Source of the DNA: Treponema sp.
GTDB taxonomy: Bacteria; Spirochaetota; Spirochaetia; Treponematales; Breznakiellaceae
Direction of reading: 5' to 3'
DNA: 25,082 nucleotides
NCBI GenBank assembly: GCA_031289935.1
Contig: JAITON010000035.1
Coordinates: 1 to 25,082, forward strand
Shown: positions 1 to 25,082 of the stretch, one piece after another
Layout: each line of letters starts with the position of its first letter
Position numbering within the stretch: position 1 is the first letter of the stretch
The notes under the pieces: model-generated
What the model saw: only the letters and a program-made list of their open reading frames with translations
Told to the model about the DNA's origin: nothing
Databases searched by the model: none
Made by a program: the position numbers and the translations under genes

Positions 1-504
1 CCGCGGCTTCATCAGCTCCGAGTAAAACCATATCCTGATAATCATATTGAAGATGCCGGAACTCAGATTGAGACCACCCCGGCCCGACGAGCGGCCGTTC
101 GAGGAACTGCCCCCAAACATGGTCAGCATCAGGGAAGCCAGGGCCAGAAGCATGAAGATGAGGAAGTAGCCCACCAGCATCACCATGATCCAGACCTTAA
201 AGACCGCCGTACCGCCAATCTTAAGCCCCCTTTTCAGGGCCTGCCCCGCCCGGCGGAGCCCGGCCCGGAAGCCCCGGTATTTGCTCGTAAAGCCCCGGGG
301 GAAGGAGTAGAGGATTTCCCCCGACTCGGTTACCTCGAGCCTGGCGGAATACTCATCGGCGGCCATGGGGACCAGTTCCCGAACCGTATGCAAAGGCATA
401 CCTGTTCGTGCGGCCATATCCGCCGCCGTGACCCCCTTCCGCTGCCGTTTGAGGGTATTGATCAGGGTTTGGTAATCCGCGTCCCTATTTCTTGTCGGGT
501 TCAT
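1..504 (-). CDS. Conserved hypothetical membrane protein (N-terminal part; runs off the left edge), resembling the cyanobacterial/chloroplast At5g03900-like family
   Basis: Not in the ORF track because it is open at the edge. Hand translation from ATG 504: MNPTRNRDADYQTLINTLKRQRKGVTAADMAARTGMPLHTVRELVPMAADEYSARLEVTESGEILYSFPRGF...VFKVWIMVMLVGYFLIFMLLALASLMLTMFGG..., with no stop in 168 codons. AGGAG lies 6 nt upstream and the ATG overlaps the TGA of the Rrf2 stump. It has an HTH-like segment, an L-E-V-x-E-x-G-E-I-L-Y-x-F-P motif and a long hydrophobic helix. The family link is from memory. Confidence 0.8.
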   Translation of the reverse strand, partial: MNPTRNRDADYQTLINTLKRQRKGVTAADMAARTGMPLHTVRELVPMAADEYSARLEVTESGEILYSFPRGFTSKYRGFRAGLRRAGQALKRGLKIGGTAVFKVWIMVMLVGYFLIFMLLALASLMLTMFGGSSSNGRSSGRGGLNLSSGIFNMIIRIWFYSELMKPR

Positions 505-617
505 GCGATGCTCCTATCAGCTAAGGCACTGATGGCCACCGGACTTCTATCCTTCGCTATGGCTGCCATGGTAAGGGATGCCCGGAGGGCATAACGGCCG
601 CGAGTTGTGATTCTCAT
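501..617 (-). pseudogene. Truncated Rrf2/IscR-family transcriptional regulator (38 aa; N-terminal part only)
   Basis: AAGGAGG (630-624) precedes ATG 617: MRITTRGRYALRASLTMAAIAKDRSPVAISALADRSIA*. The M-x-I-T-T-R-G-R-Y-A-L-R start is typical of Rrf2, but the ORF stops before the recognition helix and the next gene begins immediately. The listed 96-aa ORF 501..791 only adds AT-rich promoter DNA. Confidence 0.8.
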
Positions 618-650
618 AAAATGCCTCCTTATGTAAGATACTTTTTGACA

Positions 651-656
651 ATTATA
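651..656 (-). promoter_or_regulatory. Putative sigma70 -10 box for the rrf2-stump operon
   Basis: Perfect TATAAT on the minus strand (plus attata 651-656), about 20 nt upstream of the SD. No convincing -35 at 17-18 bp. Confidence 0.45.
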
Positions 657-735
657 ATAATCTATTTTCGAGAAAAAGGGAAGATAATTTTGAAAAAAAT
701 CATAGCTTCTTGAAAAAAGAGCTGAATTTATCCAC

Positions 736-765
736 TTGACAGGATTGACCGGTCTCTGATATGTT
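736..765 (+). promoter_or_regulatory. Sigma70 promoter for the sORF-rpsT operon
   Basis: TTGACA (736-741), 18-bp spacer, extended -10 TG-a-TATGTT (757-765). A-tracts upstream (TTGAAAAAA at 690-698 and 710-718) could act as an UP element. Confidence 0.65.
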
Positions 766-805
766 GGAAAGAAGAATATATGCGTAAGCATTAAGGAGAA
801 GGACT

Positions 806-976
806 ATGGCCCAGGCCAGTAAAAATTCGCGTACCACGAGCGCGACACAGAAGTTTTTTTGCTCCTGCGGGGGTGAAATCAAAATGAAGACGGTTTTTGA
901 GAATGGGAAAATCAAAAATCAAGCCGAATGCGAAAAATGCAAGCGGATCGAACGGCGTCCGTCGGACTTTAAATAA
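806..976 (+). CDS. Small basic zinc-ribbon protein (56 aa, CxC...CxxC)
   Basis: Below the ORF-track cutoff. AAGGAG/AAGGA SD, then ATG 806 to TAA 976: MAQASKNSRTTSATQKFFCSCGGEIKMKTVFENGKIKNQAECEKCKRIERRPSDFK. It fills the gap between the promoter and rpsT. Confidence 0.85.
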   Translation: MAQASKNSRTTSATQKFFCSCGGEIKMKTVFENGKIKNQAECEKCKRIERRPSDFK

Positions 977-988
977 TCGGAGTAATGT

Positions 989-1264
989 ATGGCAGGAAAA
1001 AGCAGTTCCGCTGAAAAGCGACACCGGCAGAGTGAAGAGCGCCGGCTCAGGAATAAGTCGGTCAAGACCGCAGTCAGGACCAGCGTGAAGAAATTCGTCA
1101 GTCTGGCCCAGCAGAAGAAGGCGGCCGAGGCCGAAGCGGCCCTGAAGGATATGGTCAAGAAGATCGATACCGCCGCCGGCAAAGGGATCCTCAAGAAGAA
1201 CGCTGCGGCCCGGAAAAAGTCCCGAATGCAGCGGCTTTTCAACTCCCTAAAAGCCGCCCAGTAA
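989..1264 (+). CDS. rpsT: 30S ribosomal protein S20
   Basis: SAEKRHRQSEERRLRNKSVKTAVRTSVKKF and KGILKKNAAARKKSR motifs; 91 aa, basic; GGAG SD. Confidence 0.97.
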   Translation: MAGKSSSAEKRHRQSEERRLRNKSVKTAVRTSVKKFVSLAQQKKAAEAEAALKDMVKKIDTAAGKGILKKNAAARKKSRMQRLFNSLKAAQ

Positions 1265-1299
1265 GGCCGGGCCCGGCTTGTAGGATACCGGGGAGCGAT

Positions 1300-1632
1300 A
1301 TGGCGGCGCATAAGCTTACCAAGGCTGATATTATCGACTCCGTATATCAAAAGACCGGGCTTGACCGTCAGGACGTTCGTGCTGTTATCGACCTTTTCTG
1401 CGGTGAGGTTAAAGGCGCCATGGTCCGGCAGGAGAGTGTGGAGCTCCGGGGCTTCGGTACTTTCGAGATACGGGTCCGCAAGGGCCGCCTTAAGGCCCGG
1501 AACCCCCGGACCGGCGAGAGTGTGTCGGTAAGTTCCCACGGTATCGCTGCTTTTAGACCTGGCCGGGAATTGAAACGTTCGGTCTGGAACTTGAAGGGTT
1601 CCGGGGAGTCTCCCAGCGAGGCCGAACCATGA
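1300..1632 (+). CDS. hup: HU/IHF-family DNA-binding protein
   Basis: KLTKADII N-terminus and the VELRGFGTFEIRVRKGR..ARNPRTGE signature. Confidence 0.95.
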   Translation: MAAHKLTKADIIDSVYQKTGLDRQDVRAVIDLFCGEVKGAMVRQESVELRGFGTFEIRVRKGRLKARNPRTGESVSVSSHGIAAFRPGRELKRSVWNLKGSGESPSEAEP

Positions 1633-3266
1633 GTATCCCTGGCAGGGGGGCCTGGATCCGGGCCCTCTTGGTCAACTTGGGGCTTTTGGCCTTGGGCAGT
1701 TTTCTTTTTGCCGCCTCTTTTCCCAATCCGCTTTTCGCCGGGGGGGGGGCGTTGTTGGCTTGGCTGGCCTATGTGCCGGTCTTTGTTCTCATCCGCCGGG
1801 TGAGCCTGAGGACTGCGGCCCTCTGGGGGGCTCTTTACGGCTATAGCGCCTACAGTCTTTTCAATTATTGGCTGGGGGCCTTCCATCCTCTGGCAGGCCT
1901 TTTTGTGGGGATCCTTTACCTGCTCTGGTTCACCTTCCTTTTCCCCCTGCTCAAGCTGGCCCTGATCTTTTTCCCGCGCCGGGGTTATCTGCTCCAGTGG
2001 CTCATCTGGCTGGCCTACGAATACCTGCGCACCCTGGGCTTCCTGGGTTATTCCTATGGGATCACGGGCTATTCTCAGTGGAGCTTCCTTCCGGTGATCC
2101 AGATTGCCGATCTCTTTGGGGTCTGGGCGGTCTCGGCCCTGGTAGTATTCTCATCGGCCTATATTGCTCAAGGTTTGACGAGTGTTGAGGTGCGTGGGTT
2201 TTTGGCCGGTATCCGCCGCGAATGGCTGCCGGGGTTGCTCTGGACCTGCGCCCTTATCGCGTCCTTGGTCTACGGCCTGGTTATGACGCGGGACTATGCA
2301 AACCGGGACTATTCCCCGGAGGAGACAGCCCGGATCGCCCTGATACAGAGCAATGAAAGCCCCTGGGCCGACGGGGTGGTGGCATACCGGGAAAAGTTCC
2401 GGGTCCTAAGGCGTCTTTCCGGGGAGGCCCTGGAAGCCGAACCTCAGCCTGACCTGGTGGTTTGGCCCGAAACTGCCTTTGCCCCCCGGATTTACTGGCA
2501 TCTCCACTACCGGGACGATTACGATTCCTACGAGATGGTGGAACTGGTCAAGGAATTGTCGGCCTATATGGAGGTCCAAGAGGTTCCCTTTCTCATCGGC
2601 AATGATGACGGACGGAAAGAGGTCAACGCGGCGGGCCAGTGGGAACGGGTGGACTATAACGCGGCCATTTTTTTTACCCCGGGCAAGGAGCCGGAGATAT
2701 ACCGGAAGATGCATCTGGTGCCTTTTACGGAACATTTCCCCTACAAAGATCGCTTTCCCGGCTTCTATCAGTATCTCCTGGCAGCGAATACCCATCAGTG
2801 GACGGCCGGGAAGGAGGCCCTGATCTTCGAACAGGGGAGGCTGCGCTTTGCCACACCGATTTGTTTTGAGGATACCTTTGGGGACCTTCCCCGGGAATTT
2901 GTCCTGGGGGGAGCGAACTTCCTGGCGAACATATCCAACGATGCCTGGTCCGGGACGCTCTCCTGCCAGATGCAGCACCTGGGCATGGCGGTGTTTCGGG
3001 CCGTGGAGAACCGTCGTTCCCTGGTACGGGCTACCGCCACGGGCCAGACCTGCGGCATCGGCCCCGATGGGAGGATTATCGCCATGGCTGAGCCCTTTAC
3101 CGAGACGGTCCTGGCCCTGGACATTCCCTTGTTGGAGGAGCAGAGTCTCTATACTCGGCTGGGCGATATTTTGGGACAAATTTTCGTCATTCTGGCCCTT
3201 ATCATCTTGTTTAGCGGCGCGGCTTGGCGTATAATAAAGAGTATTAAGGAGAGAAGAACAGCGTGA
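1629..3266 (+). CDS. lnt: Apolipoprotein N-acyltransferase
   Basis: N-terminal TM helices plus a nitrilase-fold triad: WPETA (E), YRKMHLVPFTE (K), ICFED (C); also NDAW and RAVENRRSLVRATATG. ATGA overlap with hup. Confidence 0.96.
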   Translation: MSIPGRGAWIRALLVNLGLLALGSFLFAASFPNPLFAGGGALLAWLAYVPVFVLIRRVSLRTAALWGALYGYSAYSLFNYWLGAFHPLAGLFVGILYLLWFTFLFPLLKLALIFFPRRGYLLQWLIWLAYEYLRTLGFLGYSYGITGYSQWSFLPVIQIADLFGVWAVSALVVFSSAYIAQGLTSVEVRGFLAGIRREWLPGLLWTCALIASLVYGLVMTRDYANRDYSPEETARIALIQSNESPWADGVVAYREKFRVLRRLSGEALEAEPQPDLVVWPETAFAPRIYWHLHYRDDYDSYEMVELVKELSAYMEVQEVPFLIGNDDGRKEVNAAGQWERVDYNAAIFFTPGKEPEIYRKMHLVPFTEHFPYKDRFPGFYQYLLAANTHQWTAGKEALIFEQGRLRFATPICFEDTFGDLPREFVLGGANFLANISNDAWSGTLSCQMQHLGMAVFRAVENRRSLVRATATGQTCGIGPDGRIIAMAEPFTETVLALDIPLLEEQSLYTRLGDILGQIFVILALIILFSGAAWRIIKSIKERRTA

Positions 3267-3964
3267 GTTCCCGAAAAAAAATACTCATCGTTGATGATGA
3301 GTCTGCTAATCTTGATTTTTTTGATGTCATGCTTTCCAAACTGGGTTTCAGCGTTGAGCGGGCGGAGAACGGGTTTACGGCCTTGGAAAAGGTGAAGTGG
3401 TTTTTTCCGGACCTAATTCTTTTGGACAATATTATGCCCAAGATGTCCGGCTGGGAGCTTACCAGGATTCTGAAGGAAGATATCAAGCTTCGGGAGATCC
3501 CTATCATCATGCTTTCGGGGCTCGCGGACGTGAAGGACAAGGTCGAGGGCTTTGAGCTGGGGATAGACGACTATATTACCAAGCCCTTTAATTTTTCCGA
3601 GGTTTTGGCCCGGATCCGGGCGGTGTTGCGAAACCGGGAATTTTTCGCCCAGATCGTGGTCCGGGAGACCCGGCTGGGTATGGCCGAGGCCCTGAACACC
3701 GACCTGAAGCAAGGTGTGGCGGAGTTCCACAGGGGTATGGACGAGCTGGACCGCCGTATCGTCGCCCTGGAGAACGGCTCTCTCAAGGGGGATGCCCTCC
3801 TCTCGGGTCTTAAGGACCAGAGCGAGCGGGTGCGGAAATCCGTTGCGGAACTGGATGTTCGAATTGAAAAAACCACCTCTGAGTGGGCGGACCTCAAGAA
3901 AGGCGAGATAGGCATCCAGGCATTGGAAAAGCAGATACGCATGAAAGCGGAGCAAGAGGAATAG
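3263..3964 (+). CDS. Response regulator: OmpR-like receiver domain with a C-terminal coiled coil and no recognisable DNA-binding domain
   Basis: ILIVDDE...DLILLDNIMPKMSG...PIIMLSG...DDYITKPF..EVLARIRAVLR, followed by about 100 aa of heptad-like helix. GTGA overlap with lnt. Confidence 0.9.
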   Translation: MSSRKKILIVDDESANLDFFDVMLSKLGFSVERAENGFTALEKVKWFFPDLILLDNIMPKMSGWELTRILKEDIKLREIPIIMLSGLADVKDKVEGFELGIDDYITKPFNFSEVLARIRAVLRNREFFAQIVVRETRLGMAEALNTDLKQGVAEFHRGMDELDRRIVALENGSLKGDALLSGLKDQSERVRKSVAELDVRIEKTTSEWADLKKGEIGIQALEKQIRMKAEQEE

Positions 3965-3966
3965 TT

Positions 3967-4386
3967 ATGGCAAAGACTGAAGGTAAAAAGAAGGACGAAA
4001 AGATCGTTATCTTCGATAATAGTACGGATTTTAACGGATTTCTCCGGTTCAAGGAGACGCTTTGTATTCAGGGGAAATTCCGGGGGACCATTGAGGCCGT
4101 GGGGGTCCTTATTGTGGACCGGGGGGCGATGGTAGAAGCCGACCATATTTCGGTGAACTCCCTCTTTGTCTATGGAACGGTGATCGGGGCGGTTCGTGCC
4201 TTGGACAAGGTGGATATGTTGGCCGGGGCCGAGATCCGGGGGGATGTAACCGCCGCCCGGCTCAGGATCGCCGACGGGGTACTTTTTGAGGGCCAATGCA
4301 GTATGACCCGGGCAGAAAACGAGGTGGAAATCTTCTCCCGGCCCACCGAGGAGATCAAGGCCGAGCTCCAGCGTGCCCATGCCTGA
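3967..4386 (+). CDS. Bactofilin (polymer-forming cytoskeletal protein)
   Basis: Beta-helix repeats FNGFLRFKETLCIQGKFRGTIEAVGVLIVDRGAMVEADH...VYGTVIGAVRA...IRGDVTAARLRIADGVLFEGQC. Start placed at ATG 3967, just after the regulator's stop. Confidence 0.92.
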   Translation: MAKTEGKKKDEKIVIFDNSTDFNGFLRFKETLCIQGKFRGTIEAVGVLIVDRGAMVEADHISVNSLFVYGTVIGAVRALDKVDMLAGAEIRGDVTAARLRIADGVLFEGQCSMTRAENEVEIFSRPTEEIKAELQRAHA

Positions 4387-4852
4387 GTCCATCGCAATCC
4401 GGCTCGTCCGTCTGGCCGGAAAAAAAGGCATGCGTATTGCCGTAGCCGAATCCTGTACTGCGGGCCTCGTGGCCTCTCTTCTGGGGGAGGTTCCCGGGGC
4501 CTCCCGGGTCTTGTGGGGTTCCCTGGTGACCTATACTCCGGAGGCTAAAATCGCCCTGTTAGGGCTGGACCGGGAACTCCTGGAGCGGTGCGGGGAGGTG
4601 AGCCAGGAAACGGCCCTGGCCATGGCGACGGGTGCCCGGGGAAAGAGCGGTGCGGCCTTGGCCGTCTCGGTAACGGGCCTAGCCGGTCCTGAGGGCGACA
4701 GTTCCGGTCTCCCGGTGGGGACGGTTTGGATAGGCATCTCCTCGGTCATCGGCGAGGAGGCCCGGGAATATCACTTTACTGGAAAGCGGAATCAGATTCG
4801 TTTGGCCGCCGCCCGGGAAGCCTTGGGGTTTCTTTGCCGCAGCATAGAATAA
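4379..4852 (+). CDS. CinA C-terminal domain protein / NMN deamidase (PncC-like)
   Basis: IAVAESCTAGLVA...VPGASRV.WGSLVTY...VSQETALAMA...SVTGLAGPEG...VGTVWIG...RNQIR. The ATG overlaps the bactofilin stop by 8 nt (ATGCCTGA). Confidence 0.92.
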   Translation: MPESIAIRLVRLAGKKGMRIAVAESCTAGLVASLLGEVPGASRVLWGSLVTYTPEAKIALLGLDRELLERCGEVSQETALAMATGARGKSGAALAVSVTGLAGPEGDSSGLPVGTVWIGISSVIGEEAREYHFTGKRNQIRLAAAREALGFLCRSIE

Positions 4853-4943
4853 TTCTTCTCTGGGGTAACCTCGAGGAGTTTGACGATGACGTATCGCCGT
4901 TGATGGTGCATAAATAAATTTTCTCTGAGAAAGTCCGAAAGAC

Positions 4944-4972
4944 TTGACAAAAAGATGAAAAGGGGATATTTT
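4944..4972 (+). promoter_or_regulatory. Sigma70 promoter of rho-rpmE
   Basis: TTGACA (4944-4949), 17 bp, TATTTT (4967-4972) in an AT-rich intergenic region. Confidence 0.65.
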
Positions 4973-5065
4973 TATATAAAGTTTTTCAAATGAACAATAA
5001 GCGAACAGGAATAGATTACATTTGATTCTCATACCCGATACGATTTTGATAAACGGAGTCATTTT

Positions 5066-6781
5066 ATGGCCTTATTAAGGAAAAGCAGAACAGTAAATCC
5101 TGTGGAACCGATGGCAGATTCAGAGGATCTTTTCCCGGCGGAAAACTCGGCCCCAACCGCAGTCCCGGTCGAAGAGGAGGCCGTTGAACGGCCCAAGCTG
5201 GTGGTGCGGGCCAGGACCCGGCGCGAGGATTCCGGGGAGCCGGGGGCCCACCGCGATTCGGGACGGTCCAGGGGACGATCCCGTGGAAGGGAGCCCTACG
5301 GAGCCGCATTCAACGGCCCGGTCCCCCAGTTCGAGGCCGCCGCGCAACCGAGGGATTATGTCGATCCGGCTGCGAATGAGGCTGGCGGCGCTATTGTTTT
5401 TACGGGCGCCAATGCCCCGGGGGAGGGCACACCTATACATTTGCCCTCTATGCCGGACCTCTACGGACGGCCAGAACCCCGGATGGATCAGGATAACGGT
5501 AAACCCCGGCTCACCATCAACGAGTTGATACGCCTGAACATGATCGACCTGCGGGAACTGGCATCCAGTTACAACATTAGCCATGACGATATGGTGGCTC
5601 TGAAAAAGCAGGAGATCGTCTTTTCGGTGCTCAAGGCCCATACGGAGCGGGGCGGGGTCATCTACGCCTACGGTTCCCTGGAAATTCTGCCCGATGGCTA
5701 TGGTTTCCTTAGGAGCCCCCAGAACTCTTACCTGCCGGGACCCGATGATATCTACATCAGCCCCAGTCAAATTAGGCTTTTTGCCCTCAAGACCGGAGAC
5801 ACGGTCTACGGACAGATCCGCAGCCCCAAGGAAGGGGAGCGTTTCTTCGCTATGCTGCGGGTGGAGACCGTGAACTACGACGATCCCACGGTGGCCCAGA
5901 ACCGGATTCCCTTTGACAACCTGACGCCCCTGGAGCCCGACGAGACGCTGGACTTAGAAACCACCCCCGAGGGGGTTAGCGAGCGGATCATCAACCTCTT
6001 CTGCCCTATCGGCAAAGGCCAGCGGGCCCTCATCGTGGCGCCCCCCCGGACGGGTAAAACTATCATGATGCAGAAGATCGCTAATGCCATCACCAGGAAC
6101 CACCCCGGGGTTTACCTCATCGTGCTGCTCATCGACGAGCGGCCCGAGGAGGTTACCGACATGGAACGGACCGTTCGGGCGGAGGTTATTTCCTCGACCT
6201 TTGACGAGCAGGCCAGCCGGCATGTCCAGGTAACGGAAATGGTTCTGGAAAAGGCCAAGCGCTTGGTGGAGCATAAGAAAGATGTGGTGATCCTTCTGGA
6301 CTCCATCACACGTCTTGCCCGGGCCTACAACCAGACCGTACCAGCCTCAGGCAAGATACTGTCCGGCGGTGTTGACAGCAATGCCCTGCACAAGCCCAAG
6401 CGCTTCTTTGGAGCCGCCCGGAACATCGAAGAGGGGGGGAGTCTGACCATCATCAGCACGGCCCTGATCGAGACCGGAAGTCGTATGGACGAGGTTATTT
6501 TCGAGGAATTTAAGGGTACCGGCAACAACGAAATTGACCTGGACCGGCGCATCAGCGACCGCCGGCTCTTTCCGGCCATCAACATCAAGAAATCCGGCAC
6601 CAGGAAGGAGGAACTGCTCCTCTCCGAAAAGGAACTCCAGAAGATTTGGATACTCCGCAAGGTCATCAACCCTATGGACGATATCGAAATCATCGAATTG
6701 CTGGTTGACAAAATGAAGAAAAGCAAGAATAATGAAGCATTCCTGAATTCGATGAATACCGGTTCCGCCGGGATGGATTGA
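5066..6781 (+). CDS. rho: Transcription termination factor Rho with a ~147-aa N-terminal extension
   Basis: [87 protein letters not shown]. Confidence 0.98.
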
Positions 6782-6799
6782 GATAGTTTTGGAGGATAT

Positions 6800-7003
6800 A
6801 TGCAAAAGAAGATTCACCCCAAGTACGAGGTAACGAAGATTACCTGCGCCTGCGGGAATGTGATCGAAACCCGCTCGACCGTGAAGGATATCAAAGTGGA
6901 AATTTGCTCCGCCTGCCACCCTTTCTTTACGGGCAAACAGAAGCTGGTGGATACCGCCGGCCGGATTGAGCGCTTTAGAAGAAAGTACAATATCAAGGAT
7001 TAG
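6800..7003 (+). CDS. rpmE: 50S ribosomal protein L31 (zinc-binding, C+ type)
   Basis: MQKKIHPKY...CACG...[26 protein letters not shown]; GGAGG SD. Confidence 0.97.
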
Positions 7004-7040
7004 TCCCGGCCGTCTCGGGAAGCGCTAAAAAACACCATCG

Positions 7041-7086
7041 AGCGTGCGCTAGGGCCCTCGTGCAGCGTGCGCCAGGGTTCTCGTGC
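7041..7086. repeat. Tandem duplication, 2 x 23 bp
   Basis: AGCGTGCGCTAGGGCCCTCGTGC (7041-7063) and AGCGTGCGCCAGGGTTCTCGTGC (7064-7086); 20/23 identical. Confidence 0.9.
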
Positions 7087-7097
7087 CTTCAGAGCGC

Positions 7098-7220
7098 CTG
7101 ACAGCCTCGTATCAGCCGCTCAAACCAATGGTGGGGTGTCACTCAAACCAACGGTGGTGTGTCACTCAAACCAACGGTGGTGCGCGGCATGCAAGCATGC
7201 TTCTCAAACCAACGGTGGTG
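7098..7220. repeat. Array of 18-bp modules, with a 23-bp period in part
   Basis: CTGACAGCCTCGTATCAG (7098-7115), then CTCAAACCAA(T/C)GGTGG(G/T)G at 7119, 7142, 7165 and 7203. Spacers are tgtca, tgtca, then 20 nt containing the palindrome AAGCATGCTT. Confidence 0.92.
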
Positions 7221-7242
7221 CGTCCGGTGGGCCGGGGCCGCG

Positions 7243-8664
7243 TCAGCGCCTGTAAAGCTGGTCGTGCGCGGCGAGCCGGGTACGGATTTCTGCGGCCAGA
7301 TAGAAGGAGCCCGTGCCCAGTACCGGGAGCCCCCGCTGCCGGCCCGCTTCCAGAGCCGTGTCAATGGCCCTTCCGGTGCCGGGAATCAGGCTCAGTTCCG
7401 GTTTGGCGCTCCCCGGCGGCAGCCGGTCCAGGGCGGCCTGGAAGAGCCGGCAAGTTTCCTCGGGGAAGCTCGTCTTAAAGCTCCCCGGCTTCGTGATGAT
7501 AATCCGGGAAAAGCGGGGGCAGAGTATCTCCGCCATGCCGCCAGAGTCCTTCCCCGCCGCGCAGCCGAAAAGGAGGATCCCCCCTTCCCCGTAGAGGCGG
7601 CTAAAGGTATCCAGAGAAAGGGCCGCGCTCCGGGGTGTGTGGGCCCCGTCGATGATAACCGGGGGATCTTCCCGGACCCGCTCGAACCGCGCCGGGAGCC
7701 TGGAGTTCCACAGCCCCTCCCGGATAGCGCGCTCCTCTATACCGGGGAAGGCGGCTCTTACTGCCAGGATCGCGGCGGCGGCGTTCATCCCCTGAATCTC
7801 CCCGGGAACAGGCAGCGAAAGGGCCCGGAGCGGGGGGGCCAGGCCCGAGGGAGGATCGGGCTTAAAAGAGAGGGAGCAGCGGCTGCCCTCCTTATCAACC
7901 GAGATATCTTCTATAACAACCCTCTCGGGGAGGTAGAGGAGGGGCGCGCCCTTGGCTCTGGCCCCGGCGCGGAACACCTCCAGGGCCTCGGGCTCCTGCT
8001 CCATAAGGATCAGGGGCCTCCCCGGTTTGATGATCCCGGCCTTTTCCTCCGCGATGGCGGCGAGGGTATCCCCCAGGTACTCGGTATGCTCAAGCTCAAT
8101 CGACGTGATGACCGAGACCCGGGGATCGAGAATATTGGTGGCATCGAGCCGGCCTCCCATGCCGGTCTCCACCGCCAGGGCGCCCGTACGGGCAAGACGG
8201 CAGCAGATGAAGAAGTAGAGGGTCAAAAGCTCGAAGAACGAGGGGGCTTCGCCGCCGGGATGCCGGGGGTCGAAGAGGGGATGGCGGCCCCCTTCGAGCG
8301 CTTGTACGTATCCCTGGAGCTCCCCGCCTGCGGCCTCGTAGAGGGCTTCCTCAAAAAAAGAGTTTCCCCGGGTAATCCGCTCCCGGTACTCCGTAACATG
8401 AGGGGAGGTATAGCGGCCCGGCTCAAGCCCGGCGGCTTCCAGGATGCCGGCAATCATGGCCGTTACCGAGCCCTTGCCCTTGGAACCTGCCACGTGAATG
8501 GCCGGGGCGCAACGTTCCGGCCGGCAAGCCAATTCGGCGAGGATTTCCATACGGTCCAGGCGGAAGCTTCGGGAACTCTGGCCCCGCTCCAGGCTGATAA
8601 AGCCCGCAAGCCAGCGGAAGACCTCGTTGGAGCTTCTAAAGGGAAGGTGTTTCACGTCAATCAT
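7243..8664 (-). CDS. folC: Bifunctional folylpolyglutamate synthase / dihydrofolate synthase
   Basis: IHVAGSKGKGSV, GRYTSPHV..YRERI, FFELLT, VETGMGGRLDATN, ITSIELEHTEYLG.TL..IA.EKAGIIKP, IIDGAHT. Confidence 0.95.
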   Translation of the reverse strand: MIDVKHLPFRSSNEVFRWLAGFISLERGQSSRSFRLDRMEILAELACRPERCAPAIHVAGSKGKGSVTAMIAGILEAAGLEPGRYTSPHVTEYRERITRGNSFFEEALYEAAGGELQGYVQALEGGRHPLFDPRHPGGEAPSFFELLTLYFFICCRLARTGALAVETGMGGRLDATNILDPRVSVITSIELEHTEYLGDTLAAIAEEKAGIIKPGRPLILMEQEPEALEVFRAGARAKGAPLLYLPERVVIEDISVDKEGSRCSLSFKPDPPSGLAPPLRALSLPVPGEIQGMNAAAAILAVRAAFPGIEERAIREGLWNSRLPARFERVREDPPVIIDGAHTPRSAALSLDTFSRLYGEGGILLFGCAAGKDSGGMAEILCPRFSRIIITKPGSFKTSFPEETCRLFQAALDRLPPGSAKPELSLIPGTGRAIDTALEAGRQRGLPVLGTGSFYLAAEIRTRLAAHDQLYRR

Positions 8665-8693
8665 CCAGCGCTAGATTCCCCCCTTTCCAGGGC

Positions 8694-8722
8694 TTGTGTC
8701 AATGGGTTTGCGGCGTTACCAT
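8694..8722 (+). promoter_or_regulatory. Possible sigma70 promoter of murC
   Basis: TTGTGT (8694-8699), 17 bp, TACCAT (8717-8722), ending 6 nt before the murC ATG. A perfect TTGACA on the minus strand (8702-8697) faces folC but has no good -10. Confidence 0.35.
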
Positions 8723-8728
8723 GGGAGT

Positions 8729-10186
8729 ATGAAACCGGTAATCTACATGGTGGGTATCAAGGGGACGGGCATGTGCGCTCTGGCGGAACTGCTCCATAAT
8801 ACGGGGGCCGAGGTCCGGGGCTCGGACCGGCCCGAAACCTTTTATACCGACCTCATCCTCCAGGACCTGGGCATCCCCTACTATGAGTCCTTCGAGGCCG
8901 CCCATATTGATGAGCGGGCCGAACAGGTGATTTATTCGGCGGCCTATTCCCCCGGCGCTAACCCGGAGCTCCTGGAGGCCCGGCGCCGGGGCATCCCGCT
9001 GATCAAGTACAGCGATGCCCTGGGGGAATACTCGGCCCGTTTCGACTCGTCGGGCATAGCCGGGGTCCACGGCAAGACCACCACCACGGCCCTTACGGGG
9101 ATGCTGCTCCGGGGGGCAGGTCTTCCCGCCCAGGTTTTGGCGGGCAGCGCCGTGGGCAGTTTTAGTGGCTCTGAGGGCGGGCGCTCTACCCTCTGTCTGG
9201 GGGACAAGTACTTTGTGGCCGAAACCTGCGAGTACCGGCGGCACTTCCTGGCCTTCCATCCCCGGCGCATCGTTCTGACCAGCGTGGAAAGCGATCATCA
9301 GGATTACTACCCCGGTTATGCTGATATTCAGGCCGCCTTCCTGGAATATATCGCCAAACTGCCCCAGGGCGGGGAGCTTATCTACTGTGCCGATGACGCG
9401 GGGGCCCGGGAAACTGCGGCCCGGGCCCTAGGGGATAGACCGGATATCCGGGCCGTCCCCTATGGATTCAGCGCCGGAGGGCCCTTCCAGATTACCGGTT
9501 TCCGGGCCGGGGCCGGGGGGCTGGTCTTCGGTCTGGCAGGGCTGGACGGGGAATGGCATCTTAGGATCCCCGGCCGGCACAGCGCTCTGAACGCCGCCGC
9601 CGCCCTGGCCCTGACCGATTCCCTGGTGCGGGCGGAATTCGGCCTCTGGTCCACGGAGCGGCTCGAAAAGGCCCGGACCGCTCTGGGGGAGTTTCGGGGG
9701 AGCAAACGCCGCTCGGAGATCCTTGGCGAATCAGGGGGCGTTCTCTTTATGGACGATTACGGCCACCATCCCACGGCCATCAGGACCACCCTGGCAGGGC
9801 TTCGGGACTTCTATCCCGGCCGCAGGATCGTTCTTTCCTTTATGTCCCACACCTACTCCCGCACTGCCGCCTTGCTGGACGAGTTTGCCGCTTCCTTTGA
9901 GAGCGCCGATGTGGTCTTCTTTCACAAGATTTACGCCTCCGCCAGGGAGGGTTATACCGGGGGCGTTACGGGCCGGACCCTTTACGAACGGGCCAGAGCA
10001 CAAACCCGGCCTGAAAGGCAGGAACATATCCACTATACCGAAGAATGGGCCGATGCCGCCGGGCCTCTGGAGCAGATCTTACGGGCCGGGGACCTCTTTA
10101 TCACCCTGGGGGCCGGGGACAACTGGAAGCTGGGTAAGATGCTGATGGATCGTTACCACCCCCGTCCAGAGGAAGCCCTCCTATGA
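8729..10186 (+). CDS. murC: UDP-N-acetylmuramate--L-alanine ligase
   Basis: YMVGIKGTGMCALA, VRGSD, IYSAAY, IAGVHGKTTTT, FVAETCEY, IPGRHSALNA, DDYGHHPTAI, HTYSRT, LGAGD. Start moved to ATG 8729 (MKPVIY). Confidence 0.95.
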   Translation: MKPVIYMVGIKGTGMCALAELLHNTGAEVRGSDRPETFYTDLILQDLGIPYYESFEAAHIDERAEQVIYSAAYSPGANPELLEARRRGIPLIKYSDALGEYSARFDSSGIAGVHGKTTTTALTGMLLRGAGLPAQVLAGSAVGSFSGSEGGRSTLCLGDKYFVAETCEYRRHFLAFHPRRIVLTSVESDHQDYYPGYADIQAAFLEYIAKLPQGGELIYCADDAGARETAARALGDRPDIRAVPYGFSAGGPFQITGFRAGAGGLVFGLAGLDGEWHLRIPGRHSALNAAAALALTDSLVRAEFGLWSTERLEKARTALGEFRGSKRRSEILGESGGVLFMDDYGHHPTAIRTTLAGLRDFYPGRRIVLSFMSHTYSRTAALLDEFAASFESADVVFFHKIYASAREGYTGGVTGRTLYERARAQTRPERQEHIHYTEEWADAAGPLEQILRAGDLFITLGAGDNWKLGKMLMDRYHPRPEEALL

Positions 10187-11061
10187 AAAGTATGACCGGC
10201 TATGCCGTTGCGGCCCGGCAGGACGAGGGACTCTCCCTTTCGGTGGAACTCCGGGGCTATAACAGCCGCTTCCTCGACATTGTCATGAATCTGCCGCCCT
10301 TCCTGGCTCCCTTTGAGGGGCGTATTCGGGAATATCTGGCGGGCCGCTTCCGCCGGGGGAAGATTGAGCTCAGCCTGAAGTGTAAGGAGTACTACGCAGG
10401 TTTCCCGGTAAGGCTGAACCGGGAGGCGGTCCGGGCCTACGCCGGTGCCATCGGCCTTTTGGCCGCCGAACTGGGGTCCAGCGAGAAGCCCCCGCTCCCG
10501 GTCATCCTGGGCCTGGAAGGGGTGCTGGAGATCGGGCAAGAGCAGACCGGGGAGCAGCGATGGGACCGCATCGAACCGGCCCTTTGGGCGGTCCTTGGGG
10601 AAGCGGCGGACCAGTTTGAGACCGAGCGGCTCCGGGAGGGGAGCCATACCGAGGCGGCGATCCTGGGCCTGCTTGCCGGGATGGAAGACCAGGCCCGGTG
10701 TATTGAGAAACGGGCCCCTGAGATGGAAGCCGTCTTTCAGGAGAACCTCCGCCGCCGTTTCGCCGAGCTTTTGGGGGAGGCCGTAGACGAGGGCCGTGTC
10801 CTCCAGGAAACCGCCGTTCTCCTGGTGAAGTACAGCATCGCCGAAGAGATTTTCCGGCTCAAGGCCCACTTCCAGGAATTCCGGATCGAGACTGAGCGGG
10901 CTCCCAGCCCTGGTAGAAAGCTCGACTTCCTCTGTCAGGAGATCAACCGGGAAATCAATACTATCGGTTCCAAGGTCCCGGACCTGGAAGTAAGCCGCGC
11001 CGTGGTAGCCATGAAGGACGCTCTGGAGGATATCCGGGAGCAGCTCCGGAATGTGGAGTGA
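10183..11061 (+). CDS. yicC: YicC/YloC-family endoribonuclease
   Basis: MKSMTGYA...SVELRGYNSRFLDI...RRGKIEL...R.REG...K.SIAEEI.RL..H...GRKLDFLCQEINREINTIGSK...EDIREQLRNVE. Confidence 0.95.
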   Translation: MKSMTGYAVAARQDEGLSLSVELRGYNSRFLDIVMNLPPFLAPFEGRIREYLAGRFRRGKIELSLKCKEYYAGFPVRLNREAVRAYAGAIGLLAAELGSSEKPPLPVILGLEGVLEIGQEQTGEQRWDRIEPALWAVLGEAADQFETERLREGSHTEAAILGLLAGMEDQARCIEKRAPEMEAVFQENLRRRFAELLGEAVDEGRVLQETAVLLVKYSIAEEIFRLKAHFQEFRIETERAPSPGRKLDFLCQEINREINTIGSKVPDLEVSRAVVAMKDALEDIREQLRNVE

Positions 11062-11084
11062 AGTATTTCGCAACTATTTTTCAA

Positions 11085-11141
11085 AAACTGGGTCTAAACT
11101 AGGTCTAAAGGCTTGACAAGGTTACCGGCTCCTTGTATTCT
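11085..11141 (+). promoter_or_regulatory. Sigma70 promoter of the MMPL operon, preceded by an 11-bp direct repeat
   Basis: AAACTGGGTCT-AAACTAGGTCT-AAA (11085-11109), then TTGACA (11113-11118), 17 bp, TATTCT (11136-11141). Confidence 0.7.
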
Positions 11142-11179
11142 TGCACTTGAACCGGATTTAAGAGAAGGGGCGTGGGCGG

Positions 11180-13864
11180 GTGCGTAAATTGTTTAAATAT
11201 CCTTGGCTTATCGTGGGGCTCATCGCCCTCATCACGGTATTTTTTGCCCTCCAGCTTGGCCGGGCCCAGTTGGACAACAACAATTTCCGCTTTGTGCCTG
11301 CCGATGATCCTGCCCTGCTGACCTCACGGTATATTGATGAGACCTTTGGTAGTTCTCTGTTTATCCTGGTGGGGCTGGAACGGAAGTACGGCACGGTGTT
11401 TGACGGGCCCTTCCTGAAACGCATGGGGGAATACGTTGACCTAATTGGTGATATCCCGGTGGTGGGCACTGTAACTTCCCTAATCAACACCGAATATATC
11501 ACTTCCCGGGATGGTGCGGTGGTGGTAGAAAAACTGCTGGATGAAAATTTCTCCGGGACCTCCGCCGAGATCGCCGAGCTTAAACGGCGAATTTTTTCCT
11601 GGGATATGTACGAACGGGCCCTGGTCTCCGATGATTTTACCGCCACACAAATACTGGTACCCCTGAATATCAGCATGGAAAAGGCCGGAAGTCCCGAAAT
11701 AACCCGCGAGTTTGAGAAAATCCGGGACACGGCCCAGGAAATGTTTGCAGGGCTGGCCAATGTCCATGTGGCGGGTATGCCAGTGATCAGCGCCACAGTG
11801 AACGAGGCCACGGGGGCGGACCTTATTTTATTGGTGCCCCTGGTTGTTATTGTGGTCCTGGGGGTACTCTTCTTCTCCTTCCGCCGCTTTACCGCCGTGG
11901 CGCTTCCCCTGATAACCGTCGTGGTGGCCACAGTCTGGTCCATGGGCGCCATGCCGCTTTTCGGCGTAAAGCTTTCTATTATATCTACGGTGCTGCCGGT
12001 GATTCTGGTAGCCGTAGGGAGCGCCTACGGTATTCATGTGGTAACCCACTATGTTTCCGAGCGGGGCCATGGCCTCATGACCGCCGAAGCCCACAGGGAA
12101 CTGGTCTTTAGCCTGGTACGGAAGATAGGCCGGCCCGTGTTCCTGGCTGCCCTGACCACCTTTGTAGGTTTCTTTTCCTGTTGCTTTACCACGGTGCTCC
12201 CCATTCGGGAATTCGGCATCTTCTCCAGTTTCGGCGTCATTGCATCCTTTGCCGTGGCCCTGACCCTGATTCCAGCGCTGCTTCTGATCCGTGGGCCAAA
12301 ACCCCTGAGCGGCCAATCGCGCAGTAATGCTGCTCAGAACCTTCCCCCGGCGGAGAGCCGGTTGAGCAATGTTACGGTGCATATCTTTACCGCCCTAGTT
12401 GAGCGGAAGATGCTGGTCCTCTTTATCGTAGCCATGGTAGCGGCCCTTTCGATATACGGCATGACCAAGGTTATCATCGACAATGTCATGGTGGAATACT
12501 TCAAAGAGGACACGGCTGTTTATAGATCCGATGTCTTTATTCGGGAGCAATTCGGCGGTTCCAAACTCGTGAATGTGGTGATGGAGGCCGAGACACCGGA
12601 AATCCTCCTCCACCCCGATTCTCTGGCTGCTATGGACGGGCTGGGGACTTATCTTACCGCCAATGTTCCCGAGACCGGCAAGGTGATGGGATTTACCTCC
12701 CTGATTAAGCGGATAAACCAGGTTTTTAACGCCGATGAAAGCCCCGAGGGTATTCCTCCCCTGGCGCCGTCCACTGGAGCGCTGGAAGGAGCTGTTTTTG
12801 AGGAGTTCCCAGAGGATACCGTCTCCGAGGCCGGTGATTTTTCCTGGGACTTTGGATTTGACGAATGGGGTTCGGACGATAGCTTTGCTTCAAGTGATAG
12901 TTTTACTATTGATGAATACGATTATTACGGCATTGACGATGCGGAAGCGCCGGTCATGACAGCGGCGGAGCTTATGGACCTCCTGGACCGGGCTGCCTCG
13001 GAAGGGAGCTTCCTAAACGGCTCAGAGCTGGTCAGGGAGCTCAAGCGGCTCACGAACTACGAAGGGGCGGCCTATTACGAAATCCCTAGTGACCCGGCAA
13101 AGTACGGCCGGGAAAGCCCCGAGGAACTTCAGCGGTTGATCTCCAATTATATGGTCCTCCTTTCGGGCAATATCAGCGATTATGCCAACGATCCGATAGC
13201 CCCCACGGCCATTAAGACTACGGTCCAGCTCCGTACCGTGGGAGAATACGACAGCGATCGTGCCCTCAAGGAAATAGACGAATATATTGCCGCCAACTTC
13301 CCCGGCAATGTCAAAACCACCGTGGGCGGTGCTGCCCTGGTAGAGTTTTCCCTGAACGCTCTGGTGGTCCAGTCCCAGCTTATCTCCCTGGTTATATCGA
13401 TTGTTATGGTGTTCATCATCGTGGCTCTATCGAATAGATCCCTGGCAGCGGGCCTCATCGGGATTGTACCCCTGACGATTTCAATACTTATCAACTTTGG
13501 CGTCATGGGTTTCTTGGGTATCAAGCTCAACCTGGGAACCGCCATGGTCGCCAGTGTTTCTATAGGCATTGGTATTGACTACACGATCCATTATCTGGAA
13601 GCCTTCCTGCAGGAGTACCGGGCCTCGGGCGGGAAGGGGGACTACCTCCGCAGAACCTTTGCCACCTCGGGCAAGGCCATCATCATCAATGCCCTTTCGG
13701 TGGGTGCGGGTTTTGCGGTGCTCCGCTTTTCTCAGTTTAACATGCTCGCCGATCTGGGCCTCCTGATTGCCCTGACCATGGGAACCAGCGCCCTCTTGAG
13801 CCTCACCGTAATTCCGGTGCTCCTCACGGTATGCAAGCCTAAATTTATCGCCAGGGGAGTGTAG
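11180..13864 (+). CDS. MMPL / RND-superfamily inner-membrane transporter
   Basis: Two repeats of (1 TM, large periplasmic domain, 5 TM); DETFG..LFILVGL, VAGMPVI, IREFGIFSSFG, EYFKEDT..YRSD.FIREQFGGS, IGIGIDYTIHY, TSGKAIIINA. GTG start with a purine-rich SD. Confidence 0.93.
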   Translation: MRKLFKYPWLIVGLIALITVFFALQLGRAQLDNNNFRFVPADDPALLTSRYIDETFGSSLFILVGLERKYGTVFDGPFLKRMGEYVDLIGDIPVVGTVTSLINTEYITSRDGAVVVEKLLDENFSGTSAEIAELKRRIFSWDMYERALVSDDFTATQILVPLNISMEKAGSPEITREFEKIRDTAQEMFAGLANVHVAGMPVISATVNEATGADLILLVPLVVIVVLGVLFFSFRRFTAVALPLITVVVATVWSMGAMPLFGVKLSIISTVLPVILVAVGSAYGIHVVTHYVSERGHGLMTAEAHRELVFSLVRKIGRPVFLAALTTFVGFFSCCFTTVLPIREFGIFSSFGVIASFAVALTLIPALLLIRGPKPLSGQSRSNAAQNLPPAESRLSNVTVHIFTALVERKMLVLFIVAMVAALSIYGMTKVIIDNVMVEYFKEDTAVYRSDVFIREQFGGSKLVNVVMEAETPEILLHPDSLAAMDGLGTYLTANVPETGKVMGFTSLIKRINQVFNADESPEGIPPLAPSTGALEGAVFEEFPEDTVSEAGDFSWDFGFDEWGSDDSFASSDSFTIDEYDYYGIDDAEAPVMTAAELMDLLDRAASEGSFLNGSELVRELKRLTNYEGAAYYEIPSDPAKYGRESPEELQRLISNYMVLLSGNISDYANDPIAPTAIKTTVQLRTVGEYDSDRALKEIDEYIAANFPGNVKTTVGGAALVEFSLNALVVQSQLISLVISIVMVFIIVALSNRSLAAGLIGIVPLTISILINFGVMGFLGIKLNLGTAMVASVSIGIGIDYTIHYLEAFLQEYRASGGKGDYLRRTFATSGKAIIINALSVGAGFAVLRFSQFNMLADLGLLIALTMGTSALLSLTVIPVLLTVCKPKFIARGV

Positions 13865-13955
13865 CCGTGTTGCGGTCCCCGGCCTTGATCTTTATTCAGA
13901 GGAAGTTCTTCGAAAACTGAAGTTTCCGAATAAGTCTTATGTGAGGAGTAGATGT

Positions 13956-14768
13956 ATGAAAAGAATGGCGTTAGTAAGCCTGCTGTTGGCCTTGCCGGTC
14001 CTGGCTTTTTCCCAAAACGCGGCGGATATTGTGTCCGCCTCCCGAAACCGGATACCTTCGGGGGCCATAAGCACGGTTTCCAAGATGGTAATTACCGATG
14101 CTAATGGCAGAACTACTACCCGGTATATGTACCAGTTTACCAAGGACTTCCCCAACGGGAGCAGGACCGTGGTCGCCTTCCCCGAAAGCAGCAACGGAAG
14201 AAGACTGAACGATAGCAGCATTGCCAATACCCGCTTCCTTACCATCGCAAATTCTGGCGGGGGTACCAGCCAGCGGATATTCCTCCCCGAGACCCGGAAG
14301 GTAACTCCCATTTCCAGCTCCGACGGGTCCAAACCCTTCCTGGGTACCGACTTCTCGAGCGATGATATGTCCTCCCTTAACCGTGCCGCGAACCTGGATA
14401 CCCACAGCCTGCTTCGGGAGGAACAGTTTTCGGGCCCCTTTACCGGCGGGACCCGGGCCTGTTATGTTATCGAGTCAAAGCCCAAGGATAGTTCCTTCCA
14501 GTATTCCCGGATGGTCCAGTGGATCGATAAGGAGACGCTGATCATCTACCGGATTGAACTCTACGATCAAAAAAACGTCCTTACCAAGCTTGTGGAAATG
14601 GGCAACGTCAAGGAATTCCAGGGGAGGCTCACCCCTACCATGACCAAGGGAACCACCGTGGGTAAAGGGACCAGTACCACGATCGAAATACAAACCATAA
14701 GCTACGATGCCAGTATTCCAGACGGTGTATTTACCGACTACTATCTCCTAAACGGAAGGTCCCAGTAA
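13956..14768 (+). CDS. Periplasmic LolA-like ('outer membrane lipoprotein-sorting') protein
   Basis: SPase I-type signal MKRMALVSLLLALPVLAFS; motifs TRFL, IFLPE.RKV..IS, FLGTDFSSDDM, CYVIESKPK, YSRMVQWIDK, RIELYD. GAGGAG SD 7 nt upstream of ATG 13956. Confidence 0.85.
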   Translation: MKRMALVSLLLALPVLAFSQNAADIVSASRNRIPSGAISTVSKMVITDANGRTTTRYMYQFTKDFPNGSRTVVAFPESSNGRRLNDSSIANTRFLTIANSGGGTSQRIFLPETRKVTPISSSDGSKPFLGTDFSSDDMSSLNRAANLDTHSLLREEQFSGPFTGGTRACYVIESKPKDSSFQYSRMVQWIDKETLIIYRIELYDQKNVLTKLVEMGNVKEFQGRLTPTMTKGTTVGKGTSTTIEIQTISYDASIPDGVFTDYYLLNGRSQ

Positions 14769-16381
14769 TGAAAAAGACCGTAATACTATTGACCCTTATG
14801 CTGGCCGCCCTGGGCCTGGCAGCTCAGGAGGATTTTGATTTCGACTTTGGTTTTGGCGATGAAGGGAGCCAGGACTCGTCCCTTCCCCTGGTTTCCATGA
14901 GTGGGGAAATCTCCACGGGTTTTACCCTCTTTCCCGGCGAATGGGAAAGCTGGGATAGCTTTAAGGCTGTAGAGCTTGGGGATATTGTTTCCGGGGCCCT
15001 TAATTTCAGCCTCTCCGGCCCCTATGCCGACGCCTATATCGGCCTCGGTCTTACGCCCAATTTTGAGGACCCCGCCAAGATCCTTAGTCTGGACGAGGCA
15101 TGGATACGGGCCTTTTTCGGCGGCTTTACCCTTGAGGCCGGGCTCCTTAAGCTTTCCTGGGGCCGGGCCGATGTCCTGGGCCCCCTGGACGTGGTCAATC
15201 CCCTGGATTATTCGGACCTCTCCAGCCTCCAGGATCAGCAGGAGATGAAGCTTTCCCGTCCCATGATCCATGTGTCCTATTGGTTCTCCGGCGATGTGCC
15301 CTTGAGCATTGAGGGGGTCTACCTCCCCTGGTTCCAGGGCGATCTCTACGCCACCGAGGGCCGCTGGGTCGCGCAGCAGTTGACGGATACGACCCAGGCG
15401 ATGCTGGACGCCATAAACGGCGCCCTTACACCTACCCTGGGCCCGGGTTACCTCAGCCTGGCGGATATTTCCGGCATGGGGGGGGGCGTCCAGACCACCG
15501 GCCTGGAATACAGCCAGTGGGGCCTTCGTATGACCACGACCCTGGGGCCCGTGGACCTGGGGCTCCAGTATTACAGCGGTTTCCCCTCCCGGCCCGAAGC
15601 GGTGTTAAATAGATCCGCTATGTCGACTATTGACGCCGACGCCGCTACGCTTGCATCTGCCAGCGTGGCCGCCCAAACCGCCCAAACCACCTATCAGACG
15701 GCCTTGACCGCACTTGGTACAAAGATAGCTAGCGCTCCTAGTGATGCTAGTATTCCGGGACTAGCGGCGGCTGTCGATCTGGCCTATGGGGCCCTTCTAG
15801 CCGCCTCGGCTGCCGCCGAGTCGGCAGCCCTGGCTTTGGAGACCGCCCTGGGGAACGCCTACTCTATCGGTTACAGCCGCTACCATCAGGTCGGCATCGA
15901 CTATGCCCAGTCTATTTGGGGCTTCAATATCCGGGCCGAGTTTGCCGCCAACCTGACGGCAGACCTGGACGGGACCAACGGGGCGGTCTATAACCCATCC
16001 CTGGCCTGGGCCCTGGGCGTTTACCGGGACCTTTTCTGGGGCGTCGATATGCTCCTCCAGGCGAACCAGAGCATCCGGCTTTTTAACGGCCAGGTGGGCA
16101 GCGATCCGGTCTACGATGTGGAGGCCGCCGCCCGGGATCATGCTACTGCCACCCGGATCACCCTGTCGTTCTCCAAAGCCTTTGATGATCTAACCCTCCG
16201 GTTCACCACGCTCTGGGGCATCGAGGACATGGATTTTCTCATCATACCCAGCCTGAGCTGGGCCCAGGGCGGCCTGGGTTTAAGTCTTACAGGGGGCGTC
16301 TTTCTGGGCGACTCCAAAGGTGAGCTGGGACAATTCGCCAAGCACAGCTACCTCAAGCTGGGCATGAGCTACTCATTCTAG
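14768..16381 (+). CDS. Predicted outer-membrane beta-barrel protein (DUF1302-like) of the MMPL module
   Basis: Signal peptide; many amphipathic strands (LDEAWIRAFFGGFTLEAGLLKLSWGRAD, YHQVGIDYA, FNIRAEFAANL); C-terminal beta-signal-like YLKLGMSYSF; start overlaps the upstream stop (TAATG). Confidence 0.75.
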   Translation: MKKTVILLTLMLAALGLAAQEDFDFDFGFGDEGSQDSSLPLVSMSGEISTGFTLFPGEWESWDSFKAVELGDIVSGALNFSLSGPYADAYIGLGLTPNFEDPAKILSLDEAWIRAFFGGFTLEAGLLKLSWGRADVLGPLDVVNPLDYSDLSSLQDQQEMKLSRPMIHVSYWFSGDVPLSIEGVYLPWFQGDLYATEGRWVAQQLTDTTQAMLDAINGALTPTLGPGYLSLADISGMGGGVQTTGLEYSQWGLRMTTTLGPVDLGLQYYSGFPSRPEAVLNRSAMSTIDADAATLASASVAAQTAQTTYQTALTALGTKIASAPSDASIPGLAAAVDLAYGALLAASAAAESAALALETALGNAYSIGYSRYHQVGIDYAQSIWGFNIRAEFAANLTADLDGTNGAVYNPSLAWALGVYRDLFWGVDMLLQANQSIRLFNGQVGSDPVYDVEAAARDHATATRITLSFSKAFDDLTLRFTTLWGIEDMDFLIIPSLSWAQGGLGLSLTGGVFLGDSKGELGQFAKHSYLKLGMSYSF

Positions 16382-16387
16382 GAGTCC

Positions 16388-18550
16388 CTAGAGACTCAGG
16401 CTCCCGGTATAGGCATCGTAGGCTTCCCGGGCGGCCCGCGCCTCTTGAGCGGCGGCGGTAATCTGGGCGGCCAGCTCGTCGAGCTCTGTATCCTGGGCGG
16501 CCATGCGGCGCAGGTAGTCCTGGCCCTGGGGCGTGGTATTCCCCGCAGCCTCCAGGTTCCGTCTGATACGGTCCTGTTCCGCCGCCAGGGCCGTGCGCCG
16601 GGCCTCAAGCTCCGCCACCGCCGCCGTAGCGTTGTCGGCCTTCCGCCTGAGTTCCGCCGCCTGGCTAAGGGCGGCGCGGACAGGGGCCGGGAGCTCCCCG
16701 TTGGCGGCGTAGCTCAAAAGACTCTCCAGCCGGAGCGATCCCAGGCTTACCCGTTCCGAAAGGGGCAGTTCCTCCTGCACCCTAAAGACCCGGTCCTCTC
16801 CGGCCTCCAGGTCCAGGGCAAAGCGGTAGAGGCTGCTGGTCCGTTCCCGGAATAAGGCCGGTTCCGCCAGGGCCGCTCCCCCGGTAACCGGGTGCTCGAT
16901 CAGCAGGCGCTTTGCCCCGGCAGCCTTGTTGCTCAGCGAATACTCCCATTGATAGATGAGCTTCCGGCTGATAGTCATGACCCCGCCGCTCAGGGATACG
17001 GAACTCAGCGTCCGGGAGGATGACGAGGCGAGGCTCCCGCTTACCGCCAGGTCTTCTCCCCAGGAAATAAGCCGCTTCTCGCCGCCGCTCAGGAACTCGA
17101 TAAGGGCGTCCCCCGCGTAGAGCCCCCCCTCGTATACCGTGATGGGCCCCGCCGGGAGGCTCATCCCCGTGGTATTGGTAATTTCCGCGGCAATGGCCGG
17201 GTGGATGCTCCGCCCCCCCGCAGCCTGAGCCCGGCTCCCGGAAAATACCAGGAACTTCTCCGCGTCCAGGCCGGCCGATACCAAAGGCAGCATAGCGCTC
17301 TGATGCCGGGGAATGGACACCCGCCCGGGCAGGGTAAAGGCGAACTGTTCAGCCAGCGCCTCCCCTGCCGCCGTATTGAGGCCGTTCCCGGCTGTAGCCG
17401 GGACGGCAGCAGCCAAGGGAGCCGGCTGGGGGGCTGCCGCCGTTCCGGCGGCTGCCGGGGCGTAGCTCATATCCATGGCCGATTCTACCGTGAGCGTGGA
17501 ATTCCTGGCCGGGGCCTTGGCCTGTTCCGCCGCTTCGGCCCCCGTGTCGTAAGTCTGGGCTGCGGCAGACCCCGCGATAGCCAGGGGCTCCACCGGCCGG
17601 CCCACATAGTAGGGCGGATAGAGTTCCTGGATAAAGGACACGGGCCGGCCCGCGATCAGGGAAAGCTCCACATCGGCCCAGTCCCGGTCGCTGCCGTTGT
17701 CGATAATAGCCCAGCCCTGGAAGTAGGGCCGGTCCCCGCTCAGATCCAGCCGGTAGGAGACCTTCCAGACCGGGGCCGCGGCCACGTAGCTCAGGGACAC
17801 TTCCCGTTCAGCCTCCCCGGGCAGGCTGATCCGGAGCTCCCGGGAATCGCCGCTCCGGCGCTCCATGAGCAGGTCCAGGGCCCGTTCAAAATCCGCCCGG
17901 GTCAGGGGGTCCGTAAAATAGAGCCGCTCCATATCCGCCAGCCAGATCTGCCGGATTCCCTCCCCGGTATAGAGCGACAGCCAGGCCGCCCCGGTAAAAG
18001 GCCCGCCGCCGGAATAGCCCTGCACGTATTCCACGCCCAGGATCCGCCCCCGGATACGCTCCGGGGCATAGACCTCCAGTTCCTCCCCCCGCAGGCTGCC
18101 CAGGATTTCCCCCAGGGCCTGTTCCCCGGAAAGGTCCACCCGGAGGCTCCTCAGGCTGCGGTAGACCGTATCCTCCGAGGGGTAGGTTACCGAAGGCGAG
18201 GCCGAGGCGGGGTCCCGGATCACCAGGGACTTTAAGACATCGTTGACATCCCCGGCCGGGAAGGAGAGGCTAAAAAGAACCGGCCCCCGGAAGCTCCCGC
18301 GAAACTCAAAATAGCCCACCCCGGAAGCAAACAGGGCGACCCTCCGCAGCTCTGGAGCGGGCAGCTCTGGAGCTAGGGCGCCGGCCTCAGGAGCCGGGAC
18401 ACCGGCCTCCAGGGCAGTCTCCCGGCCCCCCCGCGCAAAGAGGCCGGCGGGCAGCAGGAGGCCCAAGAGCCCGCATAAGATCAGCCTGAGCGCCAGCCTG
18501 CGCGCCAGCCTGCGCGCCAGCGTCCGCGATAGCCTATTCAATTTCTGCAT
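16388..18550 (-). CDS. Secreted DUF4139/DUF4140-domain protein
   Basis: VALFASGVGYFE, VNDVLKSLVI, WKVSYRLDL, FQGWAIIDN...DW.DVELSLIAGRP, TG..LPAGPITVY, LISWGEDL; C-terminal coiled coil; signal ending LFARGGRE. The start is uncertain: ATG 18550 was chosen because starts further upstream overlap more of the next gene. Confidence 0.8.
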   Translation of the reverse strand: MQKLNRLSRTLARRLARRLALRLILCGLLGLLLPAGLFARGGRETALEAGVPAPEAGALAPELPAPELRRVALFASGVGYFEFRGSFRGPVLFSLSFPAGDVNDVLKSLVIRDPASASPSVTYPSEDTVYRSLRSLRVDLSGEQALGEILGSLRGEELEVYAPERIRGRILGVEYVQGYSGGGPFTGAAWLSLYTGEGIRQIWLADMERLYFTDPLTRADFERALDLLMERRSGDSRELRISLPGEAEREVSLSYVAAAPVWKVSYRLDLSGDRPYFQGWAIIDNGSDRDWADVELSLIAGRPVSFIQELYPPYYVGRPVEPLAIAGSAAAQTYDTGAEAAEQAKAPARNSTLTVESAMDMSYAPAAAGTAAAPQPAPLAAAVPATAGNGLNTAAGEALAEQFAFTLPGRVSIPRHQSAMLPLVSAGLDAEKFLVFSGSRAQAAGGRSIHPAIAAEITNTTGMSLPAGPITVYEGGLYAGDALIEFLSGGEKRLISWGEDLAVSGSLASSSSRTLSSVSLSGGVMTISRKLIYQWEYSLSNKAAGAKRLLIEHPVTGGAALAEPALFRERTSSLYRFALDLEAGEDRVFRVQEELPLSERVSLGSLRLESLLSYAANGELPAPVRAALSQAAELRRKADNATAAVAELEARRTALAAEQDRIRRNLEAAGNTTPQGQDYLRRMAAQDTELDELAAQITAAAQEARAAREAYDAYTGSLSL
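18482..18523. repeat. In-frame 12-bp tandem repeat in the signal-peptide n-region
   Basis: CAGCCTGAGCGC, CAGCCTGCGCGC, CAGCCTGCGCGC, then partial CAGCGT; encodes LARR-LARR-LALR. Confidence 0.85.
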
Positions 18551-18932
18551 CCAGGGTTTTGTTGTATGCCTCTGCCAGGGCATTGGTATTCTTGATGATG
18601 ATATACACCGCCACAAAGGGGCCAACCACGATGACCGCCCCCATGAGATACCAGAGCAGCACGATACTCCCCCCCTCTTTGAAGCTCAGGCCGTATTTGG
18701 GCGCATAGTCCTGCAAACGGTCTCCCAGCTTATAGAACCATACCAGATCGTAGATACCCAGGGTGATGAATCCCAGGAAGAAATACCTGAGTAAACCGGC
18801 CGTGTGCCTGCCATCGTCCTGGCAGATACGATTTATATCCCTGGCCAGTTGGTAAATCCAGTACAGGTTATAGATACCCAGGGTAATAAACGAAAGCAGT
18901 ATCCACCCCACCAGTCCTCGTCTTTTGATCAT
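18534..18932 (-). CDS. DUF4234-like small membrane protein
   Basis: AAGGAGG SD 5 nt before ATG 18932; two copies of [FI]ITLGIY.L.W.Y.L; four predicted TM/hairpin segments. Confidence 0.8.
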   Translation of the reverse strand: MIKRRGLVGWILLSFITLGIYNLYWIYQLARDINRICQDDGRHTAGLLRYFFLGFITLGIYDLVWFYKLGDRLQDYAPKYGLSFKEGGSIVLLWYLMGAVIVVGPFVAVYIIIKNTNALAEAYNKTLDAEIE

Positions 18933-18976
18933 CTCGTCCTCCTTATACATCGCGTGTATTGCCCGCCGGCATAATG

Positions 18977-19083
18977 TCAGCCACTCAAACCACCAGTGGT
19001 GTGCCGGTCTGAAAGCCTGGTTTCAGCCACCCTGATCACTGGTGATCAGCCGGTCTGATCACCGGTGATCAGCCGGTCTGATC
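18977..19083. repeat. Array of 18-bp palindromic modules with a 23-bp period, related to the 7098-7220 array
   Basis: CTCAAACCACCAGTGGTG (18984), CTGAAAGCCTGGTTTCAG (19009), CTGATCACTGGTGATCAG (19032), CTGATCACCGGTGATCAG (19055, a perfect palindrome) and partial CTGATC (19078). The last three spacers are 5 nt (ccacc, ccggt, ccggt). Confidence 0.92.
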
Positions 19084-20752
19084 CATGCTCCAGGAGCAGG
19101 GTCCTGCCGGGTTGGTCGCAGACCTCGGGGGGCCCGTAGTACTGGATGGCCCCGGGGTAGAGAAAGCAGGTCTTGCCCGCCCAGATGTCCCGCAGCGCGT
19201 CAAAGGCTCTAAAGGGCGCGCCCTCGAGCGCTACCAGGGCCTTTTGGATCACCGGCTTTTGCTGGCCCTGGCGCTGTTCCATGTTCATCATCATGGTCAG
19301 GGGCACCCCGCCGGCCAGCCAGTCCCCGGCCCGGGCCCGGAGGTTCCGCACGCTGGAAAGGTAGCCGGTAAGCCCCGAGGCAATCAGTACAAAGGAGCTG
19401 AAGCCCAGGGAATAGCAGTAGTCCGCGTCAAAGTTTGAGGGGAAGGCGCAGCGGCCCTCGTAGCCGAAGAAGTGGGCCAGCCCGCTGAACTTGCCCCGGT
19501 AGATGCCTTCCCGCTGGAGGCTATGGAGCCGCTTTGCCACCATGCCGATGAGGAGCTTCTCGGTCTCGATCCGGGACACCTGCACGTTCCCGTGGGGGTC
19601 CCGCTCGGCCAGGAGTTCCCGGGCAATATCCGGGGGCAGGCTCCCCAGGGTCTCCGCCGGGGCCGGGGAAAGCTTGCCCCGGAGCCAGGCGATCTGGGCC
19701 GTAAAGGAGCCTTGGCCGGTGAATTCCTTTTCGTCCGCCGCCATAATATCGTTAAGCTCATTGATGAGCCGCTTCATCTCGGGGATAAATTCTACCAGGC
19801 CCTCGGGGATGAGGACCACGCCGAAGTTCTCCTGGTTTTCCGCCCGCTTCACAATAGACGCGCAGATCTGGTCCACGATTTGGGCCAGGGAAAGCCCCTT
19901 GGCTGCTACTTCCTCGGAGATCAGGCAGATATTGGGCTGGGTCTGGAGGGCGCATTCCAGGGCGATGTGGCTGGCCGAGCGGCCCATGAGCTTGATAAAG
20001 TGCCAGTATTTCTTGGCCGAATTGGCGTCCCGTTCAATGTTGCCGATGAGTTCGCTGTAGGTCTTGCAGGCCGTGTCGAAGCCGAAGGATGTTTCTATAT
20101 ACTCGTTTTTCAGGTCCCCGTCGATGGTTTTGGGGCAGCCGATCACCTGGATGGGGGAGCCCCGTTCCGTAAAATACTCGGCCAGCAGGGCTGCGTTGGT
20201 GTTGGAATCGTCCCCGCCGATGATCACCAGGGCGTCCAGGCCCAGCTTTTCCGCATTGGACAGGCTCGCCGCGAACTGTTCCGGGGTCTCGATCTTGGTC
20301 CGCCCCGAGCCGATGATGTCAAAGCCCCCGGTGTTACGGTACCTGTCGATGATTTCATCCGTCAAGAGGAGGCGTTTGTTTTCGAGCAGCCCGCTGGGGC
20401 CGCCCAGAAACCCGTAGAGGGCCGATTCGGCGTTCCCCTGCCTGAGCCCGTCGTAGAGGCCCGCGATCACGTTGTGGCCGCCCGGGGCCTGGCCGCCCGA
20501 GAGAATGACCCCCACGGTGAGTTGTTTCCGGGTGAGTTGTTTTCGCCGGATGTCCTCGTGTTGAGCCCGCACAAAGCTGGCCAGGGGTTTGCCGTAGCTG
20601 TGCGGGAACAGGGCCCGCAGTTCCTCCCGGTCCTTTGCCGCCTCGGTGGCTTCCCCCAATTGGACGGCGATATCGCCGGCAGGCTGGGTCAAACTCTTCG
20701 GGAGTTTCGGTTGATACCCGTACCGGGCCTTTTGCAGCAATGAAATGTCCAT
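19046..20752 (-). CDS. pfp: Pyrophosphate-dependent phosphofructokinase (long type)
   Basis: [104 protein letters not shown] before ATG 20752. Confidence 0.96.
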
Positions 20753-20791
20753 ATCTATCTCCTTCAAATGAGCGCTTTCCCCTCGAGAGCT

Positions 20792-20820
20792 ATCCTAGCG
20801 AAAGCCGGGGGTTCTTTCAA
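20792..20820 (-). promoter_or_regulatory. Sigma70 promoter of pfp
   Basis: Minus strand TTGAAA (20820-20815), 17 bp, TAGGAT (20797-20792). Confidence 0.6.
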
Positions 20821-20864
20821 GCACTTTGCCGGGTTTTGCTCTAAGAAATTGTGCGTTTTTATTA

Positions 20865-20893
20865 TTGATTTCTATACTCTTTTCATGTATACT
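20865..20893 (+). promoter_or_regulatory. Sigma70 promoter of the orphan secreted-protein gene
   Basis: TTGATT (20865-20870), 17 bp, TATACT (20888-20893). Confidence 0.6.
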
Positions 20894-20930
20894 ATAAAAA
20901 GGGCCCTGGACTGGCCCATGGGAGTTATTG

Positions 20931-21611
20931 ATGAAGAAAACCGCTATGGTGCTGTTGATCTGTCTTGGGCTGGCCCTGCCCCTTGCCGCCCAGACCCTTG
21001 GGCTGGGGGTTACGGTGGACGCCGGGGCAACCCTGTCTCTTGTTCCTGCCAGCCGGCCTGATATACTCGGTATCAGCGAAGCAAACCCTCTGGGCAACTA
21101 TTTTAGTTTTGCGCCCGGTGTTTTTGGGGATAATACGGTCCTGCCTTCCCTGGATGCGGCAGTTTGGGGGGAGCTCAAGCTCGGTCCGGTATACCTGGGG
21201 CTGGGAGTCAAGAGCCATACCCTGCTCAGTACCGCCAATTTTAGCTCCCTTGATACCTTCCCGGATACGCTGAAACTCTACCATGTGGCCTACCCGGTAT
21301 TCCAGTTGGAAGTTAATATCTTCAACATTATCTTTATCGATGCCAGCCTGGGCGGTTATGCCTTTATACTCAAGAATAATACGGTTAAGCTCAGCAAAGA
21401 CCTGATCCCGAGCGTGTCGGTGTGGCTGGGCCCCTCCAGCCGGACCCTACGCCTGGGTTTCGGCGCTACCACCACGGTCAATGTGGACGCTATTAGCAGC
21501 GGCGGGGAGGACTTTGATTTCAATGGATTATTAAAGGGCCTGACCTATTTTGCGGGGCTCAAGTTTTCCTTTGATCTGGCTAAAACCTGGGAACCAACAA
21601 CCTCACCCTAA
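20931..21611 (+). CDS. Hypothetical exported beta-rich protein, possibly a small outer-membrane barrel
   Basis: MKKTAMVLLICLGLALPLAA signal peptide; GGGAG SD 6 nt before ATG 20931; amphipathic strands (VYLGLGVKSH, YPVFQLEVNIF, IFIDASLGGY, YFAGLKFSF). Confidence 0.75.
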   Translation: MKKTAMVLLICLGLALPLAAQTLGLGVTVDAGATLSLVPASRPDILGISEANPLGNYFSFAPGVFGDNTVLPSLDAAVWGELKLGPVYLGLGVKSHTLLSTANFSSLDTFPDTLKLYHVAYPVFQLEVNIFNIIFIDASLGGYAFILKNNTVKLSKDLIPSVSVWLGPSSRTLRLGFGATTTVNVDAISSGGEDFDFNGLLKGLTYFAGLKFSFDLAKTWEPTTSP

Positions 21612-21653
21612 AGCTCCCCCGCGCAAGCGTTCCTGGGTATTAAAGCTCAATGC

Positions 21654-22340
21654 CTAGCCGATCAGGGTCCCGATAAAATCCTCCCCCCGGAGGATTTTTT
21701 TGAGGTTCTCCAGGTTTTTCCCCGTAGCGCAGATCACCTGGAGGCCGATCCTGGCGGCATAGCGGCTTGCCACGGGGTCAAAGGGCAGGTTCTTCCCCGG
21801 AACCCAGTCTTCCCCCACCATGGCCCGGAAATCCTCCCAGGAGATCCGGTCGATGGGCCTGGCCTCGGGATTCTTCCGGGGATCATCGGTATAGACCTTC
21901 TCGATATTGGAGAGGTTAATAACCCGGTTCGCCCCGAATTTTTCCGCCAGGAGCACCGCGTCGTAATCCGAGGAAAAGCCCGGCTTCCAGCCTGCGGCCA
22001 CCAGGACCCGCCCCCTAAGCGGCCCCGCCTGGGAAGGGTCGATAAGCACATCCTGGGGGCAATAGCCGCTCAGCATCGCCTTGACCAGCCGGGCGTTGAG
22101 TCTGGTGGCCATTACCCCGATCCAGTCGGCCTCTTCATCGTTCCCGCCCCCGCTCAGGTTCCGGTAGGCCTGCTGCCAGGCCCGGGCCGGCCCGCCGCCC
22201 CCGGTAACGATCACCAAGCGCCGTTCCTGGTCTTCCTCCAGGAGCTCCCGCACCAGGTCCCGAAACCCTCGCAAAAAATCCTCGTCAACCCCCTGAGGGG
22301 CAATAATTGAGCCCCCCAGGGACATAACCGTTACCATCAT
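21654..22340 (-). CDS. pyrH: UMP kinase, archaeal/spirochete type
   Basis: VMSLGGSII, IVTGGGGPAR.WQ, ADWIGVMATRLNA, AGWKPGFSSDYDAVLLAE, NLSNI..VY.DDPRKNPEA, FDPVA. ATGA overlap with the HD-GYP gene. Confidence 0.92.
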   Translation of the reverse strand: MMVTVMSLGGSIIAPQGVDEDFLRGFRDLVRELLEEDQERRLVIVTGGGGPARAWQQAYRNLSGGGNDEEADWIGVMATRLNARLVKAMLSGYCPQDVLIDPSQAGPLRGRVLVAAGWKPGFSSDYDAVLLAEKFGANRVINLSNIEKVYTDDPRKNPEARPIDRISWEDFRAMVGEDWVPGKNLPFDPVASRYAARIGLQVICATGKNLENLKKILRGEDFIGTLIG

Positions 22341-23380
22341 GCTATCCTCGGATTGTCCTTGTTCTCTTCAAAAAGCCGGTTAAAATCCCCGGCAATAGAT
22401 ACAAACACGTCCAGAAGAGCGGGGTCAAACTGGCTGCCCCGGCCTTCGAGTATCTTTCCCATGGCCGTTTCGTGGGGAAAGGCCTTCTTGTAACTCCGTT
22501 CCATCCTGAGGGCATCGTAGACATCGGCGATGGAGACAATCCGGGCCGCCAGGGGGATCATTTCCCCCTCAAGCTGGAAGGGGTAGCCCTTGCCGTTCCA
22601 CTGCTCGTGATGGGACAGGGCAATCTCCCGGGCCATGGGGTCCGGATAGGTGGAAAGGATAAAGGCCCCGTTCTTGGTATGCTCCTTCATCACCGTCCAC
22701 TCCCAATCGCTTAAGGGGCCCTCCTTGTTCAGGATATCATCGGGGGTACCGATCTTGCCCACATCGTGCATAGAGGCCAGGAAACCAATGTTCTCGATAA
22801 AGTCCGCATCAATGCGGGGGTAGAGGGAACGCCGGAAGAGTTCTTTTGCCATGCACCGGGAATAATGGTGTACCCGGGTAATATGCTTCCCCGTGTCGTT
22901 ATCCTTGAGCTTCGAAGCTTCCAGGAGGCTCATAAAGACGCTCCTAAGGAGCCGTTTGTTTTCCTCGGTTACATCATCAAACATGATGATGAATTCCTCC
23001 GGGGGATTGTGGTGCATATTCGCGGGGAAGAGGTAGACCCGGCTCTCCACGGTGGCCATAATTCGGGACTTAACCCGGGCGGCTCCCTTCCAGAAATAGC
23101 CGTTGGCGCCCAGGAGCACCGTCTCCCGCAGAATTCTGATATCCCGGATATTAAAAGCCCGGCCAAAAATATCAATAAAGTAGCTCCCCGTTAACCGGGA
23201 GAACCCCGTAAAAAGACTTTCGCAGGCCCGGTTGGCAAAGAGAATTTTGAGCTTCTGGTTTACAAAGAGCACCGGGAAGATACTGTTGATAAAGGGACTA
23301 AAGGAGGATTTTACCGGGCCCTCCTTTGCGGCCTCCAATAGGCCGTCAATATTCTCAGGTTCTGTAGTATCCATAAACAA
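22337..23380 (-). CDS. HD-GYP cyclic-dinucleotide phosphodiesterase (RpfG-like) with an N-terminal PAS-like domain
   Basis: KDNDTGKHITRV, MHDVGKIGTPD.ILNK.GPL, HT..G..IL, SHHEQWNGKGYP, ARIVSIADVYDAL.MER.YK. The N-terminal VLFVNQ..KILFANRA.E.LF segment is PAS-like. Confidence 0.9.
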   Translation of the reverse strand: MFMDTTEPENIDGLLEAAKEGPVKSSFSPFINSIFPVLFVNQKLKILFANRACESLFTGFSRLTGSYFIDIFGRAFNIRDIRILRETVLLGANGYFWKGAARVKSRIMATVESRVYLFPANMHHNPPEEFIIMFDDVTEENKRLLRSVFMSLLEASKLKDNDTGKHITRVHHYSRCMAKELFRRSLYPRIDADFIENIGFLASMHDVGKIGTPDDILNKEGPLSDWEWTVMKEHTKNGAFILSTYPDPMAREIALSHHEQWNGKGYPFQLEGEMIPLAARIVSIADVYDALRMERSYKKAFPHETAMGKILEGRGSQFDPALLDVFVSIAGDFNRLFEENKDNPRIA

Positions 23381-23386
23381 CCCGCT

Positions 23387-24088
23387 TTATGATAATTCCG
23401 CATCGCTTTTCCGCAGATATTCGGGCCCCGAATCAAGAGCATCTAGCTTACCCAGTATATATAATTGCTCCGATAAAAGCAACAGATTCTTCGCGTTTCC
23501 CTCCCGGTGATGGGGGTCCAGGCAGAGCTCCAGGCCGGGGGGAAATTCCCCCGCAGCCTTGAGGGCATCCATCAGGGCCGGTGCGTCCGGGCCGGTCAGG
23601 AGCAGCGGGGCAGGAGATGCCGCCGCAGCAATAGCCGCCGCGATTGCCGCAGGTTCCGCATCCATGGGGGGCGTCATCTGCCGTCCCTCCCGGTATATTG
23701 CCGTAAAGAAGCGCCCCTTCCGGGCATCGATGGCGGGAATCACGAGGCCGGGCCAGGCGCCAAAGGGAGCTGCCATGCAGTCCAGGCTGGGAACCGAGAC
23801 CAGGGGGATCCCCAAGGCCCCGGCAATACCCTTGGCGGCGGCAAACCCGATCCTGAGCCCGGTAAAGGAGCCGGGCCCCCGCATACAGGCCGTCATATCC
23901 AGGCCGGCGGGGCCTATCCCTGCGGATTTGAGCAAGGCATCGGCCATATCCATGAGCAGCTCCGAGTGCCGGAGCCCCCGGGGATTAAGCCCCGTATCGA
24001 ACTCGGCATAGCGGATTTCCCGCTCCGGGCCGCTGGCCAGGGCCGTGGAAAGCACACTGACCGCCGTATCCAGGGCAAGGATATTCAT
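23387..24088 (-). CDS. tsaB: t6A biosynthesis protein TsaB
   Basis: MNILALDTA, RHSELL, RGPGSFTGLRIG.AAAKG, VPSLD, IDARKG.FF, P.YLRKSDAE. Confidence 0.95.
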   Translation of the reverse strand: MNILALDTAVSVLSTALASGPEREIRYAEFDTGLNPRGLRHSELLMDMADALLKSAGIGPAGLDMTACMRGPGSFTGLRIGFAAAKGIAGALGIPLVSVPSLDCMAAPFGAWPGLVIPAIDARKGRFFTAIYREGRQMTPPMDAEPAAIAAAIAAAASPAPLLLTGPDAPALMDALKAAGEFPPGLELCLDPHHREGNAKNLLLLSEQLYILGKLDALDSGPEYLRKSDAELS

Positions 24089-24531
24089 AGGAGCGGCTCC
24101 CGGAACCCGCCGGGAAAGGAGACGCGGATACAGCGCGTTGTACCGGGAAGCATGGACAGATCCACCCGGACCGCCTCAGCGGGAATGCTGCCGGGGATAT
24201 GCTCACTCCATTCGATAACCGAAACGCCCTGACCGTAAAGGATTTCCTCCCCCCCCAGGGCGGCAAAATCCGCCTCATCCTGGAGGCGATACGCATCAAT
24301 ATGATAGAAAGGCAGCCTCCCTGCGTATTCGGAGATAATCGTGTAGCTGGGGCTCGACACCGTATCGCGGACCCCCAGGCCCCGGGCGATCCCCTTGGCC
24401 AGGCAGGTCTTCCCCGCCCCCAGTTCCCCCCGCAGGGCGACAATGCTGCCGGGGACCAGGAAACGGGCAAGGAATTCCCCCAGAGCCTGGGTCTCCTCCG
24501 GGGAAGAGGAGATGCGTTCGAGCTCAGACAG
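24085..24531 (-). CDS. tsaE: t6A biosynthesis ATPase TsaE (start uncertain, probably CTG 24531)
   Basis: S.SPEET.ALG, ALRGELGAGKT.LAKGIA, VSSPSYTI, YHIDAYRL, VIEWSE. There is no in-frame ATG/GTG/TTG between 24672 and the P-loop. ATGA overlap with tsaB. Confidence 0.93.
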   Translation of the reverse strand: MSELERISSSPEETQALGEFLARFLVPGSIVALRGELGAGKTCLAKGIARGLGVRDTVSSPSYTIISEYAGRLPFYHIDAYRLQDEADFAALGGEEILYGQGVSVIEWSEHIPGSIPAEAVRVDLSMLPGTTRCIRVSFPGGFREPLL

Positions 24532-24787
24532 GGAGGGCCCCCCGCGCGTCTTCCCCGGCGATAAAGCCCTTGATCTCCTGCATAAGGGGCAGCTTTGGGT
24601 AGTCCACTTCCTCCAGCGCGGTGATGGAAATCTCCTTATTCCCCGCCGGCATGGTTTCGACGGTAAAGTCAATGCGCCGGTCAAGCTCCTTGCCCATAAG
24701 GTCCAGGCTTACCGTACCGCTGTAGAAGCGCCGGTAATAGATGGGGCTGTCCGTTCTGACCAGATCTTTTAACTGAAGAATTTTCAT
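24524..24787 (-). CDS. Conserved hypothetical protein (87 aa), first gene of the tsaE-tsaB operon
   Basis: Clean ORF filling the space ahead of tsaE with protein-like composition (PIYYRRFYSG...IDFTVETMP.G...VDYP..PL...IK.FI); its stop overlaps the likely tsaE start. Confidence 0.85.
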   Translation of the reverse strand: MKILQLKDLVRTDSPIYYRRFYSGTVSLDLMGKELDRRIDFTVETMPAGNKEISITALEEVDYPKLPLMQEIKGFIAGEDARGALPV

Positions 24788-24795
24788 GGCAGCCC

Positions 24796-24824
24796 ACTAT
24801 ACTCCTTTTTCGCCTCCCTGGGAA
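24796..24824 (-). promoter_or_regulatory. Possible sigma70 promoter of the tsaE operon
   Basis: Minus strand TTCCCA (24824-24819), 17 bp, TATAGT (24801-24796), 8 nt ahead of ATG 24787. Confidence 0.45.
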
Positions 24825-24915
24825 GCGCCGTAGCTTGTTCCATACGATTAGACCAGGGGATTTTCCCGTTTTTCCGGGTTTTTTCATGTTTTTTTTTGAA
24901 AAGCTTAAAAAGCGC

Positions 24916-24945
24916 TTGACACATTCAGGCGCGTTGTGGTATACT
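24916..24945 (+). promoter_or_regulatory. Strong sigma70 promoter for the right-edge gene
   Basis: TTGACA (24916-24921), 18 bp, extended -10 TG-g-TATACT (24937-24945), with T/A tracts upstream. Confidence 0.75.
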
Positions 24946-25021
24946 CGCGGCAGGTTGTTTTTGGGGCCATCAGCCCATAGGGAGACACGCGGTCACCGTA
25001 CGCAAGGAGGATAGCGTCAAA

Positions 25022-25082
25022 ATGCATGACGATATTGTTTACAAGGGTAAATATATTTGGTACAGCGGGAAAAATATAGTGA
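25022..25082 (+). CDS. 5' end of a protein-coding gene (20 codons; product not identifiable)
   Basis: AAGGAGG (25004-25010), ATG 25022, MHDDIVYKGKYIWYSGKNIV..., open to the edge. Confidence 0.6.
   Translation, partial: MHDDIVYKGKYIWYSGKNIV

Follow-up and report, generated by a model that had tools for sequence, protein, structure and literature searches.

The open reading frame at positions 806–976 of the window, by which we mean the whole 25,082-nucleotide stretch of Treponema sp. DNA analysed here, is a real and conserved gene under strong purifying selection, and its 56-residue product is, judged from its sequence, a one-to-one ortholog of the ribosomal protein bL38 (BB0162) of Borrelia burgdorferi. 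Sequence match, orthology, predicted fold and conserved RNA contacts led us to file the reading frame as the ortholog of spirochaete bL38. Taken as a whole, our proposal is that this Treponema-type bL38 is located on the 50S subunit, holds zinc through its cysteines and is encoded by the first gene of a bL38–rpsT–HU unit (Table 1), and we regard it as very likely to be correct.

The reading frame extends on the plus strand from an ATG to a TAA stop codon at 974–976. Its product contains 9 Lys and 4 Arg (13 basic residues) versus 5 Glu and 1 Asp (6 acidic residues), and cysteines are found at positions 19, 21, 42 and 45. At almost every orthologous locus, AAGGAG or GGAGG precedes the ATG, bL38 being nearly always equipped with its own Shine-Dalgarno sequence. 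The sequence-only reading of this DNA had pointed to the four cysteines, the charge balance of 13 to 6, the good Shine-Dalgarno sequence and the 12-nt gap to rpsT, all of which were confirmed. Its description of the gene as unannotated is correct for the 60-aa track of open reading frames, but public MAG records do carry it as a hypothetical protein. Note that the bL31 gene of the window, with 67 codons for amino acids, is itself near the 60-aa cut-off that missed bL38.

Table 1. Coordinates of bL38, its signals and motifs, and other genes of the window
Feature	Position	Strand	Remarks
Candidate sigma-70-like promoter, TTGACA / 18-nt spacer / TG-TATGTT	736..765	+	10/12 consensus matches; TTGACA begins at 736, TATGTT ends at 765
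Shine-Dalgarno sequence AAGGAGA of the bL38 gene	794..800	+	5 nt before the ATG
CDS, 56-aa ribosomal protein bL38 (spirochaete type, four-Cys form, assigned by homology)	806..976 (incl. stop)	+	Conservation, match to PDB 8FMW chain Ai, predicted fold, selection
First putative zinc knuckle, codons Cys19-Ser20-Cys21	860..868	+	Cys conservation in alignment A1
Second putative zinc knuckle, codons Cys42-Glu-Lys-Cys45	929..940	+	Cys conservation in alignment A1
Basic motif, codons Arg50-Arg51-Pro52	953..961	+	Equivalent of rRNA-contacting R49-K50 in Borrelia bL38
Shine-Dalgarno sequence GGAG of rpsT	979..982	+	Within the 12-nt bL38–rpsT gap
rpsT (ribosomal protein bS20), second gene of the unit	989..1264	+	PF01649 E 5.8e-26; TIGR00029 E 7.7e-23
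HU/IHF-family DNA-binding protein gene, third gene	1300..1632	+	PF00216 E 4e-25; synteny
Apolipoprotein N-acyltransferase	1629–3266		Start overlaps the HU gene stop by 4 nt
Response regulator	3263–3964		Rest of window
rho	5066–6781		Rest of window
bL31 gene, 67 aa, four-Cys	6800–7003	+	Directly after rho
Mur ligase	8696–10186		Rest of window
YicC	10183–11061		Rest of window
MMPL transporter	11180–13864		Rest of window
LolA-like protein	13941–14768		Rest of window

Similarity to the bL38 protein of the Borrelia ribosome

The bL38 protein of B. burgdorferi was found as an unassigned density in a 2.9-Å map of the 70S ribosome and was identified as the product of bb0162 with the help of cryo-EM and LC-MS/MS. 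As a stable component it stays bound to the free 50S subunit; it contacts the proteins uL6 and uL14 as well as H95 (sarcin-ricin loop) and H97 of the 23S rRNA, and it reaches the rRNA with the residues K34, K36, R49, K50 and R52 (PMC10618245). A phmmer search of the window protein against all PDB chains gave one match, chain Ai of 8FMW with its counterpart in 8FN2, entered as '50S ribosomal protein bL38', with an E-value of 8e-8 and 35 bits over residues 16–55 for 8fmw_Ai. When a profile of 54 homologs was compared with the PDB, the bL38 chain was found at E 3.2e-16 (62 bits), next to a marginal bL28 match at E 5. Borrelia-like genomes contain a single bL38 match at about 161 kb, the product of which agrees with chain 8fmw_Ai at E 8.8e-25 and in 41 of the 45 aligned residues. 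No model of Pfam-A or NCBIfam (local copies, June 2026) matched the reading frame at E ≤ 1.

The alignment-based AF2 model of the window protein is of medium confidence (pLDDT 79, pTM 0.49) and features two strands (residues 24–32 and 35–42), a bridge (48–49) and a helix (52–55), which fits the description of Borrelia bL38. Foldseek, run with this model, returned 8fmw_Ai as the top match (TM 0.79 on the target, rmsd 2.6 Å, 43% identity, E 7.6e-3), and VIA-align, which is independent of Foldseek and was applied to 48,161 chains, placed 8fn2_i first with a Z-score of 5.6 over 46/46 residues, the next row having a Z-score of 3.6. The E-value of the former and the Z-score of the latter are modest, which is to be expected of a target with 46 residues. 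Classical zinc ribbons (Rpb9, GRF and L37Ae) were found among the lower-ranking fold matches. According to the model, the window protein shares the predicted fold of Borrelia bL38, namely a β1–β2 hairpin, a short β3 strand and a C-terminal helix.

Four of the five rRNA-contacting residues of Borrelia bL38 are conserved in the window protein (K35, K37, R50 and R51), while the fifth position (R52 in Borrelia) is occupied by Ser53 here and by Lys or Arg in 21 of the 54 family members. In the alignment of all 54 rows (A1), Lys or Arg is present at the position of K35 in 51/54, of K37 in 38/54, of R50 in 54/54 and of R51 in 52/54 rows; R50 and P52 are invariant. The basic spine formed by K35, K37, R50 and R51 would touch H95 (sarcin-ricin loop) and H97 of the 23S rRNA, and by homology the protein would be a stable component of the 50S subunit, sitting beside uL6 and uL14. 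By analogy to the Borrelia ribosome, we infer that bL38 also resides on the 50S subunit in the present organism.

The N-terminal motif S-K-N-[AS]-R (residues 5–9, positions 818–832) ranks with the most strongly conserved stretches of the family, being kept in 37–48 of the 54 rows. In the map of the Borrelia ribosome the first nine residues, which cover this motif, are disordered. The Borrelia structure would thus account for only part of the function of bL38.

Borrelia bL38 (BB0162, UniProt O51184; 8FMW chain Ai, 8FN2 chain i) and the window protein are 43% identical over the ordered core, both have a length of 55–56 residues, and they have the predicted hairpin, third strand and short helix, the basic spine and an RxP motif in common. 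Both are encoded by single-copy genes and are restricted to the same class, but the Borrelia gene, unlike that of the window, is not adjacent to rpsT. The bL38 papers mention neither Treponema orthologs nor cysteines nor zinc, and no other paper linking bL38 with Treponema was found; searches for literature on BB0162 and on the Treponema ribosome and zinc likewise yielded no more than the bL38 papers.

Cysteine knuckles and the putative zinc site

In the lineage of the window, the knuckles C19-x-C21 and C42-xx-C45 would hold one structural Zn2+, and one zinc held by the four cysteines is the most likely reading of their pattern in the family. Of 45 full-length representatives at 50% identity, 34 have CCCC at the four ligand positions and four have HCCC; in alignment A1, Cys is found at position 19 in 46/54 rows (His in four), at position 21 in 50/54, at position 42 in 54/54 and at position 45 in 49/54. 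One genus has CPxC in place of CxC.

The corresponding residues are S/W/C/(S,T,G) in Borrelia-like genomes (family f8) and in the families f10, f11 and f13; in Borrelia itself, Ser18, Trp20 and Ser44 correspond to Cys19, Cys21 and Cys45 of the window protein. The six Cys-less sequences constitute one split of the maximum-likelihood tree with a support of 100/99 and a long branch. These sequences are in agreement with a single loss of the cysteine site that was followed by rapid change in the Cys-less clade. The only solved structure of the family, that of Borrelia, hence represents a derived, Cys-less state and is an exception in the family.

Five complete genomes were compared for their ribosomal proteins (L055–L074), of which G140, G210 and G314 have a Cys-less and G305 and G124 a four-Cys bL38. 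The latter two encode a four-Cys bL31 and a three-Cys bL33. In the former three, bL31 is of a long, Cys-free type and bL33 lacks the zinc-ligand cysteines, with one or two stray cysteines left. The picture is mixed for bL32, which is devoid of cysteines in G210 only, and uS14 has four cysteines in all five genomes. If the zinc site of bL38 is real, its cysteines would be expected to be lost together with those of bL31 and bL33, as is seen here; the genomes are few and related, and the co-loss is therefore a lead and not a statistic.

It is possible, though unlikely, that the four cysteines do not bind zinc at all and instead form disulfides, bind another metal or have a structural role only. 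Borrelia-type proteins fold and bind to the ribosome without these cysteines, which would fit such an assumption. Against it stand the arrangement of the two knuckles on either side of the β-hairpin, the zinc-ribbon-like fold, the replacement of the first ligand by His in the four representatives mentioned above and the loss of the bL31 and bL33 cysteines in the same clade. To our knowledge, cytoplasmic ribosomal proteins are not normally disulfide-bonded. Zinc, which we prefer as the ligand of the four-Cys form, is clearly not needed for the fold or for ribosome binding as such, to judge from the Borrelia homolog, which lacks three of the four cysteines.

A number of zinc-ribbon ribosomal proteins, namely bL31, bL32, bL33, bL36, uS14 and bS18, exist in Cys-containing (C+) and Cys-less (C−) forms, reportedly described by Makarova et al. 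in 2001. Like these, bL38 has two cysteine knuckles around a β-hairpin, and its cysteines have been lost in the orthologs of a sister clade. The bL31 protein of the window has the CxCG...CxxC layout in common with bL38; homology of bL38 to the bL31 zinc ribbon is unsupported (hhalign probability 3%). Co-resident four-Cys and Cys-less bL38 paralogs were not detected in any sampled genome, so that there is no sign of a backup paralog for zinc starvation; the only pair of copies, in G323, consists of two four-Cys proteins. These are encoded at L049 (G323:C12:58595-58762) and L050 (G323:C4:29925-30089), one of the two adjoining rpsT–HU and the other being located elsewhere and on a long branch.

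We consider it rather probable that spirochaete bL38 was a zinc-binding ribbon in the ancestor, that this form still predominates, and that the Borrelia protein is a degenerate, zinc-free derivative. The latter would have arisen once, in a clade that also removed the cysteines of bL31 and bL33, which would amount to a lineage-wide 'zinc-sparing' remodelling of the 50S subunit.

Distribution and genomic context of bL38

A word-indexed search of 5.8 billion proteins retrieved 240 homologs, most of them exactly 56 residues long and 77–95% identical. The named homologs came from Treponema, Treponemataceae, Termitinemataceae and Rectinema MAGs and were labelled 'hypothetical protein'; for the most divergent metagenomic members, 'Spirochaetales bacterium' was the only name obtained by cluster look-up. 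A six-frame search of relatives detected a single-copy ortholog in 36 of 41. In the five family members without a match, rpsT was located at a contig end (two) or the rpsT locus was missing (three), and these absences are thus attributed to assembly gaps. In a phylum-wide sample, 64 of 301 genomes gave matches with the protein as the query and a similar number did so with the 54-sequence profile. Every sampled family of the window's class has bL38, as do 62 of the 63 sampled class genomes and each of those in which the locus is assembled; counted over the 63 class genomes that gave a match, 62 have a single one and one has two copies.

No bL38 was found in the other classes of the phylum by protein and profile searches of the 301-genome sample. 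Weak profile matches were rejected in G328, where the hit is an 82-aa zinc-ribbon protein with CPCGG...CxxC and without the RRP motif, and in G057, where no sensible reading frame is present. A search for related loci returned L054, a chance match inside a 275-aa response-regulator-like reading frame.

Across the order, bL38 is 71–95% identical, versus 47–82% for S20 and 41–71% for the HU homolog at the same loci. Compared with the window sequence, pN amounts to 0.03–0.25 (non-synonymous differences of 3–25%) while synonymous sites are saturated; for the two pairs that are unsaturated, dN/dS is about 0.01–0.02. The conservation that the sequence-only reading had proposed to look for is present in orthologs across the class, in the cysteines of most of the family and in the dN/dS of these two pairs. 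Its assumption of a spirochaete-specific ribosomal protein is also supported, in that the protein is a homolog of bL38 of the 50S subunit, has the same predicted fold and was found only in the class of the window. It needs correction with regard to S20, as bL38 is a large-subunit protein and not an S20 partner. Linkage to rpsT, also put forward in that reading, is common but not universal.

The order bL38–rpsT–HU is kept in the family of the window, and several further families of the class show it as well. Some genera have bL38 next to rpsT but in divergent orientation, and the two genes are unlinked in T. pallidum-like (1.14 Mb) and Borrelia-like genomes and in those of genus g27. Their spacing ranges from 12 to about 1000 nt. 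In G210, which belongs to another family and has the Cys-less type, bL38 (3189174-3189335, minus strand) is located about 68 nt upstream of rpmG, the bL33 gene (3188977-3189105, minus strand; locus L058 = G210:C1:3187477-3190605). Linkage of bL38 to genes of ribosomal proteins is thus frequent, not fixed.

In the window, an AT-rich spacer of 300 nt separates bL38 from the divergent upstream gene, so that bL38 comes first on its strand. The promoter-like site inside this divergent intergenic region is a consensus match only, of which one is also expected from shuffles. About 30 of 53 related loci nevertheless have a TTGAC(A) 56–84 nt before the bL38 ATG. We assume that bL38 would have a promoter of its own, would head the bL38–rpsT–HU unit and would be co-transcribed with rpsT. 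An Rfam scan of the whole window at gathering thresholds gave no match, that is, no known leader or riboswitch. In several genomes of the window's family, a short GC stem-loop (e.g. gccgg-loop-ccggc) abuts the Shine-Dalgarno sequence of bL38, about 10–35 nt upstream of the ATG (L004, L007, L008, L010, L011 and L013). Its loop and some of its stem bases vary among the genomes, and TTGACA is absent within 90 nt at these loci. The stem-loop may be a regulatory or stabilising hairpin of the 5'-UTR; in the region upstream of the window's own bL38 it is absent. The rest of the window consists of ordinary housekeeping genes (Table 1), and its long reading frames at 7159–8799 and 14768–16381 had no Pfam match.

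A protein with zinc-ribbon features could in principle be a free-standing nucleic-acid-binding or regulatory protein that is related to Borrelia bL38 without being a constituent of the ribosome in Treponema-like bacteria. Some homologs are labelled 'transcription elongation factor Elf1' or 'SIR2 family' in databases, the generic zinc-ribbon label PF27425 (AF0631_N, Pfam 38.1) is attached as a precomputed label to roughly 40% of the listed homologs and to 12% of one Atlas cluster, and the fold matches below the top one are zinc ribbons of RNA polymerase. Going by its name, PF27425 describes a generic zinc ribbon at the N-terminus of an archaeal protein and not a family of bL38. The Elf1 and SIR2 names are automatic labels for short cysteine motifs. 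We therefore regard a free-standing protein as quite improbable, as bL38 is a single-copy, one-to-one ortholog of a ribosome-bound protein, retains the rRNA-contacting residues, is conserved at the level of a ribosomal protein and has a gene linked to rpsT in many lineages, with rpmG taking that place in one. That the reading frame is an upstream leader, the translation and not the product of which regulates rpsT, would suit its position 12 nt before rpsT and behind the only promoter-like site, but this idea was rejected as hardly conceivable, since it is contradicted by the conservation of the amino-acid sequence beyond the mere frame (71–95%, with synonymous sites saturated), by the persistence of the gene in many genomes where it is unlinked to or divergent from rpsT, and by the variable spacing between the two. 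Residence on the 50S subunit remains the preferred reading of the product.

Another ribosomal protein goes by the same name. The bL38 of Flavobacterium johnsoniae and other Bacteroidia (DUF4295, PF14128) occupies roughly the same place of the 50S subunit beside uL6 (PMC7797042, PMC11851116). It is likewise small and basic, features a β-hairpin and is encoded in an operon of ribosomal proteins, and the position of bL38 just upstream of rpmG in G210, the only genome in which the two adjoin, recalls the bL28–bL33–bL38 operon of Bacteroidia. The order in the window, bL38–rpsT–HU, is different. The Bacteroidia protein has no cysteines, its helix lies against the opposite face, and the protein is shifted by 10–14 Å. 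PF14128 matched neither the window protein nor the six-frame translated genome at E ≤ 1, and hhalign of A1 against an alignment restricted to Flavobacteriaceae (A2, DUF4295, Neff 1.2) gave a probability of 0.1% with four columns aligned. With a low-diversity alignment on one side and no PF14128 match, homology to the Bacteroidia bL38 is unsupported by these searches; the homology of the bL38 proteins is also questioned in the literature, where a link through the bL38 of Rhodothermus is argued for (PMC11851116). Since homology is not established, the role of Flavobacterium bL38 in 50S assembly cannot simply be transferred. By analogy, one may hypothesise that spirochaete bL38 takes part in the incorporation of uL6 or in the assembly of the 50S subunit.

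Implications for spirochaete ribosomes

The protein had been put forward as a candidate lineage-specific ribosome-associated protein. The bL38 family has been known since 2023; hence the window protein is no new kind of protein, and it leaves the present understanding of the ribosome as it is. Modestly new is that most of the family, as far as can be judged from its sequences, bears the CxC...CxxC signature of a zinc ribbon and that the Cys-less clade of Borrelia is the exception.

All sampled Treponema-like, Sphaerochaeta-like and Borrelia-like genomes contain the gene, which is still called 'hypothetical' or falls below size cut-offs; with the name bL38, an annotation gap is closed for a whole class that includes the treponemes of syphilis and periodontitis. 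The four-Cys form, and its loss in the Borrelia clade in parallel with the cysteines of bL31 and bL33, make the loss of a putative zinc site from a lineage-specific ribosomal protein concrete and open to testing. If this is true, bL38 would join the ribosomal proteins with C+ and C− forms, and the ribosomes of Treponema, including the T. pallidum-like organisms, would carry one structural zinc more than has been assumed.

Follow-up and report, generated by a model that had tools for sequence, protein, structure and literature searches.

We have discovered a mosaic, non-coding family of 23-bp repeat units ("bricks") in the genome of a termite-gut spirochete, a Treponema sp. (genome G000). Both repeat loci of the window, a contig of 25,082 nucleotides analysed over its whole length, are copies of this one family, and bricks of the same family are dispersed to at least seven loci. 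They sit at gene ends, their units have been duplicated in place, and their hairpin stems covary. We tentatively favor a model, plausible though short of probable, in which these are REP-like hairpin bricks that a trans-acting enzyme placed at gene 3' ends and that slippage then multiplied in situ.

Structure of the two repeat loci

Strict 23-bp spacing runs through loci A and B, both of them head-to-tail arrays; their bricks are of three types (P, K and H), and different types are joined in register within an array. Each brick comprises an 18-bp palindrome or dyad and a 5-bp linker, and all P, K and H units run head-to-tail, with no inverted pairs. The original prediction had matched 7112-7138 to 18977-19003 at 22/27 and 7098-7115 to 19009-19026 at 15/18; both values were reproduced, as was the described module form (18 bp, CT[CG]A start, 5-bp linkers). 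Tandem Repeats Finder and a repeat search gave period 23 at 7041-7086 (2 copies), at 19023-19083 and at 7119-7182, where 2.8 copies are followed, beyond a 15-bp insertion, by a fourth unit (7203-7225). Both loci do lie at gene 3' ends, as had been proposed: the rpmE stop codon is at 7001-7003, and that of a PPi-dependent phosphofructokinase (19046-19048) falls inside array B. The features of locus A are as follows.

6800-7003, plus strand: rpmE, ribosomal protein L31 (Pfam PF01197, E 1.5e-32)
7017-7041, plus strand: "head" of the composite element, AAGCGCTAAAAAACACCATCGA
7041-7086, plus strand: two H bricks, each an 18-bp near-palindrome (GCGC.AGGGCCCT.G.GC) with a 5-bp linker (Tandem Repeats Finder period 23, 86% match)
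7098-7118, plus strand: one degenerate P brick, CTGACAGCCTCGTATCAG plus linker (15/18 to 19009-19026; CTGA-N10-TCAG, then CC)
7119-7187, plus strand: three K bricks, CTCAAACCAAYGGTGG.G plus 5-nt linker, period 23 (Tandem Repeats Finder 2.8 copies, 95% match)
7187-7202, plus strand: 15-bp insert, the "T" module, palindrome GCATGCAAGCATGC; the single register break
7203-7225, plus strand: fourth K brick
7243-8664, minus strand: Mur-ligase-family gene converging on array A (Pfam Mur_ligase_M, Mur_ligase_C)

Array A starts 14-17 nt past the rpmE stop codon, and its last brick is 18 nt from the stop codon of the Mur-ligase-family gene. The duplication at 7041-7086, previously taken to be unrelated, in fact belongs to the same family: it has the 18-bp near-palindrome and 5-bp linker, and the H brick adjoins K bricks at C193 too (C193:8546-8567). 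Positions 7017-7063 are 94% identical to C193:8521-8567, and weaker copies of the head occur at C129 and C202. The T module and the K brick that follows it have a 95% identical counterpart on the other strand at C145:8039-8078. Locus B contains the following features.

18534-18932, minus strand: DUF4234 gene, downstream of array B (Pfam PF14018, E 9e-34)
18970-18984, plus strand: "L" boundary motif, CATAATGTCAGCCAC
18984-19008, plus strand: one K brick, CTCAAACCACCAGTGGTG, plus linker
19009-19031, plus strand: P brick, AAAGCC variant (CTGAAAGCCTGGTTTCAG plus CCACC)
19032-19083, plus strand: two P bricks (CTGATCAC[TC]GGTGATCAG plus CCGGT) and a 6-nt partial unit (Tandem Repeats Finder period 23, 96% match)
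19046-20767, minus strand: PPi-dependent phosphofructokinase, whose reading frame runs into array B

The ribosome-binding site of the DUF4234 gene (GGAGGA) is at 18939-18944. With one mismatch, the L motif also bounds the C146 array (C146:4321-4335), and the K brick is identical at 21/23 positions to K bricks of the metagenome contig L245. The AAAGCC variant of the P brick forms arrays of 8.8 copies at C146 and 5.3 copies at C205, and an array related to the P bricks of 19032-19083, the second of which is a perfect 18-bp palindrome, is found at C145. Array B encodes the last 11 codons and the stop codon of the phosphofructokinase; homology to at least 20 relatives ends at about residues 561-563 of 573, and the C-termini in relatives read ...LEHP or ...LEHEQ before the stop.

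An assembly artefact was ruled out because locus B is covered without a gap by an independent Logan contig of the source run, the unit variants are structured, and arrays recur in other assemblies. The description of the modules as palindromic holds for P and H, whose hairpin arms measure 6-9 bp, and fails for K (CTCAAACCA..GTGGTG), in which the dyad is only 4-5 bp. Relative to shuffles, locus B folded with a z of -5.7 and locus A no better (z -0.2). Rfam returned no match in the window at the gathering score. Intrinsic terminators were rejected, since a consensus scan of both loci found no terminator-like site of the kind in which a GC-rich hairpin precedes a T tract.

Dispersal and array periods in the genome

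The assembly searched comprises 1.72 Mb and is 69% complete. Modules were also found at C193, C145, C146, C205 and C151, so the family extends beyond the two original loci to seven. A preference for the 23-bp step is likewise evident, with 30 non-coding arrays at this period against 3 at 24 bp. The remaining counts were 67 at 21 bp, 20 at 22 bp and 10 at 20 bp; a simulated first-order Markov genome yielded 0, 1 and 1 arrays at periods 21, 22 and 23. These counts strongly support the fixed-step repeat system that had been suggested, and do so genome-wide. The 117 non-coding tandem arrays of period 21-23 fall into ~96 sequence families, of which 71 are singletons. The boundary modules (head, L and T) are common to several loci. 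K and P bricks also occur on one related termite-gut metagenome contig at ~85-90% identity, and the K-module pattern had no match in 40 genus representatives.

Among P bricks (24 units at seven loci), the stem foot CTGA/TCAG is invariant and stem pairs 5 and 6 covary (A-T, T-A, G-C, C-G). Their linkers read CCACC, CCGGT or CCGCT, with CC[AG][CG][CT] kept in 22 of the 24 units. Loop inversions and compensatory stem changes are found within arrays. Signs of growth in place include blocks of identical neighboring units at C146 and, at C145, a two-unit higher-order period (98% match at period 46).

Arrays favor convergent gaps (odds ratio 2.8, p = 0.0014), and 38% of 3'-facing array sides lie within 30 bp of a stop codon. 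Judged from gene and unit coordinates, brick orientation relative to the abutting 3' end is identical in six of the seven loci, the exception being C151. Searches for a recurrent gene beside 22-23-bp arrays and for a DUF4234 paralogue beside other arrays found none. No precise empty site was obtained at rpmE, where relatives carry ordinary hairpins or terminators; rho-rpmE synteny is kept in relatives and the gene downstream of rpmE differs in all of them. We attribute the lack of empty sites to the relatives belonging to other genera and to the broken synteny.

RAYT-like genes

The original prediction had pointed to a RAYT or IS200-type tnpA flanked by the modules; the 69%-complete assembly contains none. 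Indeed, no Y1/HUH gene or fragment (PF01797, RAYT-like) was detected in G000 by HMM, tblastn or a profile of relatives' genes. RAYT-like genes, whose best NCBIfam match is REP-associated tyrosine transposase, are common in this bacterial family and reach 117-146 copies per genome. In two relatives, G003 and G011, a 23-bp array of hairpin-plus-linker units lies within ~300 bp of 4 of the 11 RAYT-like genes, against a chance expectation of ~0.4 (a rough estimate from sampled array density). Counting all RAYT-like genes checked in relatives for flanking 23-bp arrays, 4 of 31 were positive. Of the RAYT-flanking hairpins of relatives, CGCAGGGTGCTGCG also occurs as an array in this genome, at C109, and TCCCACTACGCTGGGA as an orphan array of 15.6 copies in G003. 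Neither a K nor a P module lies beside any of the ~110 RAYT-like genes examined, including none convincing near 80 metagenomic ones. At 20 RAYT-like loci in G045, G041, G014, G043 and G044, where the gene is highly amplified, no 23-bp array was found, and the genes of G045, G041 and G014 lowered our confidence in a clean rule that equates a 23-bp period with RAYT. G019 has four RAYT-like genes and almost no arrays. No convincing hairpin is present in K bricks or in many 21-bp arrays.

Protein family X

X is a protein of ~220 aa with an N-terminal three-helix bundle and a C-terminal fn3-like beta-sandwich. It belongs to no Pfam family, and fold and family searches yielded nothing beyond a generic fn3 domain. 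Almost always, an X gene is preceded, 45-150 bp upstream, by a 21-bp array whose sequence is unique to it, the period rarely being 20, 42 or 126 bp instead. This holds directly upstream of 7 of 8 full X copies in G000, and for ~21 of the 22 full-length X loci retrieved from G000 and 10 other genera, each with a differing array; X genes on unrelated metagenome contigs likewise have upstream arrays. X and its private upstream 21-bp array may constitute a new gene-plus-array module in gut spirochetes and probably Bacteroidota, an idea that we put forward with considerable reserve.

Comparison with known repeat systems

REP and BIME sequences are short intergenic imperfect palindromes (~20-40 nt) with a flanking motif, such as GTAG, at which cleavage or targeting takes place, and RAYTs are the REP-associated tyrosine transposases. 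In REPINs (Pseudomonas) and BIMEs, units form inverted doublets or alternate in orientation, and RAYTs are usually single-copy. The bricks resemble these elements in being short, imperfectly palindromic and intergenic, present in many copies and in mosaic clusters after gene 3' ends, and in having a conserved flanking motif, the linker, as a candidate for the role of GTAG; moreover, RAYT-like genes adjoin arrays of the same geometry in two relatives. Copies are intergenic (seven loci for this family, 50 non-coding arrays of period 22-23), and P and H form the expected hairpin palindrome, K only weakly. Unlike REPs and BIMEs, these arrays are strictly head-to-tail at a 21-23 bp period, with dozens of unrelated units in one genome and no inverted or alternating units, and this assembly holds no RAYT, hence none flanked by the same repeats. 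The amplification of RAYT-like genes in this bacterial family also departs from the usual single copy. The REP/RAYT reading of the original prediction is supported only partly and indirectly: the brick geometry, the conserved linker, the covarying stems and the position beside stop codons fit it, and the missing HUH (Y1) transposase and the direct, tandem arrangement of the units do not.

Plasmid iterons and centromere-like arrays consist of 19-23 bp direct repeats beside rep or par genes. The present arrays share direct repeats spaced about two helical turns apart, and those linked to X share a position directly upstream of a gene, with its own repeat for each paralogue. They differ in occupying chromosomal intergenic sites at the ends of housekeeping genes, in numbering more than 100 and in having no rep or par gene; X is acidic and lacks a winged-helix fold. 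An iteron or partition-site reading was rejected on architecture, the neighbors being rpmE, the Mur ligase, phosphofructokinase and DUF4234 genes. A CRISPR array was also rejected on architecture, as the units abut with only the conserved 5-bp linker between palindromes.

BrickBuilt, an element of Porphyromonas gingivalis, is a minisatellite with a 23-nt unit that lies within a MITE (Klein et al. 2015, PMC4596501). It is always intergenic, occurs at ~20 loci, and has imperfect units without spacers and a leader and tail common to loci (PMC4596501). Our arrays are likewise 23-nt tandem units without spacers, intergenic and multi-copy, with segments common to loci. BrickBuilt, however, consists of one sequence family, in which the leader and tail are ~300 nt long and the terminal inverted repeats are IS5-like (PMC4596501), whereas the boundary modules here measure 15-25 nt and we noticed no terminal inverted repeats at them; the bricks are palindromic, with several types per array, and ~96 families have the same period. 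P. gingivalis also carries the 41-nt repeats of MITE464/PgRS.

Discussion

In the model that we favor, a trans-acting enzyme that reads hairpin-plus-linker geometry would seed bricks beside stop codons, and the geometry itself, a hairpin of 16-18 nt plus ~5 nt, would fix the 21-23 bp step. Arrays may then grow and shrink in place through slipped-strand or unequal exchange, while template switching or selection could maintain the complementarity of the arms. The enzyme presumably acts on single strands; an HUH/RAYT-like protein, absent from this assembly, would be the leading candidate. Upon read-through from neighboring genes, P and H bricks might form stacked hairpins in the 3' UTR.

It is possible, if rather unlikely, that the arrays instead belong to a new system tied to protein family X, which would impose the fixed step; orphan arrays, including the 23-bp ones of the window, would then be products, targets or remnants of that system, and we grade this extension as equally doubtful. 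X tracks array load: in unbiased samples, 505 kb of X-positive genomes yielded 23 arrays and 741 kb of X-negative genomes only 2, a density about 17 times higher with X (Spearman 0.585, p = 0.011, a value that ignores the shared ancestry of the genomes). Only ~10 of 87 arrays in G000 adjoin X, which makes this association more than trivial. Within sampled contigs, 22-23-bp arrays occurred only in the X-positive G003 and G011, and G000, which has at least 15 X matches and no RAYT-like gene, is itself X-positive. With 5,045 cluster representatives the family is a large one, and its Atlas neighbors include Bacteroidota clusters. Against this, the arrays adjacent to X all have period 21 (one 22) and never 23, neither the window nor the surroundings of any P, K or H locus contain an X gene or remnant, X differs from typical DNA-binding proteins in being mildly acidic (median pI 6.2), and the X-positive G015, G013 and G014 had no array in small samples.

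A neutral origin, in which a lineage-specific quirk of replication or repair favors tandem duplications of ~21-23 bp and terminator-like hairpins already present at gene ends are merely copied and lengthened by slippage, with neither mobility nor function, appears improbable to us. It would accommodate the ~96 unrelated unit sequences that have only their period in common, the many singletons, the arrays without a hairpin, the block structure typical of slippage and the excess of in-frame 21-bp duplications in coding regions (42, against 21 of 18 bp and 13 of 24 bp). It does not readily account for different brick types in register in one array, for a conserved linker and stem foot around a covarying inner stem, or for the very tight link with X genes. 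The same bricks and boundary modules recur at seven loci and in another organism, which requires dispersal or strong constraint. Finally, the perfect 18-bp palindromes of locus B (CTGATCACCGGTGATCAG) could be read as operators of a dimeric transcription factor controlling the DUF4234 gene, since two near-identical copies lie ~90-150 bp upstream of its start and, on sequence inspection, K and P bricks share the 12-bp dyad core A[TC]CACC[GA]GTG[AG]T. We consider this very improbable: the same bricks occupy promoterless convergent 3'-3' gaps (locus A, C193 and C146), consensus scans of both loci found no sigma-70-like promoter, there is no regulator gene nearby, and more than 100 arrays of other sequences have the same geometry.

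Conclusions

Arrays of this kind break short-read assemblies, as many contigs here end in them, and they can rewrite gene ends, as the 11 array-encoded phosphofructokinase codons illustrate. With its kept linker and stem foot and its covarying arms, the brick family resembles what an enzyme that reads structure would act on. X is a large unannotated family; nearly every X gene has a 21-bp array to itself, and the number of arrays in a genome goes with the presence of X. Tandem intergenic arrays that are unrelated in sequence and have a unit length fixed at 21-23 bp (or 41-42 bp) are represented by BrickBuilt and PgRS of P. gingivalis alongside this genome, and either lead, the bricks or X, would, if confirmed, explain the origin of a common class of bacterial minisatellites.

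Repeat loci in the window

The best description of this spirochete's repeat arrays is a new variant, tandem and of fixed geometry, of intergenic repeats of the REP/BIME or BrickBuilt type, the latter a 23-nt minisatellite inside a MITE of Porphyromonas gingivalis (Klein et al. 2015, PMC4596501). Each unit of the window family, here termed a brick, combines an 18-bp dyad or hairpin with a 5-bp linker; bricks are of types P, K and H and are accompanied by short boundary modules (head, L and T). The original prediction of a dispersed repeat family was confirmed and now extends beyond two loci, and its identities between them (22/27 and 15/18) were exact on recheck. Repeat search and TRF gave period 23 at each window array.

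Features of the two window loci
7017-7225: locus A, between the rpmE stop codon (7001-7003, + strand) and the stop (7243) of a converging Mur-ligase-family gene
Head, 25 nt: first element of array A
7041-7086: two H bricks
7098-7115: one degenerate P brick
7119-7187: three K bricks
Palindromic insert, 15 nt: GCATGCAAGCATGC, between the third and fourth K bricks
7203-7225: fourth K brick
18970-19083: locus B, in order boundary motif CATAATGTCAGCCAC, a K brick, an AAAGCC-type P brick, a pair of TCACC-type P bricks (the 18-bp palindrome of one is perfect) and an incomplete unit

Locus B folded far better than shuffled sequences (z of -5.7 on one strand and -4.8 on the other), and locus A folded no better than shuffles. 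No Rfam family, sigma-70 promoter consensus or T-tract terminator was found at either locus. Positions 16111-19298 are spanned gap-free by an independently assembled contig of the source run. Other short repeats in the window are one of 12/24 bp in tandem (CAGCCTGCGCGC, 3.3 copies, 18482-18535) at the 5' end of a DUF4139 gene, overlapping the end of a DUF4234 gene, and an 11-bp repeat (AAACTAGGTCT, 2.3 copies, 11085-11109) in the gap preceding an MMPL gene.

Locus B overlaps, at 19046-19083, the 3' end of a PPi-phosphofructokinase gene, and translation places the stop codon within a brick. Homology to more than 20 relatives ends at about residues 561-563 of 573, and the relatives' proteins terminate in ...LEHP* or ...LEHEQ*. 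The C-terminus of a housekeeping gene has been rewritten by repeat insertion. In this frame the native stop is lost and 11 codons of the array are read as a tail.

The brick family beyond the window

The genome under study (G000; 1.72 Mb, 229 contigs, 59.7% GC, 68.8% complete) was the sole member of its genus among those compared, and its rho and rpmE group it with spirochetes of the termite-gut Treponema clade, close to Breznakiella homolactica and to MAGs named 'Treponema sp.'. Bricks of the window types are arrayed at five further loci of this genome.

Further brick loci, by contig
C146:4337-4530: 8.8 units
C205:3789-3911: 5.3 units
C145:7931-8048: opposite strand
C151:8198-8327: window-type bricks
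C193:8524-8680: head, H brick, two K bricks, P bricks

Pairs of loci have boundary modules in common: head and H brick agree at 94% between locus A and C193, T module and K brick at 95% between locus A and C145, and locus B has its L motif in common with C146. In the 24 P units compared, the four outer pairs (CTGA/TCAG) are invariant, pair 5 covaries via four Watson-Crick types and pair 6 via two, and the linker is CCACC, CCGGT or CCGCT in 22. Brick orientation relative to the abutting gene 3' end, read from coordinates, is alike in 6/7 loci, the exception being C151. Next to the long P-brick array of C146 is a zinc-ribbon gene of FmdB type with 21-bp repeats after it (together 3585-4280); these repeats (3813-4005) are apparently in frame, within a low-complexity tail.

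K and P bricks are also present on a JGI termite-gut contig (L245:2888-3060), where five K units are 21/23 identical to the K unit of locus B; other dispersed repeats are common to this contig and G000 at 80-88% identity. A search of 40 genus representatives gave no K brick. Another dispersed element, about 125 bp long, is shared at 73-86% identity between this contig (L245:2259-2381) and G000, where it lies mostly at contig ends (C224:73-194, C9:189-313, C9:17488-17614, C227:95-219). In Spirochaetia bacterium PG1894_110, three successive hairpins with different stems and an identical loop (CCATTAAAACGG / CCATTGAAACGG) lie 3' of rpmE (L002:7925-8030); they resemble a further hairpin family whose loop is conserved, and they occupy the place that array A takes in G000.

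Arrays of 21-23 bp across the genome

TRF identified 621 tandem-repeat loci in G000. Genes were called with a crude codon model (85% coding), and the loci outside them show a sharp peak at periods 21 (67), 22 (20) and 23 (30), against 10 at period 20 and 3 at period 24; a first-order Markov simulated genome gave 0, 1 and 1 arrays at periods 21, 22 and 23. The predicted preference for 23-bp spacing was upheld. These 117 arrays, 87 with at least three copies, fall into about 96 unit-sequence clusters (71 singletons, 25 multi-locus). Many G000 arrays lie at contig ends, indicating that arrays break assembly. Hairpin potential is raised, though not in every array (median z -1.4 at period 23, -0.75 at period 21). 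Arrays frequently touch stop codons and are enriched in convergent gaps (19/55 vs 80/503; odds ratio 2.8, p = 0.0014).

Arrays bear signs of growth in place and of template switching mediated by hairpins: runs of identical neighbouring units, higher-order periods of two or three units, compensatory changes in stems (C97) and loops that are inverted (C124, C11). In-frame tandem duplications in coding regions are in excess at 21 bp (42 loci, vs 21 for 18 bp and 13 for 24 bp), which suggests that the 21-bp preference acts within genes too. One such duplication lies inside the DUF4139 gene of the window (18365-18409).

A protein family beside the arrays

Clustering of genes adjoining G000 arrays yielded one enriched family, here called X (5/8 members, p = 2e-4). 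X is a mildly acidic protein of about 220-230 aa that matched no Pfam or PHROG family; its AlphaFold model (pLDDT 94.9) has a bundle of three helices at the N-terminus and an fn3-like sandwich at the C-terminus. An array lies immediately upstream of 7/8 full G000 copies, at 21 bp (once 22, once 42) and each time with a different sequence.

X genes with arrays in G000 (L109-L115)
C139:1914-2880
C229:3036-4135, with a MatE transporter gene on one side and cysS on the other; array, TTGACA-17-TATCAT promoter and ribosome-binding site precede X in that order
C134:5719-6821
C156:578-1470
C209:1551-2512
C103:11646-12475

Among the full-length loci fetched from G000 and ten other genera, about 21/22 have an array 45-150 bp upstream, of period 21 and rarely 20, 42 or 126; unrelated metagenome contigs show the same arrangement. 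Copies number 45, 31, 21 and 20 in the relatives G011, G003, G002 and G015 and at least 15 in G000; none was found in 12 other genomes of the bacterial family or 16 of other families in the order. A library of 1.84 billion proteins holds 5,045 cluster representatives of X, and its Atlas neighbours include Bacteroidota clusters. In an unbiased sample, made up of each genome's first contigs, array density is 4.6 per 100 kb in X-positive genomes (23 arrays, 505 kb) and 0.27 per 100 kb in X-negative ones (2 arrays, 741 kb), a load about 17 times higher with X (Spearman's rho 0.585, p = 0.011, a statistic that ignores phylogeny). Most arrays are not beside an X gene.

REP-associated transposases

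No REP-associated tyrosine transposase (RAYT) was found in G000 with PF01797, with tblastn using relatives' proteins or with a profile built from them. RAYT-like genes are common in the bacterial family (146 in G014, 117 in G045, 29 in G041, 13 in G011, 5 in G003); their best NCBIfam match is 'REP-associated tyrosine transposase', which scores 71 bits, more than IS200 but short of the 80-bit cut-off. RAYTs are ordinarily single-copy, so amplification is unusual. The amplified genes of G014, G045 and G041 (e.g. L351-L368) have conserved IS-like flanks (GATAGGACAGACCTCGCCGTCAAAAATAAAT...).

Within about 300 bp of 4/11 RAYT-like genes of G003 and G011 lie 23-bp hairpin-plus-linker arrays (L253, two arrays; L257; L261; L265, both sides). 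One flanking hairpin also forms a six-copy, 23-bp-spaced array in G000 (C109), and another a 15.6-copy orphan array in G003. Such arrays occur at 0/20 RAYT-like loci of G045, G041, G014, G043 and G044, and G019 has four RAYT-like genes with arrays nearly absent. At 80 metagenomic RAYT homologues no K or P brick was found; other short repeats (GGGACAGAGCT type) were present. The suggested REP-like reading is therefore plausible as far as brick geometry goes and has partial support in relatives, but it is unproven for the window family and G000.

Origin and role of the arrays

Tentatively, we favor a mechanism in which a trans-acting, structure-reading enzyme would seed hairpin-plus-linker bricks at gene 3' ends; the bricks would then enlarge in place through slippage and be made uniform via template switching. 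An array system linked to X is a rather doubtful alternative: X is the only feature found here that both tracks array load across genomes and is present in G000, but the P, K and H loci have no X gene or remnant nearby, and X-adjacent arrays belong to the period-21 class, none to that of 23, so that X fits the 21-bp class better than the 23-bp class of the window. Neutral minisatellites with a fixed step, the other main rival, are unlikely, and that locus B is an operator is very improbable. Any role of the arrays in RNA stability or termination is inferred.

Follow-up and report, generated by a model that had tools for sequence, protein, structure and literature searches.

How hydrophobic molecules cross the periplasm is unsolved in envelope modules that combine an RND transporter, a LolA-like protein and an outer-membrane barrel, among them AmeABCD, the PG1178-81 unit of P. 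gingivalis with its LolA3, and the MMPL transporters of treponemes. Three genes of this kind form an operon in the window, a 25,082-nucleotide stretch of DNA from Treponema sp., and its transporter and barrel carry the same acidic-aromatic motif, the former in a periplasmic domain and the latter at the mature N-terminus (Table 1). The original prediction took the pair for a candidate docking code that the LolA-like protein could read at both membranes. Are the two copies related beyond chance, and, if they are, what would read them?

Table 1. Features of the three-gene operon; positions are those of the window.
Feature	Positions	Strand	Basis and detail
Promoter-like site, TTGACA-17-TATTCT	11113-11141	+	Consensus scan, 10/12 matches, pattern match only; ~40 nt upstream of MMPL start
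HAE3/MMPL-family RND inner-membrane transporter, 894 aa	11180-13864	+	Pfam, NCBIfam, AF2 model
Lineage-variable insert in periplasmic domain 2 of MMPL, residues ~518-631	12731-13072	+	Between conserved NQVFN and YYEIP
Disordered acidic-aromatic portion of insert, residues 531-589	12770-12946	+	pLDDT <50, AF2 model
MMPL copy of motif, GDFSWDFGFDEWGSDDS	12833-12883	+	Residues 552-568 of MMPL
Soluble periplasmic LolA-like protein	13941-14768	+	Likely start ATG 13956; signal peptide MKRMALVSLLLALPVLAFS, followed by QN
Outer-membrane beta-barrel, 537 aa, ~18 strands, putative DUF1302-like fold	14768-16381	+	AF2 model, mean pLDDT 90.9
Barrel signal peptide, residues 1-19	14768-14824	+	Read from sequence; position kept in homologues
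Barrel copy of motif, EDFDFDFGFGDEGSQDS	14828-14878	+	Residues 21-37 of barrel
Ala-rich helical hairpin in barrel loop, residues 282-364	15611-15859	+	Model helices 282-322 and 332-364

The first reading frame passes the Pfam threshold for MMPL (PF03176; 160.8 bits, cut-off 20.5) and scores below that for HAE3 (TIGR00921; 224.1 bits, cut-off 351.9), and is therefore assigned as an HAE3-like member of the MMPL family. Its AF2 model (mean pLDDT 85.1) has 12 TM helices and two periplasmic domains, predicted as alpha/beta folds at residues ~30-200 and ~430-700, which fits the MMPL/HAE3 topology with domains after TM1 and TM7. The second domain carries the insert: 124 aa separate the NQVFN and YYEIP flanks here versus 15-19 aa in insert-less homologues, and N513 and P636 are invariant around it. 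Equivalog identity with HpnN (70.5 versus a cut-off of 1100) or MmpL3 (18.8 versus 1400) was rejected; these characterised HAE3/MMPL exporters, which move lipids to the periplasmic side, share superfamily and topology with the window transporter but have neither its insert nor its partner set. The second protein matches LolA_like (PF17131; 152.9 bits, cut-off 30) and, weakly, DUF1329 (8e-05); it has a type I signal peptide without a lipobox cysteine, and its TAA stop overlaps the barrel ATG. Its solved relatives are 9TP6, 3BK5, 4Z48 and 3BUU, the nearest being 9TP6, LolA3 of P. gingivalis, with a profile E-value of 2.6e-85 to the family, whereas the canonical LolA of the Lol lipoprotein pathway was rejected (NCBIfam LolA, 17.1 bits versus a cut-off of 100; the upstream gene encodes an RND and not an ABC transporter). 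The barrel has no match in Pfam (E <= 0.01) or NCBIfam, DUF1302 included. Foldseek against the PDB returns porins, AlgE and Wzi, and against AFDB clusters it returns DUF1302 entries at ranks 3, 6, 14, 16, 17 and 26 (E 8e-23 to 2e-10, TM 0.45-0.58), a likeness to be read beside the porin, AlgE and Wzi matches. The Ala-rich hairpin is unmatched in most barrel homologues.

Of the 41 relatives searched, 29 have the genes in the order MMPL, LolA-like, barrel, as do many further loci. This arrangement is stable in Treponematales, and the operon is found as well in other Spirochaetota, Halanaerobiales and Candidatus Mcinerneyibacterium; a similar barrel tail occurs in Fusobacteriota. The Spirochaetota, to which the originally proposed check was restricted, are too narrow a frame: the same pairing is found in Halanaerobiales and other phyla. 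The window operon is flanked upstream by Mur ligase and YicC genes and downstream by a convergent gene whose DUF4139 match falls below threshold (29.2 bits versus a cut-off of 31.8).

Both 17-mers read back at the positions first given for them, with 10 of 17 residues identical and the barrel copy directly after the signal peptide, MKKTVILLTLMLAALGLAA, followed by Q. Five of the ten identical residues share their codon and the other five do not, in keeping with the mixture of synonymous codons originally remarked upon. The flexibility claimed for the two segments is borne out by the AF2 models, which predict disorder (pLDDT <50) around the transporter copy and over barrel residues 14-33. In an ungapped BLOSUM62 scan of the draft genome, covering every six-frame ORF of 80 aa or more (1.65 million residues), each 17-mer proved to be the other's top non-self match (score 53; runners-up 34 and 39), and the patterns [FW]DFGF and [DE]F.[WF]DFGF were confined to the MMPL and barrel ORFs, so the concern that similar matches might be common in this genome did not materialize. 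An FGF or a variant follows the signal peptide in most of 111 diverse barrel homologues, and F27 and F29 are at least 90% conserved across 96 homologues.

The motif changes in concert in transporter and barrel. In most operons the same aromatic core occurs in the barrel mature N-terminus and in the disordered insert of MMPL periplasmic domain 2, often in two to seven copies in the latter, and the window operon follows this pattern, while the core itself is lineage-specific (FGFGF, DSFFDD, SFFEE, PPLGF, DDWGS, FW, SWN.F or SFY). The two proteins match in DSFFDD at L053, L065, L187 and L188, in SFFEE at L058 and L060, in PPLGF at L061, in DDWGS at L070, L072 and L190, in FW at L040 and L147, in SWN.F at L197, in SDFG at L174 and L176 and, in Halanaerobiales, in SFY at L171, L175 and L222; at L051 insert and barrel motif are both absent. 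The genomes G030 and G018 each contain a pair of operons whose matched cores differ, DFG and DSFFDD in the former and FGFG and SFF in the latter. The top 8-mer match of the barrel tail within its MMPL falls in the insert, which makes up 13% of the length, in 25 of 31 insert-bearing operons. In a pairing permutation, own pairs averaged 24.5 versus 19.6 +/- 0.47 (n=75, z=10.5), and among MMPLs less than 40% mutually identical the signal held (n=11, z=5.6), with 7 of 11 barrels ranking their own insert top. When the insert was shuffled with its composition preserved, p < 0.05 was reached in 17 of 31 operons. The p-values are overstated because related operons are not independent, and clearly independent concordant switches number about eight to ten. 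Some operons depart from the rule: L185 has the barrel motif and an insert without the acidic motif, the f5 pair (L055, L056) matches poorly, a whole clade of insert-less MMPLs is accompanied by barrels whose tail differs, reading [DE]DYxxLF, and is not copied in the transporter, and insert-less transporters coexist with a conserved barrel tail motif at L067, L069, L081, L088, L091, L097 and L099-L101. Shared codons, at 98 of 167 identical aligned residues versus 83 expected, argue against recent gene conversion. The check proposed with the original prediction, co-occurrence across orthologous operons, thus came out positive, with co-variation between lineages and between paralogues, and co-occurrence, co-variation and absence from other ORFs together favour a protein-level code over DNA duplication. 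A shared, co-evolving linear motif in MMPL and barrel is established.

We posit a three-part trans-envelope transport module in which a proton-driven HAE3/MMPL transporter occupies the inner membrane and a DUF1302-like barrel the outer one, with a soluble LolA-like protein, whose cleft is hydrophobic, as the carrier. The transporter would display one to several motif copies on a disordered loop of ~60 residues in periplasmic domain 2, and the barrel would display the same motif on its disordered mature N-terminus, hanging into the periplasm. Both peptides would dock to one receptor, most probably the LolA-like protein of the same operon, with their aromatic side chains entering or flanking its hydrophobic cleft, so that the carrier is captured and concentrated at the sites of loading and unloading; differing motif variants would keep the paralogous modules of one cell apart. 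We give this model, with both tails docking to one receptor and that receptor being the LolA-like protein, an even chance. Since the motif is identical at both membranes, no direction of the shuttle follows from it alone; a direction of transport and a lipid-like cargo are presumed.

The motif would serve binding, and the case for the LolA-like protein as its reader is made in the first place by the operons and by a complex prediction. The protein is encoded in every such operon and is itself free of the motif in those examined. A complex prediction of its residues 20-270 with barrel residues 20-55 gave an ipSAE of 0.48 (runs 0.49, 0.48 and 0.15; partner pLDDT at least 41, contact agreement at least 28%) versus 0.28 for the best control, in which the LolA-like chain was replaced. 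The score earns a mark of "weak support", and the prediction reported no interface. Solved complexes reach that mark in 58 of 80 cases and mismatched pairs in 2 of 110, although only 7 of the 80 solved complexes pass at 0.60 or below, the range that holds both passing mismatched pairs. We take the LolA-like protein as a candidate reader of the barrel tail, and infer reading at both membranes. The groove of LolA3-PG (PGN0947, PDB 9TP6) is hydrophobic, and the potential around its mouth is mainly positive (PMC13103446), a setting that an acidic-aromatic peptide would fit. Motif presence is not tracked by the net charge of the LolA-like proteins.

Other readings of the shared motif have to be weighed against this model. 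Functionless coincidence of low-complexity sequence, or copying between the sites at the DNA level, could be entertained given that both segments are acidic, Gly/Ser-rich and disordered, a composition that converges easily, and that same-codon use slightly exceeds expectation. Yet the segments are reciprocal best matches genome-wide, the barrel motif is conserved among 647 representative homologues, concordant switches occur in many lineages and phyla, the insert shuffles are significant and codon identity lies far below the level of gene conversion; the genome scan, shuffles, codons and pairing permutation leave this reading next to no chance and refute it for practical purposes. The tails might instead bind each other through aromatic residues that pair like with like, with divalent cations as a possible bridge, and thereby tether transporter to barrel. 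Homotypic contact alone would select the same change in both partners, as is seen, and the copies are multivalent, but two strongly acidic tails would repel one another, and a conserved barrel tail motif persists where the transporter has no insert or, as at L185, an insert without the motif. We know of no precedent for short homotypic motifs of this kind in the periplasm, and we consider tail-tail pairing very unlikely.

The motif could also handle a cargo or an ion, with aromatic-acidic arms, located where cargo leaves the transporter and enters the barrel, picking up or releasing a hydrophobic molecule and with variants following cargo chemistry, as might be suggested by several lineages whose variants retain the aromatic and acidic nature of the motif but not its exact sequence. 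Short acidic disordered peptides are, however, poor lipid binders, residue order matters beyond composition in the shuffle test, cores as specific as PPLGF and DDWGS match in both proteins, and paralogous operons of one cell bear distinct cores, which makes cargo handling distinctly improbable. A better case, although still an unlikely one, can be made for a receptor other than the LolA-like protein, namely the folded periplasmic domain of MMPL or else the barrel, at its periplasmic face or in its lumen, with the barrel tail bridging to MMPL and the MMPL copies acting in cis as competitors or regulators. In insert-less operons only the barrel bears the tail motif, so a barrel-tail receptor other than the insert must exist; the control with the LolA-like chain swapped still scores 0.28, and MMPL and barrel co-vary by definition. 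Against this, the insert lies undocked and disordered in the MMPL monomer model, the tail hangs free in that of the barrel, and the several copies on the transporter itself require an assumption of self-competition.

Docking of both tails to the LolA-like protein would resemble known systems in part. Among periplasmic linear docking motifs of envelope proteins, the TonB box and the colicin TolB box are also short and disordered, in some cases rich in Gly, Ser, Asp and Trp, and a folded partner recognises them; their coupling is to energy transducers and not to a lipid carrier and, to our knowledge, they are not duplicated on the inner- and outer-membrane components of one operon. In the Lol pathway, the LolC Hook of the transporter enters the LolA cavity at the donor membrane (PMC10865981) and a LolB loop enters the same cavity at the acceptor (bioRxiv 10.64898/2026.09.01.748475), a precedent for donor and acceptor both inserting a segment into one carrier site. 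Lol differs, however, in its ABC transporter, lipoprotein cargo and lipoprotein acceptor, and its hook and loop are folded hairpins of unrelated sequence, whereas the motif here is linear, disordered, common to both partners and co-varying. In AmeABCD of Castellaniella defragrans and related DUF1302/DUF1329/BNR/HAE3 cassettes, an HAE3 RND pump is encoded together with a periplasmic protein of the LolA superfamily and a barrel of the outer membrane, and is believed to transport hydrophobic molecules (PMC6394551). The window operon resembles them in the putatively DUF1302-like fold of its barrel and the weak DUF1329 match of its LolA-like protein, but the barrel does not match DUF1302 in sequence, the periplasmic protein is of the short PF17131 type rather than the 450-aa DUF1329 type, no fourth, BNR/Ycf48-like propeller gene lies beside the operon, and no shared tail motif is reported for Ame. 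In P. gingivalis, PG1178-PG1181 form one transcription unit, induced by NO stress, of a TetR regulator, a membrane protein and two hypothetical proteins (PMC11018363), and LolA3-PG, whose role is unknown, is not paired with LolB (PMC13103446); neither paper describes a shared motif, and no TetR gene adjoins the window operon. The papers searched contain no description of a shared docking motif in such modules, and the sequences point to a hitherto undescribed docking code for a trans-envelope shuttle.

A co-evolving peptide on both membrane components provides a concrete, mutable handle on such modules. It also offers a natural case in which linear motifs co-evolve and paralogues are insulated, in a setting, the bacterial envelope, where motifs of this type seldom come to notice. 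More tentatively, and at somewhat less than an even chance, we propose that the motif is a lineage-specific peptide address code that the carrier reads at both membranes, that insulates paralogues (FGFGF versus DSFFDD), and that both partners have changed on eight or more occasions within Spirochaetota, Halanaerobiales and other diderm phyla. TP0790 has been assembled in the literature with TolC-like factors as an AcrB-type efflux pump (PMC8407342). If the address code is true, treponemal MMPLs, TP0790 included, would belong to a carrier-based pathway and not to a TolC-type channel. The finding suggests a soluble carrier as partner for the transporter found in oral and pathogenic treponemes, which would change models of their envelope.

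In the window, the transporter, LolA-like and barrel genes all run in one direction; a promoter-like site (pattern match) lies ~40 nt upstream of the transporter, and the genes on either side (a Mur ligase, YicC and a convergent gene whose DUF4139 match falls below threshold) are unrelated. The LolA-like stop codon TAA and the barrel ATG share one base (TAATG), an overlap that, as read from the sequence, implies translational coupling of the carrier, as we call the LolA-like protein, and the barrel.

Features of the operon and of related modules (window positions unless a contig is named)
Feature	Position	Strand	Details
MMPL/HAE3 RND transporter	11180-13864	+	894 aa; Pfam MMPL 160.8 bits; TIGR00921 HAE3 224 bits
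LolA_like protein	13941-14768	+	275 aa; PF17131 152.9 bits; type I signal peptide, no lipobox
Stop/start overlap	14766-14770		TAATG
Barrel protein	14768-16381	+	537 aa; no family match
Barrel hairpin	15611-15859	+	~80 residues
Run of HPGARLL units	own genome, contig C44, ~120-500		ORF
Second LolA_like module	own genome, contig C44, ~2150-7960		beyond the window
Second barrel paralogue	own genome, C69:2621-3127	-	C-terminal 182 aa
Locus L064 of a relative	G138:C1:853800-859900		single-contig treponeme genome, 1,139,633 bp

The original prediction held that an acidic-aromatic 17-mer, found in a periplasmic insert of the transporter and at the mature N-terminus (tail) of the barrel, is a candidate docking code that the LolA-like protein could read at both membranes. 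Both 17-mers read exactly as first given, and 10 of their 17 residues are identical, half of the 10 with differing codons, as had been claimed. In a six-frame scan of our draft genome (69% complete; ORFs of at least 80 aa, 1.65 million residues), the two are reciprocal best non-self matches, scoring 53 together versus 34 and 39 for the next best, and the [FW]DFGF core is confined to these two ORFs; similar matches are therefore not common among the acidic loops of this genome. A candidate FGFGEAE on contig C24 of the same genome was discarded as a spurious reverse-frame ORF.

The AlphaFold2 model of the transporter (mean pLDDT 85.1) shows the typical arrangement of 12 helices with two periplasmic domains; the motif sits midway along a disordered stretch, residues 531-589. 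Relative to insert-less homologues, the insertion comprises everything from the invariant N513 (NQVFN) to P636 (YYEIP), 124 aa in the window versus 15-19 aa. The barrel model (96 homologues, mean pLDDT 90.9) is a beta-barrel of roughly 18 strands in which residues 14-33 are disordered, and in each monomer model, barrel and transporter, the own tail is undocked. Because the topology of RND pumps and outer-membrane barrels is established, both motif copies are, by this analogy, periplasm-facing. In the PDB, Foldseek matched the barrel only to generic large outer-membrane barrels of 16-18 strands; in the AlphaFold cluster library, its top named matches included DUF1302 proteins. One barrel loop accommodates a helical hairpin rich in Ala (residues 282-364); this hairpin is confidently modelled, yet absent or unmatched in most homologues, and only the two nearest representatives, of 584 and 587 aa, match it end to end.

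Gene order is retained in 29 of the 41 relatives searched, and a LolA-like match was found in 100 of 300 sampled Spirochaetota genomes. The comparison set consists of ~100 loci from those genomes and 80 from a search across every GTDB species in which the transporter alignment served as query. This search identified the relatives as mostly termite-gut and rumen Treponema, and it also returned loci in Halanaerobiales, Natroniella, Fusobacteriota, Candidatus Mcinerneyibacterium and others. Conservation at the mature N-terminus of the barrel is striking: members of the window's family typically read AQ-(D)DFGFGF-(D/E). Among 111 diverse homologues in which a signal peptide could be recognised, 62 place FGF inside their first 25 mature residues, and most others carry DFG, xFF or Trp variants; cleavage sites were assigned by eye or simple rule, several N-termini were corrected by hand, and contig ends truncate some of the loci. 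The transporter insert holds one to seven copies of the barrel's core, the short aromatic centre of the motif. Near-perfect tandem arrays occur in the inserts of Natroniella acetigena (L165; seven copies of (E/T)(E/T)xTSSFGE) and a Sphaerochaeta (L191; five copies of DESLSSFG), a pattern that suggests rapid expansion through repeat slippage.

The comparison of orthologous operons bears out the proposed co-occurrence: the core is present in both proteins and changes in step across lineages, and one locus (L051) has neither insert nor barrel motif.

Lineage-specific cores matched between transporter and barrel (L-numbers, loci of relatives)
Core	Loci
DSFFDD	L053, L065, L187, L188
SFFEE / LFFFEEE	L058, L060
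PPLGF	L061
DDWGS / DDWGD	L070, L072, L190
FW	L040, L147
SWN.F	L197
FSSF	L169
SFY	L171, L175, L222 (three Halanaerobiales loci)
S(D/S)FG	L165, L174, L176

The best 8-mer match of the barrel tail in the whole transporter falls inside the insert, 13% of the length, in 25 of 31 insert-bearing operons. Composition-keeping shuffles of the insert gave p < 0.05 in 17 of these 31, and permuting barrel/insert pairs gave z = 10.5 across 75 operons; since these values cover related, non-independent operons, we place weight instead on the ~8-10 visibly independent concordant switches. Restricting the set to 11 operons whose transporters share <40% identity left z at 5.6, and the own insert ranked first for 7 of 11 barrels. 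Organism-wide compositional bias is excluded because two genomes each hold paralogous operons with different matched cores, DFG-type and DSFFDD in G030, FGFG and SFF in G018. Cross-scoring within these genomes was mixed, only two of four barrels scoring best with their own insert by a 6-mer BLOSUM score contaminated by acidic/Ser low-complexity matches; the aromatic cores match within their own operon only.

What reads the motif is a matter of weighing alternatives, the evidence for function being wholly comparative or predicted. That the likeness reflects chance or DNA copying we consider extremely improbable. Among 167 identical aligned residues, 98 share a codon where local codon usage predicts 83, so the likeness is maintained at the protein level, recent gene conversion not being its source. 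A shuttle in which the LolA-like carrier is docked by the shared motif at pump and barrel has, in our judgment, an even chance of being correct. The carrier is the operon's only other product and never contains the motif itself, and every paralogous operon has a LolA-like copy of its own. Complex prediction for LolA-like residues 20-270 with barrel residues 20-55, both given as alignments, scored 0.48 (runs 0.49, 0.48, 0.15) versus 0.28 for the best control, with partner pLDDT of at least 41, contact agreement of at least 28% and the interface not reported. This reaches a "weak support" mark, which 58 of 80 complexes of solved structure and 2 of 110 mismatched pairs passed; the score lies in a range (up to 0.60) where just 7 of those 80 complexes, and both of the passing mismatches, fall. 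The prediction nudges the odds towards binding of the barrel tail without demonstrating it. The net charge of the LolA-like protein shows no relation to motif presence (Spearman 0.19, p 0.09), its mean being no higher in motif-bearing operons, and the origins of each motif class on the LolA-like tree number just one to three, too few to find co-switching residues.

In insert-less operons the barrel has a different conserved tail, [DE]DYxxLF, that is not copied in the transporter, an observation that counts against tail-to-tail pairing being obligatory; we rate homotypic pairing of the two tails as improbable. Because this tail persists without a transporter copy, there must be some receptor besides the insert. 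That the motif's receptor is a folded part of the transporter or barrel is unlikely, if the foremost of the rivals to carrier docking; that the motif handles cargo or an ion is quite unlikely, only slightly less so than tail pairing.

Several observations concern other modules. The insert-less loci (L067, L069, L081, L088, L091, L097, L099-L101) form their own LolA-like clade, and their tail, extended as [DE]DYxxLF[DG], has no copy in the LolA-like protein either. At L064, the MMPL gene adjoins a LolA-like gene and its insert contains TDDFGVFKTF; no barrel ORF lies downstream, and a barrel profile search of the entire genome gave no match. The C44 module comprises an ABC ATPase, two FtsX-type permeases, a LolA-like protein and a barrel-like ORF whose mature N-terminus, AQDFQVSGRL, lacks the acidic-aromatic tail; many "non-MMPL" loci of Spirochaetota resemble it. 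The long run of the 7-aa unit HPGARLL on the same contig is probably a DNA tandem repeat. The second barrel paralogue, on C69, is 43% identical and truncated where the contig stops; neither its N-terminus nor its operon is assembled.

The nearest solved relative of the carrier is LolA3 of P. gingivalis (9TP6), which does not partner LolB and whose hydrophobic groove is ringed at the mouth by mainly positive potential (PMC13103446). The proposed docking resembles the Lol pathway, in which two partners insert a segment into the cavity of LolA: LolC its Hook (PMC10865981), LolB a loop (bioRxiv 10.64898/2026.09.01.748475). Here, in contrast, a single disordered linear motif, shared by both partners and co-evolving in them, would supply both docking elements, with an RND protein as pump and a barrel as acceptor. 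The module type itself is known from AmeABCD with DUF1302/DUF1329 (PMC6394551) and P. gingivalis PG1178-81 with LolA3 (PMC11018363, PMC13103446), and a published model casts the treponemal protein TP0790 as an AcrB working with TolC-like factors (PMC8407342). The literature searched (the motif, TP0789/TP0790, periplasmic linear motifs in lipid transport) contained no description of the shared tail motif. The present analysis contributes its co-variation throughout the family, the difference between paralogues, its occurrence in further phyla, and controls. We infer transport direction and cargo from family knowledge only (HpnN, MmpL3, AmeABCD; PMC6394551). Under carrier docking, flexible, often multivalent pump arms and the N-terminal arm of the barrel would both bind one and the same site of the LolA-like protein, enriching it locally where loading and unloading take place, and variant codes would keep paralogous modules apart. 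There is a real chance that the motif is a general docking code.
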